From positions 41,469 through 105,468 of the forward strand of contig CAZNAX010000001.1 of the NCBI GenBank assembly GCA_964570965.1: a stretch of DNA of 64,000 nucleotides, given 5' to 3'. Below the pieces are notes generated by a model. The model was not told the DNA's origin and did no database searches. It saw only the letters and a program-made list of their open reading frames with translations. Origin of the DNA: an uncultured Desulfatibacillum sp. GTDB taxonomy: Bacteria; Desulfobacterota; Desulfobacteria; Desulfobacterales; SpSt-501. Of the stretch, positions 1 through 64,000 are shown piece by piece (the first letter of the stretch is position 1; each line of letters opens with the position of its first letter). The translations under genes and the position numbers were made by a program.

Positions 1-6
1 CCGGCC

Positions 7-981
7 ATGACCGTTCCTCTGGAAGTTGGAGCGTCGCCAAACGCAGCGGCGACTGCAATCCAGACCGACGCCAACAATCCTCCAGGTGGACCAGGTGAGC
101 AACCTCAGATGATCCAAACTGGCGGTACTGGTGGCGACAAGCCGCAAGCCAAGACTGCCAGCGTGAACCGAATCATGAATGCCATGATGAAGTCAGCGGC
201 TACTGACGAAGAGATCGCAGCCATCCGCAGAGAAAGAAAGTCAGGAGCTTTGCTAGGTGGTGCCCTCGGTGGTGCTGCCCATGGGGCAGTAGCTGGGGGT
301 GCTTATGGTGGTGGTCTACCTGGGGTACTTCTAGGGGGCGTTGGTGGTGCCGCCGGCGGCGCCCTTGGTGGTGCTGCCTACGAATCCGATTGGGGTAGGC
401 GCCATCCGATTGCCAGGCATGCGGTGCCCATCATGCTTCTGGGTGGCCCAGTGGGCCACGCTGGCGCTCTAATCGGTGCCCATATGGCAGGCGATGAGCC
501 AGAAAAAACAGCGGCAGATGATCAGGGCGAAGATCACAAGACGCTCGCCCCAAGAACGATGGATGCCACCACACCGGAAGACAAGCCCTCTGGTGTGGAA
601 CGCCCAGCAGAGGTCACCTCCCAAGAGAAGCATATCTCTTCGTCAGAAGCAGCGATCAATATGACGAAGCGAGAAGGCAAGGAGGTTCCGAAGAAGCGAA
701 TGGGCGATATCCTGAGTGAGCCGATGCTTGCAGCATCGACCGACTCAACGCTTGGAAAAGCATTGGGACCTCAGGTAGTCAATCAGGCTGGTGCCAAGAT
801 CGCTGCGGCACAAGCCCGAGTCCTTTTGCAGAAAGTCGCATCGCAGAAATGCACCTGCAATAATGCAGGCTCATGCGGATTCTGCAAGATCGCTTCAAAG
901 ATGGACCAGAAGCACACGAAGCAGGCTGGAGCTTTGTGGGAAGCTGGTCGCAACCCGAGCACCCGCGCTCGGTCGGTGTAG
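7..981 (+). CDS. Glycine-zipper virion-module protein (true start may lie upstream of window)
   Basis: 324-aa ORF from ATG 7 with no in-frame stop before it in the window. Long Gly/Ala segment GALLGGALGGAAHGAVAGGAYGGGLPGVLLGGVGGAAGGALGGAAY. C-terminal cysteine cluster CTCNNAGSCGFC. Confidence 0.55.
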   Translation: MTVPLEVGASPNAAATAIQTDANNPPGGPGEQPQMIQTGGTGGDKPQAKTASVNRIMNAMMKSAATDEEIAAIRRERKSGALLGGALGGAAHGAVAGGAYGGGLPGVLLGGVGGAAGGALGGAAYESDWGRRHPIARHAVPIMLLGGPVGHAGALIGAHMAGDEPEKTAADDQGEDHKTLAPRTMDATTPEDKPSGVERPAEVTSQEKHISSSEAAINMTKREGKEVPKKRMGDILSEPMLAASTDSTLGKALGPQVVNQAGAKIAAAQARVLLQKVASQKCTCNNAGSCGFCKIASKMDQKHTKQAGALWEAGRNPSTRARSV

Positions 982-989
982 GAGGCGCC

Positions 990-1367
990 ATGAAAAAGCT
1001 GAGTGCACAGAACGTGGTTGCCATCCTCTCCGAGGTACCCACTGCTCTTCGTAAGCTTGCATCAGAGCGAGACGGCTGGAAGGCCCGAGCAGCAAAGGCT
1101 GAGAGCCGGATTGCCGAGTACGAGCGAAGAGAGCAGGTCGAGAAGGTTGCAGCAATGATCATGGAGAAGAACCTGAGCAAGGGTCAGACCATGGACGAGC
1201 TGCGAACTACTCTCATGCAGAAAGCTGCTGAGGGAAAGCTCGGAGTGGTGGCCGAGGCAGTCAACATGACCGCACGGTCCAATCCACTTGGGTATCTGGG
1301 CGAGGACCGAACGACCGGCGGCAGTGGCCATGCTGAGTCAGCGTTCGAGAACGCTATTCTTGGCTGA
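990..1367 (+). CDS. Scaffolding-like coiled-coil protein
   Basis: ATG 990 follows GGAGG (981-985). 125 aa, helical and charged (RKLASERDGWKARAAKAESRIAEYERREQVEKVAAMIMEK), lying just upstream of the capsid candidate. The longer ORF-track start at 873 overlaps the previous gene. Confidence 0.5.
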   Translation: MKKLSAQNVVAILSEVPTALRKLASERDGWKARAAKAESRIAEYERREQVEKVAAMIMEKNLSKGQTMDELRTTLMQKAAEGKLGVVAEAVNMTARSNPLGYLGEDRTTGGSGHAESAFENAILG

Positions 1368-1415
1368 AGCCTGGGTGAACGAACAAGGAACCTGAACCGA
1401 AAGGGAGAATGATCG

Positions 1416-1892
1416 ATGCCGTACGAGGCAACATTCCGTCTGCTCACTCCCGTGGCACTGGTGGAGAGGAAAGACTTCGTCATTTCCGATAGGAAGCTGC
1501 TCGAATTCGACAGCATCACTCCAGTTCCGTTGCTCATGGGTGAGTGGTGTACGCTCAATTCCGTCTACAAGCTCGACAGGGCAGCAAACCCTGGCGTGCC
1601 TCCTGGCCCATGGTGTCTCTTTGCGGAGCTCGGACGATCCGATACGCAAGGAATCGCCGAAGGCAAGGCTCCAGTGCTGTTCCACAACAGCTACTGGGCG
1701 GAAACCAAGATCTTCGCAGGGCACCCAGTGCTTGGTGCTGCTCTGGAAGTTGCGAACGTAACGTACCCGGCCGGCGTGACCCGGTCTGGTCTTCAAACCC
1801 ATGGTGTTGGTACCAACCCCATTATCGGTTACGTGACGAAGGTCGATACCGATAACGGTGGATGGCTCCAGTTCCAGCAGTGCATGTACTAG
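1416..1892 (+). CDS. Hypothetical head-module protein
   Basis: 158-aa ORF with RBS AAGGGAG upstream, between the scaffold-like and capsid candidates. No motif recognised. Confidence 0.65.
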   Translation: MPYEATFRLLTPVALVERKDFVISDRKLLEFDSITPVPLLMGEWCTLNSVYKLDRAANPGVPPGPWCLFAELGRSDTQGIAEGKAPVLFHNSYWAETKIFAGHPVLGAALEVANVTYPAGVTRSGLQTHGVGTNPIIGYVTKVDTDNGGWLQFQQCMY

Positions 1893-1913
1893 AGGGAAAG
1901 GAGGAACAGAACA

Positions 1914-3044
1914 ATGACAACGAGAGCTCAAGTCCTGAACGACCTGTTCGTCCAGAACCTCGATAGCTACGAAGGCAAGGAGAAGGTCGCACAAGCTGGT
2001 GGTACCTTCATCCGAGATCGTCTTCGTGAAGTCGCGTTCTCCAGGCAGGTCATCCCGCCCGAGAACGTCACCAAAGCCGACTGCCAGCGCAGCACGCGGC
2101 ACGACACCTTGGTCAAGATCATCGACGTGGAACCCCAGAGCAAAGCGATGGCGATCACATTCCGTGGTCAGCCAAATGCTCGCTTCGTTCGAGGTTCTCG
2201 TGCGGAGATCCCCTTCTTCACCATTTCGTCAGAGAAGTTCGAGAAGGTGGAGCAGGAGCTGCTTGCCTACGAGATGCCGATCACTCGCATCATCGAAGAC
2301 AACAGCGTGAAGGACATCCAAGAGATCGAAGACCGAGAGTTCTTGTTGCACATCGAAGCGGCTGTCCAGGCCATGCAGGCGGACGCAAACGGTGTTGCTG
2401 CTGCTCCGGCTCTCAACAACGCTGCCATCAATGGCGCCACTCCTCCGAAAGAGTTCTCAGTCCGCAAGGGCGAGCTCTGTCGGCAGGTTGGTGTGGCTGA
2501 CAACTCGTACATCTGGCCGCTTCAGAGACCTGACCTGGTCAATATGCACAAGCTGCTGGATGGGAACCGCTTGAGGGCTGAGAAGATCCTCATGACGGAA
2601 TACGACTTCGACGACCTCAACCAGTGGACCGTTGAGGACTTCGGCTCGAAGCTCGAAGGTGAGACGGCTGTAGACGGTTACAAGTACTCCACGCTGCTCG
2701 GTCGTGCGTTCGTCCGAACGATCAAAACCGACATTCTGCGTCCGGGGAACTTGTACGTCTTCACGTCTCCAGAGTTCTTGGGCAAGTTCTACGTCCTCAA
2801 CAACACGAAGTTCTACATCGACAAGATCGCGAATCTCATCACGTGGCAATCGTGGGAAGACATCGCAATGTCGATCGTGAACATTGCTTCGGTTCGCAAG
2901 ATGGAGCTCTACTCCGGTGATGCGACGGCGCACAATACGGATTCGATCCGTACTGACGTCACGCCGAAGGACGAGGCCGATCTCGGAGCCGTGAACAACC
3001 GAGTCGATGCCGGCTTGGTGTTCCCACAGGTGAAGGTCTACTAG
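1914..3044 (+). CDS. Major capsid protein candidate (HK97-fold class)
   Basis: 376 aa with strong RBS AAGGAGG. It sits after the scaffold-like gene and is followed immediately by a perfect 10-bp GC hairpin terminator, as expected for a highly expressed gene. Size and composition fit an MCP. No search was run. Confidence 0.55.
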   Translation: MTTRAQVLNDLFVQNLDSYEGKEKVAQAGGTFIRDRLREVAFSRQVIPPENVTKADCQRSTRHDTLVKIIDVEPQSKAMAITFRGQPNARFVRGSRAEIPFFTISSEKFEKVEQELLAYEMPITRIIEDNSVKDIQEIEDREFLLHIEAAVQAMQADANGVAAAPALNNAAINGATPPKEFSVRKGELCRQVGVADNSYIWPLQRPDLVNMHKLLDGNRLRAEKILMTEYDFDDLNQWTVEDFGSKLEGETAVDGYKYSTLLGRAFVRTIKTDILRPGNLYVFTSPEFLGKFYVLNNTKFYIDKIANLITWQSWEDIAMSIVNIASVRKMELYSGDATAHNTDSIRTDVTPKDEADLGAVNNRVDAGLVFPQVKVY

Positions 3045-3080
3045 ATCCGCGCCTGCGCTGATCTTCGCGCTACTATTGAA

Positions 3081-3120
3081 GGGCGCGGCGTCAATCACCG
3101 GCGCCGCGCCCTTTGCTTCT
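3081..3120 (+). terminator. Intrinsic terminator after capsid candidate
   Basis: GGGCGCGGCG (3081-3090) pairs perfectly with CGCCGCGCCC (3102-3111), followed by TTTGCTTCT. Confidence 0.8.
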
Positions 3121-3133
3121 CAGGAGGTTGATC

Positions 3134-3625
3134 GTGAGCGGAGTGTACATAGTAAAGAACATGTCGCGGGATATCCGAGCCAGGACCTCTCGAGTTCTTT
3201 CTCCTGGTCGTGGTGGGACGATCCAGCGTATCTGCGGTGGACGTATTCGGTTGGGTCGAGGTGACAGCGCAGTTCTGGGCGAAGATCAGCTCAAGGCCAA
3301 CTACGATGAGCTGGCACGGCTTCAGAATCGTGGAGTGATCGAAGTCAGATTCGGGAGCAGAAAAGGCCCCCTTGTATCTTTCAAAGACTACGATCACCAA
3401 CCGGAAGTTGAAGTTGCCAAAACAGAGTCGTCGACGCCCCCACCTACTTCAGAAGAGACAGTTGATGACAATGTGTTGATCGAGATCGAAGAGACTGAAC
3501 CAGAGAAGCCACTCGACAAGATGAACAAGCAGGAACTGATCCTCTACGCAGCAGAAGTGCTGGGGGAGAAGCCTGAAGAGTTGGAGCTGCTCACCAAGAA
3601 GCAGATTCTGGAGAAGCTTTCATGA
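3134..3625 (+). CDS. Hypothetical protein with C-terminal HeH/Rho-N-like helix-extension-helix motif
   Basis: GTG 3134 lies 6 nt after AGGAGG (3122-3127). C-terminus MNKQELILYAAEVLGEKPEELELLTKKQILEKLS resembles SAP/HeH/Rho N-terminal type motifs. The ORF-track TTG 3113 start sits inside the terminator tail. Confidence 0.55.
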   Translation: MSGVYIVKNMSRDIRARTSRVLSPGRGGTIQRICGGRIRLGRGDSAVLGEDQLKANYDELARLQNRGVIEVRFGSRKGPLVSFKDYDHQPEVEVAKTESSTPPPTSEETVDDNVLIEIEETEPEKPLDKMNKQELILYAAEVLGEKPEELELLTKKQILEKLS

Positions 3626-3915
3626 TCATATACAACCTCACGGATAGGACTCCCCCGTGGGAGAAAACACCAAGAACAGCGCAGTCGATGAAGCTATTTG
3701 GTAAGCTGATCCCGGCTGGCGAGTTCATGGAGTTTTCGAGTTTTCCCCTCCGTGCGGTGACTGGTCTCATCAGTTCCCATACGATCAGTGTGGACAATCT
3801 TCCTGAGTGGTATCAGAAGATCGGATCCGACAAGAGGATGATGGAATCTGAAACGCCAGTGGTAGTTGAAGAGAGTCCAAAGAAGCGTTCTCGTAGGATC
3901 AGGGACGATCGATGA
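3622..3915 (+). CDS. Hypothetical protein
   Basis: 97-aa ORF whose ATG overlaps the upstream stop (ATGA), in a co-directional packed block. Confidence 0.6.
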   Translation: MIIYNLTDRTPPWEKTPRTAQSMKLFGKLIPAGEFMEFSSFPLRAVTGLISSHTISVDNLPEWYQKIGSDKRMMESETPVVVEESPKKRSRRIRDDR

Positions 3916-4433
3916 CAACTCTTCAGGGCATGGATAACCCTCTGATACCGGGGGCTACACAAACGTTCAATGTCTTCGTATCGCAGACACGTTTGTTCAT
4001 GCGAGACTTTCCAGAACTGAATCGACTGGTAGCTGGCGAAGAGTCGAGCGATAGGATGATCGCGTTTGCGGCTACGGAGGCTATGAGCGACTTCAACTCA
4101 GAGCCTCCACATCTGGGTTTCTACACCTTCGACATGTTCGTGTCGAAAGGGTGGATACATCCTTTGCGGATTGGTACCATCAATGAACTTCTGCACATGG
4201 TTGGATTGCTTCAGACCAGGAACCATCTACCCTTTTCGGATGGCGGGCTCAACGTTGCTGTGAGCGACAAGACCCCTCTACTCCAGAGCTGGATCCAACT
4301 CTTCGGTGCGAAGTGGGAGAATTGGAAGCAGAAGACGAAGGTCGCGCAGAACATCTCCGGCATTCTCACTGGAGCAGGTGGTGTGTCTAGCGAACTGTTC
4401 GCCGTAAATGGATATTTTGGGACATACTATTGA
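3912..4433 (+). CDS. Hypothetical virion-module protein
   Basis: 173-aa ORF with ATGA overlap to the upstream gene. Its position suggests a head completion or connector role, but no motif was recognised. Confidence 0.65.
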   Translation: MTTLQGMDNPLIPGATQTFNVFVSQTRLFMRDFPELNRLVAGEESSDRMIAFAATEAMSDFNSEPPHLGFYTFDMFVSKGWIHPLRIGTINELLHMVGLLQTRNHLPFSDGGLNVAVSDKTPLLQSWIQLFGAKWENWKQKTKVAQNISGILTGAGGVSSELFAVNGYFGTYY

Positions 4434-4460
4434 GTGATTTCAATAGGTTAGAGGTAGATC

Positions 4461-4931
4461 ATGGCAACTTGGAGAATCTGGAGATTCCGTACAGATCAGG
4501 ACTTGTACGATACGCTGAACGGTGCGGTCGGCAGCGAAGTTGATGCCGAGAAGGGTCTTGATCTAGATGGCAAAACGCTCATCATCAATGTCGGTGGCGC
4601 CGGTGACAGAACTGTCAATTTCGCTCCGGCGTTGTCCAGGAAATGGACCCCAGAGGAAGTAGTTGCCAAGATCAGTGCAGCACATGCCGACTTGACTGGC
4701 ATTCCGAAATTGGTGCGAGAACCGGGAACAAGAGCTGGAATGAACCCCACGTACCTTCGTCTCGTGAAGGATACTGGAGCCGTCATTACAGTTAGATCGA
4801 CTGGAACTGCCAATGCTCTATTCGGTTATTCTATTACAGCTGACACGGTTGGGGTGCCCTATACCTTCAACGACGTGAAGTCTGTCTATATGAACGATAA
4901 CAAGACCTGGTACGCAGTGACGTACAAGTAG
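4461..4931 (+). CDS. Hypothetical virion-module protein
   Basis: 156-aa ORF with RBS AGAGGTAG upstream. Confidence 0.65.
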   Translation: MATWRIWRFRTDQDLYDTLNGAVGSEVDAEKGLDLDGKTLIINVGGAGDRTVNFAPALSRKWTPEEVVAKISAAHADLTGIPKLVREPGTRAGMNPTYLRLVKDTGAVITVRSTGTANALFGYSITADTVGVPYTFNDVKSVYMNDNKTWYAVTYK

Positions 4932-4941
4932 GAGCAAGATC

Positions 4942-6798
4942 ATGTCTCACACATTTGACAGTATGCTCAAAGAAGCTACCGCGCTGCCGTGGGCAATGGG
5001 CGCACGTCTCATGGTCGAGCTCCGCAGCACGGTCAGAATTCCTGAAGAGCCGAGGATGACCAAGTCTGCAGCTGCTGGTCTTGTGAAGATAGCACGCATT
5101 TGCAAGATGGCTCAGACTCCTGAAGAGGCGCAGCAAACCGTTCAGCAACAAGCCATGGTCGATCCAAATGTCGTACAGGCTTTGGACTACCAGCAGGCGG
5201 AGAGTGAACGGCAGGCTATGATGGCCAAGATCCAAGAGCTGCAGATGGCTACTGAGGCCGCGCAGGCTCAGGCTCAGATGGCCGATCAGCAAGCTCAGGC
5301 TGCTACGCAACAGCAGGAGCAGTTGATGATGCAGGCACAGCAGGCCAAGCAAGAGCAGGTCAATGCTGTGATGGAGTCGATGCAGGCCAAGGATCAGACT
5401 CTCCAGGTCCAGGTATCTTCTCAGCAGCATCGTCAACAAGTTGCTCAGTTTGCCCAGCAGATGGCTGATCAACTCAAGCAACTAGCTACTACGAGTCCTG
5501 AAGAGCAACAGATGCAGGAGCAGGCCGCTGCTGAACAAGAACAGCAACAGCAGGCGGCGATGCAGCAACAGCAGCAGGGACAAGAGCAGCCAGTAAAGAA
5601 GAAGACGAAGCAACAGCAGCAAGAAGCCCAGAACTCCCAGGAGAACGCACAGAAGCAAACAGCACAAGCTGAGCAGGCAACTGCACAAGATCAGCAAGAG
5701 ATGCAGGGAATGCAGGCTCAAGCCCAGCAACCACAACAGCCCCAAGTACCTCCAATGGGAGGTCAACCGAAGATGGGATCAGCGAAGCTGCAGAAGATCG
5801 CTGCTAGGTTCAAGTTCGCTCGTATTCGGAAACAGGCTCAGTTCTCTGGCACCAATGAGGGGTACGGAGAGAGCCAAGGAGGATCGGGACAGCAGGGGAT
5901 GTTCTCCTACTCCTCGATGGGGAAGAGAGAATCTCTTCCAGCAAAGCAGTTTGCGGCTTTGAGATCAAAGGTGAAGAAGCGAGAAGGTACAGGAAAGAGT
6001 AAGACTGGATCAGCAGAAGCTCAGGTTATTGGTATCGAGCTTGGCGTAGATTGGTCCAGGGCAAACTTCACACCCGCTGATCTCGCTAAAGGTATGAAGA
6101 TCGAAGAGGAGCACGGATCGAAAGACTCTCGTGAGACTGCCAAAGTCGCTATCGATCACCTTCGAGAACGTGGAGACTACTACGATCTTCTAGCGAAGAA
6201 GGTTGAAGAAGCTCCCAAGACGGATGGCGGGGAATCAGCAGCCAAGGAGAAGCAAGAGCAACAGCAGGAAAAGCAAGGATCATTTGATCATAGAAGAGCC
6301 ATGATGATCGCTCAACGAGTCAGGTTGATCAAAGAAGGTCAGCTAAAAAAAGTGTGTAGGGACTCTGCTGATATTGCGGAGTCCCACCAACTTCAACTCG
6401 TGAAGAGTGCTGCGAAGATGAAACTTCCAGTAGTAGAGAGTGGTGCGCACAGACTCGGTAGGGCTGGTGCCTACGCAGCTCTTGGAGCAGCTCTTGGAGC
6501 TGCCTACGAGAAGTCGCGGCTACGGGCTCATGAGAAGAAGGTTGGACTTGACAAACCAACTCAAAAAGAGATTGATCTTGCTGGCAAGCTAGTGGGTGCC
6601 AAGGAGTTGGCCAAGAGGGAGCCAACTTACGCAAACAAGCTCCGTATTCATAACATCAAGTATAAGATCGACATGGAGAGGTTGGGGCGGGAACATCCGA
6701 ATAGAGCAGCTTTGAGAGGAGCTGGTTTGGGTGCGCTTGGTGGTTTCGCGCTAGGGCCATTCGTTCACAGAGTAGCTGGAAAGATCATCAAGAGATAG
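4942..6798 (+). CDS. Gln/Ala/Glu-rich coiled-coil protein with C-terminal glycine-zipper segments
   Basis: 618 aa with RBS TAGGAG. About 200 aa of Q/A/E low complexity (QAQAQMADQQAQAATQQQEQLMMQAQQAKQEQ...). Conserved-looking block GMKIEEEHGSKDSRETAKVAIDHLRERGDYYDLL. C-terminal GRAGAYAALGAALGAAY and GAGLGALGGFALGP. Confidence 0.7.
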   Translation: MSHTFDSMLKEATALPWAMGARLMVELRSTVRIPEEPRMTKSAAAGLVKIARICKMAQTPEEAQQTVQQQAMVDPNVVQALDYQQAESERQAMMAKIQELQMATEAAQAQAQMADQQAQAATQQQEQLMMQAQQAKQEQVNAVMESMQAKDQTLQVQVSSQQHRQQVAQFAQQMADQLKQLATTSPEEQQMQEQAAAEQEQQQQAAMQQQQQGQEQPVKKKTKQQQQEAQNSQENAQKQTAQAEQATAQDQQEMQGMQAQAQQPQQPQVPPMGGQPKMGSAKLQKIAARFKFARIRKQAQFSGTNEGYGESQGGSGQQGMFSYSSMGKRESLPAKQFAALRSKVKKREGTGKSKTGSAEAQVIGIELGVDWSRANFTPADLAKGMKIEEEHGSKDSRETAKVAIDHLRERGDYYDLLAKKVEEAPKTDGGESAAKEKQEQQQEKQGSFDHRRAMMIAQRVRLIKEGQLKKVCRDSADIAESHQLQLVKSAAKMKLPVVESGAHRLGRAGAYAALGAALGAAYEKSRLRAHEKKVGLDKPTQKEIDLAGKLVGAKELAKREPTYANKLRIHNIKYKIDMERLGREHPNRAALRGAGLGALGGFALGPFVHRVAGKIIKR

Positions 6799-6808
6799 GG
6801 GATTGAAC

Positions 6809-8266
6809 ATGCTAGATATGTTGCAGAAGCAGGCATCACAGGTCAAAACAGCAGCAGACCAATTCAGAGATCTGATGCACAATCTAGACAAGCTAGCATT
6901 CAAACCTGATCCATTCCGTAGGATGGAAGGTATGGATCCCCTGCTAGCTGTCCGTGAGTACGATTCTCCGGTATACGTGCGGCATAGGACAACTCCAGGT
7001 GGAGTTGACGAGCTGCTCTCCGAACCACCGAAGAAGACAGTAGCCGAGACCAATCGTCTCACGAGTGAAGCACAGGAACCTCCTCAACCGTCAGAGGATG
7101 GAAACGACAGTAGATCGGTTGCGAAAGACAACAAGTCGCTTGGAACGGTTGGCTATACTTGGGAGCAGAACAAGAAACCGGAGACCGTTCCAGATCTTGC
7201 TTCCATGAAAGTTCCAGGAACTGGTGGGACTGCTGCGCCCCAACCCAGTATACCGAAATCAGCAAGTAGATCTCGTATACAGAATGTGTTTGATCAAGAT
7301 CTGATGGATCTAGTAAAGATGGGACTTGCTGGTCCAGCTCCTGTGATGGCCGGAAGTCCGACAATGTCACCAGCTATGAAAAATAAGCCGGTGATCGCAA
7401 CTACTCCTACTCCTGACAAAGGCGCTCAAGCACCAGCAAAGAAGAAACTACCAGGTTGGGTACTTCCAGCTGGAATAGCTGCTGGTGCCTTGGGGGTAGT
7501 AGGTCTTGGCGCCCTTGCTGGTAGATCAGCTAGAAAGTCCTTTGCTAGAGAGTTCGGTGGAGGCGGTGGAGGTCGTGCAGCTGCTGAGCACTATACATGG
7601 AACATTGGCGGTAAGGCTGGCAAGGGATCATGGGAGGACTACACCAAAGCCCGTCAGGCTCATCAGGCTGAGCGAGATACCTACTGGGCTGGGCAAAAGG
7701 CGAAAGCCGATGCCGATTTTGCTGCGTCAAGAGAGGCTCATAGAAAAGCCTATGAGGAAGGACGAGCTGCGCACCAGGCGAAAGAAAAAGCTAGGAGTGA
7801 ACAGAAAACCAGTTGGGAAGACAAATGGGAGGATTTCAATAAGAGGTGGGGAAGAGGCGGATCAGAGTGGGGAGAAAGGACTCACTCCGGAAGAGCTGGA
7901 GGAGGTCAAGCTGGGTGGGGAAGTGGGGGAGCAGCTGTACCACACGAGGCGGATAGAGTCTGGGAAGAGACTAGAAAAGCTACGCAAGAAGCTGCAAACG
8001 AAGCCGCGAAAAGAGGTGAAGCCGCCAATCGTGACATGCCAACTAGAGAAGAAATGGCTGAAGCATTTCGTTTTTATGGACTTGATCTGAAAACCCATAA
8101 GAGAGCAGATGTCATCAAGAAGCACAAAGAGATCGTAAAAAAGTATCACACAGACAAAGCCGGCGGAGGAAGCAGAGAAGAAGTGGCTAAGGCTAATACC
8201 ATGTTTGAGAGACTGAAGAAGATCAGTTCTCTCAAACTTGTATACGATCTGGGAATGGTTCGCTAG
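6809..8266 (+). CDS. Membrane-anchored protein with C-terminal J-domain-like module (HTD instead of HPD)
   Basis: ATG 6809 lies 8 nt after AGGGG (the track's TTG 6803 is also possible). TM-like LPAGIAAGALGVVGLGALAG. The last 75 aa, AFRFYGLDLKTHKRADVIKKHKEIVKKYHTDKAGGGSREEVAKANTMFERLKKI, follow the DnaJ J-domain helix II / HPD loop / helix III pattern. Confidence 0.55.
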   Translation: MLDMLQKQASQVKTAADQFRDLMHNLDKLAFKPDPFRRMEGMDPLLAVREYDSPVYVRHRTTPGGVDELLSEPPKKTVAETNRLTSEAQEPPQPSEDGNDSRSVAKDNKSLGTVGYTWEQNKKPETVPDLASMKVPGTGGTAAPQPSIPKSASRSRIQNVFDQDLMDLVKMGLAGPAPVMAGSPTMSPAMKNKPVIATTPTPDKGAQAPAKKKLPGWVLPAGIAAGALGVVGLGALAGRSARKSFAREFGGGGGGRAAAEHYTWNIGGKAGKGSWEDYTKARQAHQAERDTYWAGQKAKADADFAASREAHRKAYEEGRAAHQAKEKARSEQKTSWEDKWEDFNKRWGRGGSEWGERTHSGRAGGGQAGWGSGGAAVPHEADRVWEETRKATQEAANEAAKRGEAANRDMPTREEMAEAFRFYGLDLKTHKRADVIKKHKEIVKKYHTDKAGGGSREEVAKANTMFERLKKISSLKLVYDLGMVR

Positions 8267-9150
8267 TGCTCAACGTTGTCAACGTTCAGGTAAAGTCACT
8301 CGAACTGGATCACCTCGATGTGTACTGGGAGATCTCAGACTCATCGGAGGATGCTTGGGACTACACCTTCACCGTTGAGCGCAGTGAGTCTGCTATGGGT
8401 CCGTTTGATCAGGCAAGCGAGCCATTCTCCGACAAGTACTACTTCCGAGATTCCATCGTGAACCTCTACAGCAGGTGGAGGCAGCTCTGGTACAGGATCA
8501 AGGTCACCAGTAAGCTAACCAGTGAGTTCGTCTATAGTGCGTCAGCTACTCAAGAACCAAGACCGTCTCTTGATGCCATTGAAGTACGTAGGCTCGAGCT
8601 CATTGCGTTTAGAGAGCACATCGGACGGCTAGTGTGGATCTTTCCAGTACGTACCTTTGGGCAGCGATGCCCAGACTGCTACGACAAGAGAACTGGCAAT
8701 CGTCGTAGATCACAGTGTCCAACCTGTTTCAGTACTACATACGTTCGTGGGTATCTGGATCCTATCGCGACGTATCTGCAAATCGATCCAAGTCCTAAGC
8801 ATGTTGAGATGCTGCAGGTGGCTAAGACTGAGCAGTCGAACACTACGGGAAGGACACCCTACTTCCCGCCACTGAAGCCGAAAGATATAATCGTAGAAGC
8901 TGAGAATAGAAGGTGGAGGATTGAGAGGGTAAGTACTACGCAGCGTTTGAGGGCGGTCCTGCACCATGAGGTGGTGCTGCATGAGATCCCAAGAGCGGAC
9001 ATCGAATATTCGATTCCGATCAACATAGATGATCTCAGAAGATTGGAGCCCAGTCCGCAGCGTGAGTTCACGAACCCTCACAACCTTGAGAGCTTGGATG
9101 GAGCCGAGTTCATCAACAACCTTCTAACAGGACACGGTTTTGGAACATGA
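8266..9150 (+). CDS. Hypothetical virion-module protein with CxxC...CxxC zinc-ribbon
   Basis: 294 aa with a GTG start overlapping the upstream TAG. Zinc-ribbon motif is QRCPDCYDKRTGNRRRSQCPTCF. Confidence 0.65.
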   Translation: MLNVVNVQVKSLELDHLDVYWEISDSSEDAWDYTFTVERSESAMGPFDQASEPFSDKYYFRDSIVNLYSRWRQLWYRIKVTSKLTSEFVYSASATQEPRPSLDAIEVRRLELIAFREHIGRLVWIFPVRTFGQRCPDCYDKRTGNRRRSQCPTCFSTTYVRGYLDPIATYLQIDPSPKHVEMLQVAKTEQSNTTGRTPYFPPLKPKDIIVEAENRRWRIERVSTTQRLRAVLHHEVVLHEIPRADIEYSIPINIDDLRRLEPSPQREFTNPHNLESLDGAEFINNLLTGHGFGT

Positions 9151-9740
9151 TCAATTTTGCATCATTTAGTGACGAGCTGCAGAAGATTGCTGCTGAGCCT
9201 ATTGTGGCTGATCCGATCAATAAAGAAGAACTAGTACGTCACTATCAGCAACTCGGCCGTATAGGTGGTGGAGTGGGTGGTGCTGCTCTTGGTGGTGGCG
9301 GGCTTGGACTACTCGGATCTAGAATTGCTGGAATACCTGGTGCCGTAGTTGGTGGCACAGTTGGTGCACTTGGTGGCGGTTACCTTGGTGGGAAGTACGT
9401 TGGTAGAGCTGCCAAAGGAATAGCTATGGGAACGCCTGAAGATGTATTCCAGGCACGTGCAAATCTTGATCATGCGGAGGACTTGTACGAACGTGGAGAG
9501 TTGGGAGATAAGGATCGTCTGCGAGCCACATTGATCGCGTCCAACGCCGCCAGAAAGGCTCACGGAAGAAAACCTCTAGAGTCTGACTTTCTATCTCGTG
9601 ATCGACCAGGATCTTACGTAGTGGAAGGTAGAGATGTCGCGGTCAATCCTTATGGTATTTCTTACGCAGATCCATATGGATATAGACCGGGACCGGCACA
9701 AGTGACTTCTAGATATCGAAGAGTTCCTATGAGCGAGTAA
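9147..9740 (+). CDS. Glycine-zipper protein
   Basis: 197 aa with ATGA overlap. N-terminus FSDELQKIAAEP, then GGVGGAALGGGGLGLLGSRIAGIPGAVVGGTVGALGGGYLGG. Confidence 0.7.
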   Translation: MINFASFSDELQKIAAEPIVADPINKEELVRHYQQLGRIGGGVGGAALGGGGLGLLGSRIAGIPGAVVGGTVGALGGGYLGGKYVGRAAKGIAMGTPEDVFQARANLDHAEDLYERGELGDKDRLRATLIASNAARKAHGRKPLESDFLSRDRPGSYVVEGRDVAVNPYGISYADPYGYRPGPAQVTSRYRRVPMSE

Positions 9741-10153
9741 TGTACGATCTTGTATCCATAGCTGCCTTCCGCGATGAGATGACCAAACTGGCGCAGGAGT
9801 CTGCTCAGCGCATTGATCCGCAGGCTATTGAGCTGCAACAAGCTCTAGATCAGGAGCAGGGCCGGAGAACGATGAACCGGCAAGCTCTAGGGCAGTTCTT
9901 GAAGGACACTGCTATCGTTGCTGGTGGTGTTGGGGCTGGATATGGGCTAGGTCGGTTGTCAGTGGATGCTCTGACAAAGCTACGAGGGCCAGTATCAAGT
10001 CCATGGCGTCAAATGCTGTATGCAACATTTCCGGTAGTGGCAGGTGGTGCTGCTCTAGCTGTTCGTGGGAAGATGCGAGAAGAGCAAGATCGAAGGCTGG
10101 AAGAAGCATATCAGAGGGGTGTTCAGTCCGCAGGTAGTAGGGTGGGCAGGTGA
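9740..10153 (+). CDS. Small membrane protein (glycine-zipper family)
   Basis: 137 aa with TAATG overlap. N-terminus AAFRDEMTKLAQES. Hydrophobic AIVAGGVGAGYGLG and FPVVAGGAALAV. Confidence 0.65.
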   Translation: MYDLVSIAAFRDEMTKLAQESAQRIDPQAIELQQALDQEQGRRTMNRQALGQFLKDTAIVAGGVGAGYGLGRLSVDALTKLRGPVSSPWRQMLYATFPVVAGGAALAVRGKMREEQDRRLEEAYQRGVQSAGSRVGR

Positions 10154-10995
10154 GCGCAGTCATTCCGACCATAGCTCCAGAGACTCAAGGGAGTAGCTGG
10201 GCGGACAACCCGCTCGAGCACTTGATAAGGCTCTGTCTGATCTTTGCCCAAGAGCTGTGGAAGGAAGCGCCTACTGGTAACTTCAAGTGGGACCCCGACG
10301 ATGCTGTCTCTGAGATAGTGATCACGGATGACGCTCCCATCGAGCCTGATGTTATCGAGAAGAGGCCCGCCATCGTATCCGTCCGATCTCAGTGTGGATG
10401 GGCTGGTATCGGTCTAGATCAGCTCATGTCGTTGAGTATCAGAACTGGCGAGCGCGTTCACACAGATCTGATCTCCGGCAACATAACGCTGAACTGTCTC
10501 TCTAGGGTCAAGACAGAAGCCGAGTTGATCGCATGGGTGACTGCAAACCATTTCTGGGTTTTGAAGTACATCCTCATGAAGCTCGGGTTCCACAAGATCG
10601 GAGAACAGATCCAGGTTCTATCCGCCTCTCCTCCTGGAGCTATCGTCAGTGGAGACACTGAAGGCGAGATCATAAATGTCCCAGTAGTTATCCCGTTCCA
10701 CTTCCAGCACACTGTGAAGGTGAGCGAAGAGGGATTGCGGGTTCTGAACAAGATCGAACAGACCATAACAGTTCAGATGACGAATCCATTCAAACCAACT
10801 ACTCAACTCGAAGAAGGTGGTTGGGGAACCGGTCTGTACCAACAAGATGGTAAGCGGGCCGAGTTCCAGAACATGAAGGGCAACATTAGACCCCCAACGT
10901 TTAGGGGGCGATCACTGCAGCCGATGAACTACATTGGTGGAGGAAAGGCGGATCCGCCTATCCAAGTGGTAGTCAAGATCGACGACGAGGAGTAG
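10150..10995 (+). CDS. Hypothetical virion-module protein
   Basis: 281-aa ORF with a GTG start overlapping the upstream stop, directly upstream of the sheath candidate. Confidence 0.65.
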   Translation: MSAVIPTIAPETQGSSWADNPLEHLIRLCLIFAQELWKEAPTGNFKWDPDDAVSEIVITDDAPIEPDVIEKRPAIVSVRSQCGWAGIGLDQLMSLSIRTGERVHTDLISGNITLNCLSRVKTEAELIAWVTANHFWVLKYILMKLGFHKIGEQIQVLSASPPGAIVSGDTEGEIINVPVVIPFHFQHTVKVSEEGLRVLNKIEQTITVQMTNPFKPTTQLEEGGWGTGLYQQDGKRAEFQNMKGNIRPPTFRGRSLQPMNYIGGGKADPPIQVVVKIDDEE

Positions 10996-11000
10996 AGAAC

Positions 11001-14000
11001 ATGGCACAAGCAATCCCCGAACTTCCGCAGCCTGGTGTGCAGGTCGTCCAGGAGTACACGGATCAGACCCCTGTTATCGTGATCCCGACGCTGGTTCCGT
11101 GCGTGGTCGGGGTAGCGAAGGAGATCCGCGAGCTCTACAACTCGGACGGCACTCTCAACACAGATATCATTGTGGATGGTCCAGCACTTGCTGTGGCCCC
11201 CAACGATCAGACTAGCTACACGGTAATGGACGCGCTCACGCTCCAGCTTCGGGTCAATGGCGGGGTTCTCCAGACCTTTACCATGCCCACTGGTGCTACG
11301 CCGCCAACTACCATGACGGCACAAGAGGTGGCTATCGCCATCAACGGTGCAGCGCCTCCTCCGATCAACTTCGCAGCCTATGTGCTAGCGGAAGACTCGG
11401 ATGGCGATGGTGTGGACGACAAGTGGTACCTCGAGCTCCGCTCCACCGCCACCGGAGAAGACACTTCCATCCAGATCGTTGGTGGGACTGCTATCACCAA
11501 GTTCGGTTGGGGTGAGGGGCAGACCTTCTACGGGCTTGGTGCCTACATCCAAGATAGCGTGTACCTGAAGCAGTCCAGCTTCCCGGATCCCAGAGGCAAC
11601 CTCGATGAGCTGAACATCGATGAGGACTCGATCCGAGTGTTCGTGGACCTCGGTACTGCTCCAAGGGAATTCCTGCGAACAGAGTCGTTCCTTCGGCTGG
11701 GGAGCTACTACAACGTAGTTGGACCAGTGTACGGTGTTACACCAGTTGATGATGGGGATGGAGACACTCTGACCCCGTACGTCGACTTCAAGAGCACTGG
11801 AGCATCGATCCCAAACTTCCAAGCTCTTGCTACTTCAGCCGCACTGACTGGCATTGTCGATCTATCGACATTCCAGCCTCTGCATGGCAAGGAGCTGATC
11901 CTCCAAATTGACGGTGGTGGAAAGCAGACCATCAAGTTCTACGGTCAACCGATCGTGTCCACCGACTCAACGGCTGGTGGTGGTTGGGACTTCACTGCCC
12001 CAGCTGGTGCGATCAATGGGCAGACGTTGAACCTTCTGGTCAACGGTGTGTCGCTTGTTGTGACGTTCGTTGCAGCTGCGTCCATAGCGGATGTCGTAAC
12101 TCAGATCAATGCGGTTTCAGTGGCTACCTTCGGCGTCAACATCGCCTATCGGTGCAATGCCGCTGGTGATTCAGCTCCTGCTGGTGTGTACGTGGGATTG
12201 TTCTATGGCGCCCAACCGGCTGTGAACATCGTCGCCAACACCGAGGTGCAGGTAGCTGCCAACGTTTCTACGGCCCACACCGAGATCATTGGTGATGCTC
12301 TAGCCCATACTCAGTTGCTCGGCAAGAATGCTGGAGCGGAGCCGGTAGATGATGTTGTCGAACAGATCAACAACGTCTACCCATCTGGTGTTGCTTCGTG
12401 GAGCACCAACTTTCTCAAGCTGCAGAGCCTGACCTCTGGGTACGAATCGAAGATCGAGATCGATTCAAACAGCACGTCGCTTGGATCACCGCAACCTACC
12501 CCAACCACCAATCTTGGTATCAATGTTGGTCTCAACGGCTACACCTACCATGGAAATCCGTTCCCAGTTCGTGTAGGGGATGCCATCTACGGTGATGGCG
12601 CCTACCTCGGCAACGTCAGTGAGATTCATCCCATGGCAACTCAGGGACGGATCAAGCTGGATCGAGAAGTAGCTGTTTCTGGAAGGTGGCAGTACTGGTA
12701 CTTCCTCGCTAAGAACCTGGATACCGTACTGAGCAGCCAGTGGGGCGTGACCGTTCCAACTCCGGACATCTACCTGGATACGCAGGGTAATGTGCACCTC
12801 AAGCACGACTTCTTGAGGGACATCTACGGACAACCTGTTTCGACAGCGGTAGTCATGCTCTACGTGATGTATACCGCTGTTCGACTGGATGTCACGGCAG
12901 CCTCTGCAGATCCAGCACTCTTGACGTTCAACAACATCAACGAGCTCGAGGCCGCGATGAGTCCGGTCACTCCGGAGAATCCGCTGGCCTACGGTGTCTT
13001 CTGTGCCCTTGGCAACTCGAATGGTGTGTCGGTCTCCTGCATCGGTGTGAGCGAGACCTTGGCCGACAAACCGTACGGAACGTTGGCAGCATTCCAGGAG
13101 GCGTTTGACTTCCTGCAGAGTTCGGAAGTGTACGGCATCGCCACCCTCACCAGCGATCTCGACATCGCCATGGCGGCTCAGCAGCATGTCAATACTATGA
13201 GCGAGCCGACCATGAAGGGTGAGCGTGTTGCAGTCGTTCACCTAGGCCGGCCGACTCGGAAGGTTGATACCATCGTTGCTTCTGGCAATGATGGTGACAC
13301 GATCGTCGGCACGCCAACCTATCTCGATACTGGCGTTCCGAATCTGTCACAGTTGCTCCTGGATGCTGGTCTCAATCCAGCAACCTTTGGGATCACGGAC
13401 GGTGTATTCCTCGATCTATCGGCTGATAGCTACAACTGGAACGTGATCGGACCGGTAGTTGGCGGTACGAGACTTCGGGTCAACACTATCTTCGCTCCGG
13501 GGCAGAATGACGATGGCTTCTACCACGATACCATTGGAGACTTCCCGACTCTGATCAGTGGTAGCTTCTCGGTGAAGATCAGAGGAGCTGCTGTTGCTTC
13601 CAAGGACGAGGAAGTAGAGACCGTCTATGCGCGAGGTCAGGGATTCAGCGATAGGCGCGTATGGATGATGCAGCTCGATCAGCTCAAAGCGACCATTGAT
13701 GGTATCGAGCAGCTGGTGCCTGGGTTCTACATGAACGCGGCCAAGGTTGGTATGGTTGGTGGGCAGCAGCCCTCTCAGCCCTTCACCAATCTTCCGATCG
13801 CAGTGTTCACCGGAGTCACTGGGACCAATGATAGGTACAACACCACGCAGCTCAATCAGATGGCTGCAGGTGGTGCTGACCTTACTGTGCAAGAGAACAA
13901 GAACGGTCCAATCTGGTCGCGCATGCAGGTCACCACCAAGCTGACGACCATCGAACAACGAGAGCAGTCGATCGTGAGAGCGGTTGACTACTGCGCGAAG

Positions 14001-14243
14001 TTCTACCGAATGAGCCTCAAGGTCTACATCGGTAGATACAACATCACGCAAGGATTCCTCGACACTCTCAGCACAGTGGCCCAAGGCCTGGGGCGATGGC
14101 TAGAGGAAGAGGGAAAAGTAGTGTCGGGTGCAGAGCTGAACAATCTGATCCAGGATGAGAACAATCCTGATACCGTTCTCGTTCAGGTCAGTATTGATCC
14201 ACTATACCCGTGCAACTATATTGTGATCACGATCATTGTCTGA
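11001..14243 (+). CDS. Contractile tail sheath protein candidate (unusually large)
   Basis: 1080 aa with RBS GAGGAG. The C-terminal about 200 aa (REQSIVRAVDYCAKFYRMSLKVYIGRYNITQGFLDTLSTVAQGLGRWLEEEGKVVSGAELNNLIQDENNPDTVLVQVSIDPLYPCNYIVITIIV) follow the pattern I associate with sheath C-terminal domains. A tube-sized gene comes next. Confidence 0.55.
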   Translation: MAQAIPELPQPGVQVVQEYTDQTPVIVIPTLVPCVVGVAKEIRELYNSDGTLNTDIIVDGPALAVAPNDQTSYTVMDALTLQLRVNGGVLQTFTMPTGATPPTTMTAQEVAIAINGAAPPPINFAAYVLAEDSDGDGVDDKWYLELRSTATGEDTSIQIVGGTAITKFGWGEGQTFYGLGAYIQDSVYLKQSSFPDPRGNLDELNIDEDSIRVFVDLGTAPREFLRTESFLRLGSYYNVVGPVYGVTPVDDGDGDTLTPYVDFKSTGASIPNFQALATSAALTGIVDLSTFQPLHGKELILQIDGGGKQTIKFYGQPIVSTDSTAGGGWDFTAPAGAINGQTLNLLVNGVSLVVTFVAAASIADVVTQINAVSVATFGVNIAYRCNAAGDSAPAGVYVGLFYGAQPAVNIVANTEVQVAANVSTAHTEIIGDALAHTQLLGKNAGAEPVDDVVEQINNVYPSGVASWSTNFLKLQSLTSGYESKIEIDSNSTSLGSPQPTPTTNLGINVGLNGYTYHGNPFPVRVGDAIYGDGAYLGNVSEIHPMATQGRIKLDREVAVSGRWQYWYFLAKNLDTVLSSQWGVTVPTPDIYLDTQGNVHLKHDFLRDIYGQPVSTAVVMLYVMYTAVRLDVTAASADPALLTFNNINELEAAMSPVTPENPLAYGVFCALGNSNGVSVSCIGVSETLADKPYGTLAAFQEAFDFLQSSEVYGIATLTSDLDIAMAAQQHVNTMSEPTMKGERVAVVHLGRPTRKVDTIVASGNDGDTIVGTPTYLDTGVPNLSQLLLDAGLNPATFGITDGVFLDLSADSYNWNVIGPVVGGTRLRVNTIFAPGQNDDGFYHDTIGDFPTLISGSFSVKIRGAAVASKDEEVETVYARGQGFSDRRVWMMQLDQLKATIDGIEQLVPGFYMNAAKVGMVGGQQPSQPFTNLPIAVFTGVTGTNDRYNTTQLNQMAAGGADLTVQENKNGPIWSRMQVTTKLTTIEQREQSIVRAVDYCAKFYRMSLKVYIGRYNITQGFLDTLSTVAQGLGRWLEEEGKVVSGAELNNLIQDENNPDTVLVQVSIDPLYPCNYIVITIIV

Positions 14244-14268
14244 TCTAGGTCAGTTGTAGGAGGACAAA

Positions 14269-15021
14269 ATGCCAGGTCCCTTCTCAGGTTGGAATCCCCT
14301 CAACCACTATGTCCAGAATGGCATGGTTGACGGGAAGTTTGTTTCGGGCGGCCTTACTCTCATCGCTGCTGGTCCTCCCCGGCTATCACAGCTTGGGACA
14401 GGAGCTGGCGGGATGTCCATGGCCGCTTCCGCTCGTGATAGCGACATTGTCTATCCGATCGGTGTGACCCAGAACATCAATCACTCTCAGAACAAGACCT
14501 TCATGCGTATCTGGGAGCTTGGCTCAGAGAGATCATACTTCATCGGCGGCAGAACAGTGGGGCAGCTCGCTCTTTCGAGAGTGTACTATCACGGTGCATC
14601 TCTCCTGCGTGTGTTGTACGCATACTACCAGGACATGCTGCCTGGACCGGTTCAGGTACCTTGGATGTTCCCCAATCAGGGAGCATACAACATGGTAAAC
14701 CAGCACGACGTGATCGTGCCTCCTGGATACGAGAACCTCTTTCTCAACCTGGCGTCTGATCTGTTCAATCAACCCATTGGTCTCTTGGTCTACATGAGAG
14801 ACTCGAATCTCAATACGATAGGTGCTGTATACCTCGAGGCGTGCTACGCTCCGAATCACACTTGGGCAACAGACGCTCAAGGAACCATCGTTCAGGAGAC
14901 GGTGGCGATCCAGTACGAGCGAGTGATCCCGGTCAACGTAGCAGCTGTGTCGCTGGTCACTGGACTATCAGAAGCTGTTTCCGGTATCTCTAGCGGAGCG
15001 ATGCCGTCTATCGCAGCGTAG
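14269..15021 (+). CDS. Tail tube protein candidate
   Basis: 250 aa with RBS AGGAGG, immediately downstream of the sheath candidate. The call rests mainly on synteny. Confidence 0.4.
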   Translation: MPGPFSGWNPLNHYVQNGMVDGKFVSGGLTLIAAGPPRLSQLGTGAGGMSMAASARDSDIVYPIGVTQNINHSQNKTFMRIWELGSERSYFIGGRTVGQLALSRVYYHGASLLRVLYAYYQDMLPGPVQVPWMFPNQGAYNMVNQHDVIVPPGYENLFLNLASDLFNQPIGLLVYMRDSNLNTIGAVYLEACYAPNHTWATDAQGTIVQETVAIQYERVIPVNVAAVSLVTGLSEAVSGISSGAMPSIAA

Positions 15022-15033
15022 GAAGGTTGACCT

Positions 15034-16197
15034 ATGGCAGTGTACTCTACCAGAGCTGAGTGGCTCGAAGCACAGTCTCGAGATCACTTCCACAAGTTGG
15101 GATCGTTGACGATCAAGACGACTGATGCCCACTTCATGGGCAAGGTAGCAGCTCATGAGTTCAGCCCAGAGATCACAAAGACTGCCAGCTTCAATGCCAT
15201 TCTTCTGGACATCATAGAGCGCAGCAAGCCAAATGGACTGATCAAATCGGCAGCTCTGCACGCAACTCTCAACGATGAGGGCATCTTGAAAGTTGCTTCG
15301 GAGGATAGCTACTGGACCGGCGCACAGGCAGTACATCACCTTGATTTCCTTTCAGGTGTCTACGATATCAATCCGGATATGGCCTGGCGTTTTGCTGCGA
15401 ATGCGGGGCTTGCCAAGGAAGCAGGCATTGGAAACTTCGTTGGTGCTGCAGGCCGACTTTTGGGCAGAGGAGCTAAAGCTGGCGGAGGAGCACTACAAGC
15501 TGGAAGGCAGGCAGTAGGTCGAACAGCTAGTGGTGTGTCAAATTGGTGGAAAGGGACTGGTACCAAGTTCCTAGGTGATACAAGCCATTTGGGAACCAAG
15601 CCGTTGGGCCAAGCCTGGTCGCCGCTACCAGCGGGACAGCATGCGATCAATCCGAATACTCTAGCAAGCAATCTTGCGAACAAGAATCCGTTTCAGCGGG
15701 CTGCTCAGCGAGTTAGCAATTGGTGGTCAGGTTCAGTTCACGGAACAGCTGGAATGCAGGGTCCTGGAATCAATCCATTGCGTAGAGCGGGTCAGAATAT
15801 TGCCTATCAAGCCGAGCGTGGTTTTGAAGCAGGAAAGGCCGGAGCCCCCATTCTTCAGCGAGCTCCTAAGCCCGCAGCTGCAGCTGCAGAGCACGCCGCT
15901 CCAGCAGCTAGTCAGGGAGCAGGTGCAGCAGGCCATGCAGTGCCGGCCGCTCCTGAAGCAGCTGCGGGAGCTGCCGGTCAAGTAGCACCAAGACAAAGTG
16001 CTGGAAGAGAAGCCTGGGAGACCACCAAGGCAATTGGCCGGGGAGCACGTAACCTGGGCTATGCAGGTATCATAGGCGGAACTGTTCTTGGAGCAGCTGG
16101 ACTATCAGCAGCAGGCAATCTAGTTCGTCCCAACCCCTCACCATACCAGTATGGAATGGGCGGCCCAACTCCCTGGATGTCCCCACAGCAGATGTAG
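15034..16197 (+). CDS. Gly/Ala-rich protein with C-terminal glycine-zipper TM
   Basis: 387 aa with RBS AGGAAGG. Ala/Pro/Gly-rich centre and C-terminal GYAGIIGGTVLGAAGLSAAG. Confidence 0.65.
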   Translation: MAVYSTRAEWLEAQSRDHFHKLGSLTIKTTDAHFMGKVAAHEFSPEITKTASFNAILLDIIERSKPNGLIKSAALHATLNDEGILKVASEDSYWTGAQAVHHLDFLSGVYDINPDMAWRFAANAGLAKEAGIGNFVGAAGRLLGRGAKAGGGALQAGRQAVGRTASGVSNWWKGTGTKFLGDTSHLGTKPLGQAWSPLPAGQHAINPNTLASNLANKNPFQRAAQRVSNWWSGSVHGTAGMQGPGINPLRRAGQNIAYQAERGFEAGKAGAPILQRAPKPAAAAAEHAAPAASQGAGAAGHAVPAAPEAAAGAAGQVAPRQSAGREAWETTKAIGRGARNLGYAGIIGGTVLGAAGLSAAGNLVRPNPSPYQYGMGGPTPWMSPQQM

Positions 16198-16232
16198 AGC
16201 TAAGACAAAGAGCCACGGGTTTCCGTGACTCT
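16196..16232 (-). terminator. Hairpin + CTTAGCT module ending the minus-strand block
   Basis: AGAGCCACGG (16209-16218) pairs with CCGTGACTCT (16223-16232) with one mismatch. On the minus strand it is followed by TTGTCTTAGCT, the motif seen after other minus-strand hairpins. Confidence 0.5.
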
Positions 16233-16256
16233 TCGTCTCGTTGGAGTGGGGGAAGG

Positions 16257-16514
16257 CTACGCGCGTACGATCTTGCGTCCGATCTTGCGTTCCTTTGTCA
16301 GAGCATCCACTAGTCGCTGCTTCTTCAGCGGGGTCGCGTTGGGGGTGGGCGGCTCGACCACGATGGTCAGCACGCCGTCCTTGGTCAACGAGGAGAGGTG
16401 GTCGATGAGTTTGTCCACTCCGTCGGCCATTTGGCGGTGGATGCTCATGTACGCCTTTGCCACGTTGTTGAGAGCGTCCAACTCGGCCTTAGAAAACTCG
16501 AAACTGATGCGCAT
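16257..16514 (-). CDS. Hypothetical small protein
   Basis: 85-aa ORF (MRISFEFSKAELDALNNVAKAY...) with a GGAG-type RBS (AAGGAGTCACCAATG on the minus strand), bracketed by promoter and terminator modules. Confidence 0.65.
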   Translation of the reverse strand: MRISFEFSKAELDALNNVAKAYMSIHRQMADGVDKLIDHLSSLTKDGVLTIVVEPPTPNATPLKKQRLVDALTKERKIGRKIVRA

Positions 16515-16566
16515 TGGTGACTCCTTTCTTTTTCAAGGGAGAACTAGGTTCTCCGTCACCATAATA

Positions 16567-16595
16567 CTTATCCCATCTTATATGATCAGATTTTC
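16567..16595 (-). promoter_or_regulatory. Phage promoter candidate, class GAAAwT-N16/17-kATAAG
   Basis: Minus strand reads GAAAAT (16595-16590), 17 nt, GATAAG (16572-16567). It lies 53 nt upstream of ATG 16514 and is one of about 10 copies of this arrangement. Confidence 0.5.
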
Positions 16596-16601
16596 GCTTT
16601 T

Positions 16602-16630
16602 AGAGCTAAGAAGAGCGCCCGAGAGGGCGT
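16602..16630 (-). terminator. Weak hairpin + TCTTCTTAGCT module
   Basis: GCGCCC (16615-16620) pairs with GGGCGT (16625-16630). The minus-strand hairpin is followed by TCTTCTTAGCT, downstream of the stop of gene 16648..16848. Confidence 0.4.
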
Positions 16631-16647
16631 CTTCCGGAGGTGCTCGG

Positions 16648-16848
16648 CTAGTTGGCCGAGTTCACCTCCTTCATCAGGTCCTTGCTCACCAGGTTGGCCA
16701 GTGCGATGAGAGAATTGATCGTATCCGCTGCGTCTTGCCACTCGGAATCCGTTGGAGTTGAGTGGACCACCAACTTCTTTACGATCGTCTGAAGTTTCGC
16801 AACAGCCTGGAGCGACGTCTTGATCGTCTCTTCTTCTACTCGTGTCAT
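16648..16848 (-). CDS. Hypothetical small protein
   Basis: 66-aa ORF (MTRVEEETIKTSLQAVAKLQ...) with RBS AAGGAGGTCACCAAAATG on the minus strand and its own promoter and terminator modules. Confidence 0.65.
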   Translation of the reverse strand: MTRVEEETIKTSLQAVAKLQTIVKKLVVHSTPTDSEWQDAADTINSLIALANLVSKDLMKEVNSAN

Positions 16849-16902
16849 TTTGGTGACCTCCTTCTTTTTCGGGGGAGCATAATTGCTCCGATCACCAAGA
16901 TA

Positions 16903-16930
16903 CTTATCCCATCTGTATGATCAGAATTTC
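16903..16930 (-). promoter_or_regulatory. Phage promoter candidate, class GAAAwT-N16/17-kATAAG
   Basis: Minus strand reads GAAATT (16930-16925), 16 nt, GATAAG (16908-16903). It is near-identical to the 16567-16595 copy (shared ACTTATCCCATCTkTATGATCAGA). Confidence 0.5.
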
Positions 16931-16939
16931 ACTTTTGGA

Positions 16940-16990
16940 GCTAAAAAATGAGGGTGCAACAGAGTCCCGCTGCACTGTTGCATGACCCTC
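16940..16990 (-). terminator. Intrinsic terminator (minus strand)
   Basis: GAGGG-TGCAACAG (16950-16962) pairs with CTGTTGCA-tga-CCCTC (16975-16990). On the minus strand it is followed by CATTTTTTAGCT. Confidence 0.7.
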
Positions 16991-16998
16991 TCAGAATA

Positions 16999-17026
16999 CT
17001 TATCCCATGATTAGGCTAGGATTTTT
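16999..17026 (-). promoter_or_regulatory. Degenerate third copy of the GATAAG promoter module
   Basis: Minus strand reads AAAAAT, 16 nt, GATAAG (CTTATC at 16999-17004). It overlaps the 3' end of gene 17016..17558 and points straight into the 16940-16990 hairpin. Confidence 0.3.
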
Positions 17027-17558
17027 TCTCCCACCACTTATCAAGACTGATGGTTCCAGGTATGGGAGACATGTCTACAAACGATCCAGGCATCTGATGG
17101 CGGGGTTCTTCTAGTCGATCTGGGAACAGTTCCTCTAGCTCATCGTCATCGCTCTGTGCTGGTAGCTGAGGAGCTTTCTGCTTTGGTGCTCGAGCTCCAC
17201 CGGTTCTCATGTGCTCGAGGGCTATGTCTGCTATGGCCTGTGGTGGTAGATCCTTGCTCAGGACGCCGAAGAACTTCTCCAGCTCCTCGGCCTCCCACAA
17301 CTCAGGCTCATTGAGAGCGGAGATGGCAAACTCTTCTGGGGTAGTGCCATAGGTCTCCAGCAACTCATCTAGTGCTGGATCAGAAGAGGAGGGCTGCCGG
17401 GGCTCCTCCTCCGTCGAGGATAGAGACGGAGTGATGGGTGTGAGGAACCCCGGCAGCGTAGACGGATCACATGGTTTGATATACTCCTGGATACGAGCCA
17501 GGTCGTCAAGAGGTGCTGCTGCTGAAGTCCAGAAGCTATTCAGTATCGGTGTCTTCAT
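17016..17558 (-). CDS. Acidic hypothetical protein
   Basis: ORF 17016..17606, with the start at ATG 17558 (MKTPILNSFW) preferred to limit overlap with the upstream gene. Acidic and Pro-rich (DDDELEELFPDRLEE). Start is uncertain. Confidence 0.55.
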   Translation of the reverse strand: MKTPILNSFWTSAAAPLDDLARIQEYIKPCDPSTLPGFLTPITPSLSSTEEEPRQPSSSDPALDELLETYGTTPEEFAISALNEPELWEAEELEKFFGVLSKDLPPQAIADIALEHMRTGGARAPKQKAPQLPAQSDDDELEELFPDRLEEPRHQMPGSFVDMSPIPGTISLDKWWEKKS

Positions 17559-17781
17559 CTTTGTCCAGATCAGCAATGTTCTGGTACATCCACCATCGAG
17601 CATCACTGTCCTCAGATGCTACCACCTGAAGACGCAATCGGTGCGCTTCGATCAGTACTTTGACTACCTCACTGGCGCTCAGCTTTATTCCGTAGTCCTG
17701 TCGAAGTCGCAGCTGTTCTTGAAGTAGCAGCTGTTCTTGTTCCGGTGTGAACTGCCACTGTACTATCGTCTTCTTTTTCAT
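17536..17781 (-). CDS. Hypothetical small protein
   Basis: ATG 17781 (MKKKTIVQWQFTPEQEQLLLQEQLRLRQ...). It overlaps the tail of ORF 17669..17899 in another frame. Confidence 0.5.
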   Translation of the reverse strand: MKKKTIVQWQFTPEQEQLLLQEQLRLRQDYGIKLSASEVVKVLIEAHRLRLQVVASEDSDARWWMYQNIADLDKDEDTDTE

Positions 17782-17899
17782 CCTCAAACTCGAAGTGTAC
17801 CCTCAATCTTGGTTGATCACCTTTCAATCGACGTTGAGCGTATTCCAGTGCCAGCTCTGCCAACGTCGTGAAAAGATCCTCGCTAAAGTCCCTCTTCAT
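17669..17899 (-). CDS. Hypothetical small protein (3' part possibly non-coding)
   Basis: ATG 17899 lies 7 nt after GAGGAA (MKRDFSEDLFTTLAELALEYAQRRL...). The last about 30 codons are low complexity (TGTRTAATSRTAATST) created by an 18-nt tandem repeat and overlap the next gene by 113 nt. Confidence 0.4.
   Translation of the reverse strand: MKRDFSEDLFTTLAELALEYAQRRLKGDQPRLRVHFEFEDEKEDDSTVAVHTGTRTAATSRTAATSTGLRNKAERQ
17701..17736. repeat. 18-nt tandem duplication
   Basis: TCGAAGTCGCAGCTGTTC followed by TTGAAGTAGCAGCTGTTC (2 copies, 3 mismatches), inside two overlapping ORFs. Confidence 0.8.
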
Positions 17900-18485
17900 A
17901 CTTCCATTCCTCATATTCCGTTTTCATCTTCTTCACCTCCTTCTGCGGAATGCCTAGCTCGAGCTCCTTAGATCTGTTGTTCAACATCACAAGCGCTGTG
18001 CTGTATTTGATCCCGTATCCAGTCAGTTGATGGGCTCGAGCTACGACATTTTCTGCGTTCATCAACTTCGGGAACATTGCCCACTCTGCTTGGATGCATA
18101 CACTTTCGTAGTGTGCTCTCCACTTTGCGTTGATCAGGTAGCGTACGGCATATAGAAGATTCCACTGCATGACGTGAGTCAACTCGTGGAACATGTGAGG
18201 GGTCATATGGCTGTTCCAGGTCCATGCTGGACAGTCGTAGATCGTATGCCCTATGGTGGTACCATAGTCGGTGAGGAACTTCTGAATGTTAGTGATCTTC
18301 AAGGCGTTAGTGATCTTCAAGAAGATATTGATGGTTCTCATGAACCAAGATCTTTGCTTGTCGACTAGTTTGATCTTAGCCACGTTCTTATGAAAGTACG
18401 GGAGAAAGTTCATGTCCACTCCGATCCTAATATATGAGTAAAAACGATTCGGCTTTTCCGCCTCAACCGCGACATCATGTCCCAT
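17883..18485 (-). CDS. Putative HExxH zinc metallopeptidase-like protein
   Basis: ORF 17883..18608, with ATG 18485 (MGHDVAVE...) preferred because the longer form overlaps the upstream ORF by 86 nt. Motif MFHELTHVMQW. Start is uncertain. Confidence 0.45.
   Translation of the reverse strand: MGHDVAVEAEKPNRFYSYIRIGVDMNFLPYFHKNVAKIKLVDKQRSWFMRTINIFLKITNALKITNIQKFLTDYGTTIGHTIYDCPAWTWNSHMTPHMFHELTHVMQWNLLYAVRYLINAKWRAHYESVCIQAEWAMFPKLMNAENVVARAHQLTGYGIKYSTALVMLNNRSKELELGIPQKEVKKMKTEYEEWKYEEGL
18288..18323. repeat. 18-nt tandem duplication inside CDS
   Basis: GTTAGTGATCTTCAAGGC followed by GTTAGTGATCTTCAAGAA. It encodes LKITNALKITNI on the minus strand. Confidence 0.85.
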
Positions 18486-18522
18486 CGGTTTACTCAGCCT
18501 TGTGGTACCGCCAGAACACTTA

Positions 18523-18741
18523 TCACACTTTCTGATCGAAATTTTTGCGGGATCTAATGTCCTCGAAAGACAGTCTACTCTCGTTATCTTTGATGTGTTC
18601 CCCCGCACTGATCAGCACTTCAGCTAGTAAGAAGCATTGATCAGCTCCATGTAGGACAAGTCCAGTGTCTGCATCTCCTGGCCTTCCGGTGATTACCTTC
18701 AAGATCGCAATGTTGCCCATCACCTTCACACGATCTTTCAT
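18523..18741 (-). CDS. Hypothetical small protein (first gene of minus block)
   Basis: 72-aa ORF (MKDRVKVMGNIAILKVITGRPGD...) with GGGGG upstream on the minus strand, facing a divergent promoter region. Confidence 0.55.
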   Translation of the reverse strand: MKDRVKVMGNIAILKVITGRPGDADTGLVLHGADQCFLLAEVLISAGEHIKDNESRLSFEDIRSRKNFDQKV

Positions 18742-18841
18742 TCCGTTACCCCCTGTCTGGTGTGATCGTAACTAGAGATCGACTTGACTTCGACTACATT
18801 GCCCACCTAACATCACCTCCTCCGGATCCTTCATTGTCTCC

Positions 18842-18869
18842 TTGGACCGATCGAGATCGATTGTAGAAT
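18842..18869 (+). promoter_or_regulatory. Sigma70-like promoter candidate
   Basis: TTGGAC (18842-18847), 16 nt, TAGAAT (18864-18869). The spacer contains the inverted repeat CGATC-ga-GATCG. Confidence 0.4.
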
Positions 18870-18925
18870 GCGACGGTCCATGGTATAAGAGGCCCGGCCA
18901 CGGAACTGTTCTAGTACAGAAGATC

Positions 18926-19183
18926 ATGACAAATCAAGTACCAAAAGTAATTTGTGTTGCCTGCGAAAGGCCGATTTTCTTCTGCAGAGCTGTGGGGCGG
19001 GACTACATAGGAGCCAATGTAAGAGCCGAGGACTTTGTTCCGATCGGTGATTATGCCGCTCCTAAAGAGGCAGATCCAATGATCTGTCCTCTATGTGGTA
19101 AATTGTTCGTACTACTCAATGGCAGAGGCGGGATCATCCTAAAGCTGGAGGGTGAGGCTTATTGGCCGCATCCTCCATTCTGA
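18926..19183 (+). CDS. Small zinc-ribbon protein
   Basis: ATG 18926 (MTNQVPKVICVACERPIFFC...ICPLCGKLF), with a CxxC...CxxC pair. The upstream part of ORF 18842.. overlaps the promoter. Confidence 0.55.
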   Translation: MTNQVPKVICVACERPIFFCRAVGRDYIGANVRAEDFVPIGDYAAPKEADPMICPLCGKLFVLLNGRGGIILKLEGEAYWPHPPF

Positions 19184-19194
19184 ATCAAGATCTC

Positions 19195-19223
19195 TTGACA
19201 TAGTGATCATGATCAGATATGTT
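19195..19223 (+). promoter_or_regulatory. Sigma70-like promoter with palindromic spacer
   Basis: TTGACA (19195-19200), 17 nt, TATGTT (19218-19223). The spacer holds the perfect palindrome TGATCATGATCA. Confidence 0.55.
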
Positions 19224-19271
19224 CATTGTGATCGTGATCGAGTACGACAAGTTGAAGTAAGGAAGGTAGAA

Positions 19272-20042
19272 ATGACACATCCGGCAGAGGCAAAGAGCGA
19301 CAAGGCAGCGGAGCTGAAGGAAAAGCTTGCGCGCCTGAAGAGTGGTGGCAATGGGCAGACGGCGGCTCCGGTACCGTCCAACGGAAATAGCGTGACCGTC
19401 CCGGCCAAGAAACGTGGTGGGATGGCGGACGTGCCAGGAGTGCATGTCTCTGAGACCCCCGTCGTGAAGAAGAGCCCAGTCGTGAAGAAGAGCCCAGTCG
19501 AGAAGGAGCCCAAAAAGACACCGGTGAGGGCTGCGAAGACCGCGAAGGCCGCCAAGTCCGAAAAGGCTCCAGCACCTCGAAAAGCAGCCAAGGAGAGCGT
19601 GGAGAAAGCTCCGAGGAAAGCCAAGAAGGCTGCAGAAGGTGAGATTCACCGGAGCATGGATAGGGACAGGAAAAGTGATGGTCTACGTCCTGTTGAAAGG
19701 GACATCATCAAGATCGTGAAGGCCAAGCGTGGGAAGCCAATCTCCATCCGTGACATCGCGATCGCAATGTTCGGGGAGGAGAAGGTAACCGTAGCATACG
19801 GTGAGGGCAAGAAGGACAACGAGCTCGTCCGTGTTGTTCGCAACGGCATCAGGGTCCCATGCTCCATTGGCATTCTCACTAGGTGGTCGAAAACTGGCGA
19901 TCCAGATGCGAAGCGTGGCTACGTGATGATGGTTGGGGTCTCTCCTCCTCCAGTCAGTGCTTCTGCGAAAGCGACGAAGATAGCGAAGGAGAAAGTCAGA
20001 GAGAAGGTCGCCGCCAAAAGGGCGAAGATCAAGTCTGAGTAG
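19272..20042 (+). CDS. Lys/Ala/Pro-rich histone H1-like DNA-binding protein candidate
   Basis: ATG 19272 follows AAGGAAGG. Basic repeats PVVKKSPVVKKSPVEKEPKKTPVRAAKTAKAAKSEKAPAPRKAAK, then a folded C-terminal domain. Confidence 0.55.
   Translation: MTHPAEAKSDKAAELKEKLARLKSGGNGQTAAPVPSNGNSVTVPAKKRGGMADVPGVHVSETPVVKKSPVVKKSPVEKEPKKTPVRAAKTAKAAKSEKAPAPRKAAKESVEKAPRKAKKAAEGEIHRSMDRDRKSDGLRPVERDIIKIVKAKRGKPISIRDIAIAMFGEEKVTVAYGEGKKDNELVRVVRNGIRVPCSIGILTRWSKTGDPDAKRGYVMMVGVSPPPVSASAKATKIAKEKVREKVAAKRAKIKSE
19458..19511 (+). repeat. 3 x 18-nt in-frame tandem repeat (PVVKKS)
   Basis: CCCGTCGTGAAGAAGAGC, CCAGTCGTGAAGAAGAGC, CCAGTCGAGAAGGAGCCC. Confidence 0.8.
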
Positions 20043-20058
20043 CTTCCAGACCGATAGA

Positions 20059-20092
20059 CAGGTGGGCCTCATAGAAATGTGAGGCCCACCTG
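20059..20092 (+). terminator. 13-bp perfect hairpin after H1-like gene
   Basis: CAGGTGGGCCTCA (20059-20071) pairs with TGAGGCCCACCTG (20080-20092). No clear U-tract follows, so termination efficiency is uncertain. Confidence 0.5.
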
Positions 20093-20109
20093 CGTCTAGT
20101 AGGTGTGGT

Positions 20110-20679
20110 ATGAACATTCTTGATCTAGAAGAAGAAGATGTATTCCAACTCAGCTCACCAACAAAAGGCGGTGTCATGGCAGAGGGTAAAAAGGTGGAGA
20201 GTAAACGCTCTACTCCTACAAGACCAATGATGAGTACGATAGGCCATGTACCTCCTGGTTGGGTGGGTAATTACCGCCAGACGCATGATCCGAATAGTGA
20301 GCGCTGTATGTGCGCTAGCTGTACTGTTCGCGAGTATCCCTACCTGCGTGAGGGGATTCCGGTACAGGTACACCCATCCTACTCAGCGGATACTCCGCAG
20401 ATGCAAAATATGGCCGGTCTCTACGACAAGAGAGTCATGAACAAAATGCAGGTCGAGTGCTGTAAGTGCCACATGTACATCGAGCTGGAAGGCGCAGTGG
20501 CTGACGCCTATACTCCAGAGAAACAAGACATCTGCCACTTTGGCTGTCTACCAGACGATGAGCGAAAGCACTTCGAGTCCATAGGGTACAGCCTTCCGTA
20601 CGTCATATTTATCAGGAAGATGGATGGAGGCAAGAATGGATCAGGACCCGTATCGGAGACACTGCCACAAAAGGAATGA
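20110..20679 (+). CDS. Cys-rich hypothetical protein
   Basis: 189 aa with AGGTG upstream. Cysteine motifs CMCASC, CCKCH and CHFGC. Confidence 0.6.
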   Translation: MNILDLEEEDVFQLSSPTKGGVMAEGKKVESKRSTPTRPMMSTIGHVPPGWVGNYRQTHDPNSERCMCASCTVREYPYLREGIPVQVHPSYSADTPQMQNMAGLYDKRVMNKMQVECCKCHMYIELEGAVADAYTPEKQDICHFGCLPDDERKHFESIGYSLPYVIFIRKMDGGKNGSGPVSETLPQKE

Positions 20680-20935
20680 TGTGACGGCAATCTACGAGGT
20701 CAACCTCGATGGGTTTGCTGGTGAAATTGGAAAGCTAGTGATCGTTCTGACGGATGGCACTATACTTCTGTACGACTTTCATAAGTATGTCCATGAGGTA
20801 CTAGGTCCTGAATGTGAAAGACGAAGCGTGCTTCTCCAGGACGTAGAAAGGGAGATAGGGTACGTAGAGGAGAAGCTGAAGACGCTGAAGCATCTTCGTA
20901 GGATGCTGGAACCCTCACCGGAGCTGACTGAGTAA
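20636..20935 (+). CDS. Hypothetical protein
   Basis: ATG 20636 lies 5 nt after GGAGG (MDQDPYRRHCHKRNDV...). It overlaps the upstream gene by 44 nt. Confidence 0.55.
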   Translation: MDQDPYRRHCHKRNDVTAIYEVNLDGFAGEIGKLVIVLTDGTILLYDFHKYVHEVLGPECERRSVLLQDVEREIGYVEEKLKTLKHLRRMLEPSPELTE

Positions 20936-21267
20936 TGGCACCGATCACTGATCTCAAATACGTCCGTTTCATCAAGGAAGGATCTGAGATAGGATCCTCG
21001 CTGATAGAGCAGGCCAAGAGGGAGATAAAGATCGAGCCCAAGGATGCATCAAAGACATTGGTGACAGCTTGGGTAGTGCTGAACGCCGTTTCTGCTGTTT
21101 GCCACCGAAACAGGATGCACACACAGGCAGCCAAGGTAGAGACGATGCGACAGAGGATCAGGTTCATGGCAGGTGAGCTGGCGACAGCAGGCTACCACTT
21201 GGTGACCGACGTACCAGATAGCCAGGTAGCGCTAGTCGTCACACCAAAGAAACCAGAGGAGGTGTAG
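20935..21267 (+). CDS. Hypothetical protein
   Basis: 110-aa ORF with TAATG overlap. Confidence 0.6.
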   Translation: MAPITDLKYVRFIKEGSEIGSSLIEQAKREIKIEPKDASKTLVTAWVVLNAVSAVCHRNRMHTQAAKVETMRQRIRFMAGELATAGYHLVTDVPDSQVALVVTPKKPEEV

Positions 21268-21269
21268 AG

Positions 21270-21737
21270 ATGGAACCGGAAGAGAAGACCAGAAGGATGT
21301 CCGAGTGGGCGGACGGAGTTCAGGACGGCAGCATCGAATTCCTCGAGGTTGCGCTTGATATGAAGGAGGCGAGCAAGGCTGGCTACGAATGGCCCTGGCT
21401 CATCGGCCTCTACCTCGAGATGTTCGCCAACCTCATTCGGAATGGAAGCTGCGCACCAGATTTCGATGCCAAGCTGAAGACGCGGATAAAGGTGGCGAGG
21501 ACCACTGCGTCCAGGGGCTACCTCGGCCCGTTCCAGGAAATGTCGAAGATGCTGTCTGGCGAACAGATCAGCGCCCTCGACAACATGAACGAAGTCTTCA
21601 TCGAGCTGTGGAACAAGATGCCTGGTAGCTGCGAGATCGACAAGATATTGAGCGAGGCGGCAACTCCACAGCAACAAGAGCTCCCGATCGTGACTGTTGT
21701 TACCCCACCGAATGGCGAGTTCCCGACGGCTGTCTAG
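21270..21737 (+). CDS. Hypothetical protein
   Basis: 155-aa ORF with RBS GGAGGTG. It is the last gene before the ORF-free region. Confidence 0.65.
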   Translation: MEPEEKTRRMSEWADGVQDGSIEFLEVALDMKEASKAGYEWPWLIGLYLEMFANLIRNGSCAPDFDAKLKTRIKVARTTASRGYLGPFQEMSKMLSGEQISALDNMNEVFIELWNKMPGSCEIDKILSEAATPQQQELPIVTVVTPPNGEFPTAV

Positions 21738-21760
21738 TATCAGCCAATAACTACGTAAGA

Positions 21761-21830
21761 GAAGAGGGGCGGCTTAGATCTTTCACTGTGATCCAGGGGA
21801 CAAGTTACTGGAATCTAGCCGCCCCTCTTC
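21761..21830. ncRNA. Structured element, unit 1 (candidate small RNA or terminator)
   Basis: GAAGAGGGGCGGCT(T)AGAT (21761-21779) pairs with ATCTAGCCGCCCCTCTTC (21813-21830), an 18-bp stem with one bulged T. Apical sub-hairpin ACTGT/ACA(A)GT. Strand is undetermined. Confidence 0.45.
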
Positions 21831-21864
21831 CCTGTTTCTAGTATCAAAGCTTTCACCTGTCAAT

Positions 21865-21944
21865 GGGAGAGAGGACGGCTTAGATCTTTCTCCTGTGTCC
21901 TGAGACCACAGGGTACTGGAATCTAGCCGCCCACAAACTCTCCC
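21865..21944. ncRNA. Structured element, unit 2 (paralog of unit 1)
   Basis: It shares GGCTTAGATCTTTC...TACTGGAATCTAGCCGCC with unit 1. Outer stem is GGGAGAG/CTCTCCC. The apical hairpin CCTGTG/CACAGG differs in sequence but not in position from unit 1, which looks like compensatory change. Confidence 0.45.
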
Positions 21945-22180
21945 AACCGATCCTAACATTACTCCTGGCGCCAGCGTGCTTCATTACGACCATTCGTACC
22001 CAGGTCTCAGGTACCCGGATGCCTCCCCACAAACACGTCGTGGGGCGCACAAGGACATACGATAGCCGCCACCATATTTGAATCTCCGATGGTGGCCGGA
22101 GCAGATCCTTTTGCGATAGGCGCCTTCACGCAAAGGATCCGATCATAGAAACAGTCCGTAACTGCTCCTCGATCAAAGAT

Positions 22181-22209
22181 CTTATATACACGATCTATCG
22201 TCTTTTTTC
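22181..22209 (-). promoter_or_regulatory. Leftward promoter candidate facing the ORF-free region
   Basis: Minus strand reads GAAAAA, 17 nt, TATAAG (CTTATA at 22181-22186). The first 20 nt nearly match the 36070 promoter (CTTATATACTGATCTAT vs CTTATATACACGATCTAT). There is no ORF downstream on the minus strand. Confidence 0.45.
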
Positions 22210-22218
22210 ACTTATCTG

Positions 22219-22226
22219 GGTATAAG
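22219..22226 (+). promoter_or_regulatory. GTATAAG -10-like element (plus-strand class)
   Basis: GGTATAAG lies 44 nt upstream of ATG 22270. It belongs to the recurrent GTTATAAG family found 35-70 nt upstream of first genes of plus-strand blocks. Confidence 0.4.
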
Positions 22227-22269
22227 ACTGACAGAGGAAGACCATTTGACGTGGTCATAGGAGGTTCAT

Positions 22270-22671
22270 ATGGGATGTGTGACCTGTGGAGGCGGAGTAG
22301 TAGAGAAACAGGAAGACATGTCGATCGAAGAGATCGAAGAGGAGCTGCGCGAGATGCGTACTCCAGCAGAGATGGACAAGCTGGAGAAGTGGCTCAAGAA
22401 CAGGCCATCAGAGGTAGAGAGAGTGGCCAGGGAATTTCCACCATGGCAGCTATATCGGATCAAGGATCAGGCACCCTACCGATTCACGGTTGAAAAGTCC
22501 GTTGTTGCCTCATACAAGTTCGTAGAGACCAACAACGGGGTGGAAGCCTACTTCAGAGTGCTACGTAGCCCGATCGGATACGCTGGCGTAGTCGCCCACA
22601 TTAGCCCCGCATTCTTGGAACCGATCACTCTTGATGATCTGAAGGAGGAGGTGAAGAATGAGGATCGTTGA
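22270..22671 (+). CDS. Hypothetical protein
   Basis: 133 aa with AGGAGG upstream. It is the first gene after the noncoding gap. N-terminus MGCVTCGG. Confidence 0.7.
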   Translation: MGCVTCGGGVVEKQEDMSIEEIEEELREMRTPAEMDKLEKWLKNRPSEVERVAREFPPWQLYRIKDQAPYRFTVEKSVVASYKFVETNNGVEAYFRVLRSPIGYAGVVAHISPAFLEPITLDDLKEEVKNEDR

Positions 22672-22924
22672 GCGGGAGTTCGATAACCTAGATGCCGTTC
22701 AGGGATTTATCGAGGGCATCAACTTCGTGAACGATGACGACATTGCTGTCCGTGAGGTGATGGTTGAAGTAAACGTCCTCGGAAAAGATCCACGAGTACG
22801 TTTCATAGTCCTCATACTGGATAGCGATGGTGATGATTCGGAGAGTGATCTGGTAGATGATGAGAACGGAGAATGGGTGCGCTTGCATCCAGGATGCTCT
22901 ACCGAAGTGTGCATGAAGAGGTAG
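22658..22924 (+). CDS. Acidic hypothetical protein
   Basis: 88 aa with RBS GAAGGAGGAGG. Contains DSDGDDSESDLVDDENGE. Confidence 0.65.
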   Translation: MRIVEREFDNLDAVQGFIEGINFVNDDDIAVREVMVEVNVLGKDPRVRFIVLILDSDGDDSESDLVDDENGEWVRLHPGCSTEVCMKR

Positions 22925-22927
22925 CAT

Positions 22928-23158
22928 GTGATCTGGATCAACAATGCACTCGGAGGTAGACACTGGCACGGACATCTACATAGATCAGTAGTCAACGGTG
23001 TTTGCTGCTGTGCGGACTGTCTTGTGGAACGAAGTAGCGGACTCCTAGCGATCGGCCCCATTCATGCTGATAATCGAAAGGCATTGCAGCAACTGGAGCG
23101 GGAGGGCTACGTTGGTCTCTACCGATGCATACGTAAGCCGTGGAAGGAGAGAGGGTGA
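22928..23158 (+). CDS. Possible Cys/His-rich small protein
   Basis: 76-aa GTG-start ORF (HWHGHLH, CCCADC) that fills the gap between neighbours. RBS is weak. Confidence 0.35.
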   Translation: MIWINNALGGRHWHGHLHRSVVNGVCCCADCLVERSSGLLAIGPIHADNRKALQQLEREGYVGLYRCIRKPWKERG

Positions 23159-23466
23159 TGGACTACGAGAAGAAGGATATAGATCAGAAGGTCACTGACG
23201 AGAATGTCAAGCTTGCTGGACTGCTAGAAGAAACTGCCAAGTTCATAAACGATACTGGTGCACAGATCGTGAATAGGCTCAACAAAATATCTGATCATAT
23301 GTTCCAACTCAAGCCCCAAGACGCTGAACTGGTGTTCAACACCGGTATACTCATTGGAAAGATGGATCAGGTAGCTGTTACGATGCACGCTTACCTGGAG
23401 TCTTACCTGAAGTTCCAGGCAGTATATCTGACTAGCATCAACAGTGCCAAAGAGGAGATGCACTAA
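23158..23466 (+). CDS. Hypothetical protein
   Basis: ATG 23158 follows GGAGAGAGGG and overlaps the upstream TGA. 102 aa, helical. Confidence 0.65.
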   Translation: MDYEKKDIDQKVTDENVKLAGLLEETAKFINDTGAQIVNRLNKISDHMFQLKPQDAELVFNTGILIGKMDQVAVTMHAYLESYLKFQAVYLTSINSAKEEMH

Positions 23467-23822
23467 TGGGGATGTTCGATAATTTGATCTGCGATTATCC
23501 ACTACCCGGTGGCCATTCAGTGACTTCAGTGTCTATATGGCAGAAGGTACAGACAAAGACGTTTCAGACAAAAGATCTCCAACAGCATCCTAACTTGGAT
23601 ACATTCAAGATCACCAAAGATGGAAAGCTACTTATTCATAATGATCCCAAATTTGAGGAAAAGATCTATAATTTCACAGGATACTGTGTCTTTTACGACT
23701 TTGTAGGTGATCCGGCTGTTGGGTGGGTAGAGTTCATTGCTGAGTTTGAACGCGGCGTTCTCAAGGATATCAAACTGCGTACATATGAGGATCCGGATGT
23801 GAGAAGTAAGGAGGGTGCATAG
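23466..23822 (+). CDS. Hypothetical protein
   Basis: 118 aa with TAATG overlap (MGMFDNLICDYPLPGG...). Confidence 0.7.
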   Translation: MGMFDNLICDYPLPGGHSVTSVSIWQKVQTKTFQTKDLQQHPNLDTFKITKDGKLLIHNDPKFEEKIYNFTGYCVFYDFVGDPAVGWVEFIAEFERGVLKDIKLRTYEDPDVRSKEGA

Positions 23823-24143
23823 ATGGAACTGAAGAGAGACAAAGACAAATACGGCGGTCTGATGCCTCGATGTGGTGGAGGGATAAAGAACCCGGCGAAA
23901 GAGTCACCCGATCAGTCCAGGCTGAATCATATGCAATCCAAGCTGAATCATCTGTATGCCTCTACGTGTGTTATATCTTCGTGCGTTGCTGTGCTCAAGA
24001 ACTTGTTCAGCATGACATCGAAGAGCTGGACTGCCGATAGCTCCGAAAAGGCTATGGCTAATGCTCGCGCCATAGAGTTGCTACTCCAAGAGATCAGAGA
24101 CGAAGTGAAGGAGATAGTGATAGAGGGAAGTGAGTTGAAATGA
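23823..24143 (+). CDS. Hypothetical protein
   Basis: 106 aa with RBS AGGAGGG. Confidence 0.65.
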   Translation: MELKRDKDKYGGLMPRCGGGIKNPAKESPDQSRLNHMQSKLNHLYASTCVISSCVAVLKNLFSMTSKSWTADSSEKAMANARAIELLLQEIRDEVKEIVIEGSELK

Positions 24144-24340
24144 GTGTGAGATCAGAACTAGGTCGTTTGTACGATCGTACCGACTTGATCCATGTTTACA
24201 AAGTACAACTCGGTAAAACGTTGCAGAAAGAGGGAGTGTGGGGCGAAGAGGAGCGAAAAGACGTACTCAACTCCATACGAAATCTGAAGCGGATACTCCG
24301 TGATATCGAAACTTCTGTGAAGAATATGGAGCTGGGATGA
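24140..24340 (+). CDS. Hypothetical small protein
   Basis: 66 aa with ATGA overlaps at both ends. Confidence 0.6.
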   Translation: MSVRSELGRLYDRTDLIHVYKVQLGKTLQKEGVWGEEERKDVLNSIRNLKRILRDIETSVKNMELG

Positions 24341-25275
24341 GCGATCTATGCCACTTCTGCATGGTGAAAGAGGCTACGAGGAAAGTAGATGGCGGGCAGC
24401 TGGGATCGTTGGGCCAGGTCTCTTTCTGCCTCTGTCCCGAGTGTGCAGATGAGAAGTTACTGGCGGACAAGCGGAACAGCAATCTGCTCGAGCTCCAGCA
24501 CAATGATCTGTCTAAGCTGTGTGTAGGATGTGGCATATGCTGTTTCATACTGCACGCAAAAGTAACACACGCAGAAGCGGATCGTATAGTCGAGGAGAAC
24601 AAGATCTGTAAAGATGATTTTGCGATCGAGACGGAGATCGGAAAGTCTCTCTATCCAGACAACTACACGATCAAGACTCCTTGCATGTTTCTTCTGGGAA
24701 GACCACTTGGCGAATGGACTGCGTGTCGCATCCACGGGAAGTTCAGGCCGGAAGTGTGTCGAACGTACATGTGCAAGATCGCCATAAGGTATCAGATCGG
24801 TACTGTCTCTTTAGGTGAGGCGAAGTACGCGTTACGTTCGGCGGTACTGACGAAGGACTTGTCGATCTTCAACTGGTCGAGCAATAGTGATCAGGAAGCA
24901 AAGCTGCTACTCTCGTTCCAGCTTGCGTCAAGAGTTCGTCAGCTGAGAAAGGACAACCTATCGGAAGAAGACATCAAGATGGCCATGGCCTCTTGGGTCA
25001 CTCCTCGCTACACAATCAAGTCAGTGCTGGATGAGCTGGTGCTAGATATGCACCTTGCTACACATGATCGAGGAGATGACGATCCACTTGTCTTCTTCAG
25101 TAAGGAAGAGCTTGCGAATTTGAGGCAGCTAGAGCCATCAGCCGTGATTGGAGAGGTGATCACTAGAGTGTTGGATACGATCAGGGGGTACTTCGTGTGT
25201 GATAAGAGGCATATAGAGGGGATGCCGAAGGTGGATGAAGAGAAGGCAGAGGAGCTGAAAGGATCAAGCAAATGA
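24337..25275 (+). CDS. YkgJ/UPF0153-like CxxCxxCC metal-binding protein (paralog 1)
   Basis: 312 aa. Motifs CVGCGICC, then later PCMFL...ACRIHGKFRPEVCRTYMC, matching the Cys layout I recall for the putative zinc/iron-chelating domain family. Confidence 0.5.
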   Translation: MSDLCHFCMVKEATRKVDGGQLGSLGQVSFCLCPECADEKLLADKRNSNLLELQHNDLSKLCVGCGICCFILHAKVTHAEADRIVEENKICKDDFAIETEIGKSLYPDNYTIKTPCMFLLGRPLGEWTACRIHGKFRPEVCRTYMCKIAIRYQIGTVSLGEAKYALRSAVLTKDLSIFNWSSNSDQEAKLLLSFQLASRVRQLRKDNLSEEDIKMAMASWVTPRYTIKSVLDELVLDMHLATHDRGDDDPLVFFSKEELANLRQLEPSAVIGEVITRVLDTIRGYFVCDKRHIEGMPKVDEEKAEELKGSSK

Positions 25276-26414
25276 CAATGCTGGGAAACGAATTTGCAGA
25301 CAAGTTGAGGATTCTTACTTCACAGATCGATGATGCACTCATCGATCAAGGAAAGTTGTCATACAGAGATTGTATACTACTCACAGAGGGTGCACAGCGT
25401 CTGATAGATATACTGGACACGAAGCACAATGAGCAGAAGGAGTCGTCTGATAAAGAGGACGATGCCAAAGCTTGGCAGGCTAACCAGCTTGCGAACAAGT
25501 TGAAGGATGCCGAGTTCGCCATCAGTGGGCACAAGAGCACGATCGAGCTCCAGAAAGAACAGCTGAATAGGTACGAGGGGGAAGTAGAGTCCTTGATCAG
25601 GACGGTCGAGAGTCTTGTGGGAGAGGCTCATGACCATTACCTGAAGGAGGAGAAGCGTAGGCGCAGAGTATGTGATCTGCTTCACATACCTACTGGTATA
25701 GAGTGGGATACCATAGAGGCTAGGATGGAAGAGGTATTCGGTTCAACTGCGAAACCGAAGGAGGAATCCCAGCGAATCGGGATCGAATCAGGATCGGATC
25801 AGAATGGCACTTTCGCAGTCTGTCACTATAGATATGAGATCAGAAAGCTCCTTGACGTAGCTCCAGATACCTCCTGGAAGACCGTCATAAAGAAGATAGG
25901 TGAGATCAAAGCGGATGTTGAGGATAGAACGGCAGAGGTTGAGAGGCTGAAGGTTGAGCTGAATAAGTTCGGTGGGTTGGGTTATGATCATGTTAGATCG
26001 CTGCACGAAGAGATCTCCGATATGCGTAAAGACTGGGAGGAGCGTGTAGCGCGAGTAGTTGAAAAGAGCGAGGAAGCTCGAAAACGCTACTTGGATATCA
26101 AAGGGACTGCTCGAGATGACCTGCAAAAGCGTGAAGAAGTGTTCAACGAAGGTCTCAGTGAGGGTCTCAATCTAGCCTGCTCGTTCTTGAAAACTACTTC
26201 GGCCTCTTTCTTCAATAGTGACAGCGAAAAGACTGATCCCCAGCAACCATACCGAGAGCTTATCAGCTCAATGCTTATCAACATCAGACGGATGATGAAG
26301 TTCATCATGATGTTGGAGAACTTGAAGGGCATCGATGTTGATCCTTCTGAGTACGTAGGGATGAGGATTCAGCTCAAGATCATGGAAGATGTGGCGACTA
26401 AGGCTGGCTACTAG
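25272..26414 (+). CDS. Coiled-coil protein
   Basis: 380 aa with ATGA overlap, charged and helical throughout. It contains two copies of the R..(I/L/V).(D/E/K).L.(I/V)...W..(I/V)I motif. Confidence 0.7.
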   Translation: MTMLGNEFADKLRILTSQIDDALIDQGKLSYRDCILLTEGAQRLIDILDTKHNEQKESSDKEDDAKAWQANQLANKLKDAEFAISGHKSTIELQKEQLNRYEGEVESLIRTVESLVGEAHDHYLKEEKRRRRVCDLLHIPTGIEWDTIEARMEEVFGSTAKPKEESQRIGIESGSDQNGTFAVCHYRYEIRKLLDVAPDTSWKTVIKKIGEIKADVEDRTAEVERLKVELNKFGGLGYDHVRSLHEEISDMRKDWEERVARVVEKSEEARKRYLDIKGTARDDLQKREEVFNEGLSEGLNLACSFLKTTSASFFNSDSEKTDPQQPYRELISSMLINIRRMMKFIMMLENLKGIDVDPSEYVGMRIQLKIMEDVATKAGY

Positions 26415-26427
26415 AAAGATGGGATCA

Positions 26428-26465
26428 GGGGGCCAGGTGGGTGGGGGAGAGACCACCTGGCCCCC
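26428..26465 (+). terminator. 13-bp perfect GC-rich hairpin
   Basis: GGGGGCCAGGTGG (26428-26440) pairs with CCACCTGGCCCCC (26453-26465), followed by TATTGATCC, a weak U-tract. Confidence 0.6.
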
Positions 26466-26555
26466 TATTGATCCGCGTAGCCACTCAACAGGACCAAAGG
26501 AGATGCAGACAGAAATGTATCACGAGCTTTCGTGGATGTGAAGGAGGAAAGTGAG

Positions 26556-26768
26556 ATGTCAAAGGAAGCTAGAAGATTGGTACCGGCAGATGTGGTCGAG
26601 AGACGTAGAGAGAACATTTGTGAAGCGTTGGGGATCGAAACGGACTACAGTTGGACTCAGATCATCATAGAGATCAAGAGACTCGTGAATGAGCGAGACC
26701 ATTGGATGAGCGTAATCATGAAGCTGAGGCTGGAGCAGAAGAGAGAAGATGGAACAGATCGGAACTAA
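26556..26768 (+). CDS. Hypothetical small protein
   Basis: ATG 26556 follows GAAGGAGG. Contains RRENICEALGIETDYSWTQIIIEIKRL. Confidence 0.6.
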   Translation: MSKEARRLVPADVVERRRENICEALGIETDYSWTQIIIEIKRLVNERDHWMSVIMKLRLEQKREDGTDRN

Positions 26769-27264
26769 GGAGAGCTGTACATGTTCTACGTGCCGATCAG
26801 GCTGTGATCGAAGACCTGGATGGCTGTATCCAGATCAGCTCGGAAAGATAGCCAAGCACCTGAAGATGTCTCAGAAGAGGTTATTCGAGGAGTACCTATC
26901 AGTAGACTGGTGGGAGAGCTACTTCGACAATGATTCCAGTGATCATAGGGCCTATATCATTGCGCCGGCGATTGTTGGATACGAGGGTGGATACTACCCT
27001 ACCCATCCAGAAGGACGCTGCTCCTTCTATCTGAACGAACGATGTCTGATCCATCCAGTCAAACCGATCGAGTGCGCTACGGCCTGGTGTGGTAATCCGT
27101 TCACTGCAGCTAGGTCCGCTGAGGTCGTGTTTCTGAAGAAAGACATTGCCAGGGCATGGCAGGAACCGAAGAACAGATCTATGATGAGAAGGCTTTTTGG
27201 TCGTGATCCGCACAGGATAGGTCATCTAGAGGAACTACTTCTGAGTCGTCTGGGCGTACCCTAA
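26749..27264 (+). CDS. YkgJ/UPF0153-like Cys-rich protein (paralog 2)
   Basis: 171 aa. Motifs CTCSTCRSGC...GRCSFYLNERCLIHPVKPIECATAWC. Confidence 0.5.
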   Translation: MEQIGTKESCTCSTCRSGCDRRPGWLYPDQLGKIAKHLKMSQKRLFEEYLSVDWWESYFDNDSSDHRAYIIAPAIVGYEGGYYPTHPEGRCSFYLNERCLIHPVKPIECATAWCGNPFTAARSAEVVFLKKDIARAWQEPKNRSMMRRLFGRDPHRIGHLEELLLSRLGVP

Positions 27265-27345
27265 TCGATCTTGTGGGAAATGGGTATAAGGGCTACGACA
27301 GAGTCAGAGCTGTCTAGCCCTTTCTTTAGATGTCAGGTGAGTAGC

Positions 27346-27723
27346 ATGGAACTAGTACACTACAAGGATTCGTCGACCGGACAGGATAAGTTTATCCTTG
27401 AGATCAATCATGACGAAGCGATCTTGTTGCAGGAAAGTATCTTGCGGCAGATGCGAGGTTGGAGTTCGAATACTGGTAGATGGGAGATACCAGAATGTCC
27501 GTACAAGAAGGGATCAGTGATCGAGGAAACGATGTACAACACTGATGGGAGTACATGCTACCTCACTGTGGCTGTCCTACCCAATGCTATGCGTTTGAGT
27601 CCTTACTACAAGAGGAGGATCTCTGATCTTCTTGAGTCGTACAAGAAGGGTAGTACGGACCAATCAACGAGGATCATCTCCAGTGCAGAAGCACTACTGA
27701 TGGATCTGTTGAACAAGGAGTGA
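27346..27723 (+). CDS. Hypothetical protein
   Basis: ATG 27346 follows AGGTGAG (MELVHYKDSSTGQDKF...). The longer ORF-track start lacks an RBS. Confidence 0.6.
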   Translation: MELVHYKDSSTGQDKFILEINHDEAILLQESILRQMRGWSSNTGRWEIPECPYKKGSVIEETMYNTDGSTCYLTVAVLPNAMRLSPYYKRRISDLLESYKKGSTDQSTRIISSAEALLMDLLNKE

Positions 27724-27726
27724 GAG

Positions 27727-28077
27727 ATGGATGAATCGTTTGGCTGTAAGAGGTGTGGGTATTGCTGCATCTACTTGGATGTAGTGATACAGCGTATGAT
27801 GCCGGATGGAACAAAGCGTTACTACTACAAGCCTTTCGATCATATTTGCCCGCATTTGACGTTTGACGACAAGACAGCTGCATGTGCCATTCACGACGAG
27901 CTTGACTACAAAGAGTGTCCGTGTGATCGGCACAACAATCCAGAATACGATCCCGACATCTTGCATTGGGGTACCGAGTGGAGATGTATCGGACCCAAGT
28001 TGGTTATGCAAAAGATCTACGAGATAAGACCGCCTAAAAGGGTAACGTGGGAGGAATTGACAGAATTGGGTGATTAG
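27727..28077 (+). CDS. YkgJ/UPF0153-like Cys-rich protein (paralog 3)
   Basis: 116 aa with RBS AAGGAG. Motifs CKRCGYCC...ICPHLTFDDKTAACAIHDELDYKECPC. Confidence 0.5.
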   Translation: MDESFGCKRCGYCCIYLDVVIQRMMPDGTKRYYYKPFDHICPHLTFDDKTAACAIHDELDYKECPCDRHNNPEYDPDILHWGTEWRCIGPKLVMQKIYEIRPPKRVTWEELTELGD

Positions 28078-28079
28078 CC

Positions 28080-28769
28080 ATGAAGATGACATCGATCGAT
28101 TTTGACTACTGGTACTGTGGGGAGGACAACGACGACAACCTGCACTGCGGGTATTGTGCGAACGAGGTGGATGGACTGCCCAGTAACCGTAGACCAACGA
28201 CGTTCACAGCCTACCCCATACTAACGCAGGATCACGTGCTCAGAAAAATACCGTCCGGGACTCCTATCTACGTGGCGGAAAGCCATGCGTCCATACTACA
28301 GTTGATTGTGGATTTGAAGGTTGATGTGAATGATCTAGAGATCTGGAACGTCGATCATCATTCGGATGATCTAGATGGTATCCTAGGTCGTATGAGTCCA
28401 ATTCCGGGAATGCTCATCGATTGTAGTACGTGGGCCAGTGTGATCCAGGATATGGGCGCCACATACCGTTGGATTGTTGACTACGGGAAGAAGGGTGCAT
28501 ACGAATTCCTTCCTGATGATCCGGATGTTGTCTTCGTGTGCAAGTCGACAGTATGCTTGCACCGTACTGGGGATAGACCGTGGCACAAGTTTCTACGAGA
28601 CCTCAAGGATCGTGCTGCTGATGGTGATCTCAGATTTATTGGGCATAGGGCGTTAGAGCTTCGAAAAAGACATCTGATGCACTTGTGGAGAAAAGGAGCG
28701 GAAGTGAGCGAAGATGGACCTGCAAAGAGCGCAGAGATTAGTGGAAGACACATGCAAAAAGCTATCTGA
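28080..28769 (+). CDS. UPF0489-like (arginase/deacetylase-fold-like) protein candidate
   Basis: 229 aa. VAESHASILQLIV...LEIWNVDHHSDDL resembles the E-x-H...L-x-x-D-x-H-x-D-L signature I recall for UPF0489. Memory-based only. Confidence 0.35.
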   Translation: MKMTSIDFDYWYCGEDNDDNLHCGYCANEVDGLPSNRRPTTFTAYPILTQDHVLRKIPSGTPIYVAESHASILQLIVDLKVDVNDLEIWNVDHHSDDLDGILGRMSPIPGMLIDCSTWASVIQDMGATYRWIVDYGKKGAYEFLPDDPDVVFVCKSTVCLHRTGDRPWHKFLRDLKDRAADGDLRFIGHRALELRKRHLMHLWRKGAEVSEDGPAKSAEISGRHMQKAI

Positions 28770-29034
28770 GCTGAAGGCAGAGCTGATGGGCCTGGAGACG
28801 GTAGACTCTACTCCTATCAGCGGTGAGCTGTCACAAGCCCAGTTCGTGGATATGATCGTGGCGCAGATCAATGAGCTGAGCAGGAAGTACGTGATCCATG
28901 CGAATGTGTACCAAAAGCGAGTGATGAGGAGTGAGTACGATTGTGGTGATGAGAACGCAAGATCTCGTTACGTGGGTCCAACATACACAACGATCACACT
29001 GAGCTACTATGAAAACGAGTTGCGGAAGAGATAG
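28714..29034 (+). CDS. Hypothetical protein
   Basis: 106-aa ORF that overlaps the upstream gene by 56 nt. Start is uncertain. Confidence 0.5.
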   Translation: MDLQRAQRLVEDTCKKLSELKAELMGLETVDSTPISGELSQAQFVDMIVAQINELSRKYVIHANVYQKRVMRSEYDCGDENARSRYVGPTYTTITLSYYENELRKR

Positions 29035-29130
29035 TAGTGTTGGCCTAGACTCGGATGATCTTTACGGTATGCGCTATTGGCATCCAGAGATGACCAAGTC
29101 TATGGCCGCACTAATAACGGAGGCCAGCTC

Positions 29131-29373
29131 ATGCCAGACACGTTGTACAAGCAATGTAGGCTTCAGCGAGAGACTGGACATGGAATTGAGGAAACCACGA
29201 CGTGGATTCCGATCATGTATGCCTTTCGCGGGAGGATCTTGTCCCTGAAACAGAAGAACGGTGAGTGGAGTAGTGGATGGAAGGTGATCCAAGCGGATAC
29301 ACCTACGACAGAGGATGTCGTAGAGATGTACGAACGGCAGCACCGGTGGACAAGAGAGGCAAGTGACATATGA
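29131..29373 (+). CDS. Hypothetical small protein
   Basis: ATG 29131 follows GGAGG (MPDTLYKQCRLQRETGHGIEE...). Confidence 0.55.
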   Translation: MPDTLYKQCRLQRETGHGIEETTTWIPIMYAFRGRILSLKQKNGEWSSGWKVIQADTPTTEDVVEMYERQHRWTREASDI

Positions 29374-29783
29374 CGAAAGCCTACGACAAAACCCTAAGTC
29401 GAGTTGAGGACCGAATCCAGTCCAAGATCGTACAGTATCTTGGAAGTCCTAGATTTGAAGAGGATGTTGATTCCTTCATCAAGTTCAAAGTGCAGCGGGA
29501 GGTGAAGAAGAGGATTGAGTGGCTGATTGATCGAGATGTGAGCATGAAGGACACTATCCAATCCACGGCGGAGAAACTGCTGGAGAAGATACGAAAGACA
29601 AGGTTGAAGAAGAATGAGATAGACGCTTTGCTAGAGAGCGTTTCTGCCGACTACAAGTCAACTATAGAGCAGGCGTTGGATGACCTAGCCGCTGATAGAG
29701 CAGGTTTAGACGCAGCAGAGATCTTCCGCAAAGCGATCCAAAAGTTGAAGCTGCCTGAGCACAAGGAAGAGGAGGAGGGGTAG
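29370..29783 (+). CDS. Hypothetical helical protein
   Basis: 137 aa with ATGA overlap. Confidence 0.65.
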   Translation: MTKAYDKTLSRVEDRIQSKIVQYLGSPRFEEDVDSFIKFKVQREVKKRIEWLIDRDVSMKDTIQSTAEKLLEKIRKTRLKKNEIDALLESVSADYKSTIEQALDDLAADRAGLDAAEIFRKAIQKLKLPEHKEEEEG

Positions 29784-30008
29784 ATGATCCATAAGTACTG
29801 CTGCGACAACGTACTTCCTCTGAGCGATACGCCTGATCAGGCAATAGAGAAAGCCTTGGATCTCGGCAATAGATCAGAGTTGCCAAGTACTGTTCGCCTA
29901 TACCAGTTCGAGTCGATAGACGGCGACAACTGGAAGCTGTACCGAATCTCGGAGGTCCAGGACATCAACGTGAAAGAGTGGTTGGCTAAGAAAGGAGATA
30001 CCAGATGA
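29784..30008 (+). CDS. Hypothetical small protein
   Basis: 74 aa with RBS GGAGGAGGGG. Confidence 0.65.
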   Translation: MIHKYCCDNVLPLSDTPDQAIEKALDLGNRSELPSTVRLYQFESIDGDNWKLYRISEVQDINVKEWLAKKGDTR

Positions 30009-30442
30009 GAATGAGAAAGAAGCTGAACCTATTGAACCTGCAGGCATTCGTTGCGTACATGTACGCTGATCCTGAACACTGTTTGATCGTTGCAGCTCGA
30101 GATTATGAGCACGCACGTGGGGTTGCTGCGGAATTTCTGGGCTACTTGGCAGATGCGATCATAGTGCGTAAGACAGCGCAGAGACACATCAGACGAATGG
30201 AGACTAGCGGCGTAGCCTGGCAAGTGACGACGCGAGGTCACACTCCGCCACGATACGACTGGCGTAGGCTTCATGCGAAATGGGGAATACTCAACGAAAG
30301 GGAGAATGGGGTCTCTCGACTGAGAAAGAAGATCGCTACTGGATTGCTGAAAGAAGCTAGTGTGCAGATGGCAACCTTCTTCGGCAAGTGGAAGTTTCCT
30401 ATTCCATACTACCCGGAGCATGTCGATAAGGGTGCCAAATGA
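30005..30442 (+). CDS. Paralog family A, member 1
   Basis: 145 aa. LNLQAFVAYMYADPEHCLIVAARDYEHARGVAAEF...KTAQRHIRRMETSGVAWQV is clearly paralogous to the next gene at both protein and nucleotide level. Confidence 0.7.
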   Translation: MRMRKKLNLLNLQAFVAYMYADPEHCLIVAARDYEHARGVAAEFLGYLADAIIVRKTAQRHIRRMETSGVAWQVTTRGHTPPRYDWRRLHAKWGILNERENGVSRLRKKIATGLLKEASVQMATFFGKWKFPIPYYPEHVDKGAK

Positions 30443-30813
30443 AACCTAGGATCGAGCTCACAGAAGAATTGAACCTGCAGGCGTTCATTGCGTACATGAA
30501 CGATGATCTTGAACACTCCGTGATCGTTGCGGCACATGATAACGTTCACGCACGTGAGATAGCTGCGGAGTTCATGGATTGTCCATTCGCTAGGGTAGTA
30601 GTTCACAAGACAGCACAGAGGCATGTCAGGCGAATGGAGACTAGCGGCGTGGCCTGGCGGGTAGATACTCCACGATACTCGCGATACAAAATGGTGGAGC
30701 GGATCGAGTTTCTTAGACAACGGTTGATGATCGATTTCAATGTCGACTATGCTGCTCTGGAGCATCGAGTGATACTCGGTATGATGTGCCCCGGCATGTC
30801 AACAAAGGTGTAA
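30439..30813 (+). CDS. Paralog family A, member 2
   Basis: 124 aa. LNLQAFIAYMNDDLEHSVIVAAHDNVHAREIAAEF...KTAQRHVRRMETSGVAWRV. Its start shares a 29-nt identity with gene 30815. Confidence 0.7.
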   Translation: MKPRIELTEELNLQAFIAYMNDDLEHSVIVAAHDNVHAREIAAEFMDCPFARVVVHKTAQRHVRRMETSGVAWRVDTPRYSRYKMVERIEFLRQRLMIDFNVDYAALEHRVILGMMCPGMSTKV

Positions 30814-30814
30814 G

Positions 30815-31174
30815 ATGAAACCTAGGATCGAGCTCACAGAAGATCGGCATACAGGAATGTACGCCATTGTTTGGATCGTTGATGAGGATGAGGGTGCGTA
30901 CATCGGAGACTTCTGGTCCAAGAACAAAGACATCGTTGAGGTGTCGATGAATGATCGGGAAGAGTACGATGTGTGGAAGACCGAGAAGGTAGCCTTCCAG
31001 TTCAACCCTGACGCAATCAATCCATTCCGTTGGGATTCAAAGAGCGTGGCTAGTGCCGCACTTCGTGCGTGTAGGGCGGCACTGAAAGCGGCTGATAAGG
31101 ATCGTCCACTGCCAGATTGGGCGGTGAAGGCCCTGTCTGAAGGGTGGAAGCAGCCGAAAGGATGGAAGCCGTAA
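30815..31174 (+). CDS. Hypothetical protein sharing only the MKPRIELTE start with the upstream gene
   Basis: 119 aa. The first 29 nt are identical to 30439-30467 and the remainder is unrelated. Confidence 0.65.
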   Translation: MKPRIELTEDRHTGMYAIVWIVDEDEGAYIGDFWSKNKDIVEVSMNDREEYDVWKTEKVAFQFNPDAINPFRWDSKSVASAALRACRAALKAADKDRPLPDWAVKALSEGWKQPKGWKP

Positions 31175-31623
31175 TGGATGAGCATACTTCGCCATTTCAT
31201 ACACCAAACTATGACGACGTAGTCCACCTCGAGGCCCACGGACAGTGGCCTAATGGCGTAGTGCCGCGATGGGCAGAAGAGCTCGCCGAGAGGTGGGAGT
31301 GTTACCCGGTTCACCCAAAGGTACTCGAAGCAGCAATGAGGTTCGAGATCAACAAGCTTCGGGATGTGGTGGGGATCTGTCACGCTGCGATGCTCCTGCA
31401 CGATATGGCTAGCTGTCACAAGGCTTTCTCGTCAGAGATCGAGATTGCGGCACGTGCCATAGGCTTTGCTGCCAGAAGAGAGTGCGTTAGATGTGGGGCA
31501 GAGCTGAACGTGACCGAGGCGACAGATGAGAGCGGCAAGGTGATCCAAGTTCCTGAATACGTGATCTGCGGCAAGTGCCTAACACCGGAAGAGAAGGGTA
31601 TGTACAGTGGTGGAAAAGAATAG
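31174..31623 (+). CDS. Hypothetical protein with C-terminal zinc ribbon
   Basis: ATG 31174 in a TAATG overlap. C-terminal CVRCGAEL...VICGKC. Confidence 0.65.
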   Translation: MDEHTSPFHTPNYDDVVHLEAHGQWPNGVVPRWAEELAERWECYPVHPKVLEAAMRFEINKLRDVVGICHAAMLLHDMASCHKAFSSEIEIAARAIGFAARRECVRCGAELNVTEATDESGKVIQVPEYVICGKCLTPEEKGMYSGGKE

Positions 31624-31972
31624 AATTGACTTGGACAGTATGCTACGTAAGCGATCCCCAGAAGAGCTGAACGAGATTGTGAAGAGTATTCTGTCGAATC
31701 AGATCTTTCTCTCTACACAGATCAAGGATACCTCTTTGGTGTCGATGGTCTTCATGCCTCTATCTTTCACTGACGTCAAGGCAGAGGACATAGATCGAAT
31801 GCAGAAAGATCTAGGTGTTCTGTTCGCCTACCACGATAGTGCATTTCCTCGTTCCATCAACGGCATGCCTATGTTTCGAGAAGTGTGGGCTCTATGCAAA
31901 GAGGACTGGAACAAGGTCCGTGCAGTGCTGGAGATCGAAGAGAACAAGGACTACACTGATCAACTGAGATAG
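31607..31972 (+). CDS. Hypothetical protein
   Basis: 121-aa GTG-start ORF. An alternative ATG lies about 33 nt downstream. Confidence 0.55.
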   Translation: MVEKNRIDLDSMLRKRSPEELNEIVKSILSNQIFLSTQIKDTSLVSMVFMPLSFTDVKAEDIDRMQKDLGVLFAYHDSAFPRSINGMPMFREVWALCKEDWNKVRAVLEIEENKDYTDQLR

Positions 31973-31983
31973 GAGTGAGATCG

Positions 31984-32295
31984 ATGGATAGCATAAAGTT
32001 GCGCCTATGTTTCAAGACAATTCGTGACCAAAAGGATATAGAGAAACTACGTGAGATAGCTCTTGATCTGTTTACGCTTGCACGAACTCTAGATGTCAAC
32101 AGACGCGGACCCAACAACTACAAAGTAGTAGTGATCACGGGTCTGGACAGGCTTGTTACGGCTGCGCAAGGTTCTAAGGAGTATTGTCAGGGTTACTGTG
32201 ATCGTGAGGGCGAGAATGCCCTGGTTGTGTGCGGAAAAATGATCGTCTACCCAGAGGATAGGTGGGGGGAGTATCTAGATGATGTGGTTGATTGA
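31984..32295 (+). CDS. Hypothetical protein
   Basis: ATG 31984 lies 8 nt after AGGAG (MDSIKLRLCFKTIRDQKD...). Confidence 0.6.
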   Translation: MDSIKLRLCFKTIRDQKDIEKLREIALDLFTLARTLDVNRRGPNNYKVVVITGLDRLVTAAQGSKEYCQGYCDREGENALVVCGKMIVYPEDRWGEYLDDVVD

Positions 32296-32306
32296 AAGGA
32301 TAAGAG

Positions 32307-33452
32307 ATGGGGAAGAAACATAGACCGCGGCCAATGCTCCTGAGCGAGCCCACCATACCAGTCAGATCGATATTCATAGGAGCAACAAAAGCTCACTTCA
32401 ACGCGACTATCTTCAAGACAGAAGCTAGTCTCAATTGCAGTTTGGTGGAATGGTCAAGGGAGCTGATGTTGGACTTTCAGTATCGATTGAGTGACGAACC
32501 GGATCTACATAGGATCGTATACACCTTTGTCGACACGTTCGTGCACTTGCACAACACGGCCCCTTCTACTAAGGAGATCGTCGACACACTGATCGTAACG
32601 AGCAGTCACTCTGAGACTGGTATACGTGGATCACTATCCAGGCTTGTAGAGGCTGGATTTCTGACTAGACCTGCTAGAGAGTACTATTGGCCAGCTGACA
32701 TTGCTTTCGTGAAGGAGTGTAATCTGCCGGAGGTGCTGATGAAGAATGGATCTAACGGAAAAGGGAAAAGAAGTTCTCGCCGATCGCATAATGCAGGCGC
32801 TAAGGGAGAACCTGCTCGAGATCATACGCCAGCCATTCACGGAGGAGAAGATCAGGAGTCGAGTACTCGAAGTGATCAAAAGGACTCTCTCGACGGACTC
32901 ACCCTTGTTGCTGTCGGACCTCCGCGACTGTCACAACCCAGCACTGGATGTGCTGGAGGAAATGGACATCCAGATAGAGCAGATTCAGGACACGTTTCTG
33001 ATCACCCTGAAACGAAAGTGAATAACAAAGCCGATGTGCTCTATATGGATGAACGGACGTATGAGAGTCTCTGTGGAATGAGTGATAGCCCTGCGATTGT
33101 GAAGGGACCACAAATGTCCAAGAAGACGATAGACGTGAAGAACGAGATGGAACGAAAGAAGGTCAAGTTCAAGGAGCTGATAGAGCGGTACGACTTTCCT
33201 TCTGACAGTATACGAGAAGCGGTAGCGAGGATGCTCAGCGAAGAGGAAAAGCTGTTCCTCTACTGCAATCACATGTTCGATAGCTCCCACTTCGGGGATG
33301 CAGATATTGTGATCATGGGGCCGGATAGAACATTCAAGGCCTACAACCCGCCAGGGTACATAGGTGATCTACCTTCCATGCGGAAGCAACTAGTCGGCGA
33401 AGTTGATGTAGATGACGTGGTGAAGGAACTGTTGATCCAAGGACCACGATGA
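32307..33452 (+). CDS. Putative winged-helix DNA-binding protein with disordered linker
   Basis: 381 aa. APSTKEIVDTLIVTSSHSETGIRGSLSRLVEAGFLTR looks like a wHTH recognition unit. The central region is low complexity. It contains the peptide GLTLVAVGPPRLSQPSTGCAGG, shared with the tube candidate. Confidence 0.5.
   Translation: MGKKHRPRPMLLSEPTIPVRSIFIGATKAHFNATIFKTEASLNCSLVEWSRELMLDFQYRLSDEPDLHRIVYTFVDTFVHLHNTAPSTKEIVDTLIVTSSHSETGIRGSLSRLVEAGFLTRPAREYYWPADIAFVKECNLPEVLMKNGSNGKGKRSSRRSHNAGAKGEPARDHTPAIHGGEDQESSTRSDQKDSLDGLTLVAVGPPRLSQPSTGCAGGNGHPDRADSGHVSDHPETKVNNKADVLYMDERTYESLCGMSDSPAIVKGPQMSKKTIDVKNEMERKKVKFKELIERYDFPSDSIREAVARMLSEEEKLFLYCNHMFDSSHFGDADIVIMGPDRTFKAYNPPGYIGDLPSMRKQLVGEVDVDDVVKELLIQGPR
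32746..33021 (+). CDS. Possible overprinted alternative-frame ORF
   Basis: 91-aa ORF inside the linker of 32307..33452 with well-formed amphipathic composition (KEVLADRIMQALRENLLEIIRQPFTEEKIRSRVLEVIKR). GGAGGTG lies about 10 nt upstream. Unproven. Confidence 0.3.
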   Translation: MDLTEKGKEVLADRIMQALRENLLEIIRQPFTEEKIRSRVLEVIKRTLSTDSPLLLSDLRDCHNPALDVLEEMDIQIEQIQDTFLITLKRK

Positions 33453-33461
33453 GGAGACGAC

Positions 33462-34160
33462 ATGAGTGAGATACAGCTGATGAAGGATGGTAGATGGAGA
33501 CGAGCTACCGTCAATTTCAAGAATTCGGTTGAGCAGGTGAAAGTGATCTGCGCGCATGCTCGAACTTGTGAGATCGATGCGTTCAATAAGATCATAGCTA
33601 AGCTCAAGGAGCTTGGACATGATCTTGCAATAACAGATCGGTCTAAGGAAACAATTACGTGGGTGGAGATCGCTACTGCTGATCGGATCGCAAAGGTAGA
33701 ATTTGCAGTAGACGGGGATGGGTACGTTGGCAAGCTCAAGCTCAGCATGGGCGGGAACTACAGTATGAAGGTCAGCGGGTTCCGTCGGCAGTACAAGTAC
33801 GACTACTGCGCAGGAGACGCCTCACCCAAGTTCTACACTGCTATCGATGAGGGGCTCAAGAGCCTCAATGGTGCCGGTGAGCGTGAGAAGCAGTTGAGGG
33901 ACGAAGAGAAGGACACTAAGGAGATGATCGAGAGGACCATACGCAATCTAGAGCACTTGATCGTGAGCGACTTCGGTAGTAGAGTAGTGGTGAAACTAGA
34001 TCCAGAAACTCCCCTAGAGTCTGCAGTCAACTTTTTCGTGAAGGGGAGTATCATTTCCGTCGATCTCAAATTGACGGCAAAAGCGATAGACTTCCAGGAG
34101 TTGGTAGCTACGGTGAGGGCTTTGAAAAAGCATACGAAGCTTGCTGTCAGATGTGATTGA
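33462..34160 (+). CDS. Hypothetical protein
   Basis: 232 aa with RBS GAGGAG. Confidence 0.7.
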   Translation: MSEIQLMKDGRWRRATVNFKNSVEQVKVICAHARTCEIDAFNKIIAKLKELGHDLAITDRSKETITWVEIATADRIAKVEFAVDGDGYVGKLKLSMGGNYSMKVSGFRRQYKYDYCAGDASPKFYTAIDEGLKSLNGAGEREKQLRDEEKDTKEMIERTIRNLEHLIVSDFGSRVVVKLDPETPLESAVNFFVKGSIISVDLKLTAKAIDFQELVATVRALKKHTKLAVRCD

Positions 34161-34180
34161 AAGAGACAGGGAGGAGTTAG

Positions 34181-35077
34181 ATGGTTGATCGTAGGCTGGT
34201 TGAGCAGTTTGCCAAAGCGGGTTTGCATCTTGAGATGCAGAGCAAGCCGATCAGGAACGGTCGGGGAATGGACTTGATCTTCCAGATCGACATCCAGCGT
34301 AGGTTCAAAGGTAACGAGAGGGGAGAGTACTTTAGGATCTATCCCGGAAAGGATACTGTGATTCAGGTCCGGGATACTGATCGGGAGATCAACCAGTTGG
34401 TTCTATTGGTTGCTGAGCCCGTTCGTGAATTTGAGGAGGAGATCAGGCGGCATCGTAGTGAGTCTGATGCTCGTTGGCATGAGCAAGTTGCAAAAGTGAA
34501 GATCGCTAAGAGTACGCGTATCATTTCTGTGACTGAAAAGTCGATCCGGCTGGCTAGGAAGACTTCAGAAGAAAAGCGATACTTCCTCATGGGTGTGGAT
34601 GAGCGTCAGCTGTTCATTGCTCAGCTGAATGACGCTTGTACCAGTGTCAAACAGGCCTGCGACAGCTTGGGACGTACCGTACAGCTTGTTGAGGGTACGA
34701 GGCGAAACACCCGACAGGGAGAGTGGTTCTTCCTTGAGACGAAGGAGACTGTGAGAGACGCTATCGACGCCGGTATCAAAGATGGTAGCGTCATCGTCAG
34801 GAAGAAGACGGCTATCAGCGAAGCTATGAAACATCGCCGTGGCGGTAAGCCGCACATGGCTGATGAGATTGCGATCCGAAAAAGCTCATCGAAGTTGGAA
34901 CACGGATACGCCGTCCGTACGTACGACTACTTCGTACGCGGAAAGATAACACATCCGGATCACAAGACTGTCTCGTTCAAGCAATGGCGACAAGTCATTG
35001 CCAACAACGAAGCGGGTGTGGTTAGCAGTGAGAGAGGAGCTAGGATCAGGAGCACAGGAGTCTTCTGGTTCGACTAG
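34181..35077 (+). CDS. Hypothetical protein
   Basis: 298 aa with RBS GGGAGGAG. It is the last gene of the plus block before the convergent terminators. Confidence 0.7.
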   Translation: MVDRRLVEQFAKAGLHLEMQSKPIRNGRGMDLIFQIDIQRRFKGNERGEYFRIYPGKDTVIQVRDTDREINQLVLLVAEPVREFEEEIRRHRSESDARWHEQVAKVKIAKSTRIISVTEKSIRLARKTSEEKRYFLMGVDERQLFIAQLNDACTSVKQACDSLGRTVQLVEGTRRNTRQGEWFFLETKETVRDAIDAGIKDGSVIVRKKTAISEAMKHRRGGKPHMADEIAIRKSSSKLEHGYAVRTYDYFVRGKITHPDHKTVSFKQWRQVIANNEAGVVSSERGARIRSTGVFWFD

Positions 35078-35098
35078 AACGTATACCCACCTATCCAG

Positions 35099-35125
35099 GG
35101 GCCTCGAGTTCTTCGAGCGCCCTTT
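35099..35125 (+). terminator. Hairpin terminator (plus strand)
   Basis: GGGCCTCGA pairs with TCGAG(C)GCCC, 9 bp with one bulge, followed by TTTCATT. Confidence 0.55.
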
Positions 35126-35143
35126 CATTACGTAGTCATGATC

Positions 35144-35172
35144 AGCTAAGGGAAATGGCACAGAAGTGTGCC
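35144..35172 (-). terminator. Hairpin + CCCTTAGCT module
   Basis: GGCACA-gaag-TGTGCC (35157-35172) lies 5 nt after the stop of gene 35178..35759. On the minus strand it is followed by ATTTCCCTTAGCT. Confidence 0.55.
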
Positions 35173-35177
35173 TGGGG

Positions 35178-35759
35178 TTAGCGTGCGATGAAGTGAGGTT
35201 CGCGACAATGGTAGCAGTTCGCTTTTGCCACTGCTGCCGCGATGGCATCGGTGAAACATTTGATTGATTCTGGAAGGGTTTCGTCATAGTACCCCTTCCA
35301 GATCGTTTTTTCCACGATTTCAAGTGTCAAGTCTGGGTGTAGGTGACAGCTGCAGCCAATGATCTGAATCCAGTCTTCACACGCTCTCACTTCCACTACC
35401 ATGATCGTATCGAAGGCAGAAACAGGAACTGAGAAAAGGGCATGTATACCGTTCGATAGGTGTCCACTACGAGGAATGTGATACGGATGAATGGGGAGAC
35501 CATCCGGGTAGCACATCACTGTTGCGTCCCCGGAGTTGGACATACCACCACCGTATTCACGGCAGTTGATGGCGATGCCCATCTTGTAGTCCTTCAATTC
35601 CGGTGGGGATGTGTACACTACACGATAGTCATCCGTATCGTTGTGCTTCGGTAGTTCGACGATCAAACCACCGTGCACGAGCTTAGTGGAAATGCCAGCC
35701 TTAGCCAGCATTTCAGCCAATGCAAGATCTTCCCCAAATACTTTGGCTACGAGATGCAT
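35178..35759 (-). CDS. Hypothetical protein (island gene)
   Basis: 193-aa ORF (MHLVAKVFGEDLALAEMLAKAG...) with its own promoter module. Cys/His-rich C-terminal half (IGCSCHLHPD, NCYHCREPH). Confidence 0.65.
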   Translation of the reverse strand: MHLVAKVFGEDLALAEMLAKAGISTKLVHGGLIVELPKHNDTDDYRVVYTSPPELKDYKMGIAINCREYGGGMSNSGDATVMCYPDGLPIHPYHIPRSGHLSNGIHALFSVPVSAFDTIMVVEVRACEDWIQIIGCSCHLHPDLTLEIVEKTIWKGYYDETLPESIKCFTDAIAAAVAKANCYHCREPHFIAR

Positions 35760-35807
35760 TCTCTTTGCCTTGTCCTTTGAGCGAGTAGGGATCTCTCACT
35801 CATAATC

Positions 35808-35836
35808 CTTATATACTGATCTATGCCGTAATTTCT
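35808..35836 (-). promoter_or_regulatory. Phage promoter candidate, class GAAAwT-N16/17-kATAAG
   Basis: Minus strand reads GAAATT (35836-35831), 17 nt, TATAAG (35813-35808). The AGCTAAG motif lies at 35843-35849. Confidence 0.5.
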
Positions 35837-35868
35837 ATGATCAGCTAAGGAATGAACGGAAGGTGGGA

Positions 35869-36048
35869 CTAGATGGGGATGAGGACATTGATGGGGCCGA
35901 AGGCAAACTGGTAGTAGCATCCAGGCATGCCACTTTCCAGCTGCCTAAAACTGCTAGGGGCGGGAAGAACCCAGACGTGGACCGGCCTTGGCTCTTGCAA
36001 CCTGATGAGCAGGCTGTAGAGCCGATCGCTATCAACTACAAGTGTCAT
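35869..36048 (-). CDS. Hypothetical small protein (island gene)
   Basis: ATG 36048 follows AAAGGAAAC and lies 22 nt downstream of the promoter -10. 59 aa (MTLVVDSDRLYSLLIRLQEPRP...). The opposite-strand ORF 35863..36081 does not fit the module orientation. Confidence 0.45.
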   Translation of the reverse strand: MTLVVDSDRLYSLLIRLQEPRPVHVWVLPAPSSFRQLESGMPGCYYQFAFGPINVLIPI

Positions 36049-36069
36049 ATGTGTTTCCTTTCTACTGAT

Positions 36070-36097
36070 CTTATATACTGATCTATACATGGATTTC
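36070..36097 (-). promoter_or_regulatory. Phage promoter candidate, class GAAAwT-N16/17-kATAAG
   Basis: Minus strand reads GAAATC (36097-36092), 16 nt, TATAAG (36075-36070). Confidence 0.5.
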
Positions 36098-36104
36098 TGT
36101 GATC

Positions 36105-36132
36105 AGCTAAGGAAATTGGCTCGAAGTGAGCC
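36105..36132 (-). terminator. Hairpin + TTTCCTTAGCT module
   Basis: GGCTC-gaagt-GAGCC (36118-36132). On the minus strand it is followed by CAATTTCCTTAGCT, downstream of the stop of gene 36144..36386. Confidence 0.5.
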
Positions 36133-36143
36133 TAGGTAGGGAT

Positions 36144-36386
36144 CTAGCGGAGACAGATACAATCTGCTCCGCCATCATCAGGCGTGCACCAACAATACCT
36201 GGCCCCCACATCAGGGGGCCAGCCCTCCTGGTATTTCAACTGACCTCTCTCGTCGACCCCAGCACAGAACAGCTCTGTGCCTGCCGGGGTAGTTCGTCCC
36301 CTGATAGCCCAGTAGCCCCCTCCGGTTGCTGGGACGATCAGCCCGTCGACCCAATAAGATGACGGGCGCGTCGGGAACGGTTTCAT
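36144..36386 (-). CDS. Hypothetical small Cys/Trp-rich protein (island gene)
   Basis: 80 aa with RBS GGGGGGAAG. C-terminus YCWCTPDDGGADCIC. Confidence 0.6.
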   Translation of the reverse strand: MKPFPTRPSSYWVDGLIVPATGGGYWAIRGRTTPAGTELFCAGVDERGQLKYQEGWPPDVGARYCWCTPDDGGADCICLR

Positions 36387-36431
36387 GACTTCCCCCCGAC
36401 ATTGTAATCATCCCACTTACCAAAGTTTGCT

Positions 36432-36704
36432 TCACTCATTCTTGAATCCTTCTGTAAGGGCAAGTCCACGACGCACGAGCCGATCCAAATAACCCAATGT
36501 TGACGGTGGTACGTTGAGCAGCTCGTTACAAGGAGGACCGCACGATTGCCCTCCCTGGTGAATTCGATAAGCACGGACCTCTTCTAGATCTCGCTTGAGC
36601 ACAACGAACAGGTTCCTGATGACGTGGTGCGTTGCCCGCTCGCATGCCATAGCCCATATTTCTGCTGGAGTTTCCTCACAATCTATACTGTTATTGTTAT
36701 TCAA
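36432..36704 (-). CDS. Hypothetical small protein (island gene)
   Basis: TTG 36704 lies 4 nt after GGAGG, giving 90 aa (NNNNSIDCEETPAEIWAMACERATHHVIRNLF...). The upstream part of ORF 36432..36848 overlaps gene 36697..37035. Start is uncertain. Confidence 0.45.
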   Translation of the reverse strand: MNNNNSIDCEETPAEIWAMACERATHHVIRNLFVVLKRDLEEVRAYRIHQGGQSCGPPCNELLNVPPSTLGYLDRLVRRGLALTEGFKNE

Positions 36705-37035
36705 GTTTCCTCCATGCCCCTTTCTCGGGCTCGGCCTCAAACGATGGCACACCATCCCACGTCGCACCGCAACGACAACATTGACCACCGTTACCATCGG
36801 AGCCTTGCCAGAAGTTAGCTTCGGTCCTGCAAGAAAAACACACGCCATCGATCCAAGTCAGGTCGGTACCTTTTCCAACGTGGTGAATATCGATGACGTC
36901 CTGAAACGTCTCGTACGTTTGGAAGCTTGGATGCTGCCCCAGCCATCGCAGAACGGCTGCACCATCTCGGAATAGCACACCCGCTGCGACGGTATTACCA
37001 TCGCGGATCAGAGAAAATCTCAAGGAATCGGTCAT
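36697..37035 (-). CDS. Hypothetical Cys-rich protein (island gene)
   Basis: 112 aa with RBS AGAGGAGAG. Motifs CFSC...CCRC. Confidence 0.6.
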   Translation of the reverse strand: MTDSLRFSLIRDGNTVAAGVLFRDGAAVLRWLGQHPSFQTYETFQDVIDIHHVGKGTDLTWIDGVCFSCRTEANFWQGSDGNGGQCCRCGATWDGVPSFEAEPEKGAWRKLE

Positions 37036-37099
37036 TGAAATAGCTCTCCTCTAACTACTACTAACACCTGGCCACATGTATTTTAGTCCGCCCCTTTCG

Positions 37100-37426
37100 T
37101 CAACTCCGGCACACCACAAATCCGTACTTCCCACCGACATTACTCATGTAGGTGTCCTCCTCTGCGGGATCGATGAAGAAGGTTTTGGGGCACGGCAGTC
37201 CCTTCCAGAGCCACCTACCGCACTTACCTGGAGTCTCATCGGGGCAGTGTATCCTATCCCCAAACGATCCCGTTGGGCATACCTCGTTGCCCCTATCCCT
37301 ACTCCAAAGCACGGCGTCTCCGAAAGCAGCCCCTACTAGCTGCTCACTAGTCGGCCGCGATCCACATTCCGGGCAGGATCTAGATATTGGTCGGAATCCA
37401 CAATCACAGTTCCATCTATTGTTCAT
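37100..37426 (-). CDS. Hypothetical Cys-rich zinc-ribbon-like protein (island gene)
   Basis: 108 aa. WNCDCGFRPISRSCPECG plus further Cys pairs. It lies 24 nt downstream of a promoter module. Confidence 0.6.
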   Translation of the reverse strand: MNNRWNCDCGFRPISRSCPECGSRPTSEQLVGAAFGDAVLWSRDRGNEVCPTGSFGDRIHCPDETPGKCGRWLWKGLPCPKTFFIDPAEEDTYMSNVGGKYGFVVCRS

Positions 37427-37449
37427 CTTCGTTATTCCTTTCTACTATT

Positions 37450-37478
37450 CTTATACCAGTGATCGAGGTCGTAATGTT
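37450..37478 (-). promoter_or_regulatory. Phage promoter candidate (weaker -35)
   Basis: Minus strand reads AACATT, 17 nt, TATAAG (37455-37450). It probably drives the four genes from 37426 down to 36144. Confidence 0.4.
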
Positions 37479-37482
37479 ACGT

Positions 37483-37509
37483 AGCTAAGGAAATTGGGGA
37501 GAACTCCCC
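37483..37509 (-). terminator. Hairpin + TTTCCTTAGCT module
   Basis: GGGGA-gaac-TCCCC (37496-37509). On the minus strand it is followed by CAATTTCCTTAGCT, just after the stop of gene 37516..37770. Confidence 0.5.
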
Positions 37510-37515
37510 TAGAAT

Positions 37516-37770
37516 CTAGCGATCTTTCGCATTCGGGGGCGGGCGGAACGTGGCGCTTCCGTGCAGGAAGGCTTGCGTCAGCGGGATGTCGACGAGGGTG
37601 ATGGAGAAGTGATCACCGGTTTCGGTGACATTTCCGAGGCAGGAGGTAGTTACTGCGAAGCCGTCTGGTACTGTTTTGACTTCGAGCAGACCTAGCGACG
37701 GCGTAGCTAGGCAGAAGTTCAGCGCTGCTTCATAGGTCACAAACTTGGCCACGGTTTTTGGTTTCGGCAT
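37516..37770 (-). CDS. Hypothetical small protein (island gene)
   Basis: ATG 37770 follows AAAGGACTGAG, giving 84 aa (MPKPKTVAKFVTYEAALNFCLATP...). The 289-aa ORF-track version runs through a promoter, a terminator and the Csx3-like gene in another frame. Confidence 0.55.
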   Translation of the reverse strand: MPKPKTVAKFVTYEAALNFCLATPSLGLLEVKTVPDGFAVTTSCLGNVTETGDHFSITLVDIPLTQAFLHGSATFRPPPNAKDR

Positions 37771-37819
37771 TGGTCTCAGTCCTTTCTTTTTCGAGGTTAG
37801 ACCTTTCCCGATCGTAATT

Positions 37820-37848
37820 CTTATATACAGACTGTGATCAGTATTTTC
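37820..37848 (-). promoter_or_regulatory. Phage promoter candidate, class GAAAwT-N16/17-kATAAG
   Basis: Minus strand reads GAAAAT (37848-37843), 17 nt, TATAAG (37825-37820). Confidence 0.5.
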
Positions 37849-37856
37849 ACATAACG

Positions 37857-37886
37857 AGCTAAAAGGAGGGCTTTTGAAGACCCTCC
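37857..37886 (-). terminator. Intrinsic terminator after Csx3-like gene
   Basis: GGAGGG (37865-37870) pairs with CCCTCC (37881-37886). On the minus strand it is followed by TTTTAGCT. Confidence 0.6.
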
Positions 37887-37922
37887 GGAGACCTGGAACT
37901 AGGATTCCAGGCTCCAGCTTGC

Positions 37923-38258
37923 TTACAGCGGGTAGCCGTCCGATCCCGCTGTGATCGTATCTCCCACGGCGCGACCGCCGTGAGACGACACTATCACATA
38001 GCTCGTCGTCTTCGGATCGAAGATGGCCACTTCGCAGAAGCGGTGGATCAGATGGTGTGCCAGTATGAACGCAACCGGCAGCGATGCCGGTCCATTCACA
38101 AGGCACAGCGCTCCACCAGGGATCGTGTTGGCGGAGGGAGAGCGCATGAACGCATCCACTTCCGCCACGATCTGGTTGTTCTGTGCTGGTTTGCCGAAGC
38201 CCACGCGAAGCAGGGTCACTCCGCCTTCGGACTCGATCACAATAGAATAGTGTTCCAT
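37923..38258 (-). CDS. csx3: Csx3/Crn3-like cyclic oligoadenylate ring nuclease candidate
   Basis: 111 aa with RBS AAGGAGG 5 nt upstream. LVNGPASLPVAFILAHHLIHRFCEVAIFDPKTTSYVIVSSHGGRAVGDTI aligns block by block with my recollection of A. fulgidus Csx3, ISGRGPIWLHCFLAHKYAHTPFVAVYDPRLGAVVVQSHSELREGDVI. The aligned blocks include the AH..H, (Y/F)DP(R/K) and SH positions. The size matches a single-domain Csx3 of about 104 aa. Confidence 0.6.
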   Translation of the reverse strand: MEHYSIVIESEGGVTLLRVGFGKPAQNNQIVAEVDAFMRSPSANTIPGGALCLVNGPASLPVAFILAHHLIHRFCEVAIFDPKTTSYVIVSSHGGRAVGDTITAGSDGYPL

Positions 38259-38389
38259 TGGAACCTCCTTGATCTGGCACTGCCAGGGAGTTGCCTAGTA
38301 CTTCCCCAGAAAGTGCACCCGTCCCTTGTTTTATGGGTGGGACGTCAACCCGATCAACTAGGAACTTTATGTTCCCATTGATCAATCTT

Positions 38390-38418
38390 CTTATACCCTA
38401 GACGCTCATTGTTCTTTC
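38390..38418 (-). promoter_or_regulatory. Phage promoter candidate upstream of Csx3-like gene (long leader)
   Basis: Minus strand reads GAAAGA (38418-38413), 17 nt, TATAAG (38395-38390). It lies about 130 nt upstream of ATG 38258, against 22-53 nt for the other copies. Confidence 0.45.
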
Positions 38419-38504
38419 AATCTGACAGAGAAAAATGCTGCTGTAGAGAGTCCTAGATCTGGTTATAAGCATGGTGGAAGGGAAATCCTTTAGAGAGTGA
38501 GGAG

Positions 38505-38942
38505 ATGATGGGGAAGAGAAAGTCGACTGACCTGCACAAATTGGTGCAGGAGCAACTGGAGAGCAAGAACCCCGAGTGCTATGGTGCGTTCGACCAAGAG
38601 GACGCAACGTGCACGGAGGAATGTGCGAAGATGGAAGCCTGCCGTAGACTACGGGGGAAGTTGTTTTCTCCAACAAGGGGGTTGTCGAGGAAAAGGGCTA
38701 TCCAAGCATTCTGTTGGGAGTGCAATGGCGGTACGAGCCATGCACCAGACTGCAAGGACACGGCCTGTCCATTCTACGTCTTCAGGAAGAAGAACGAGGG
38801 CACGCCTAATCTGTGGTGGACACAGGAGGCGAGCAAGTGGAACAGGCTGTCCCAGGAGGCTAGAGGGGTGATCAAGGTTATAGAGTCCACCGAAGAGGTT
38901 GAGGTGGACGAGGAAGAAGAGGAAGAAGATGGAGACGATTAG
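38505..38942 (+). CDS. Cys-rich protein with acidic tail
   Basis: 145 aa with RBS GAGGAG. RKRAIQAFCWECNGGTSHAPDCKDTACPFYVFR resembles a C..C....C....CP(L/F) zinc module common in small phage proteins. C-terminus EEVEVDEEEEEEDGDD. Confidence 0.65.
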   Translation: MMGKRKSTDLHKLVQEQLESKNPECYGAFDQEDATCTEECAKMEACRRLRGKLFSPTRGLSRKRAIQAFCWECNGGTSHAPDCKDTACPFYVFRKKNEGTPNLWWTQEASKWNRLSQEARGVIKVIESTEEVEVDEEEEEEDGDD

Positions 38943-39468
38943 GATGGAATGTGCGCTGCTAGAGATCCCAAACTTCAACGTGGCCGACTACAGGGAGAAC
39001 ACCCTGCAGGCATTGAGACTGGGATTCGAGCAGCGTAAGGAGATGGATCCGTTTGCGGAGCTCGTGGTCTCAGTAGATCCACGAACAGGGGCACGAGAAG
39101 GAAGGCACTTCTCCTTGGTCCTGTCTCCTCACAGATTTGAAGACGAAAATGACAAGGACGCATTCGCAAGTATGATCCGTGCCGTCGCACAGACGTACAA
39201 CGCCGTCGCTTACATGTTCCTGTCCGAAGCGTACATGGTGAAGCGTGAGGATGAGCTGGAGGCGCCACCAAGCGAGTGCAGTGATCGGATTGAGGTACTC
39301 CAGATCATCTTCGAGTTTGAGGAGACTGGCATGGAGATGCACAGCGCCAAGATAGTGAGGGGTGATAAGGTCGAGCTCTCTGAGTGGACGAGCTACAAGA
39401 CCGAGAAGGGATCTGGGTTCGGTGGCAGGTTCACGAACGTGCTGCCCAGGAGCAAGTACCTGCAATGA
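38929..39468 (+). CDS. Hypothetical protein
   Basis: ATG 38929 (METIRMECALLEIPNF...). ATG 38944 is also possible. It overlaps the upstream gene end. Confidence 0.6.
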   Translation: METIRMECALLEIPNFNVADYRENTLQALRLGFEQRKEMDPFAELVVSVDPRTGAREGRHFSLVLSPHRFEDENDKDAFASMIRAVAQTYNAVAYMFLSEAYMVKREDELEAPPSECSDRIEVLQIIFEFEETGMEMHSAKIVRGDKVELSEWTSYKTEKGSGFGGRFTNVLPRSKYLQ

Positions 39469-39737
39469 AGAAGGCGAAGAAGGAAGCTCGTATACAGAAT
39501 GAGGTGATCTGGGCAGAAAGCGATGAGGAAGTTCCCAAGTACCGTGCCCACCTTCAATATGAGCACTGGATAGGGAAGCCGGACCCTTCAGGATTTGGGG
39601 ACTACTATCTGATCAGTGACAGCATGAGCTGGCTGGAAAAAGAAGTAGCGTGGCGGGTAGAAAGAAGAGATAAGTTGCTGGGGTACGAGATGAGATCAGA
39701 AGATGGGAAGTGGAAGAGGATCAGAAGTGAAAAATGA
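39465..39737 (+). CDS. Paralog family B, member 1
   Basis: ATG 39465 in an ATGA overlap, 90 aa. PKYRAHLQYEHW...GDYYLISDSMSWLEKEVAWRVERRDKLLGYEMR. Confidence 0.6.
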   Translation: MKKAKKEARIQNEVIWAESDEEVPKYRAHLQYEHWIGKPDPSGFGDYYLISDSMSWLEKEVAWRVERRDKLLGYEMRSEDGKWKRIRSEK

Positions 39738-39939
39738 GATCGAGCCTAAGTACCGAGCACATTTCCAGGCGAGTTACGGGGACTACTTCGTCTACAGCCA
39801 CTTCCTCGAGAGGCTAAAGTGGGAAGTAGGATGGCGGACGAAGATGAGAGGGGATAAGTTTATCGGATACGAGACAAGAAAGAAGAATAGGATATGGATC
39901 AAATTGAGTGAGGTAGATCACAGTGAAGCAGCAGAATAA
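39703..39939 (+). CDS. Paralog family B, member 2
   Basis: 78 aa (or GTG 39727). PKYRAHFQASYGDYFVYSHFLERLKWEVGWRTKMRGDKFIGYETR parallels the upstream gene. Confidence 0.55.
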   Translation: MGSGRGSEVKNEIEPKYRAHFQASYGDYFVYSHFLERLKWEVGWRTKMRGDKFIGYETRKKNRIWIKLSEVDHSEAAE

Positions 39940-41971
39940 ACCAATTCAGAAAGAGTTGATCAGAACTGAAATAAATCTTGATCAGATTTTCCAAGAGGGT
40001 GGTATCCTCTCAAAATCTCGATCAGGATACAAACTGCGTCCAGGCCAGCTATCCATGGCCAAAGCAGTTGAAGAAGCGATCCGCAGAGGCCAAACACTCA
40101 TGGCTGAGGGACCGACTGGAGTGGGCAAATCATTTGCCTACTTGATCCCGGCCATGTTGAGAATGGCTAACAAGACAGTTACTGATGCAAAGCGAGTCGT
40201 AGTCGCCACGGCAAATATTGCTCTGCAGGATCAACTATGCGGAAAGGATGTTCCATATCTAGTTGCGACGCTGCCTGGATGCCAAGATCTTAGGTACATG
40301 GTCGTGAAGGGGAGGAACAACTATGCCTGCATGATGAAGTTGGGGGAGATCGAAGAGAAAAGAGAAGAGTCAAAGCACACTGAGATCGCTTCAGCCTTTG
40401 ACTCTGAAGGGAATCTGCTCATCGAACCGAAAGCAAAGGAAAAGGATGAGGAGGTCAAGGATGAGGACATCTTCGATCCTGAGATTGGAGAGCTGATCGA
40501 ATGGGCAGCGAAGTCCCCTACCGGTGACAAGAACGAGCTGAGCAAGATCTACAGGACGTGGAACTTGGTCAGTACCAGTAGCGAAGACTGTCTGGGATCG
40601 AAGTGTCCCTACAAGAGCGGATGCTTCGTGAACAGAGCGAGAAGGAAGATGATGGTGGTCCCGATCCTCATATCCAATTATCACTTCCTCCTCACCAAGC
40701 CTACCATTGCGGAGGATAGCATCCTCATCTGCGATGAGGCGCATGATCTCGCTGACATAGCGAGGAATGTGCTGGGCTGGGACATCAGCCGATCATCATT
40801 CAGTCGAACACTCAGCTTCGTGAAGAAGCTTGACAATGGAGCTGCTGAGCGGATCAAGCAGCTCATCAACAACATGTGGATCGCTATCGAGAGCAAGCTC
40901 GAAGATGGGAAGCATCCACATCTTCGGATCAGGAGTTGGAGTGACGATGTGGGGTTCTCTCTGGATCCCATAATCGAACTATTGAGCAAGGTCATCATCG
41001 ATCACGACAAGGAGGGTGAAGAGGACATCAAAATGATCCGGGGGATCAAGATGTTGAACAACGCCCTGTCCAAGTTCGGTGAGCTGAAAGCGATCTCACC
41101 AGAAGACGGTAGAGTCTACTGGTTCGAGAGATCAGGTAAGTGGATAAACATTCACGCTGCCTACGTGGATGTGTCTGAGGCATTGAATAAGACACTCTAC
41201 GAGAACGCTCGTAGTGTGATCATGACCTCGGCCACCATGACATCCGGTGGCAGCTTCGAGTTCATACGTGAAGACGTTGGACTTGAGGTTGATGGAGAGA
41301 TAAGGGCACCAAGTCCATTCGACCTGAAGAGACAGGGAATGATCGTGGTGCCGAGAGATATGCCAGACATCCCCAAGTGGAACGAGCCTGCGAAGGTGAG
41401 GGAGTGGAACCGAAAGGCTGCTGAGTATGCAGTCCAGCTCATGAAGATCTGTGGTGGTAGGTGTCTCATGCTCTTCACCAGCTGGAGGAGCCTGGACGAG
41501 GTGCACGGTGTCGTCTCCAAGGAGGCGAGAGCTATGGGCATCCGTGTGCTGCACCAAAAGGATGCACCCAAGATGAAGCTGATCGAGCAATTCAAAGAGG
41601 ACGAGACGTCGGTTCTCTTTGGTGTTGCTAGCTTCTGGCAGGGTATCGACGTACCAGGCAAGGCATTGTCTGGTCTGTTCATCGACAAGATACCCTTCAT
41701 GGTGCCGAACACCCCATTCAATGAGGCACTGAGCGAATTGATCGAGGAACGAGGCGGCAATTCGTTCATGGACCTATCCGTCCCTCGAGCTACCATTGCT
41801 TTGTGCCAAGGTGTTGGAAGACTGATACGTACCACGACAGATCGTGGTATCGTCGTCATCACTGACACCCGTCTCATCAACAAGAGATATGGTGAGACGA
41901 TCGTACGTAGCCTTCCAGAATTCAAGAAGGTTCAGGACATGAGCAAAGCTGTTGGGTTCCTGGACTTGTAA
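39923..41971 (+). CDS. dinG: DinG/XPD-family ATP-dependent DNA helicase with Fe-S cluster domain
   Basis: 682 aa. Walker A EGPTGVGKSFAYLIPA and DEAH box ICDEAHDL. Four Cys (NNYACMM...EDCLGSKCPYKSGCF) sit between them. C-terminal FWQGIDVPG, IDKIPF and QGVGRLIR motifs. Confidence 0.85.
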   Translation: MKQQNKPIQKELIRTEINLDQIFQEGGILSKSRSGYKLRPGQLSMAKAVEEAIRRGQTLMAEGPTGVGKSFAYLIPAMLRMANKTVTDAKRVVVATANIALQDQLCGKDVPYLVATLPGCQDLRYMVVKGRNNYACMMKLGEIEEKREESKHTEIASAFDSEGNLLIEPKAKEKDEEVKDEDIFDPEIGELIEWAAKSPTGDKNELSKIYRTWNLVSTSSEDCLGSKCPYKSGCFVNRARRKMMVVPILISNYHFLLTKPTIAEDSILICDEAHDLADIARNVLGWDISRSSFSRTLSFVKKLDNGAAERIKQLINNMWIAIESKLEDGKHPHLRIRSWSDDVGFSLDPIIELLSKVIIDHDKEGEEDIKMIRGIKMLNNALSKFGELKAISPEDGRVYWFERSGKWINIHAAYVDVSEALNKTLYENARSVIMTSATMTSGGSFEFIREDVGLEVDGEIRAPSPFDLKRQGMIVVPRDMPDIPKWNEPAKVREWNRKAAEYAVQLMKICGGRCLMLFTSWRSLDEVHGVVSKEARAMGIRVLHQKDAPKMKLIEQFKEDETSVLFGVASFWQGIDVPGKALSGLFIDKIPFMVPNTPFNEALSELIEERGGNSFMDLSVPRATIALCQGVGRLIRTTTDRGIVVITDTRLINKRYGETIVRSLPEFKKVQDMSKAVGFLDL

Positions 41972-42008
41972 GTGTCATTTGAATGATCGATACTACCCGC
42001 CAATCTTG

Positions 42009-42040
42009 GAGAGCGTGCCTCTGCACGTTCTCTTCTTAGA
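42009..42040 (+). terminator. Hairpin + TTCTTAGAT module
   Basis: GAGAGCGTGC (42009-42018) pairs with GCACGTTCTC (42023-32, one G-U), followed by TTCTTAGAT. Confidence 0.6.
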
Positions 42041-42042
42041 TC

Positions 42043-42050
42043 GTTATAAG
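42043..42050 (+). promoter_or_regulatory. GTTATAAG -10-like element
   Basis: CTTAGATCGTTATAAG lies 49 nt upstream of ATG 42099. The same 16-mer is present at 44511-44526. Confidence 0.45.
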
Positions 42051-42098
42051 CCAATTGAGTAGATGCACTGTTACGTGCACACAACAGAGGAGAGAAGA

Positions 42099-42350
42099 AT
42101 GGAGATCAGAAAGTTGACTGTGTGGTTGCAGAATGGACTCTGCTTCGTTGAAATGATCGACAACGCCAAATCAACCTCAAAGGATGACGTATCGTTGATA
42201 TTCACTACAGTAAGGAATGTCAGAGGTAGGACGGACATCGATCAAGAATGGAAGGAAACGGGACTTCTGACCGTTCGTATTGATCGGGTAGAGGCAATGT
42301 CGATTAGTGATCTTGCGGAACGCTCGAGTAGGAGAGAAGTAGATGAGTAG
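42099..42350 (+). CDS. Hypothetical small protein
   Basis: ATG 42099 follows AGAGGAGAG (MEIRKLTVWLQNGLCFVEM...). Confidence 0.6.
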   Translation: MEIRKLTVWLQNGLCFVEMIDNAKSTSKDDVSLIFTTVRNVRGRTDIDQEWKETGLLTVRIDRVEAMSISDLAERSSRREVDE

Positions 42351-43515
42351 GAAAGGACCGTACAACTATTTCCTAAAGGGTGATGAGAACAAGACCAAGG
42401 CAGCGTATACGCTATGGCTTCGCGTACCGTATACGGACTCCAAGTCCAAGGAGCCCCCGACAACCAAGATCGGCGAGATGGTGTTCATCGGTAAGGACGA
42501 AACTGGGAAGGATAAGTGGGTATGTGCTCGCGAGTTCTATGAAAAGTACGGGAGGAAGCACATAGAGGGCTCGAAGGATGATGTTGGCAAGGAGATGGTC
42601 CAGGCGTTTATTGGGGACGATCCCAACCTCAAGATGAAGTACACCAGACCGAACGAAGAGCCTCCCCCTAAGAAGATCGAACCCGGTCAACCTGAGACAT
42701 TCCTTGATGCGTTGGATCGTATCAAGTTGGCTCTGATGAAGAGCACGGCCCAGGAGATAGATGAGGCGTTTGATTACCTAGCCGACTACTACGATGATGA
42801 TGTGGAGGATCAGTACGAAGATGTGAAGGCAGCTTGTCCGGGAGACGAACTGCAGAAAGAACAATTGGACAAGATCATTGGATCAGCAGCCATCGTCACC
42901 TGCTGCCAAATGCCGTCGGAGGTAGGTCCAGCTCAAGGCGAGGTGGTGAGCTCGAAGGAGAATAGGATCTCCGGCGAGGAGTCCACATTCGACAAGTACA
43001 TCTGGCCTGAGTACTCGTCTCACAAACTCGTACGCCAGGCTAGGAAGCGCTACAAGGAGGGATTCCTGGACAGCGAGGCACGTACACTCAGGAACAGGAT
43101 TCTAATATGCGAAGAGGACAAGCCAGTTTTCTTCGCATACGTGGTCGGAGAGTCTGGGGACGATGAGATTCGGAATATGCTGCTCTCCTACAGGATCGAC
43201 CTTGGGCCACAGTTCTACTACAAGCCCATGTACAAGTGGCGGATCATAGTTGACCGGCTCGGTTGGGAGACTGCTGATATGTTCAAAATCCCAATAGATC
43301 TCAATGGGAACTACTACACTCTCGATGAGGTGAAGCGCGAGATCGTAAGGATCAAATCGAGGGTGGTAGAGTGCGTCAACAGATGGGACGCTCCATACGT
43401 TGCCGATCTACTTATTAGGTTCCAGTCGGAACGGAGACCGTTCAGGTACGAGCATGTCGTAAAAGCCGCAGAAGAGTTGGGGAAGGAAACCTACTCTGTA
43501 GTGCTGGAGGCATAA
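42343..43515 (+). CDS. Hypothetical protein
   Basis: 390 aa with an 8-nt overlap with the upstream gene. No motif recognised. Confidence 0.7.
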   Translation: MSRKGPYNYFLKGDENKTKAAYTLWLRVPYTDSKSKEPPTTKIGEMVFIGKDETGKDKWVCAREFYEKYGRKHIEGSKDDVGKEMVQAFIGDDPNLKMKYTRPNEEPPPKKIEPGQPETFLDALDRIKLALMKSTAQEIDEAFDYLADYYDDDVEDQYEDVKAACPGDELQKEQLDKIIGSAAIVTCCQMPSEVGPAQGEVVSSKENRISGEESTFDKYIWPEYSSHKLVRQARKRYKEGFLDSEARTLRNRILICEEDKPVFFAYVVGESGDDEIRNMLLSYRIDLGPQFYYKPMYKWRIIVDRLGWETADMFKIPIDLNGNYYTLDEVKREIVRIKSRVVECVNRWDAPYVADLLIRFQSERRPFRYEHVVKAAEELGKETYSVVLEA

Positions 43516-43517
43516 TC

Positions 43518-43916
43518 ATGGGCAAGTCCAGGGCTAAACTAGAAGATTTGCGTAGTTCGATGAATATGATCAGAAGTAGACTCTGTGAGGCACTTGGAAT
43601 CGCAGATACGGATCAATGGGATCTGATCATCGCTGAGGCGCGAAGCATACGCCATACACAGGTTGTAAGGACATACGCATCTCCAGCTTCGGATGTCAGG
43701 AGGGAGTATGTTCGGCTGGTGTCACTCGGTACCAACGTATGCTGTGAGGGAGTAGACTTCACTATGGTGGATGGTAAGCCTCACTTCATAGACATCACAC
43801 TCCACGATGGTGCCACGATCCAAATGTGGCAATGGTCCCTCCTTCCATCCAGTATCGCTTTTCCAAGCTACAAGCGCTGGACAGTACGAAACAATGATCT
43901 TGTTCTGATGGAGTAG
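43518..43916 (+). CDS. Hypothetical protein
   Basis: 132 aa with RBS GGAGGC. The N-terminus carries IRSRLCEALGIADTDQWDLIIAEARSI. Confidence 0.65.
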   Translation: MGKSRAKLEDLRSSMNMIRSRLCEALGIADTDQWDLIIAEARSIRHTQVVRTYASPASDVRREYVRLVSLGTNVCCEGVDFTMVDGKPHFIDITLHDGATIQMWQWSLLPSSIAFPSYKRWTVRNNDLVLME

Positions 43917-43942
43917 GTCCTGCCTTATTGATCTAAAAACAA

Positions 43943-43975
43943 GAGAAACATGATCCGCATGTTTCTCTCTTAGAT
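43943..43975 (+). terminator. Hairpin + TCTTAGAT module (left copy of direct repeat)
   Basis: GAGAAACATG (43943-43952) pairs perfectly with CATGTTTCTC (43958-43967), followed by TCTTAGATAG. Confidence 0.65.
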
Positions 43976-43991
43976 AGTTATGATCGTTTAC

Positions 43992-44019
43992 AGCTAAAGG
44001 AAATTGCGCAGAAGTGCGC
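43992..44019 (-). terminator. Hairpin + TTTCCTTTAGCT module
   Basis: GCGCA-gaag-TGCGC (44006-44019) abuts the stop of gene 44019..44405. On the minus strand it is followed by AATTTCCTTTAGCT. Confidence 0.5.
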
Positions 44020-44405
44020 TAGGAGGATTTCTTCTGGTTGGCTTCTAGGTGCTGGGCTCTTTTGGCAAGCTTTCGCTGTAGCCCAGCGAGTTGGGTGCGG
44101 GCATCGTCCCTCTCTTTTCGGAGGGCGTCTCGTTCCACCCCGACGGAGAACAACTCTGCCTTGGTATCATTCAGCGCTTTCCTCAGCCCGTTCAGCTCGT
44201 GGATTTCTGGTTCCTTCTCGTTCCACTTCAGCAAGAAGGTACTTGCCATTCGCTCCTTCACCAGGGCATCAGACTTGTAGCATTTCTGCAGGATTTTCAG
44301 ATCGTGCTTCAGCACCCTTATGGCGTCTACGGCTGGATGATCTGATGATCCTCGGTCGTCTTCCAGGGATATACGAAGTAGGCCAAAGAACCATTGAATA
44401 CTCAT
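44019..44405 (-). CDS. Coiled-coil hypothetical protein in an inverted cassette
   Basis: 128 aa, the only minus-strand gene in this neighbourhood. It has its own promoter and terminator and is flanked by direct repeats. Confidence 0.65.
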   Translation of the reverse strand: MSIQWFFGLLRISLEDDRGSSDHPAVDAIRVLKHDLKILQKCYKSDALVKERMASTFLLKWNEKEPEIHELNGLRKALNDTKAELFSVGVERDALRKERDDARTQLAGLQRKLAKRAQHLEANQKKSS

Positions 44406-44423
44406 TCTTGCACCTCCAAATTT

Positions 44424-44452
44424 CTTATCACATCAAATTGATCTGGATTTTC
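44424..44452 (-). promoter_or_regulatory. Phage promoter candidate, class GAAAwT-N16/17-kATAAG
   Basis: Minus strand reads GAAAAT (44452-44447), 17 nt, GATAAG (44429-44424), then GGAGGTG and ATG 44405. Confidence 0.5.
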
Positions 44453-44485
44453 AGGATCACTGCCAATATTGGATCAAAATAGCAA

Positions 44486-44516
44486 GAAAACATGATCTGC
44501 ATGTTTTTTTCTTAGA
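44486..44516 (+). terminator. Hairpin + TTCTTAGAT module (right copy of direct repeat)
   Basis: GAAAACATG (44486-44494) pairs with CATGTTTTT (44500-44508), followed by TTCTTAGAT. Confidence 0.6.
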
Positions 44517-44518
44517 TC

Positions 44519-44526
44519 GTTATAAG
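44519..44526 (+). promoter_or_regulatory. GTTATAAG -10-like element
   Basis: CTTAGATCGTTATAAG lies 70 nt upstream of ATG 44596. Confidence 0.45.
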
Positions 44527-44595
44527 TAGCACGGAGCCAAGATCAATAAAGCTACCCATGTCGGGAGCATCAGAGAAGGGCTCCAAGGAGCAGTT

Positions 44596-45447
44596 ATGCC
44601 GAAAGTAACGAAGAAACCAGCAGAGCAGCCAGTTGACGACACCACAGTAGCAGTTCCCCTCGAGGAGATTGAGCCTGCACGCAGAGAGCTACGCAGGGGA
44701 GAGAAGATCCACATCGAAGACATCTTCGAGGTGGCACTTCCGGTGTGGATCAAGGCGTGGCCGGGCACCCCTCTGGTGATGAATAATTTGAAAGGCAAGA
44801 GCCACATTGGAGACATCCGAATGCGGCTCTGTGGATACAACACATCCAAGAAAGGAACCGTGCGGAACCCCTATGACGAGTACATTGGCGCAATGTACAT
44901 CGACGAGGAGGGTAGACACTGCTTCCCGACCCATGGGATCAAGTTGGCTATCTGTTCCGCACTCCAGTTCATACCGGAGATCCCGATGACGATGGCGAGA
45001 GCCCGTCGTCTAATCAAGGTCAACGTTGGTCAGGAGCTCACTCCGCTGGAGTGGGAGCCTGTTGCAAACAAGCCTCCGCTGGTCTTCTCGGTTGCTGAGA
45101 TGAAGCAGGAGGGGGCTGAGCTCAAGCCTGGTAAGGGGAAGAGGGCTACCGGCGTGTACTACACGGCAGCGGTGGCTGATGACATGCCGGAGCTGCGAGA
45201 GGACGTCGTCCGCCTCATGGGCAAGACGAGAGCTCCAGATCTCAGGTACAGGCCCCAGTACAGGGATTGGAGCGCGAAGATCGTTGTGTCCTTCCCACCG
45301 AAGATCATCACCACGAAATCCGTCTTCAACCTGATCAACATCGCGGGGAAGTACATTGGTCTCTGCGAATGGAGGCCGGAGAAGGGCGGAGAGTGGGGGA
45401 TGTTTAGAATTGACCAAGAGCGGACTGGGGCTGTGACCCTAGAGTAG
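44596..45447 (+). CDS. Hypothetical protein with C-terminal glycine-rich loop
   Basis: 283 aa with RBS AAGGAG. C-terminus LINIAGKYIGLCEWRPEKGGEWGMFRI is loosely reminiscent of RAMP/Cas6-type G-rich loops, with very low confidence. It is followed directly by repeat array A. Confidence 0.65.
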   Translation: MPKVTKKPAEQPVDDTTVAVPLEEIEPARRELRRGEKIHIEDIFEVALPVWIKAWPGTPLVMNNLKGKSHIGDIRMRLCGYNTSKKGTVRNPYDEYIGAMYIDEEGRHCFPTHGIKLAICSALQFIPEIPMTMARARRLIKVNVGQELTPLEWEPVANKPPLVFSVAEMKQEGAELKPGKGKRATGVYYTAAVADDMPELREDVVRLMGKTRAPDLRYRPQYRDWSAKIVVSFPPKIITTKSVFNLINIAGKYIGLCEWRPEKGGEWGMFRIDQERTGAVTLE

Positions 45448-45812
45448 CCTCTTCGGAGGCGAAGTGAAGCGGCTGTAGCGAATGGGATTGGAAAGCCAGG
45501 TCCAGGCTGTAGTGGCAGGGATCGACATGGAGTACCGTGGCTGTACTGGAAAGCCAAGGCCATGACTGGAACGGATGGGATTGGTCGGGCTGAACAGGAT
45601 AGAACGGCAAGCCATTGGAAGCAATTGGAGGGGCTGTACAGGCCAACAGAGGTTGGGAGGTGTATGGAGCTGAGCGGAGCGATCTGATCGGCTGTAGCGG
45701 AAAGAGATGGAGAGGTGAGCAAGGGCGGTCCCGGATTACTAGGGCAGACAGGGCAGTGATCTGGCTGCAATGGAAAGCCATCGAAAGAGGTGGTATGTCT
45801 GGGATGGCTCGT
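45447..45812 (+). repeat. Purine-rich GGCTGTA motif array A
   Basis: It opens with GCCTC-ttcg-GAGGC (45447-45460) plus GAAGTGAAGC. GGCTGTA occurs at 45471, 45505, 45539, 45632 and 45690. Variants GGCTGAA at 45588 and GGCTGCA at 45763. C-poor on the plus strand. Confidence 0.85.
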
Positions 45813-45853
45813 GATCCTGGGGATGAAGTAATCTCTCCCCAGGATCGTTTTTG
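45813..45853 (+). terminator. Strong intrinsic terminator closing array A
   Basis: GATCCTGGGGA (45813-45823) pairs perfectly with TCCCCAGGATC (45836-45846), followed by GTTTTTG. Confidence 0.8.
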
Positions 45854-45870
45854 ACAAGAAAGGAGCTGCG

Positions 45871-46359
45871 ATGGCCAGAAATAGGAGGAAGTTCGCTTGG
45901 CGAACTCCTCACTTCTATCAAGGGATCGATCCTGACGAGGTAGCCAGGGAGCTCGAGGACATCAAAGAAGAGAACGGCTTGCTCACACCATCGCTCGTGG
46001 TTGAGCGAGCACGCGATTCTATGTCGGCGCTCCACGCCTGCTTCGAGTGGAATGATACGACGGCTGCGGAGAAGTACCGGCTCCAGCAGGCAAGGACGTT
46101 GATCCTGAACGTCCAAGTGATCGTCAAACACTCTGAGCCACAGATCTTCCTAGTTCAGATCGAGAACAAGGAAGGGAAGAAGACCTATGAGGATGTTGAG
46201 CTGGTGACTGAAGAGGCGGCCTGCCTCGTCATGGCCAATGCCCTCAAAGATCTGAAGGCGTGGATGAAGAGATACAACGAGCTGAAAGATAGGTTACCTC
46301 TGAGCAAAGTCTTCAGCGCTGTCGATGAGGCGTTGAGGCAGACTGGGGCACAGCCCTAG
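45871..46359 (+). CDS. Hypothetical protein flanked by the two arrays
   Basis: 162 aa with RBS AAAGGAG. ALHACFEWNDTTAAEKYRLQQARTLI resembles a short motif I recall from small phage proteins near packaging genes. Unverified. Confidence 0.65.
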   Translation: MARNRRKFAWRTPHFYQGIDPDEVARELEDIKEENGLLTPSLVVERARDSMSALHACFEWNDTTAAEKYRLQQARTLILNVQVIVKHSEPQIFLVQIENKEGKKTYEDVELVTEEAACLVMANALKDLKAWMKRYNELKDRLPLSKVFSAVDEALRQTGAQP

Positions 46360-46363
46360 AGTA

Positions 46364-47023
46364 AGCAGCTTGGCTGCTGAAGTGAACCGGCAGCAGATGA
46401 AAGGTTAGGAGGGGCTTGGGAGGCAAGATTGGGCTGTAAAGGATGGCATAGATCGGGTTAGGACCGGATCGGTTGGGATTGAACGGCTGTAGTGGTTTCT
46501 AAGGGTTAGGAAGTGAAGGGTCGGGAGGGTTCAGGCTGTAAAGGAGGGGAAAGGTAATGTAGGGGTCGGGCAAGGAAATTACAGAAAAGGCTGTAGAGGA
46601 TAGGATGGGAGATGGATTGGACGGTTAGGGCCGTAAGGGCGTAGATCGGAGAGAAGCGGGAAGGTAGGGCTGTAATGAAATGAAGAATCGATAACGGGGA
46701 AGGAACTGACGGGATTAGGCTGAAGAGGAGTTGACTGCAGGGAATGGGCGCTGCTTGGCGAGTCGTATCTTGGCTGAACAGGCGAGAAATGCTCTGAGAA
46801 GGCGATGCCTTGGTACGGCTGTATTGGAGTGCAAGGCAGGCGGACTGATCAGGAAGGGCTGTACCGGATTGCCATGAAGTGTATTGCTGATCATGCGAAT
46901 GGCTGTAGCGGAGCGGATTGGCGCTGATAGCAATGTAGGGGCTGGGCTGTAGTGGAACGGATTGGAGTTGACAGTGATGCAGTGGCGGACCTGGTCTGCA
47001 TGCCATGGGCACCCACGTGTTTT
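46364..47023 (+). repeat. Purine-rich GGCTGTA motif array B
   Basis: It opens with AGCAGC-ttg-GCTGCT (46364-46378) plus GAAGTGAACC. GGCTGTA occurs at 46432, 46485, 46534, 46589, 46668, 46817, 46857, 46901 and 46945. Variants at 46629, 46718 and 46772. Spacing is 39-55 nt, and many copies read GGCTGTAnnGGA. Confidence 0.85.
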
Positions 47024-47066
47024 GATCCTGGGAGGGAGACCGTTCTCTTCCAGGATCATTTTCTTT
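47024..47066 (+). terminator. Intrinsic terminator closing array B
   Basis: GATCCTGGGAG (47024-47034) pairs with CTCTTCCAGGATC (47045-47057), followed by ATTTTCTTTAGAT. It is a near copy of the 45813 terminator. Confidence 0.75.
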
Positions 47067-47071
47067 AGATG

Positions 47072-47141
47072 ATCATAAAATAAGGCCCTCGTTCAGTTCC
47101 ACTATCCTTGTAAGGACAACACTGGAACCGTTCGAGGGCCT
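47072..47141 (-). terminator. Long hairpin terminator for the minus-strand tail cluster
   Basis: AGGCCCTCG (47083-47091) pairs with CGAGGGCCT (47133-47141), with inner GTTCCA/TGGAAC pairing. On the minus strand it is followed by TATTTTATGAT. Confidence 0.7.
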
Positions 47142-47195
47142 CACGGCGCCGCCATGTAAGAGGGATCGTATCGTAGACGCATTTCAGAAGCAAGA

Positions 47196-47897
47196 CTACA
47201 GTCCGTAGGTAGTACGGATGAGACGGACATCGCTATCTGTGAGGCGGGTGGTGGCGGTGTTCAGCTCGTCTGTCACCATGCGCGGATACATGAGTGAGCT
47301 GATGAACTGATCATGAGAGAGTCCGATCACATGACCCAGTTCGTGGAGTGTGGTGACGAAAGCAAGTCTATCAGAGGAGGTTTCTCTGATACGAACTATG
47401 GACTGTATAGACTGCATCGTCGTTCCGATCTTAGCATGGTTGACGTAGCCACCAATCTTTCCGCTCTCGGAACCCGTAGCTCCGACTACTGACGGCGCAC
47501 CCCAGATCACTACTACATCTGGTTCCTCATCCGCAATATTGGCGACGCTGAAAAGGAGCTTTCCAACTTGGAGATTGAAGTCGTCCATAGCCTCTTTGAC
47601 TATCTTCGATCCCCTATCTTGCTCTTTGAGTGCCGTATGGTTGTTGCTGAATACGACGACGGATAGCGGTAGTTGCTTTTGTGGCCACACCAGAGGAACT
47701 GGGTTCTTGCACTGCCCGCTATCCCCCTCCCCTTGTATGTCTTCGGTGTAGGAAGCGTGCCCATTGTCCCAGCACACTTGGAGCAGGCCTGCTTCCTGAT
47801 GTGTAACCACCCCATAGACAACGCAGCAGGCAGCGATGACGGCGAATACCAGGATCACTAGTCCCCACGTTCTGAGAGAGCTCTGTTTCGTTTCCAT
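47196..47897 (-). CDS. Matrixin-type (M10, metzincin) zinc metalloprotease with N-terminal signal anchor
   Basis: 233 aa with RBS AGGAGA. HELGHVIGLSH (HExxHxxGxxH) followed by the Met-turn SLMYP. N-terminal TM WGLVILVFAVIAACCVVYGV. Confidence 0.8.
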   Translation of the reverse strand: METKQSSLRTWGLVILVFAVIAACCVVYGVVTHQEAGLLQVCWDNGHASYTEDIQGEGDSGQCKNPVPLVWPQKQLPLSVVVFSNNHTALKEQDRGSKIVKEAMDDFNLQVGKLLFSVANIADEEPDVVVIWGAPSVVGATGSESGKIGGYVNHAKIGTTMQSIQSIVRIRETSSDRLAFVTTLHELGHVIGLSHDQFISSLMYPRMVTDELNTATTRLTDSDVRLIRTTYGL

Positions 47898-47906
47898 TCT
47901 TGTCTC

Positions 47907-48179
47907 CTACGACGTAAGCCAGGCCGGCCGGCCTGCTCGAAGCAATTTCTCTTGCTGTAGCTTATCTGCAGCTCTTCCCCAAGTAGACGGACCCATACGG
48001 ACGGTCGTGGGGACTTTGCCCTCCAATTGCTTTGCGGCGGCCCGAAGCCGTGCTGCTCGCATGCCCCCTCCAACTTCTCCCGCTAGGCCTAGCGGATTGG
48101 AAATGGCGATCTTCTGCATCTCGTCAAAGAATGCTCGAAACTGTGCCGACTTCAACATGCCTCTTGGTACTCTTTTCAT
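47907..48179 (-). CDS. Small protein of the F.DE(L/M).KIA family
   Basis: ATG 48179 lies 7 nt after GGAG (MKRVPRGMLKSAQFRAFFDEMQKIAISNPLGLAGEVGGGM...). The N-terminal motif is shared with genes 9147 and 9740. Confidence 0.6.
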   Translation of the reverse strand: MKRVPRGMLKSAQFRAFFDEMQKIAISNPLGLAGEVGGGMRAARLRAAAKQLEGKVPTTVRMGPSTWGRAADKLQQEKLLRAGRPAWLTS

Positions 48180-48270
48180 GATCATGCTCCTTCAAATATC
48201 TACGGTAGCCTCAATTCACAAAGAACCAGACCTGCAATCACCTGATTTAGAGACTCTTGAACGCCCATGA

Positions 48271-48816
48271 TTACTCCTCTATGACTTCGATTCCCGAGCT
48301 GTCCACCGAGAACGTGCCAGTCGTTGCACCATCGATGGTGAGACCGATGCCGTGGTTCCCTGTGGTCGTAAGAATTGCCAAGAGGTCGTCGGTGGGTACC
48401 TGAACCTCACCGTGAATACGAATCGAAAGGTCCAAGGTCCAATCGTCCCATGTCGGCAGATATATCGAGTTGGGATTGCTAATGACAGTTGGACCCGAGA
48501 TCAAATGAGTTCGCCATGCCGGCAGCGCGACCAGCCGTTTGACGAACGTACCTGCGATTGGTCCAAGATTGTCTACCACACCGGGATAGAACGGAATGAT
48601 CACGGCTTTTGGAGGATTGGCCAGTCCTCGTAGTTCTCGGAAAATGGCAGACCGCACATCTCCTAGAGGATGACCAGGAGATAGATCTTCTCGCAGGTAT
48701 TTTCCCGTCTCAGAGAGATCGTCATTTTCCGACGCCGAAGGGAGTAGAGTATGATGGCATTGAACCAGCATAGTTAGACCATCAAACTGTAGACCGTTGA
48801 TTATCTTCGTGAACAT
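48271..48816 (-). CDS. Hypothetical protein (tail cluster)
   Basis: 181 aa with RBS AGGAGG, directly downstream of the spike candidate. Confidence 0.65.
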   Translation of the reverse strand: MFTKIINGLQFDGLTMLVQCHHTLLPSASENDDLSETGKYLREDLSPGHPLGDVRSAIFRELRGLANPPKAVIIPFYPGVVDNLGPIAGTFVKRLVALPAWRTHLISGPTVISNPNSIYLPTWDDWTLDLSIRIHGEVQVPTDDLLAILTTTGNHGIGLTIDGATTGTFSVDSSGIEVIEE

Positions 48817-48824
48817 TTTTCCTC

Positions 48825-50273
48825 CTAGGATGGGTTGAACGACATCATGATTCTACGAACGGTAACAGACCAGTTATCCGTGTTTACGGCCGTGGCGCGC
48901 AAACGAACATTGCTAGCGTTTATGTCCACGGACAAAGATAGATCCGAAGTCAAACCGACTTCTGCGAGCTTTGTTTCGCCTTGTGTGTTGATGGACAAAC
49001 CATCTGCAGTCCAAACCGCTGTTATGCTGCCTCGACGAAATTGGGTAGTGCCTCGTTTGACCAGCACTTCCCAAGTGCAGCAACAAGCAAGAGCATAAGG
49101 AAACTGGTCAACAACTTCAGGGCTAGTTGCTATGTCAACATCAGAATTCCGGTAAAAGTACATGTCCAGGTCTTGTAGAATAGGAACTGGCGCAGAGAAC
49201 GTTAGTGAGCCTGAACGAAGGGCTTTGAATAACGTGGCTTTGCTTTCTTCGTCAAGTGGCAAGTAACTTCCAGCACTGATGTATGCTCCAAGTATGCCAG
49301 TTGCGTGCAAACCTTTCAAAGGACCCATAGCCATACTGCCGTTTGCCACCGTCAGCCCGCCCCTCATGCTAAGAAGTTGGCCTATAACTGCGTCAGCATC
49401 GACGAGACTAGTACAAGAGCTTTCGTCACCTATAATCTCAAAATGAGGGGCGTCTATTGACTTGTGCACACCACCGCCAATGTCAGTACCAAAAATACTG
49501 CATTGATTGATGGTGATATTACCGTCTACATACCATGCTGGATCGTTGATCCAGTCTGGTATGCGTATCGCTCCGTGTGCAGCATAATATCCGAAAGACA
49601 CACCACGAAACACGAATTCACATGAGACAAATGCCGGATCTGGAATTATGTTCGCTACCTGCACCTCGAAATTCCCCCAGATCTGGATCTGGAGTAACTC
49701 GGGTATGTTACCTCCACCAGGAACTTCTTTGTAGTCGGAGTAGAAACCTACGCACAAAGAAGTGTTTAGAGTAGACCAAATTGGAAGATCGCCGTCTATG
49801 GAAACTGTGACATCACCTATTATCTTCAACTGCTTACGCGCGTGCGTCATAACAGAACGAATAGTGGGCAATGTGAAGTTTGCAGTCTCTTCGTACTCCG
49901 AGAGAATGTAGACCGTGTAGACGATGTTGAAGTCGGCTGCATCCACAGCCGAAGGAATCGAATCATAGGCGTCTTGAAGTGAAGAGAATGGGTTCTCGAA
50001 GCTGCCGTTTTGCCCAGGAGCAGTATTGAATTGATCAACGTATCGATAGTGCTCAGGCTGAATGGGCAGGACTTGTTCTATATCCCAACCGTTAGCACCT
50101 GTTCTTTCTTTTCGCCAAATAACTCTGGGTGTAGCATCTAGCTGAAGATATGTCGTTCCAACAAGCGCACCATCAAGAGAAGATGCTAGGTTCGGATCGC
50201 CTACTTGCTTGAGTTGGATACGACGATTCACTAGTTCAGCGATCACCTGATTCAATGATTCTTGAACGCCCAT
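48825..50273 (-). CDS. Tail spike / fibre candidate
   Basis: 482 aa. The N-terminal adaptor-like segment is followed by NPFSSLQDAYDSIP and long beta-rich sequence, which suggests a beta-helix spike. The call rests on context and composition. Confidence 0.45.
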   Translation of the reverse strand: MGVQESLNQVIAELVNRRIQLKQVGDPNLASSLDGALVGTTYLQLDATPRVIWRKERTGANGWDIEQVLPIQPEHYRYVDQFNTAPGQNGSFENPFSSLQDAYDSIPSAVDAADFNIVYTVYILSEYEETANFTLPTIRSVMTHARKQLKIIGDVTVSIDGDLPIWSTLNTSLCVGFYSDYKEVPGGGNIPELLQIQIWGNFEVQVANIIPDPAFVSCEFVFRGVSFGYYAAHGAIRIPDWINDPAWYVDGNITINQCSIFGTDIGGGVHKSIDAPHFEIIGDESSCTSLVDADAVIGQLLSMRGGLTVANGSMAMGPLKGLHATGILGAYISAGSYLPLDEESKATLFKALRSGSLTFSAPVPILQDLDMYFYRNSDVDIATSPEVVDQFPYALACCCTWEVLVKRGTTQFRRGSITAVWTADGLSINTQGETKLAEVGLTSDLSLSVDINASNVRLRATAVNTDNWSVTVRRIMMSFNPS

Positions 50274-50458
50274 TAGACAGTCTCCACGATAAAATGCATC
50301 TTAGATTTCAGAAGCAGCCGTTGCTCTTCTTTGGACAGCGCAAGCCACACAACTCTCATTTGAGTTTGTACCCTACTAACTTCGTGTACCGCTCCATTGG
50401 CCTCGCTCTCAAGCATCAACTTTTCCAAATGGACATAGTTTTGTAGCGTTGGACTCAT
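50273..50458 (-). CDS. Hypothetical small protein
   Basis: 61 aa. Both ends overlap neighbouring genes by 1-4 nt, suggesting translational coupling. Confidence 0.5.
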   Translation of the reverse strand: MSPTLQNYVHLEKLMLESEANGAVHEVSRVQTQMRVVWLALSKEEQRLLLKSKMHFIVETV

Positions 50459-52206
50459 ACAGTCTCCTGAACGTCAGCGATGGTCAGAGTCCCCAACGTA
50501 TTCTGTCCAGCAAGTGTTACGTCATTCAGCCAGACCGTCGTTGGGTTGGTGCCAATCGAGTCCACAGTCAGCGTATCCACGATGTCCGCATGATCCCCCT
50601 GAACAGCGTTCCGAAGCCCGGTGTGGTTGTTCAACGAAAGCACGCCAAACGTGAGCTTGGTGTACGTGACCACTGGAACGTTCATCGTGGTGGACTGTGA
50701 GAACGCTGCGAAGGTCAACGTTCGAGCTACGAATCCACCGATCGTGTATGCAGCACTTGCTGGCGCAATGGTAGTGGTCACCTTTCCGGCTCTGTTCGTG
50801 ACTGAGAAAGCTCCCCAGTTGTGAGACGCATGGACATCGTTGTCGTGGACGGAGAGACTTCGTGTCCAAGAAGATGGTCCACCAGTCCATGATCCAAGCC
50901 ATGTACCGCCATTTACGTCTGTGGCAAGAGACGGTGCTGCGTACGCTGGCTGATCAAGTGCGATAGTGATCGTGTGAGACTGTGCGGAAGTTCCATTGTT
51001 GCCACCAGATCGAAGTCTAGCTGCTGGAAGAGTGATCGTGGCGGCAGAGATGGCAACGTGGGCAATAGCAGCGTAGCTGTCCACAGTGGTCTGAGAGCCA
51101 TTGGCCTCTCTGCTCAAGACCATTCTGAAGTTGACTCCGCTAAACCTAGTATCTCCTGCGATCCTGGTAACAACCTTGGCAGCCTCGAAGGTGCTTGGGT
51201 TGGCGATGCTGAGTTCGGCTGGAGCACTTGGGCTCGTGAAGGCTACCGTATCGTAGTTGGATGCTGTGAGGTTGAACGTAGCGCTCTCTGCATCCTTCAG
51301 AGCGGATTGCCCTGCCGGGTAGTTGATGGAAGCAACCGATCCAGACGGATAGCGGTTGTTGAGAGCGACAAGATCGTGTCCGTCAACAGAACCACCAAGC
51401 TCGTTCGTTGCTCTGACATTACCGAAGGCACCGGCAGCGTTGTGCACCTTCATCTTGGCTGCGAGGTTCTGTAGGGTCGTTCCTCTATCAGCGATGGTGA
51501 TCGAAACGGTTCCAGAAGTGGCTGGGGCAAACGCGAAGGTCTGTAGAGTCCCTGCCCCGTCGTTGAGCACGGTGGCTCCAGTGCAGGGAAGATCAGAAAC
51601 AAAGTGGAGGTCGAAGGTGTCTCCCGCTTTGAGCTCCGTTTGGGGCGTACCAGGAAGCCACGGGACATCCGGATAACCTCCAGTGAAGTAAAGATCCAGA
51701 AGTTGAGGAGGCAGTTCGATTGCAACAGCAACGTCATCTCTTGCGCTTGCGAGTCCTTCTGGCGTCAGTACAACGATCCCAATTGTCTCTCCAGCAGGAT
51801 CAATAACAACATCCACCGTGCCAGAGTAGTGCCCCTCGTCCAACGAAGGAGTCAAGGTCTCGTTGACCGTTCCAGCCAACGTGATGACTCTAACTTCGGG
51901 ATACGAGGAGTTGATCGTAAGCCTGACATCTACGGTAGAACAAGTGAACGATTGCAACACTGTGTTGTCGGGAGGATTCTGGTAGACCTGGTCGCTGACC
52001 ATACCACCAGTAGGTGATGCTGCGTCGGTCAGATAGATAAAGCCTTGGCCTGATTCACTGATCTTGCTATCAATGTATGTTTCGAGGGATGTAAAGGCGC
52101 CATCGATGTCTCTGCGAAGGTCCATTATCTCGGCAGCCAGACCTCCTGACTTGCGAACCAGGTGTGGTCTGAGCGGATGTGAGCCGCCAAAGGATCTGCT
52201 TCCCAT
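50455..52206 (-). CDS. Tail fibre candidate
   Basis: 583 aa. After an N-terminal helical segment (AAEIMDLRRDIDGAFTSLETYIDSKI) comes Thr/Ser/Gly/Ala/Val-rich beta sequence typical of fibre shafts. It is the first gene of the minus-strand cluster. Confidence 0.5.
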   Translation of the reverse strand: MGSRSFGGSHPLRPHLVRKSGGLAAEIMDLRRDIDGAFTSLETYIDSKISESGQGFIYLTDAASPTGGMVSDQVYQNPPDNTVLQSFTCSTVDVRLTINSSYPEVRVITLAGTVNETLTPSLDEGHYSGTVDVVIDPAGETIGIVVLTPEGLASARDDVAVAIELPPQLLDLYFTGGYPDVPWLPGTPQTELKAGDTFDLHFVSDLPCTGATVLNDGAGTLQTFAFAPATSGTVSITIADRGTTLQNLAAKMKVHNAAGAFGNVRATNELGGSVDGHDLVALNNRYPSGSVASINYPAGQSALKDAESATFNLTASNYDTVAFTSPSAPAELSIANPSTFEAAKVVTRIAGDTRFSGVNFRMVLSREANGSQTTVDSYAAIAHVAISAATITLPAARLRSGGNNGTSAQSHTITIALDQPAYAAPSLATDVNGGTWLGSWTGGPSSWTRSLSVHDNDVHASHNWGAFSVTNRAGKVTTTIAPASAAYTIGGFVARTLTFAAFSQSTTMNVPVVTYTKLTFGVLSLNNHTGLRNAVQGDHADIVDTLTVDSIGTNPTTVWLNDVTLAGQNTLGTLTIADVQETV

Positions 52207-52292
52207 TCATATCTCCTATCGGTTGTCAAAACCACTGTATCATCTACGACCTTACAGCCAGAAGTGTAGGATAACAGATTGGTCTGTTGCCT

Positions 52293-52300
52293 GTTATAAG
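52293..52300 (+). promoter_or_regulatory. GTTATAAG -10-like element
   Basis: TGTTATAAGATCGG lies 39 nt upstream of ATG 52339, in the divergent intergenic region. Confidence 0.45.
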
Positions 52301-52338
52301 ATCGGTGGAGCAAGAGTCTCTTAGATGGAGGAGGTGAG

Positions 52339-52575
52339 ATGCCTAAAGTGAAACAACGCAAAGATCCGTTGGAAGACATGACCGAGTTGTCTATGCCGTA
52401 CCACAACGTCTCGTGGTACGAAAACAAGGAGTGTAGCGGGATCACGCTGAAGATTCAGCTTGTGCATCCAGATGGCGTATCGAGGGGGCTGCTGATATCC
52501 GTTCCAGACGAGTGTCTGTTTCCAGTACCTCCAGGTCACTACTTCGTCACCAGAAAGCTCGGTCGATATGAGTGA
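52339..52575 (+). CDS. Hypothetical small protein
   Basis: 78 aa with RBS GGAGGAGGTG. Confidence 0.65.
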   Translation: MPKVKQRKDPLEDMTELSMPYHNVSWYENKECSGITLKIQLVHPDGVSRGLLISVPDECLFPVPPGHYFVTRKLGRYE

Positions 52576-52783
52576 TCATGTGCTGATCAATATGAAAGAG
52601 CTGGGATCGAAAGAGGGCACTGTTAGAAGAGGAAAGTGCCCTGTATGTGGGAAAGAGCTGACGCTTAGCCATTCTGGGTGGGCAAACGGGGCAGCAATAC
52701 ATTTCCTACCTAATCATCACTACAATGATGAGAAATACTGTTCGGGTAGCGGAACTTATTTGAAGGAGATTCGATCAGTATGA
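52568..52783 (+). CDS. Small zinc-ribbon-like protein
   Basis: 71 aa. CPVCGKEL...YCSGSG. Its start ATGAGTGATCATGT is repeated at the next gene. Confidence 0.6.
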   Translation: MSDHVLINMKELGSKEGTVRRGKCPVCGKELTLSHSGWANGAAIHFLPNHHYNDEKYCSGSGTYLKEIRSV

Positions 52784-52989
52784 GTGATCATGTATGGGAA
52801 GATCAGATAGAGCCTGCATTCGATGCAGCTCTATGGGTGCTTTCCAGGCTCTACGATGTGCTCAGCGAGCTGGATAGTAGTGGCTGCCACATTGGAAATG
52901 AGCTAGTCTCGGCCGCCGAAGCAGTTCGCAATCTCAGAGTCGAGCTCTCAGTGATCAAAAGTAGATGCTTCACCAGGAGGTCAGAGTAG
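52780..52989 (+). CDS. Hypothetical small protein
   Basis: 69 aa with ATGA overlap and the same MSDHV start. Confidence 0.6.
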   Translation: MSDHVWEDQIEPAFDAALWVLSRLYDVLSELDSSGCHIGNELVSAAEAVRNLRVELSVIKSRCFTRRSE

Positions 52990-52990
52990 G

Positions 52991-53320
52991 ATGACTGAGG
53001 AAGAACGTAATGAGTTCGTCACGCAGGTGTTGGAGACCGTGGTTTCGTGGGGTAGAATCCGTCATCTGAAGATATGTCGTGCCGATAACAAAGACGGTAT
53101 CACCTGGGATCAACTACAGTATCTGAAGAATGAGGCCCTTGGGAAAGATGCATGTGCGATCGAGTTCTACCCACCAGAAGATGAATTGATCAACGATGTC
53201 AACATCAGACATCTCTGGGAGATTCCATCACATATGCTAAAGAGACCTATGGGGTCGAGAAACCCAACCAAAGGAATGAATGATGAAGGATCAGAATGTA
53301 GTGGAATGGGCGTGGACTGA
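52991..53320 (+). CDS. Hypothetical protein
   Basis: 109 aa with RBS GGAGG (GITWDQLQYLKNEALGKDACAIEFYPPEDELINDVNIRHLW). Confidence 0.6.
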   Translation: MTEEERNEFVTQVLETVVSWGRIRHLKICRADNKDGITWDQLQYLKNEALGKDACAIEFYPPEDELINDVNIRHLWEIPSHMLKRPMGSRNPTKGMNDEGSECSGMGVD

Positions 53321-53729
53321 TCTGTACGATGAGGATGCTAACGGCCCATTCGCGACAAGAGAGCTCGCCGTAGAGAACGCACAGAATGAGGCAAATGAGG
53401 AAAGCTGGGACAACAAAGAGATCATCCTTGGGCATGCTGTGTGGCCTGATCCCGGCAAGTACATAGGGATCGACATTGATACTCTGTTGAATGATATGGA
53501 TTCAGCAGCAGGTGATGATGGCTGCTGGTCTAGTGATGACACCCTATTCAGTCTCACAGACGCCTCAAAGGCTGAGGCCGAGCTGGAGAAGCTGATTCAG
53601 AACTGGGCACGAAAGTGGGTAGAGCCGGATCATTGGACCTTTGAAGAGGTAGAGAAGATCGTTTTGAGTGAGGAACCAGAAGGAGGAGAAGATGAAAGTG
53701 AAACAGGAGAAGGCGCTGACCAAGAGTGA
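53280..53729 (+). CDS. Highly acidic protein (DNA-mimic candidate)
   Basis: 149 aa, strongly Asp/Glu-rich throughout, ending EEPEGGEDESETGEGADQE. It overlaps both neighbours. Confidence 0.55.
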   Translation: MMKDQNVVEWAWTDLYDEDANGPFATRELAVENAQNEANEESWDNKEIILGHAVWPDPGKYIGIDIDTLLNDMDSAAGDDGCWSSDDTLFSLTDASKAEAELEKLIQNWARKWVEPDHWTFEEVEKIVLSEEPEGGEDESETGEGADQE

Positions 53730-54018
53730 GATCATTGCAACCTTGGCTGAGAGATCGGGAATGGCCAAGAAAGATGTGACAGCGTTCTTGGCAATGCATG
53801 CGGAGCTGATGAATGAGCAGCTGACCATGAAGGGAGTTGGATCGTACACCATCCCCTTCATGGGTGTGAAGGTGCTCATGATGGTGAGGCCGGCGACCAA
53901 GGCGCGTATGGGCAGAAACCCTGCGACTGGTGAGGAAGTCATGATCGCCGCCAAGCCAAAGAGGAAGGTGGTCAAGGCCAAGGTCATGAAAGTCCTGAAG
54001 GACACAGTACTGTCTTGA
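53692..54018 (+). CDS. HU/IHF-family DNA-binding protein
   Basis: ATG 53692 follows GGAGGAG. LTKSEIIATLAERSGMAKKDVTAFL...ARMGRNPATGEEVMIAAKPKRKVVKAKVMKVLK matches the HU fold signature (R-N-P-x-T-G-E arm). Confidence 0.75.
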   Translation: MKVKQEKALTKSEIIATLAERSGMAKKDVTAFLAMHAELMNEQLTMKGVGSYTIPFMGVKVLMMVRPATKARMGRNPATGEEVMIAAKPKRKVVKAKVMKVLKDTVLS

Positions 54019-54078
54019 AAGTGTGTTCGGGGTGGACTAGAATGTCTCCCTGAATAGATAGCCGTCCCTGTCTCACGT

Positions 54079-54124
54079 AGGCCGACCGGATAGAATGGGT
54101 CTCTCCGGCCGGCCTCTTTTTTTC
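54079..54124 (+). terminator. Intrinsic terminator after HU-like gene
   Basis: AGGCCGACCGGA (54079-54090) pairs with TCCGGCCGGCCT (54104-54115), followed by CTTTTTTTTCC. Confidence 0.85.
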
Positions 54125-54141
54125 CTAATGGAGATGTAACG

Positions 54142-54408
54142 ATGAGATTTCTTGTGATCGGAAATGGTGAGATCAAGAGTCCACGATTGAAAGAATTGGT
54201 GGAGATATCCGATGACCTCCGTTCCAGCCCATTGATTGAAAAGCTTTTCGATCTATGGCAAATCCAGGAATGGACAGCAGAAGAGCAGGACATGGGGAAC
54301 AAGCGTTGGGCTGCTGAGCTGTACATGGAGTCAAATGAAGACGCTGATCATCTGATGGAAGACGAGGAATCTGTACATTCGTATGTAGACGTGGAGTTGG
54401 GAGAATGA
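54142..54408 (+). CDS. Hypothetical small protein
   Basis: 88 aa with RBS GGAGATG. Confidence 0.6.
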   Translation: MRFLVIGNGEIKSPRLKELVEISDDLRSSPLIEKLFDLWQIQEWTAEEQDMGNKRWAAELYMESNEDADHLMEDEESVHSYVDVELGE

Positions 54409-54659
54409 GCGATGATGGCAGGCGTTTCATAATCTATCCGCACTGCGAGGATCCGATGATGGACGCAGAGGGTAACATCATCTCTGATGGTGTCACGGGC
54501 AGGATCAGTGTGGACAACTGCTACCTGACAGCCTATCCCAAGTGGCCGGATGATAATGATCTAAGGCCCAAGGATCTCAATGTCGGTGACTGCATAATGG
54601 GTGTTGAGTACCGTCTATCTGGATCGTACGGTATCTACGATGTTTACAGGGTTAGCTGA
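54405..54659 (+). CDS. Hypothetical small protein
   Basis: 84 aa with ATGA overlap. Confidence 0.6.
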   Translation: MSDDGRRFIIYPHCEDPMMDAEGNIISDGVTGRISVDNCYLTAYPKWPDDNDLRPKDLNVGDCIMGVEYRLSGSYGIYDVYRVS

Positions 54660-55186
54660 TGCGCTTCATTTTCAAAGTAGGTGATCTGGTCTCTTGGTAC
54701 ATACGTCCTGAAGTTCAAGATCCAGAACACCCGAGTAGCTATGCCGCAAATGTAGATCGTATTCGTGGGATCGTACGGTCGGTGCACGTCTGGACTCATG
54801 TAATGGTCGAGGCTGAAGAGCATCTCATGTACGCTGTTGATTTGAACAACCCCAGCCTGCGATTGGAGTACGCAGCTAAGTTTAGAAAGGAAGAGAAGAT
54901 GACCGTGAGGGAAGAGTGGATAGAGCTCGCAAGGAAGACAGGGCAGCTGGTAGCTGAGAAGAATGCTGCGTACGGGGACAGCGTCCGCAAGTCGGCTAGG
55001 ATCATGCAGACCCTATACCCAGAAGGTATCAAGCCCGATCAGATACCTGCCGCTCTAGTGACCGTTCGGATCCTCGACAAGTTGAGCAGGATTGCGAACG
55101 ATCCGAATTATGGAGGAGAGGATCCTGCATTGGACGTGACTGGATACGGACTTCTCCTTCAGGAGCTAGTCAAGAACGGTCTGTAA
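54659..55186 (+). CDS. DUF1599-like / MazG-superfamily-like nucleotide-binding protein candidate
   Basis: 175 aa. C-terminal half KNAAYGDS...LVTVRILDKLSRIANDPNYGGEDPALDVTGYGLLL follows the K-N-x-x-Y-G...R-x-x-D-K-x-x-R...E-D/S...D-x-x-G/N-Y pattern I recall for DUF1599. Confidence 0.4.
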   Translation: MRFIFKVGDLVSWYIRPEVQDPEHPSSYAANVDRIRGIVRSVHVWTHVMVEAEEHLMYAVDLNNPSLRLEYAAKFRKEEKMTVREEWIELARKTGQLVAEKNAAYGDSVRKSARIMQTLYPEGIKPDQIPAALVTVRILDKLSRIANDPNYGGEDPALDVTGYGLLLQELVKNGL

Positions 55187-55237
55187 CCTTTCCACGGGAA
55201 GAGTGGGGAAGGTATACTCAGGGGAAGTGGAGGTCGT

Positions 55238-55777
55238 ATGCCCTTCCCCAACACAAGCTACCCTGTGGCGTTAGACGCCACAGAGGACAGAACAGACTAT
55301 GTTGATGTCGTCTATGCAGACGACTTCGACTATCATGACAAACAGATCAGGAAGGTTCAGGAGTACCTGGGCATCACTTCCGAGCTCATAGGTCAACGGA
55401 TTGCCGGTACGGGTCCTGGTGGCATGGTTAGCCCGGTCGCTTCGGGTGGAGCCGCCAGAGCATTCAGGCTAGCAGCAAGGAATGCTTTCTCTGCGGGGTA
55501 CCTCCTGAGCGTGGGCGACGCATGGGATACCTCCTACACTGAAAAGCTCCAGCTAAGCTATGCAGGGCAGCTCTGGACATTGAATGGTATTGATGCGAGC
55601 GCAAAGCTGAAAATACCACGATCAGCGCTGCCACCAGCAGGCGAAGTAGGGCGCCTTCACTGGGACCCGGCCGGCTCTTCCCTCCAGTACGACGATGGAG
55701 CTGCATGGAATTCTGTTGGAGGAGGCGGCCTCACTGCAGAAGATTGGGCACTGCTCGATATGAGCTTCGGAGGCTGA
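55238..55777 (+). CDS. Tail fibre-associated protein candidate
   Basis: 179 aa with RBS GGAGG. The N-terminus DATEDRTDYVDVVYADDFDYHDKQIRKVQEYLG is the kind of N-terminal segment often seen in phage fibre proteins. Confidence 0.4.
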   Translation: MPFPNTSYPVALDATEDRTDYVDVVYADDFDYHDKQIRKVQEYLGITSELIGQRIAGTGPGGMVSPVASGGAARAFRLAARNAFSAGYLLSVGDAWDTSYTEKLQLSYAGQLWTLNGIDASAKLKIPRSALPPAGEVGRLHWDPAGSSLQYDDGAAWNSVGGGGLTAEDWALLDMSFGG

Positions 55778-55778
55778 A

Positions 55779-56102
55779 ATGGCGATAACCAGAAGCGTAC
55801 TAGCGCATGGAACCCTGACGGCACTGTCTGCTAGCGTCTACACACCAGCGGGAGCTGCTGTGGGACATCCCCACTTGATCCGATGGCACAATACGACAGG
55901 ATCTCCAGAGACAGTCATTGTCGGCTATGACGATGGATCAACGCCAATCGAGTTGGATAGGTTCGAGATCCAAGCGTTTGATTCCATAACCCAGGCATTC
56001 CCAATGGAAGGGGATCTTGTCGAGAACGGTCATGACATCACGGCATATTGTTCGACTGCCAGTGCGGTGACCTACAAGATCGTTGGGACAGAGGCGTCAT
56101 GA
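55779..56102 (+). CDS. Small protein, module 1 partner of LamG protein
   Basis: 107 aa, same size and position as gene 58252..58581 relative to its LamG neighbour. Confidence 0.6.
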   Translation: MAITRSVLAHGTLTALSASVYTPAGAAVGHPHLIRWHNTTGSPETVIVGYDDGSTPIELDRFEIQAFDSITQAFPMEGDLVENGHDITAYCSTASAVTYKIVGTEAS

Positions 56103-57706
56103 TCACCAGAACTACACGAAAAGGCGAAGTGCTGACTGGAAGCTCGATGCGTCAGGTTGGTGCGCAGCCGTATACCAAGTCGAGACGGATCAGTTTCGTC
56201 AACTACGAGAAGCTCACAGGGTCCACGGGTAATGACCCTTACATCGATTGCGGCAATGACTACTCCCTGAACCTGAATGCGGACTACCCATTCTCGATCT
56301 ACATGGTTGGGTGCATTCAAAGCAACGGCAATCCGGTTTTGAGTAAGCTCAGTGGTTCCCTAGGCTGGGCGGTTGCTTTCTATGGTGATGGTGGGGGTCT
56401 ATCTGGTGGTCAGCCGAATTTGATCCTATACGATGGGGCTGGTGGACTTCTGTACGTGCACGTTGCTCAGGACATTCGTGGTTTGTGCCACGAGCTACTC
56501 TGGGCCTATGATGGGTCGAGACTAGCCGCTGGCGTAAGTGCTTACCTGGATGGCGTTCCAGTAGTAGTGGTGGTTGACAACGACACCCTGGCAGGAACAA
56601 CGGAAAATAACGCCAATTTCCAGATCGGCGGTCAGGGGGGTACAACAGGGTTTCTCAAACTCGATGATGTGGCGCTCTTTAGTGCAGAGTTGTCCGTAGC
56701 GAATGCGGCCGCTCTCTATTCGCGTCCAACTGATTCTCCGATTCGGCCGAAGAACCTAAAGGGTTTTGATTTTAGCGACTCATTGGCCCATTGGTGGAGA
56801 ATGGGTGATGGTCTCTACCTGCCATCTGAGGTGACATACCCGAACGTACCAGACGAAGTTGGAAACTCACACGGTGTGATGGTCGATTTTGACATCATGG
56901 CAGGAGCTGGATACGAGGCTGCTATGTCTGTAGCACGAGATCAGCCAATCCCTGCTATCTACGAGCTGCGACGAACGCTTGCCGCCTACTACCAGATGAA
57001 TCCTGATTTTGGGACTTTTGGGATTCCTTCGGCAGGCTGGTTTGCAGGGACACAAGTTTGGGATGAGTCGGGAAATGGGTTTGATCTGACGGTTACCTCT
57101 GGTGCTCCTGCTGTTCCTCTTGGGCAGTTCCTCATTCCGCTGGCTGATGAATATCCGTGGAATAGGGGAGTAGCGGATTTCACTGGAGTTCAGCCCGGAT
57201 CCTACTTTGAGGGCTCCGATCCAATTGCATTTGGAGATATGTCGTTCTCCATGCAAGTTTGGTTTGAGACTCCACCAGGACCACAACCAAACCCACAGAC
57301 TGTAATCATGCGTGGTGGTCCATTGGGTTGCGCTCCTGGGGATCGAGAATACATAGGATTGGAGCTGGGTCCGACTATCCTTGTTCGCTACGGGAGCGCG
57401 AACACATTGTCACTAGGACCGTGGGGTTTCAGCACTCGCTACCATGTTGCGATTACGTGTACTCCTTCAGGTCCGTTTGGTACAGTGAGCGGCTACCTGA
57501 ATAATGGTGCTGCAGTAGTTGGTGGCGCTCCTTTGCTCCCGCAGGTCACTCCTGGTGCTTGGACTTTCATGGTTGGGTACAGCAGGAACGTTGTGAGCCG
57601 AGATGCCTATGTGAAGGTGGATCAGATCGCGTTGTTCAACAAAACTATCAACTCGACTGAAATCGGATGGTTGTGGAATGGCGCAAACGGTCTAGTGATT
57701 CCATAG
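56099..57706 (+). CDS. LamG/concanavalin-like domain protein (receptor-binding candidate), module 1
   Basis: ATG 56099 in an ATGA overlap, 535 aa. LKLDDVALFSAELSVANAAALY and VKVDQIALFNKTINSTEIGWLWNG are typical LamG C-terminal strands, suggesting two domains. Confidence 0.55.
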   Translation: MITRTTRKGEVLTGSSMRQVGAQPYTKSRRISFVNYEKLTGSTGNDPYIDCGNDYSLNLNADYPFSIYMVGCIQSNGNPVLSKLSGSLGWAVAFYGDGGGLSGGQPNLILYDGAGGLLYVHVAQDIRGLCHELLWAYDGSRLAAGVSAYLDGVPVVVVVDNDTLAGTTENNANFQIGGQGGTTGFLKLDDVALFSAELSVANAAALYSRPTDSPIRPKNLKGFDFSDSLAHWWRMGDGLYLPSEVTYPNVPDEVGNSHGVMVDFDIMAGAGYEAAMSVARDQPIPAIYELRRTLAAYYQMNPDFGTFGIPSAGWFAGTQVWDESGNGFDLTVTSGAPAVPLGQFLIPLADEYPWNRGVADFTGVQPGSYFEGSDPIAFGDMSFSMQVWFETPPGPQPNPQTVIMRGGPLGCAPGDREYIGLELGPTILVRYGSANTLSLGPWGFSTRYHVAITCTPSGPFGTVSGYLNNGAAVVGGAPLLPQVTPGAWTFMVGYSRNVVSRDAYVKVDQIALFNKTINSTEIGWLWNGANGLVIP

Positions 57707-57714
57707 GAGAAAAA

Positions 57715-58242
57715 ATGGGATACGCAACGACAAGACTTGGTAGAACGGGGTCGTCAAGGCCGTATATTCGTCAAGATGCGCAATCGGTTCAGACTGTCCC
57801 TGTGTACGGATACGGACCTGGAGCCCTTCCAAACAATGACGATACGATCAAATACAGCGATTCCGAGGGGAAATGGCTTTACGGCCCTGGCGGTGGTGGT
57901 GAAGTACCTGCGCACTATCTGGGTGGAGATGCGCACGATGCGGACTCTCTCGCCAACCTAAACAGCAAGCTCACCGATGCGACATTGGATAGCAATACGG
58001 ACCCCAGGCCGCCACAGATACACGGATTCCGCGATCCATACGCGCACAGCGATATTGATGTCAATCCGATTGACGTTCAAGACGAGGGTTCATCCGTCGA
58101 AGCCGCTCTAGTGTATTTGAACTTTATTGGAGATGGCGTTACTGCCTCATCATTAGGAGGCGGTGGGGTTGAAGTGAGTATTCCAGGTGGCGGGGGATCG
58201 ACAGAATCTCAGATTCTACACCTGATCTGGGCAACACATTAG
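57715..58242 (+). CDS. Hypothetical tail-associated protein
   Basis: ATG 57715 follows GGAGAAAAA, giving 175 aa with Gly-rich segments. Confidence 0.55.
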   Translation: MGYATTRLGRTGSSRPYIRQDAQSVQTVPVYGYGPGALPNNDDTIKYSDSEGKWLYGPGGGGEVPAHYLGGDAHDADSLANLNSKLTDATLDSNTDPRPPQIHGFRDPYAHSDIDVNPIDVQDEGSSVEAALVYLNFIGDGVTASSLGGGGVEVSIPGGGGSTESQILHLIWATH

Positions 58243-58251
58243 GAGGAGACG

Positions 58252-58581
58252 ATGGCAGTAACATACGATCCCACGGAAGTTCATGGGCAGCTAGCCGTAT
58301 CGGGATCAGAGGTTGCGCTGGCAACTGCTAGTACGGGTCTTTGGTTTTGGGTTGTAAAAAGGCTGGCACTAACGAACATTTCAGCTAGCCCGGTTGCCGC
58401 ATCCTTGACCTACGATGGCCTGGTTCAGACGGAATTCGATATACCCGCCAACGAGGTGGTTGAGTTCATTTGGGAGGATCAGGGTTACCTTGTCCAAGCG
58501 AGTTTGGCCTTGAATATCACGGTGGATACCGTAGACGTAATCAACTATAAGCTTGATGGTCTTATGGGGTATCTATCATGA
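58252..58581 (+). CDS. Small protein, module 2 partner of LamG protein
   Basis: 109 aa with RBS AGGAGGAG. Confidence 0.6.
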   Translation: MAVTYDPTEVHGQLAVSGSEVALATASTGLWFWVVKRLALTNISASPVAASLTYDGLVQTEFDIPANEVVEFIWEDQGYLVQASLALNITVDTVDVINYKLDGLMGYLS

Positions 58582-60023
58582 TGGTTGGCTTCGCAACAAA
58601 GAGAAGGGGAGCGATAATCAAGCGGTACACAGCGTCACATCCCGGTGGCATTGGGTACAGGTCTAAAACCCCTTTTAGCGAAGCCGACATTATGAAGTTC
58701 GTGAACGGGTACTCGCTCAAGTTTGTGGCGCTCGATGGTAGCGAGGTCAACGCTGGAGATCTGTGTGCGTTTGAGTATACCGATTCGTTCAGTCTGACGG
58801 GTTGGCTAAAAATCGAGACTGGATTCAATTCCGGTACGCTCTTGGCGAGAATGGGGACGGACGCAGGCTGGAGGCTTCGCCTTGATACGGCAGTTCTCTA
58901 CCTAGATCTGATTCACGACCTTGGACTGTCGGATATGATTTCGTGCCATGCGCCAACTGCGCTGGACATAAATGAGTGGTACTTCTGGGGCGCGACCTAC
59001 GACGGAGGAAATGTCGGCTCTACAGGAATGAAGTTCTACCTAGCTGGGGCCTTGGATGGGTGTACGTCAATAAGCGAGTCTGTCACTGGAACGATTATTG
59101 AGCCAAGCATCAATCTTATGATGGGCGAGGACTTCACTGGATGGCAGGACGAAATGGGCATTTATGATGGAGTTCTCACTGCTCCTGAAATGGCCAATCT
59201 ATTTGCTACTCAGGTGCCCAGACACCTGAAGAGATTTTCTGCTCCATCCCCATCACAACTCCGTCATTGGTGGCGGATGGGAGACTCGTTTACAGCACCA
59301 GATCAGATGAAGGACGAGGTCACAGGGAATTACGCTACTATCGTAAACGCCACGCGCGACGTAGATGTACCAGTGCAGGCTCCTCCTCCTTTGAACGTGA
59401 ATCTGGTTTCATATTGGAAGTGCAATACCGGGCCGTGGGTAGTAAGCAGTCCGTTGGTTGACGAGATCGGTAATGCTGCTCTGACATCTACAGGGACGAT
59501 TGGCAGCGGGGCTCCTCTCGTTGCGGATGGAACGTTTTCAGCGAGTAGTACCGCAGTTGCAAACTTTACAGGTCCTGCCAACGCCCAGCACGTCAATAAG
59601 ATTTTCTCCTTTCAAGCTTGGTTTCAGCGATCTGTTACGCAAACCGGAACTCGATTCTTGTATCGTATGTTTGATACAGGAACAGGAGTATGGTTCTGCG
59701 TCCAACTCACATCCGGCGTTATCTACATTGTTCGCGAGCTCAATACTTACGCTGTGGGATCGATACTCGCCCCTACCCATCTGGTTGTCGTATCGAGTGT
59801 TAGCGGTTTGTACTGCTACTTGAACGGCTCACTAGTGATTACACATCCTCCATTTGTCAACGCTCCTGTACTTCCAATGACCATTTCTATCGGCGGTACA
59901 GGTACGACAAACAGATTCAACGGTCGTATGGACGAGTATGCTTTTTGGGCTGGAAGGAATCTGACTCCAACTGAAGTGACCACTTTGTGGAATGGCGGGA
60001 CGGGGCAGCCTATTACGTTGTAG
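58578..60023 (+). CDS. LamG/concanavalin-like domain protein, module 2
   Basis: 481 aa. GWQDEMGIYDGVLTAPEMANLF and GRMDEYAFWAGRNLTPTEVTTLWNGGTG. Confidence 0.55.
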   Translation: MMVGFATKRRGAIIKRYTASHPGGIGYRSKTPFSEADIMKFVNGYSLKFVALDGSEVNAGDLCAFEYTDSFSLTGWLKIETGFNSGTLLARMGTDAGWRLRLDTAVLYLDLIHDLGLSDMISCHAPTALDINEWYFWGATYDGGNVGSTGMKFYLAGALDGCTSISESVTGTIIEPSINLMMGEDFTGWQDEMGIYDGVLTAPEMANLFATQVPRHLKRFSAPSPSQLRHWWRMGDSFTAPDQMKDEVTGNYATIVNATRDVDVPVQAPPPLNVNLVSYWKCNTGPWVVSSPLVDEIGNAALTSTGTIGSGAPLVADGTFSASSTAVANFTGPANAQHVNKIFSFQAWFQRSVTQTGTRFLYRMFDTGTGVWFCVQLTSGVIYIVRELNTYAVGSILAPTHLVVVSSVSGLYCYLNGSLVITHPPFVNAPVLPMTISIGGTGTTNRFNGRMDEYAFWAGRNLTPTEVTTLWNGGTGQPITL

Positions 60024-60032
60024 GTATTCTGA

Positions 60033-60923
60033 GTGGGAACCGAATGTATAGACGTCACCGTGGTTGTATCGAACTACAACCAAGCACCTTTGATCGTAGG
60101 GGCATTAGACTTTCTAGCCCAGTCTGACTTTCTCCCCAAGCTGGAAATCATGGTAGTAGATGACTGCTCCTCGCAGGGGTTTGCGGAAGTCGAAAGTGCG
60201 ATCAGGTTGCTGCGTGATCGCGAAGTAGGGAAGGCATCTCTAATAAGAGCTAGAAGAAATCTTGGGGTCTCTGCGGTCAGAAATATAGGTTTGGAAAACG
60301 CTCAGGGGCGGTTCGTGTGTTTTCATGATGGGGATGATTTGTGGTTGGATGGTTGGAAGGTAGCCGTATCAGAGCTGGATCGTAATGGATTCAGAGTGCT
60401 TGGAACTGGTGAAAAAGCAGTTACTCACGATAAGCAGATACACTCTTTGAGTATGTCTTCTATCAACAGCATCGCCCAAACAAGAACGCACCCAATCGTG
60501 AAATTCCCGTTGGACGTGCCGGTTATGTCTGCTACGTTTCTGGTGGCGGCAGACATAAAAACCAGATTCCGAAGCTTTTTGTGTCGTCCTACATCCTTGT
60601 GGCCGGGTAAACCACCGGGATGGGAGGATGCCGTATTTTGGATAGAAGCGTGTGCTGAGAATGTTGGAAGAGTAGGACGTAGTGGTATCAATCGGATTAG
60701 ACAGCAGCACGTACCAGAGAGCTCGTGGCACGATGGGCGAAGCGGGTTTGGATGGATGTCGTTCCCTATTATTCGTCCAGATTTGTTTACGGAGGCGGCA
60801 ATAGAAAAGGCCGTGCTTCTGGCTCGTAAAAAGAAAATCGAACCAGACATGTTGCGAAAGTTGGCTCTACTATCAGAAGAAGAGATATTGAACGGGCCAA
60901 TTTTGTTTGATCGTGTTTTGTAG
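60033..60923 (+). CDS. Family 2 (GT-A) glycosyltransferase
   Basis: 296 aa with a GTG start. VTVVVSNYNQAPLIVGALDFL...IMVVDDCSS...RRNLGVSAVRNIGLENAQGRFVCFHDGDDLW (DxD). Confidence 0.7.
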   Translation: MGTECIDVTVVVSNYNQAPLIVGALDFLAQSDFLPKLEIMVVDDCSSQGFAEVESAIRLLRDREVGKASLIRARRNLGVSAVRNIGLENAQGRFVCFHDGDDLWLDGWKVAVSELDRNGFRVLGTGEKAVTHDKQIHSLSMSSINSIAQTRTHPIVKFPLDVPVMSATFLVAADIKTRFRSFLCRPTSLWPGKPPGWEDAVFWIEACAENVGRVGRSGINRIRQQHVPESSWHDGRSGFGWMSFPIIRPDLFTEAAIEKAVLLARKKKIEPDMLRKLALLSEEEILNGPILFDRVL

Positions 60924-60959
60924 GCTACTTTAGCGATCTAGCAACTCTTTACATCTTCT

Positions 60960-60967
60960 GTTATAAG
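60960..60967 (+). promoter_or_regulatory. GTTATAAG -10-like element
   Basis: TGTTATAAGATCGT lies 42 nt upstream of ATG 61009. TTAGCG lies 26 nt upstream of it. Confidence 0.45.
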
Positions 60968-61008
60968 ATCGTTGGGATCAGATCATCTAGGTCCATAAGG
61001 AGGATCAA

Positions 61009-61602
61009 ATGGAGATTCTTGAGAAAATCAAGAAGAGGCTGGATGGGCATATCACCATAGGTCCAGTGGCGATCTATGGATTCAATGCGATGCACGTAGC
61101 AGTGAATGTGTGGACCAAGAGATGGGGGTTCATATGCTTCCATCCATCTCTTCGTTTTCTGAGAAAGTACGCCCCGTGGATGCTTGGGGAGAATTGGCCC
61201 TGGTACTTCTTTCTAAGCCCGAATGGAACTTCCTGGGCTTCTACATTTGCGATAGGTCCAGGGATCGACAAGGATACCAAGATTGATGCTCTGCGTAGGT
61301 ACGCGGCATGGGGGCATGGGTACGACGTTGATCGAATTGATGTGCAAGCTGAGGCTGCTGTCTTCTGGAAGTATCTTGATCGTCTGAAGAAGGCAAAGAG
61401 CGTGGTAGACAATGAGAAAGAGGATCATGAGTGCACGGGCTGTGGAATGTGCAAGAAGTGTGATGCGTGTGGAAAGGATCTTGATGAGGATGAGCAGCAG
61501 TACAGCAATGTGTGCCTGGAGTGCCTGCTGAGGGAGTGCAATCGCATAGCGAGCATGATCACCCAGAAGAAGTCGGGTGGTGTGACGAAAGGAGCAAACT
61601 GA
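61009..61602 (+). CDS. Hypothetical protein with C-terminal Cys cluster
   Basis: 197 aa with RBS AAGGAGG. HECTGCGMCKKCDACGK...CLECLLREC. Confidence 0.65.
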   Translation: MEILEKIKKRLDGHITIGPVAIYGFNAMHVAVNVWTKRWGFICFHPSLRFLRKYAPWMLGENWPWYFFLSPNGTSWASTFAIGPGIDKDTKIDALRRYAAWGHGYDVDRIDVQAEAAVFWKYLDRLKKAKSVVDNEKEDHECTGCGMCKKCDACGKDLDEDEQQYSNVCLECLLRECNRIASMITQKKSGGVTKGAN

Positions 61603-61605
61603 TCT

Positions 61606-62151
61606 ATGGAATCTGGAGTGTGCAAATGGGACGAGTGGTTCTTTGCCCTAGCTACTACGGCCGCTAGAAAGTCCAAAGACCCATCGACGCAGGTAGGTTG
61701 TGTGGTGGTAGGACCGGATCGAGAAGTCCGATCGATTGGCTACAACGGGTTCGCTAGAGGAGTTGACGACACCAGAGAGGATTGGAAGCAGAGGCCGCTG
61801 AAGATCAAGGTGACAGCACATGCCGAGCTCAACGCTGTGTGCAATGCAGCGCGATGCGGAGCTACGCTGAAAGGTTGTGTGGCCTACGTAACGCTTCCTC
61901 CATGTGCTGGGTGCGCGCTTGCTCTGACGCAGGCAGGTGTAAGCTCGGTTGCATTCATAGCACCACTAGGCAACATCGGTGGCGTTGAGGATCGTTGGAG
62001 AGAAGACTTCAAGATAGCTCTCGACATCTTCACAGAGGCGTCAGTCGACTATGAGGGTTTCAGTGGTGTGTGGGATGACAACGGTAACGATCCACTAGCT
62101 CATGATGTAGAAATGTGGATCACCAAAATTCAGGATCAAGAGGGAGAGTAA
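61606..62151 (+). CDS. dCMP (deoxycytidylate) deaminase
   Basis: 181 aa. Zinc-binding motifs HAELNAV and PCAGCA at canonical spacing. Confidence 0.85.
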   Translation: MESGVCKWDEWFFALATTAARKSKDPSTQVGCVVVGPDREVRSIGYNGFARGVDDTREDWKQRPLKIKVTAHAELNAVCNAARCGATLKGCVAYVTLPPCAGCALALTQAGVSSVAFIAPLGNIGGVEDRWREDFKIALDIFTEASVDYEGFSGVWDDNGNDPLAHDVEMWITKIQDQEGE

Positions 62152-63137
62152 TGGAAAAGAGAAGAGTATGCTTCTACCATCGTGTTGATCTTGATGGCAA
62201 GTGTGCTGGTGCAATCGTGCTGGATCATTTCGAGGGAGCGGTCGAAATGGTTGGGATCAACCACGGAGACGACTTTGAGAAGCTCGTCTTCGGTCGCCCC
62301 AGTCTGACAGACGAGATCGTGATAATGGTCGACTTCTGTTTGGAGCCGTGGGATCTCATGCCGCGTTTGCAGGAGTCGTGCAAGCACCTTATCTGGATCG
62401 ACCATCATTCGGAATCGATCAAGAAATACGAGAGCTGGCTAAGCTTCCCAGAAAGGAAGATAGACGGCATTCGTAAGATAGGACTTGCTGGCTGTGAGCT
62501 TGCCTGGATGTTCTTCAACAATGATGATCACATGCCCGAGGCAGTACGTCTGCTCGGTAGATACGACGTGTGGGACTGGGAGAATACACCAGAAGCTCTT
62601 GAGTTTCAGATGGGCATGCGCCTTGCGGAGACAATGCCCGATAGGACAACTGCACTATGGAGGTCACTACTCAGTCCGTCTTCCTTCTATGCGGAGAGGA
62701 CTTTGATAGGTCAGATCATTGATGATGGGAGGGTAGTTCTGCGCTACAAGAAGCAGCAAGACTCGATCCACATCAAGAGTGCCGGCTTCGAGCTCGATTG
62801 GTTCGGAAAGAAGTGGATTGCGATCAACGAGATGTACAACAACAGCGAATTGTTCAATGAGCTCTACGACCCAAGCCGGCACCATGGCATGCTGGCCTTC
62901 GGGTGGCGGAAAGGGAACTGGCACATAACCCTGTACACGACTCGAGATGATGTTGACTGCGGGGCCATCGCTACTGAAGCGGCCAAGCGTCTGAGTGATG
63001 AGCGCTACAAGGCAACTGGAGGCGGCCACAAAAAGGCGGCAGGATTCCAGAGTGTCTACATGCCCTTTGATGTACGGTTTCCGACAATGGACACGTTCTG
63101 TTCTCCAGTCGACAACATAATGAGGACGGCGGACTGA
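62151..63137 (+). CDS. DHH-family phosphoesterase (NrnA/RecJ-like)
   Basis: ATG 62151 in a TAATG overlap, 328 aa. HRVDLDG (motif I), IWIDHHSES (DHH) and the C-terminal DHHA1-like GGGHKKAAGF. Confidence 0.75.
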   Translation: MEKRRVCFYHRVDLDGKCAGAIVLDHFEGAVEMVGINHGDDFEKLVFGRPSLTDEIVIMVDFCLEPWDLMPRLQESCKHLIWIDHHSESIKKYESWLSFPERKIDGIRKIGLAGCELAWMFFNNDDHMPEAVRLLGRYDVWDWENTPEALEFQMGMRLAETMPDRTTALWRSLLSPSSFYAERTLIGQIIDDGRVVLRYKKQQDSIHIKSAGFELDWFGKKWIAINEMYNNSELFNELYDPSRHHGMLAFGWRKGNWHITLYTTRDDVDCGAIATEAAKRLSDERYKATGGGHKKAAGFQSVYMPFDVRFPTMDTFCSPVDNIMRTAD

Positions 63138-63802
63138 TGCCAAACATCATACAACCGTCGTTCGAGATAATCGAGTACCCGCAGAACGTACTCGAGAAGA
63201 TCGAGCGAGTAGCTCGTACCTGTTACAAGAGCGAGGACAAGATCGAACCAGGATCAGCAGAGAAGCTGGTACGCAAGCTGCTCACGGACGAGCACTACCC
63301 CATGATCGAGTTCGGCGGCTGGATTGTGGTGAAGTTCTACTCCAACAGAGGATTCACACACGAAGCAGTTCGGCATAGGATCGTTTCAGCCGCACAGGAA
63401 TCGACAAGATACTGTAACTACGTAAAAGAAAAGTTTGGCACCGAGATCACCGTCATAGACCCTGAGAAGGCGCTAGCTATGAAGGTGAAGGATGCCGAAA
63501 AGCGAGCGCTCATCGTAATCAAGATGGTAGAGAGCTGGGCACGGGCGGAGCACGACTACATCTACTTGGTGAGTGAGCTGGGATGTCCAGCAGAGATGGC
63601 CAGGGAAGTGCTGCCAATAGGACTGAAGGCAGAGCTAGTTGTGGGAGCTACCGTTCGTGAGTGGCGGCACATCATGAAGCTTCGTACCAGTAACAAAGCC
63701 CATCCACGGATGCGTGAGATCATGAGACCTCTTCTCGTGAAGTTTCGGGAACTCATGCCCGTGGTATTCGATGACGTGGGCACTTTGGGGGACGAGAAGT
63801 AG
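63137..63802 (+). CDS. thyX: Flavin-dependent thymidylate synthase ThyX
   Basis: 221 aa. RHRIVSAAQESTRY matches the ThyX signature RHRxxSxxxxSxR. Confidence 0.9.
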   Translation: MPNIIQPSFEIIEYPQNVLEKIERVARTCYKSEDKIEPGSAEKLVRKLLTDEHYPMIEFGGWIVVKFYSNRGFTHEAVRHRIVSAAQESTRYCNYVKEKFGTEITVIDPEKALAMKVKDAEKRALIVIKMVESWARAEHDYIYLVSELGCPAEMAREVLPIGLKAELVVGATVREWRHIMKLRTSNKAHPRMREIMRPLLVKFRELMPVVFDDVGTLGDEK

Positions 63803-63878
63803 TGTTCCAGCTGGCGATCCTCTACCGTATTCTCAAGATCCTGCTCAGATCAGTAAGAGCAATCATCTCCTGATCATT

Positions 63879-63886
63879 GTTATAAG
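63879..63886 (+). promoter_or_regulatory. GTTATAAG -10-like element
   Basis: TGTTATAAGATCAA lies 35 nt upstream of ATG 63921. Confidence 0.45.
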
Positions 63887-63920
63887 ATCAACGGAGTAGA
63901 GACTGTTTAGGAGGAGAAGC

Positions 63921-64000
63921 ATGTCTTCGCTGATGCAATTTGGCGGTGAGATGAGAATGAACAGTAGAGGGTACGGAGAGGTACGCCTCGAATTTGTCCG
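63921..64000 (+). CDS. Hypothetical protein (3' truncated by window end)
   Basis: ATG 63921 follows AGGAGGAG. The ORF stays open to the window edge. Confidence 0.5.
   Translation, partial: MSSLMQFGGEMRMNSRGYGEVRLEFV

Follow-up and report, generated by a model that had tools for sequence, protein, structure and literature searches.

The csx3-like locus

A small gene resembling csx3/crn3 lies in a cluster of minus-strand genes in the window, as we call the whole 64-kb stretch of DNA that was analysed. In cells, Csx3/Crn3 is an enzyme that breaks down cyclic oligoadenylate (cOA), the alarm signal of type III CRISPR. The features of the locus are as follows.

37923–38258, minus strand: csx3/crn3-like gene, an ATG-started ORF of 111 aa (coordinates take in the stop codon) with motifs N55-G-P-A-S-L-P61, H68-x3-H72, D81-P-K83, S92-H93 and G99-D100
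38264–38270, minus strand: Shine–Dalgarno sequence AAGGAGG, 5 nt before the csx3 ATG; the same in phages L001 and L101
37861–37886, minus strand: intrinsic-terminator-like hairpin GGAGGGTCTTCAAAAGCCCTCC followed by TTTT, 36 nt past the csx3 stop (terminator scan)
38259–38504, minus strand: intergenic region between divergent genes, with the csx3 leader; exceptionally conserved
37516–37770, minus strand: 84-aa ORFan, the next gene downstream of csx3 (called in L001, L002 and L102; no Pfam match)
37100–37426, minus strand: 108-aa Cys-rich (zinc-ribbon-like) ORFan (ORF; no Pfam or PHROG match)
36697–37035, minus strand: predicted Acb5-family homolog, three genes downstream of csx3 (precomputed Pfam match, PF26761)
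35178–35759, minus strand: 193-aa ORFan at the far end of the minus-strand cluster (tblastn)

The csx3 gene is a genuine, expressed-looking and selectively maintained phage gene rather than a chance ORF. Gene callers working independently report it on eight contigs; it is syntenic both in a sister phage (L001), where it is 91% identical with dN/dS of 0.175, and in a more distant relative (L101). Several overlapping ORFs were considered and rejected as frame artefacts: a 289-aa ORF on the same strand (37516–38385) and two antisense ORFs (37980–38381 and 38023–38250). In their stead the independent callers choose the genes of 111 and 84 aa, and the apparent conservation of these ORFs does no more than mirror that of csx3.

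In comparison with L001 the csx3 leader is 95.6% identical, the coding sequence 89.9% and the next gene 63%; L101 also retains long invariant blocks of the leader. The leader contains a conserved block, GGGTTGACGTCCCACC..AACAAGGGACGGGTGCACTTTCT, as well as a possible promoter-like pair, TTGAAA-N19-TATAAG; a search of the conserved leader against Rfam gave no family, only sub-threshold noise. It had been proposed that csx3 forms its own transcription unit. The downstream boundary is supported, as the terminator is kept in L001 (GGAGG/CCTCC stem and T-run, with a changed loop), and the upstream region is divergent; on the promoter side, however, a sigma-70 scan upstream of csx3 found no consensus promoter.

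Placement of the gene in an accessory island, another part of the original prediction, agrees with what we saw: the same-strand cluster contains the Acb5-family homolog, and past the first two genes its content differs between sister phages. The 84-aa ORFan is the sole other island gene staying beside csx3 in L001, L002 and L101, while the 108-aa ORFan is missing from the sister phage (L001/L002); the gene that follows there is another one, at least 279 aa long. With an older local copy of Pfam all ten neighbouring genes, the Acb5 homolog included, came out as ORFans. The precomputed PF26761 (Acb5) match (E<=1e-5) sits on the identical protein in L102/L105; the same neighbour matches phrog_7499 (E 1.8e-6), and its tblastn matches are confined to 16 Streptomyces phages and one Gordonia phage, in keeping with the published Acb5 distribution (66 of 96 INPHARED matches in Streptomyces phages). 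By sequence we predict this neighbour to be an Acb5-family, cGAMP-cleaving anti-CBASS nuclease. The 193-aa ORFan has only six relatives among 5.8 billion proteins; by tblastn it has a 32%-identical homolog in a Patescibacteria genome (L013, 15054–15614; E 1e-17).

The phage origin of the DNA was borne out by a major head protein, a tail sheath and a helicase; a 174-kb, myovirus-like contig contains the window unchanged. A megablast search of phages with 20 kb of the window gave no match. A tail sheath 31–35% identical to those of PhiPA3-like phages prompted the idea of a nucleus-forming (phiKZ-like) jumbo phage; it found no support, as the capsid, a second sheath-like protein and the helicase indicate unrelated phage groups and a 618-aa protein matches no phage. 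A tRNA scan of the window, made for a clue to the host, found none.

Family membership and fold

The product had been likened, block by block, to Csx3 of Archaeoglobus fulgidus (AfCsx3). HMMER alignments with 6VJG and 3WZI reproduced this likeness, with VTLLRVGF/FTLIHFEI, GP, AH..H, VA.(F/Y)DP(K/R), SH and GD.I found in the same order. Pfam PF09620 (Cas_csx3) is the best and sole meaningful Pfam match of the phage protein (E 5e-4), but it covers the C-terminal half only, and its 20.3 bits fall 0.7 bits under the gathering score of 21; NCBIfam TIGR02579, with 17.6 bits against an equivalog cutoff of 55.4, is missed widely. The protein belongs to a divergent clade, outside the curated Crn3 equivalogs. 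PF09620 is matched by all ten close homologs examined (best E 2.7e-7) and, as a precomputed match, by most of 120 relatives among the matches listed. AfCsx3 is also the top PDB match by HMMER, with E of 0.065 for the single sequence and 1e-4 for an 87-sequence profile, whose significant PDB entries are AfCsx3 only.

An AlphaFold2 monomer model of the phage protein (pLDDT 95.1, pTM 0.86) was compared with the PDB by Foldseek. The 12 best matches are all AfCsx3/Crn3 (3WZG, 3WZH, 3WZI and the cA4-bound 6YUD), with TM 0.71–0.80 (elsewhere given as 0.65–0.80), E 2e-6 to 8e-5, rmsd 2.3–2.7 and probability 1.00; Cat1 CARF and STAS proteins come next. Neither the HMM search nor the structural comparison, the two checks suggested beforehand, spoke against a Csx3 protein. 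DUF1874, the family of AcrIII-1, gave no Pfam match of the phage protein even at E<=10, and none of the Foldseek matches significant at E <= 0.001 is a DUF1874 structure. Single-sequence evidence is borderline, but the family profile together with the pLDDT-95 model settles the question: on the predicted structure, the Csx3 fold (a CARF-related, STAS-like single domain) is confirmed.

Active-site residues

D69 and H80 of AfCsx3 are reported as essential or important to its cleavage of cA4 (Athukoralage et al. 2020, PMC7371418); as had been anticipated, D81 and H93 of the phage protein align at these positions. Equivalents of G45, H57, H60/61, D69, P70 and H80 are invariant in 95 of 95 clade members: H68, H72 and H93 of the phage protein are unchanged throughout, as are D81 and P82. 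A one-residue gap ambiguity affects H72, which aligns to H60 in phmmer and to H61 in hmmsearch and MAFFT. Judging from the alignment, the two-face catalytic set of AfCsx3 would be kept: H68/H72 make up one face, D81 together with the basic residue K83 forms the second, and H93 is the ‘pinning’ residue.

Some positions do differ. R71 of AfCsx3 has been termed absolutely conserved, and its R71A variant is strongly impaired (PMC7371418); the equivalent residue is K83 in all 95 clade members, a replacement that by sequence retains the positive charge. The cA4-contact loop S44-G45-R46...I49 is not matched either: G45 pairs with G56 and I49 with L60, but N55 replaces S44 (95/95) and P57 replaces R46 (93/95), giving the clade motif NGPASLP. 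In view of the three replacements (R71K, R46P, S44N), ligand specificity or rate may differ from those of AfCsx3.

The Csx3 clade and its NTPase partner

Cellular members of this divergent clade mostly adjoin, or are fused to, a P-loop NTPase (‘Csx3-AAA’). The NTPase, with the motifs GPPxxGKS...DGEG...DxGG, is adjacent to csx3 in 62 of 80 cellular loci; fusions occur in both orders (P0160, P0163, P0123) and carry the motifs of the phage protein. Pfam assigned no significant family to the cellular NTPase partner. We found no NTPase homolog by phmmer among 616 ORF frames of the window, nor by tblastn in the window and in all the viral loci (nine of nine lack it). Shah et al. 2018 suggested that cOA, acting through Csx3, regulates the ATPase; our literature search found no work characterising Csx3-AAA.

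CRISPR arrays occur within 10 kb of csx3 in 15 of 80 genome loci, and the clade sits in type III loci of Poribacteria, Chlorobiaceae and cyanobacteria. In a Poribacteria locus (L048) csx3 lies immediately before Cmr1, Cas10/Cmr2, Cmr3 and Cmr4; arrays flank the locus, which also has a CARF-type neighbour; a Chlorobiaceae locus (L071) combines csx3 with RT-Cas1 and a 50-repeat array. The NTPase accompanies csx3 in none of the five Chlorobiaceae and none of the three Poribacteria loci.

The nearest cellular relatives of the phage protein are from Patescibacteria, in housekeeping neighbourhoods; the NTPase–Csx3 module was seen in 16 of 20 sampled Patescibacteria loci and an array within 10 kb in none of the 20. 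A literature search for type III CRISPR or Cas10 in Patescibacteria found nothing.

As a separate observation, a strongly conserved NTPase–Csx3 operon is common across Patescibacteria and has no CRISPR array beside it, which prompts the question of what NTPase–Csx3 senses in CRISPR-poor bacteria.

Occurrence in viruses

Seven IMG/VR contigs carry csx3. Four of them also have phage hallmark or phage-type genes (L006, L008, L011, L012); L007 and L010, whose viral status is that given by IMG/VR alone, showed no hallmark genes in PHROGs searches, only one PHROG of unknown function and weak radical-SAM matches. Viral copies occupy at least three positions in the tree. The phage protein gave no tblastn match in 50,697 GenBank phage records, no family in PHROGs v4 and nothing at E<=1e-3 in a Foldseek search of the BFVD viral structures. 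Crn3/Csx3 is likewise missing from the reports of two dedicated screens (∼28,000 phage genomes), and the papers searched yielded no phage Csx3. AcrIII-1 had been put forward as the characterised viral ring nuclease, which proved too narrow a statement: besides AcrIII-1/Crn2, the ring nucleases reported in viruses include AcrIII-2/vSAVED, Crn4b and a few Csx16/Csx20. Phage csx3 is a credible candidate for a viral anti-defence gene of a type not reported before.

Proposed function and alternatives

Our preferred reading, held with somewhat more belief than doubt, is that the phage uses a partner-less protein of predicted Csx3/Crn3 fold against the cOA immune signalling of its host; homology to Csx3 is confirmed and the anti-cOA function is likely. 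Like those of AfCsx3, the dimers would assemble head-to-tail around cA4, or a cOA very similar to it, and would cleave it in a metal-dependent reaction, clearing the second messenger made by Cas10. With that messenger removed, CARF/SAVED effectors would never be activated, an AcrIII-like anti-CRISPR mechanism. The coupling to an NTPase in cells and its lack in phage copies would make the latter a stripped-down, constitutively acting signal-degrading module. Csx3 of M. mazei expressed alone lowered cA4/Csx1 immunity in vivo (PMC7371418), so a Csx3 can be inhibitory without a partner. For a putative place in the anti-CRISPR (AcrIII) class it is the genomic context that speaks, the gene being phage-encoded, recurrent in phages and close to an Acb5 homolog. 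Against the anti-cOA reading stand, at the sequence level, the three active-site and contact replacements, the missed TIGR02579 cutoff, the narrowly missed PF09620 cutoff and the one-residue ambiguity in the alignment of H72. The nearest cellular relatives being from Patescibacteria, with an array near none of the 20 loci sampled, the host may not make cOA at all.

One could instead think of the phage protein as a mimic or decoy of host Csx3, which would co-assemble with it or bind the NTPase and so disable or hijack the host module; the host NTPase–Csx3 would then itself be the sensor or effector, and Cas10 products would not simply be degraded. The frequent NTPase adjacency and the fusions in both orders, the proposal of Shah et al., the Patescibacteria module with no nearby array and the missing NTPase in all nine viral loci are in line with this, and mixed assemblies are conceivable because the Csx3 active site is common to stacked dimers (PMC7371418). 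We nevertheless regard such a decoy as unlikely: solo csx3 genes inside cellular type III loci of Chlorobiaceae and Poribacteria indicate that the domain works alone, and a decoy would not need fully conserved catalytic residues.

A bolder speculation, to which we give little weight, is that the phage infects Patescibacteria (CPR) and that its solo Csx3 counters their conserved NTPase–Csx3 module. The module would sense cyclic oligonucleotides and serve defence or regulation independently of CRISPR, in a lineage believed to have almost no CRISPR, and phages would beat it, as well as type III signalling elsewhere, with an ATPase-less sensor/nuclease domain. If true, this would add not only a new viral ring-nuclease family but also a new signalling system in CPR bacteria.

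It is similarly improbable that the protein is a cOA sponge or a very slow ring nuclease, mainly sequestering cA4 or another cOA in head-to-tail filaments and not turning it over, as reported for Csx15. The replacements R71K, R46P and S44N fall at cleavage and contact positions, and the inactive AfCsx3 variant H60A forms fibres with cA4 (PMC7371418). However, catalytic His and Asp residues invariant in 95 sequences are hard to square with a pure binder; the Csx15 paper, moreover, deems sponging a poor strategy against the large amounts of cOA made by type III systems and did not see Csx15 in phages.

Action on another substrate (cA3, cA6, SAM-AMP-type molecules, CBASS trinucleotides or RNA 3′ ends) seems to us quite improbable. 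The altered ligand-contact residues would fit it, as would the binding of an RNA tetranucleotide by AfCsx3 (PMC7371418) and the first description of that protein as a Mn-dependent deadenylating exoribonuclease; the separate cGAMP-type nuclease homolog already in the phage also suggests a division of labour among signals. Against it, characterised Crn3 activity is all cA4-specific, and the clade is tied to type III-B loci (L048, with its CARF-type neighbour). A host-derived passenger with no anti-defence role, such as a housekeeping Patescibacteria-type Csx3 acquired by the phage, would suit the neighbourhoods of the closest cellular relatives and the Patescibacteria homolog of the 193-aa island gene, but it is very unlikely given the purifying selection on csx3, the position and highly conserved leader kept in three diverged phages, independent acquisition by several phage lineages and the Acb5 homolog in the neighbourhood.

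Returning to the reading of an anti-cOA phage protein, the co-located Acb5 homolog suggests an island dedicated to destruction of nucleotide immune signals; the neighbouring ORFans (84, 108, 80 and 193 aa) would then be good new anti-defence candidates. A phage Crn3, if true, would bring to the anti-CRISPR repertoire a further family with mechanistically distinct chemistry, that is, metal-dependent and with an active site common to stacked dimers. The phage protein would also offer biochemistry a natural ‘minimal’ version of the Csx3-AAA clade. More generally, viral ring nucleases reveal the immune signals that phages must silence.

Comparison with known systems

The phage protein shares with AfCsx3 (AF_1864; PDB 3WZG, 3WZI, 6VJG, 6YUD; PF09620, TIGR02579) the predicted fold (rmsd of ∼2.3 Å over ∼100 residues), the size (∼100–110 aa in one domain) and the way in which the motifs are ordered and spaced. 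It differs in being just 22–24% identical, in having K, P and N in place of R71, R46 and S44 across its clade, and in being encoded by a phage and not by a type III locus; the His pair is H-x2-H in AfCsx3 and H-x3-H, fixed across the clade, in the phage group. The Csx3-AAA and AAA-Csx3 type III accessory proteins (clusters 35 and 67 of Shah et al. 2018; e.g. CYB_0599, Caur_2269) belong to the same sub-clade and carry the NGPASLP and DPK motifs, with cyanobacterial members 42–47% identical to the phage protein, which unlike them has no NTPase domain, nor an NTPase gene in the window.

Acb5, the phage anti-CBASS cGAMP nuclease whose catalytic residues in Acb5A are R10, W38 and H61, has no structural or sequence relation to Csx3; it enters the comparison through the neighbour at 36697–37035, which has its Pfam domain and an actinophage-biased distribution. 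AcrIII-2 and Csx15 stack head-to-tail around cA4, as also expected for the Csx3 fold, and in AcrIII-2, too, a virus carries a copy of a sensor domain known from cells; AcrIII-2 is built on SAVED and Csx15 on CARF, whereas the phage protein has the predicted Csx3/STAS-like fold. The proposed role is the same as that of AcrIII-1 (viral Crn2), a small stand-alone viral destroyer of cA4 acting against type III signalling. That AcrIII-1 differs in fold, as the original prediction held, agrees with the DUF1874 searches above. AcrIII-1 is metal-independent with an active site inside one dimer, while Csx3 relies on Mn-dependent chemistry at an active site shared between stacked dimers (PMC7371418).

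The csx3 gene and its upstream region

The 111-aa phage gene csx3 is real and selectively maintained. Reading of the ORF and of the sequence before it, together with a terminator scan, gave the following features.

37923..38258, minus strand: csx3 ORF, 111 codons, ATG start
38264-38270, minus strand: canonical Shine-Dalgarno sequence AAGGAGG, 5 nt upstream of csx3
37886-37861, minus strand: terminator-like hairpin with a T-run, 36 nt past the csx3 stop

Independent gene callers predicted the identical 111-aa gene on four loci matching the window exactly, and, on eight metagenomic contigs, an ortholog with 91% identity (P0001). Comparison with the ortholog in the sister-phage locus L001 (91% amino acid identity) gave 19.7 synonymous and 11.3 non-synonymous differences, with dN/dS = 0.175, i.e. 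purifying selection. A more distant relative, L101 (helicase 69% identical, GC content 47% versus 52%), carries csx3 at the same place.

Ahead of csx3, the divergent intergenic region with the leader (window 38259-38504, 246 bp) is better conserved than csx3 itself, with identity to L001 of 95.6% versus 89.9%. In comparison with L101 we saw invariant blocks of up to ∼25 nt inside a 60-nt conserved stretch; the conserved blocks include GGGTTGACGTCCCACC..AACAAGGGACGGGTGCACTTTCT with a GTCCC/GGGAC hairpin. The region matched no Rfam family, and a promoter scan of it found no consensus sigma-70 promoter; it might serve as a structured 5′ UTR, or else as a promoter or operator specific to the phage.

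Assignment to the Csx3 fold family

Judged from sequence alone, the assignment is borderline. The original prediction of a Csx3/Crn3 protein was borne out by HMM search in part: Pfam PF09620 matched at E 5e-4, and was matched by 10 of 10 close homologs (best E 2.7e-7), but its 20.3 bits fell below the gathering score of 21, and TIGR02579 gave 17.6 bits, below its cutoff of 55.4. A single-sequence PDB search had Archaeoglobus fulgidus Csx3 (AfCsx3) as top match (E 0.065); a profile of 87 relatives found five AfCsx3 entries at E ∼1e-4 and nothing else significant in PDB.

The AlphaFold2 model made from the alignment of 87 relatives was very confident (pLDDT 95.1, pTM 0.86), and the best twelve Foldseek matches in PDB were all AfCsx3/Crn3, the cA4 complex 6YUD among them (prob 1.00; rmsd 2.3-3.2 Å; TM 0.65-0.71 when normalised to the query length, 0.71-0.80 when normalised to the target). 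Next came the Cat1 CARF domain and STAS anti-sigma antagonists, both known neighbours of the Csx3 fold (PMC12409355).

Athukoralage et al. 2020 (PMC7371418) worked out the functional residues of AfCsx3. AfCsx3 H57, H60/61, D69, P70, H80 and G45 correspond to phage H68, H72, D81, P82, H93 and G56, all identical throughout the 95 clade sequences; apart from R71 (below), the catalytic residues of the two faces are conserved. HMMER alignments with PDB 6VJG/3WZI reproduce, at the level of single residues, the block-wise similarity to AfCsx3 described in the original prediction, including the equivalents of D69 and H80. Family consistency, predicted structure and functional residues together settle the identity of the protein as Csx3.

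Several differences from AfCsx3 are fixed or nearly so: R71 is replaced by K83 and S44 by N55 (both in 95/95), R46 by P57 (Pro in 93/95), and the paired histidines are separated by three residues (H-x3-H), not two (H-x2-H). Given the residue matches and these differences, the phage protein belongs to a divergent sub-clade of the Csx3 fold family, with the signature NGPASLP...H-x3-H...DPK...SH, and is not an equivalog of the characterised enzyme.

The phage and the island around csx3

The window phage is a large myovirus-like virus to which no cultured phage is closely related; at protein level, the best matches (to PhiPA3-like, Vibrio/Salmonella 180-kb and Bacillus/Listeria phages) are 24-35% identical. 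That csx3 is phage-borne, as originally proposed, is confirmed by its company in the window:

in the window: major head protein (phrog_2522)
50455-52206, minus strand, and 11001-14243, plus strand: two tail-sheath-domain proteins, one of them the tail sheath matched by phrog_15433 (E 9e-87)
in the window: Laminin_G tail-fibre-like proteins
in the window: DinG-type helicase

Furthermore, window 25178-45759 matches a stretch of a 174,060-bp metagenomic contig (L103; JGI 3300009009 Ga0105105_10000002) at 100% identity, and near-identical copies occur in at least five further samples; our IMG/VR motif scan did not recover the phage. Its ancestry is mosaic: one sheath-domain protein shares 31-35% identity with the sheaths of PhiPA3/phiKZ-like jumbo phages, and the other (1080 aa) has a C-terminal half that matches structural proteins from Vibrio phages D69/D181 and from Salmonella phage Arash. 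No evidence of a phage nucleus was seen within the window.

The gene csx3 is first in a minus-strand cluster running from 38258 down to 35178, with plus-strand blocks on both sides; its genes are small ORFans with a single exception, the 112-aa gene.

37516-37770, minus strand: 84-aa ORFan directly downstream of csx3, present in the window, L001/L002 (sister phage) and L101
36697-37035, minus strand: 112-aa Acb5-family homolog, three genes downstream of csx3 (precomputed Pfam PF26761, identical protein)
35178-35759, minus strand: 193-aa ORFan at the island end, with a 32%-identical homolog at L013 15054-15614

Members of Acb5, a family of validated phage enzymes, cleave 3′3′-cGAMP and defeat CBASS (bioRxiv 10.1101/2025.07.12.664507). 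An older Pfam copy gave no Acb5 match for the 112-aa gene; its GenBank phage homologs are confined to 16 Streptomyces phages and one Gordonia phage, the distribution reported for Acb5. With this signal-nuclease homolog inside, and gene content differing from L001/L002 past csx3 and the 84-aa gene, the region fits the accessory island originally proposed, probably of anti-defence type. The 84-aa ORFan evolves fast (63% nucleotide identity to L001), yet is kept in three diverged phages; it could be a functional companion of csx3 or another anti-defence gene. The 193-aa ORFan has only 6 relatives in a collection of 5.8 billion proteins; its L013 homolog, in a Patescibacteria genome of 1 Mb, lies ∼5 kb away from an NTPase-Csx3 module, a second, weak hint of possible gene exchange with Patescibacteria. 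The island is a promising set of candidate anti-defence genes.

The clade in cells

Profile search of the same collection found 1,761 relatives (361 clusters at 50% identity), and when one genome per GTDB species was scanned for the motifs, clade members turned up in 243 species genomes. Among the best 80 genome loci, a P-loop NTPase of ∼195 aa (GPPRSGKS...PDGEG...VDIGG) adjoins csx3 in 62, and a CRISPR array lies within 10 kb in 15. Fusions occur in both orders (NTPase-Csx3 in P0160 and P0163, Csx3-Csx3-NTPase in P0123), and are the counterparts of two type III accessory families, 'AAA-Csx3' and 'Csx3-AAA', described by Shah et al. 2018 (PMC6546367); our literature search found no study of their biochemistry. 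NTPase-less cellular csx3 stands in unmistakable type III contexts: in a Poribacteria genome (L048) it immediately precedes Cmr1, Cas10/Cmr2, Cmr3, a CARF protein and Cmr4, with flanking arrays, and in Chlorobiaceae (L071) it comes after RT-Cas1 and a 50-repeat array.

Two Csx3 domains also occur within one polypeptide (P0121, 238 aa), and together with the NTPase in proteins of 430-452 aa (P0123 and other cluster representatives). Such tandems may hard-wire the head-to-tail dimer stacking known from AfCsx3 crystals.

The closest cellular relatives (53-61% identity) come from Patescibacteria/CPR, where the NTPase adjoins csx3 in 16 of 20 loci, a CRISPR array lies within 10 kb in none of the 20, and the neighbours are housekeeping genes. 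The two-gene module, NTPase then Csx3, is highly conserved (L013-L027 and others, e.g. L017 9259-9852 and 10001-10342); its NTPase (GPPRSGKS) shows 64-77% identity between most of the Patescibacteria in our diverse sample and matches no Pfam family. These CPR bacteria are CRISPR-poor; in other taxa the two genes of the module are fused, as in P0160, P0163 and P0123.

Csx3 in other phages

Clade members recur in phages: seven IMG/VR contigs carry them, with 39-53% identity to the phage protein, and in four of the seven phage genes lie near csx3 (portal, E 4e-98; primase and endolysin; tail-fibre/tail-spike matches). As these contigs have nothing else in common with the window, and their members are scattered at several places in an NJ tree (unbootstrapped, of a short protein), repeated acquisition by phages is suggested. 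The NTPase was present in none of nine viral csx3 loci. Two of the IMG/VR loci, L007 and L010 (136-155 kb), are syntenic around csx3, sharing ∼920-aa and ∼300-aa proteins, with a radical-SAM-like gene in L010; almost all their genes are ORFans without PHROG matches, and they may form a separate lineage of large phages.

Proposed mechanism and alternatives

We consider it probable that the phage expresses Csx3 without an NTPase partner, and that cA4 or a closely related cyclic oligoadenylate (cOA) would be bound between stacked Csx3 dimers and cleaved, so that CARF/SAVED effectors would not be activated, an AcrIII-like strategy. Here we infer the substrate, the catalysis, the oligomeric mechanism, the timing of expression and cOA signalling in the host. 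Methanosarcina mazei Csx3 expressed alone in vivo weakened Csx1-mediated immunity (PMC7371418), and thus offers a supporting precedent for action without a partner.

A decoy acting on a host NTPase-Csx3 module is unlikely. The R71K and R46P substitutions speak for a cOA sponge or slow nuclease, which we still regard as unlikely. Action on a different nucleotide or on RNA appears improbable, as does a passenger gene.

Comparison with known systems

In a search of 28,114 phage genomes using HMMs of Crn1-3, Csx15, Csx16 and Csx20, Hoikkala et al. 2025 found AcrIII-1 (36 genomes), Csx20 (4) and Csx16 (2), with no Crn3 reported; later papers added the viral ring nucleases AcrIII-2/vSAVED and Crn4b. 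In our searches phage Csx3 matched no PHROG family, none of 50,697 GenBank phage records (tblastn) and no BFVD structure at E<=1e-3 (Foldseek). None of the resources and papers searched reports the Csx3 fold from a virus; a viral Csx3 would be no surprise in principle to specialists, and it is directly testable.

AcrIII-1, whose role the phage protein would share, is structurally unrelated. The phage protein has the fold and catalytic motifs of the Csx3/Crn3 family and falls in the Csx3-AAA sub-clade; whereas Csx3-AAA proteins carry an NTPase, the phage protein does not. The enzyme family is known, its use by a virus without the NTPase is unreported, and the ligand-contact signature is fixed and distinct.

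Follow-up and report, generated by a model that had tools for sequence, protein, structure and literature searches.

What are the two intergenic regions, each studded with copies of the heptamer GGCTGTA, that lie on either side of a small gene in a 64-kb window (the whole stretch of DNA analysed here) which also encodes a major head protein, a tail sheath and a helicase? Based on the evidence collected below, the segment 44596-47068 is understood as a VIPR (Viral Interference Programmable Repeat) locus of a myovirus-like phage, a reading to which we assign a probability of roughly 0.87, arranged in the order vipr, vrRNA array A, terminator, vap-like gene, vrRNA array B, terminator (Table 1). 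VIPR, a CRISPR-like RNA-guided silencing of DNA, was first described in 2026 preprints: Vipr protomers coat RNAs composed of GGY/NN pentamers, the NN of which read double-stranded DNA, skip every third base and silence rival phages (10.64898/2026.04.26.720920, 10.64898/2026.04.26.720927). Vipr itself is a minimal RAMP made up of an RRM core, a G-loop and a thumb; the loci sit mostly in phages or proviruses, and their guides match natural DNA targets but not the carrier's own DNA. The GGCTGTA-studded regions are very probably the short guide-RNA arrays of such a phage-encoded system. A preliminary description of this DNA had stated that no described element carries the motif; this is fair for the 7-mer, but the class of element has since been described as VIPR, and we regard the locus as a fresh example of a recently discovered class rather than as an unknown element.

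Table 1. Features assigned to the putative VIPR locus (window coordinates)
Feature	Position	Strand	Description
vipr	44596..45447	+	283-aa RAMP-family protein, predicted binder of pentamer RNA
Leader A	45437..45470	+	CCCTAGAGTA motif overlapping the vipr stop codon; hairpin; GAAGTGAA box
Leader A hairpin	45447-45460	+	GCCTC-TTCG-GAGGC
Leader A box	45461-45468	+	GAAGTGAA
Putative vrRNA array A	45471..45812	+	7 delimiter-started units: GGCUGUA + NN + degenerate GG(A)NN pentamers
Array A unit starts	45471, 45505, 45539, 45588, 45632, 45690, 45763		Lengths 34, 34, 49, 44, 58, 73, ~50 nt
Intrinsic terminator A	45813..45853	+	GATCCTGGGG...CCCCAGGATC + T-run; -22.4 kcal/mol, z -3.9
Probable vap (vipr-accessory) gene	45871..46359	+	162 aa; conserved FEW(N/D)D..AA..YR..QAR motif
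Leader B	46354..46386	+	CCCTAGAGTA motif overlapping the vap stop codon, in a different reading frame
Leader B hairpin	46364-46378	+	AGCAGC-TTG-GCTGCT
Leader B box	46379-46386	+	GAAGTGAA
Putative vrRNA array B	46387..47022	+	45-nt pentamer tract, then 12 delimiter-started units
Array B unit starts	46432, 46485, 46534, 46589, 46629, 46668, 46718, 46772, 46817, 46857, 46901, 46945		Lengths 39-55 nt; final unit ~78 nt
Intrinsic terminator B	47023..47068	+	TGATCCTGGGAGGGAG...CTCTTCCAGGATCA + T-run; -25.3 kcal/mol, z -4.6; terminator scan

The repetition of the heptamer is real. GGCTGTA occurs 21 times in the window, compared to a mean of 5.5 and a maximum of 14 in 100 shuffles of the sequence, and the two intergenic regions together hold 14 exact copies on the plus strand (5 at 45471-45696, 9 at 46432-46951). 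When the variant delimiters GGCTGAA (45588, 46718, 46772), GGCTGCA (45763) and GGCCGTA (46629) are taken along, the copy numbers reported earlier (5 exact and 2 variants in array A, 9 exact and 3 variants in array B) are recovered, as is the spacing of 39-55 nt in array B. The proposed extension of the heptamer to GGCTGTAnnGGA holds as well, with G, G and A found at +9, +10 and +11 in 98%, 85% and 78% of 60 distinct contexts from the clade. The composition requires correction: plus-strand C is not about 5% but 18% in array A and 14% in array B, falling to ~8-9% in the lowest 200-nt windows.

Both regions share one architecture, each a leader of hairpin and GAAGTGAA box followed by the array and then the terminator, as had been proposed. 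The leader layout is common to arrays A and B and to the relatives L244, L245, L246, L250 and L251. Stem sequences of the leader hairpins vary across relatives with the pairing kept, and leader B is retained in L251, L250 and L244 with a compensatory change of loop and stem end; this covariation comes from direct reading of the sequences only. The near-identical closing hairpins do fold as terminators, with energies well below those of shuffled sequences (Table 1). The stem of terminator A is conserved in L250 and L244 while its loop varies, and terminator B is conserved in L251 and L244. From the terminators together with the strand bias, the arrays are best read, in agreement with the preliminary description, as plus-strand untranslated RNAs that end at the terminators.

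The gene preceding array A encodes, as judged by homology and predicted structure, a Vipr protein of the RAMP family. A profile of 68 homologs matches PDB entry 36pp_D, 'SUSP1 Vipr protein', with an E-value of 4.8e-12; the single sequence retrieves the same entry at 1.5e-4 (residues 214-264 on Vipr 133-183), and BLASTP against the SUSP1 gene gives 2e-9. The AF2 model (pLDDT 85) has Csm3/Cas7-type RAMPs as its top 50 Foldseek matches in the PDB (best E 7e-6, probability 1.0). Residues R219, E258, W259 and R260 align with R138, D177, W178 and R179 of SUSP1 Vipr, the published positions of GG contact, and they are invariant or at least 90% conserved among the 68 homologs. The product also matches phrog_4652, and it exhibits an N-terminal extension and an insertion of ~50 aa compared to ordinary Viprs of about 200 aa. 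The earlier suggestion that this flanking-gene product could be the protein bound by the array sites agrees with this reading. The gene between the arrays is probably a syntenic, vap-like accessory. Its product matches phrog_15946 and has 360 homologs, all unnamed. Homologs adjoin vipr homologs in the same cultured phages and in L214, L258, L261 and L032, and are also found beside vipr homologs in viral contigs and MAGs. Comparison of the vap-like protein (AF2 model pLDDT 88) with the PDB by fold and sequence gave no significant match and no recognisable DNA-binding fold; a match of the product to RT_IV (E 2.6e-4) is weak and was judged spurious. Pfam and PADLOC searches with both gene products returned nothing useful.

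In sequence, both arrays are runs of GG(A)NN pentamers. Autocorrelation of GG peaks at lags of 5, 10, 15 and 20 (z up to 3.8), which the flanking coding sequences do not show, and in a scan of the whole window on both strands the 5-nt signal is confined to the two arrays, array B having the strongest lag-5 peak. The profile over the 60 delimiter contexts has G at 55-80% at phase positions 1-2 compared to ~25% off phase, A at 45-63% at position 3, and no bias at positions 4-5; in the arrays of the window, A is the commonest base at position 3 (43-53%). In-phase GG is retained by only about half of the pentamers, and the arrays are degenerate in this sense. GGCUG constitutes an in-phase pentamer, and the UA+NN after it shifts the register by -1. 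The resulting units comprise 5-12 pentamers, and the 9-nt GGCUGUA+NN is the sole element conserved between them. A pseudoknot-sized structured 3' tail was not found between the units of either array, nor was a hammerhead ribozyme in an Rfam search of the window or, at E<=10, within 45300-47200; a 4-bp GGCU/AGCC hairpin is possible at 3 of the 7 delimiters of array A. The 5-nt periodicity had been overlooked in the preliminary description.

Comparison with related phages adds an evolutionary dimension. Relatives occur among IMG/VR contigs and cultured phages, and every one examined has a GG-pentamer tract beside vipr, on the same strand. L032 carries 19 regular units of GGCUGUA-RY-(GGANN)5-16, and pentamer tracts are also present in L027, L226, L214, L166 and L236, with A occupying position 3 in 70-88% of cases in L032, L226, L214, L166 and L236. 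GGY tracts occur at genome loci from Planctomycetota, Bacteroidota, Chloroflexota, Proteobacteria and Firmicutes, and in the cultured phages UmaThurman (Gordonia phage) and Cy-LDV1 (Cyanophage). Among 185,579 scanned genomes, ten vipr relatives were found at identities of 26-47%, the best being 47% over a 75-residue segment, and a blastn search with the locus found no counterpart in 50,697 phage genomes. The viral-contig scan for three copies of GGCTGTA retrieved mostly unrelated tandem repeats (coding, or hairpin as in L048), with relevance limited to L032 and L027. Relative to phages whose Vipr is 97% identical, no change is seen in delimiters, leaders, trailers or terminators, but entire units have been replaced, inserted, deleted or duplicated: cassette-like replacement and insertion distinguish array A from L250, L251 and L252, and array B differs from L251 by replaced, deleted or duplicated units. 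At 80% Vipr identity the array interiors are unalignable, with motif density maintained.

These features lend themselves to a mechanistic proposal. The plus strand would be transcribed into C-poor RNAs ending at the two terminators, as the strand bias and the terminators suggest, and the low C content would, by our own reasoning, spare a long untranslated RNA from Rho. One Vipr protomer would then occupy each pentamer, the thumb arginine and the G-loop E-W-R holding GG(A) with the two variable bases exposed; conservation of the contact residues is observed, and the binding itself is deduced from homology to the solved SUSP1 complex. GGCUGUA+NN would serve as unit boundary, with GGCUG as the last in-phase pentamer and the 4-nt UA+NN breaking the register by -1, so that the transcript would be divided into ~19-20 short guides of 5-12 pentamers each. 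By analogy to experiments with the SUSP1 and P. fulva elements, the NN dinucleotides of the guides may pair with double-stranded DNA, every third target base being skipped, and the filament may silence the transcription of competing phages or mobile elements, aided by the vap-like protein (bioRxiv 10.64898/2026.04.26.720920, 10.64898/2026.04.26.720927).

With the type II VIPR of SUSP1 and a P. fulva prophage, the locus shares the phage-encoded setting, a small RAMP with conserved thumb Arg and G-loop D/E-W-R, an accessory gene (a probable one here) adjoining vipr, and long flanking regions of pentamers on the vipr strand, having conserved GG and two variable bases. It differs in the length of Vipr (283 aa compared to 195-202 aa), in a vap-like protein that shows no similarity to SUSP1 vap1 and is unrelated to it, and in the third pentamer position, which is ~80% T in the GGT/GGC repeats of SUSP1 but mostly A (43-53%) in the window. 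In SUSP1, GGY>GGA belongs to a set of substitutions with which silencing is reportedly lost, and purines are excluded from the solved pockets, yet the definition of VIPR admits 'a related consensus' (NNNGG and others) (10.64898/2026.04.26.720920, 10.64898/2026.04.26.720927); the adenine is thus evidence against the SUSP1 subtype and no objection to the VIPR family. A comparison of G-loop and helix-1 in 16 Viprs gave no clean residue correlate of GGA as opposed to GGY specificity. Regarding the guides, a SUSP1 vrRNA consists of ~12 repeats with its own leader and a ~35-nt pseudoknot tail, and characterised VIPR vrRNAs have 9-16 repeats and a conserved structured 3' tail, whereas the units in the window count 5-12 pentamers, lack the tail and abut, with only GGCUGUA+NN between them. 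Staggered, ribozyme-interspersed and single arrangements of vrRNA arrays have also been described (10.64898/2026.04.26.720920, 10.64898/2026.04.26.720927), and the legend of Fig. S18 refers to vrRNAs from positions overlapping by 1 nt (10.64898/2026.04.26.720920). Going by that legend, we infer that the arrays of UmaThurman and Cy-LDV1 represent the 'staggered' type. These arrays have in common with the window the vipr and vap families and contiguous units with a register slip of -1 per junction, but their junction is a 4-nt GGCA within GGY, compared to GGCUG+UA+NN within GGA-biased repeats here.

A bolder interpretation, which we advance tentatively and think on balance doubtful, is that the clade (the window, L244, L245, L250, L251 and, more distantly, L032 and L027) embodies a VIPR variant outside the characterised types, in which Vipr would read adenine at position 3 and the guides would lie head-to-tail, delimited only by the 9-nt GGCUGUA+NN with its register shift of -1. 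The delimiter could then be a filament stop or a processing signal that replaces the structured tail, and one long transcript could even be covered by a succession of short guide filaments that work in concert.

Other systems offer analogies. Class 1 CRISPR Cas7/Csm3 filaments share the RAMP fold, the single protomer per fixed RNA segment and the base-displacing thumb, and CRISPR arrays share the multitude of guides, which are gained, lost and replaced like cassettes from one close relative to another. The locus is distinct in being phage-borne, without repeat-spacer structure, and in guide information that would be non-contiguous, confined to 2 of every 5 nt; no cas1/cas2 or other cas genes occur among the scanned neighbours. 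A CRISPR array proper was considered and rejected: the match to CRISPR-DR12 is at chance level (16.6 bits compared to a gathering score of 37), and identical direct repeats of ~23-50 nt are absent, with only the 7-9-nt delimiter conserved. TRAP, an 11-site ring that reads (G/U)AG repeats in Bacillus trp leader RNAs and regulates attenuation, likewise involves a protein oligomer, a conserved trinucleotide every ~5 nt and non-conserved spacers, but its fold is unrelated and its ring is of fixed size, whereas an open helical filament with spacer bases as DNA-reading code is proposed for the window.

Among the alternatives, the one that survives best, improbable as we consider it, accepts that the arrays bind Vipr and denies that they are, or still are, guides to DNA: they could be decayed guides, decoys titrating the phage's own or a rival's Vipr, or the scaffold of a long multi-unit filament. 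The loss of GG from about half of the pentamers speaks for it, as do the many units of 5-8 pentamers, which would provide just 10-16 bp of specificity, and the outcome of the target searches. Exact NNx scans of IMG/VR with five guides (1 from L032, 4 from the window) gave 0, 0, 2 independent, 1 and 1 matches, close to the chance expectation for 18 specified bases, and these matches showed no extension and no convergence, no other guide falling on the same contigs. One match lies in a portal-like gene (L253-L255), with the skipped base at codon position 1; it has no extension, and that phage and the window have no proteins in common. Within the window, no self-match exceeded those of shuffled guides. 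Exact-match scanning is, however, a weak test for targets, and degeneracy is often found inside working vrRNAs (10.64898/2026.04.26.720920, 10.64898/2026.04.26.720927). The strict conservation of delimiters, leaders and terminators, while units turn over as cassettes, argues for guides in use, as does the NN conservation in orthologous units of clear phase: in four such units, 9/90 scaffold positions and 0/60 NN positions differ (Fisher p 0.011), a bias that is gone once phase-uncertain units are added (p 0.5).

Very unlikely, in our assessment, is the CsrB/RsmZ-like sponge favoured in the preliminary description, an RNA whose many GGA sites would tie up the CsrA/RsmA of the host. The arrays do resemble CsrB/CsrC/RsmX/Y/Z in being purine- and GGA-rich, terminator-ended non-coding RNAs with sites for many copies of one protein, and array A folds better than its shuffles (z -4.1). 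Array B, however, is no more structured than its shuffles (z +0.5), and GGA recurs every 5 nt in strict register instead of being presented in hairpin loops; no Rfam family matches at gathering thresholds anywhere in the window, and none of the Csr/Rsm families does so at E<=10 within 45300-47200. The arrays are always linked to a gene for a RAMP, not CsrA, whose homolog has been solved bound to such repeats, and relatives carry GGY in place of GGA; given the established specificity of CsrA, GGY would not be bound by it.

Less credible still are repeats acting as DNA (iterons, a pac site, an origin or a centromere-like site) and bound by a flanking protein, the other explanation offered earlier. 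An oriented 7-mer in 14 copies beside genes of unknown function would suit such a role, but the copies are confined to one strand, which has a strong G-over-C skew, their spacings of 34-73 nt are irregular and out of helical phase, an intrinsic terminator closes each array on the same strand, and the sequence between the motifs carries the 5-nt code of an RNA type. Homologs of these elements in SUSP1 and P. fulva are expressed, and they are recovered as RNA together with purified Vipr (10.64898/2026.04.26.720920, 10.64898/2026.04.26.720927). That the minus strand instead encodes proteins, as the listed ORFs of 114-232 aa (45159-45857, 45404-45781, 46506-47012, 46715-47059) might suggest, can practically be dismissed, since a G-poor minus strand without TAG/TGA stops keeps all frames open (in L032 all three for ~500 codons), the delimiter spacing is not a multiple of 3, and the indels relative to phages of 97% Vipr identity measure 1, 5, 6 and 49 nt.

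Understood as a VIPR locus, the segment has importance for a newly reported, CRISPR-related form of DNA reading by RNA, in which the code resides in 2 of every 5 guide bases; it would extend the known systems to a metagenomic phage lineage whose two compact arrays comprise ~19-20 guides. Two questions arise, namely how a Vipr pocket could accept A, though the solved pockets exclude purines, and how guides are delimited and matured with only the 9-nt, register-slipping GGCUGUA+NN between them; both bear on the engineering of multiplexed VIPR arrays. For genome annotation, C-poor GG-pentamer tracts beside genes of phrog_4652 and phrog_15946 are suggested to be guide arrays rather than sponges or small genes. 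In the genome of at least one cultured phage, such a tract is apparently annotated as a CDS.

The two intergenic regions are understood, from sequence and predicted structure, as the guide-RNA (vrRNA) arrays of a VIPR locus, comprising about 19–20 predicted guides, in which GGCUGUA would serve as a unit delimiter specific to the clade. The preliminary description had offered a CsrB/RsmZ-type protein-sponge RNA or DNA-level iterons, and both readings give way to this specific, recently published mechanism. VIPR systems were defined in two 2026 preprints from one group (bioRxiv 10.64898/2026.04.26.720920 and 10.64898/2026.04.26.720927), according to which Vipr is a phage-borne minimal RAMP that polymerises on vrRNAs with one protomer per repeat. 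The vrRNA consists of 9–16 pentamers, GGY being conserved and NN hypervariable, with a 3′ tail as cap; dsDNA is read by the NN dinucleotides, every third base being skipped (the NNx rule), the filament acts by silencing the transcription of rival phages, and the accessory gene vap enhances this. Seven types are distinguished; NNNGG, YNNNG and NNNNG are given as "related" consensus sequences of the repeat. Array layouts vary, and in the "staggered" layout of 10.64898/2026.04.26.720920 the vrRNAs overlap one another by 1 nt. VIPR as a kind is already known, if very recently, and the present locus is very probably a further example.

Annotation of ORF1, the vipr gene, returned a PHROG of unknown function as the sole match. 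The ORF1 profile (68 homologs) matches one solved structure, the "SUSP1 Vipr protein" (36pp_D, E 4.8e-12), as does the single sequence, and the AF2 model (pLDDT 85) matches Csm3/Cas7 RAMPs from CRISPR complexes of types III and VII. The GG-contact residues of SUSP1 (R138, D177, W178, R179) align with R219, E258, W259 and R260, all invariant or nearly so across the ORF1 family. The best genomic relatives are 26–47% identical over matched segments and, where most of the protein is covered, 26–33% (Planctomycetales and other MAGs). ORF2, the vap-like gene, belongs to a family of ~140–160-aa proteins with a conserved FEWxD..AA..YR..QAR motif and without a fold match in the PDB. Its homologs adjoin ORF1 homologs in cultured Mycobacterium phages (e.g., Quico, Brocalys), Gordonia phage UmaThurman, Cyanophage Cy-LDV1, viral contigs and MAGs. 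Beyond the head, tail-sheath-like and helicase genes, most large ORFs of the window, a myovirus-like phage genome, gave no Pfam or PHROG match; the zincin metallopeptidase gene keeps its position beside array B in three relatives (L244, L250, L251). Upstream of vipr, the divergent intergenic region contains a hairpin with T-run (AAACATGATCTGCATGTTTTTTT) and frequent GATC sites.

Coordinates of features in the window and in relatives (L-numbers, DNA fetched for comparison)
Feature	Location	Strand	Remark
ORF1 (vipr)	44596-45447	+	283 aa
ORF2 (vap-like)	45871-46359	+	162 aa
Array A	45471-45812	+	after ORF1
Array B	46387-47022	+	after ORF2
Leader motif CCCTAGAGTA	45437-45446; 46354-46363		overlaps vipr and vap-like stop codons in different reading frames
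GGCU/AGCC pairings, array A	45539-45555; 45763-45779; 45493-45508		GGCUGUACUGGAAAGCC
Hairpin with T-run	44488-44512		AAACATGATCTGCATGTTTTTTT
Zincin metallopeptidase gene	47196-47897	-	Peptidase_M10-like (E 2e-9), convergent with array B
Phage genes	1914-3044; 11001-14243; 39923-41971; 50455-52206		major head protein, tail-sheath-like proteins, XPD-like helicase
UmaThurman gene 40	L122 4571-4894; NC_031249.1 33362-33685		annotated hypothetical protein
Cy-LDV1 pentamer tract	L123 4440-4640		gap after g34
11-nt tandem repeat	L032 ~4050-4150	reverse	IMGVR_UViG_3300033148_004297
GGANN array	L226 13430-13789		35-nt delimiter
Contigs matched by 46718 guide	L253-L255		IMG/VR 3300032289_000414, 3300032226_000039, 3300032217_000126

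The arrays of GGCTGTA first noticed are real and non-random: the 64-kb window holds 21 copies against a shuffle mean of 5.5 (maximum 14), with 14 on the plus strand of the two regions (five within 45471–45696, nine within 46432–46951) and one-base variants (GGCTGAA, GGCTGCA, GGCCGTA) in the gaps between exact copies. Their shared layout is likewise borne out, direct reading placing a small hairpin followed by GAAGTGAA at both starts, and both ends carrying a strong hairpin and T-run (−22.4 and −25.3 kcal/mol; z −3.9 and −4.6). The C content, put initially at 5%, was set too low; it measures 18% in array A and 14% in array B, falling to 8–9% in the most skewed 200 nt. Rfam holds no family matching the arrays, and the locus matched no phage genome at the DNA level. 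In both leaders the order is CCCTAGAGTA, hairpin, GAAGTGAA, and among relatives the stem sequence varies with pairing always kept; it is read as a conserved array leader, with a possible role as a promoter −10-like element or in signalling RNA processing. Folding is more stable than in shuffles over the whole of array A (z −4.1) but not in array B (z +0.5). Three delimiters of array A have an AGCC 9–10 nt away with which their GGCU could base-pair. GATC brackets both array terminators.

Accurate as that account of the arrays was, it overlooked their five-nucleotide register of GG pentamers. When IMG/VR was searched for contigs with three spaced copies of GGCTGTA, most matches were unrelated repeats; the exceptions were two contigs, L032 and L027, which carry the 7-mer within perfectly regular pentamers, GGCTGTA-RY-(GGANN)5-16, all spacings being 9+5k. 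The window arrays are a degenerate form of this structure. In both arrays the autocorrelation of GG has peaks at lags of 5, 10, 15 and 20 nt, with further ones at 9, 14 and 19; these peaks are absent from the flanking genes, and no GG periodicity was found elsewhere in the window on either strand. In an alignment of 60 distinct delimiter contexts, taken from the window together with its close relatives, G was 55–80% at −30/−29 through −5/−4, 0/1 and +9/+10 through +44/+45, compared with ~25% off phase; the third pentamer position was A in 45–63%, and positions 4–5 were unbiased. From this phase profile, GGCUG is itself an in-phase pentamer, and the UA+NN that follows is a 4-nt element slipping the register by −1.

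Guides decoded by the NNx rule gave self-targets no more often than shuffled controls, and exact-pattern scans of IMG/VR gave 0–2 independent hits per 18–22 specified bases, about the chance level; these hits neither extended nor converged. By the NNx rule, the 9-pentamer guide at 46718 matches three related viral contigs within the 5′ part of a portal-like gene (837 aa). As many hits are expected by chance, and the skipped base falls on codon position 1, so the gene was rejected as a target.

A same-strand GG-pentamer tract lies beside the ORF1 homolog in every ORF1 relative fetched. Where Vipr is 97% identical (L250, L251, L252), the arrays align with those of the window, delimiters, leaders, last units and terminators being invariant and individual units replaced, inserted, deleted or duplicated. 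At 80% identity (L244) the array interiors no longer align, with motif density and both terminators kept; at 53% (L245, L246) single arrays of 1.5–2.1 kb carry GGCTGTA and/or GGCTGAC. Across four conserved units of unambiguous phase, 9 of 90 scaffold positions carry substitutions, against none of the 60 NN positions (p 0.011), a bias that is suggestive only, since it is lost once phase-uncertain units are included.

Relative to the SUSP1 type, the third repeat base is mostly A rather than ~80% T, units hold 5–12 instead of ~12 pentamers and have the 9-nt delimiter only, as opposed to their own leader and ~35-nt tail, the vap gene is unrelated, and Vipr is longer. For SUSP1, the VIPR preprints report GGY>GGA among those substitutions that abolish silencing, and purines are excluded from both solved pockets, so the window clade must read position 3 differently; no single Vipr residue was found to track A versus pyrimidine there. 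Such A-type repeats and such a compact delimiter may already be covered by figures of the preprints, or may not.

Only part of the family has the GGCTGTA delimiter; GGY repeats with other junctions occur in ten genomic relatives and in the cultured phages. UmaThurman gene 40 consists from end to end of GGY/NN pentamers, joined by 4-nt GGCA junctions that likewise slip the register by −1. It sits between gp39, the vipr homolog, and gp41, the vap homolog, so the annotated CDS is probably a vrRNA array. A tract of this kind is also present in Cy-LDV1. In L032, an 11-nt tandem repeat, (CCGACAACAAA)n, separates a 1.45-kb GGANN/GGCTGTA array from a vap-like gene. The related array of L226 has a quite different delimiter, GGCTTTTTATCATCCATATCCATACCGAAACA, between tracts of ~16 pentamers, and L214 and L166 have yet other junctions.
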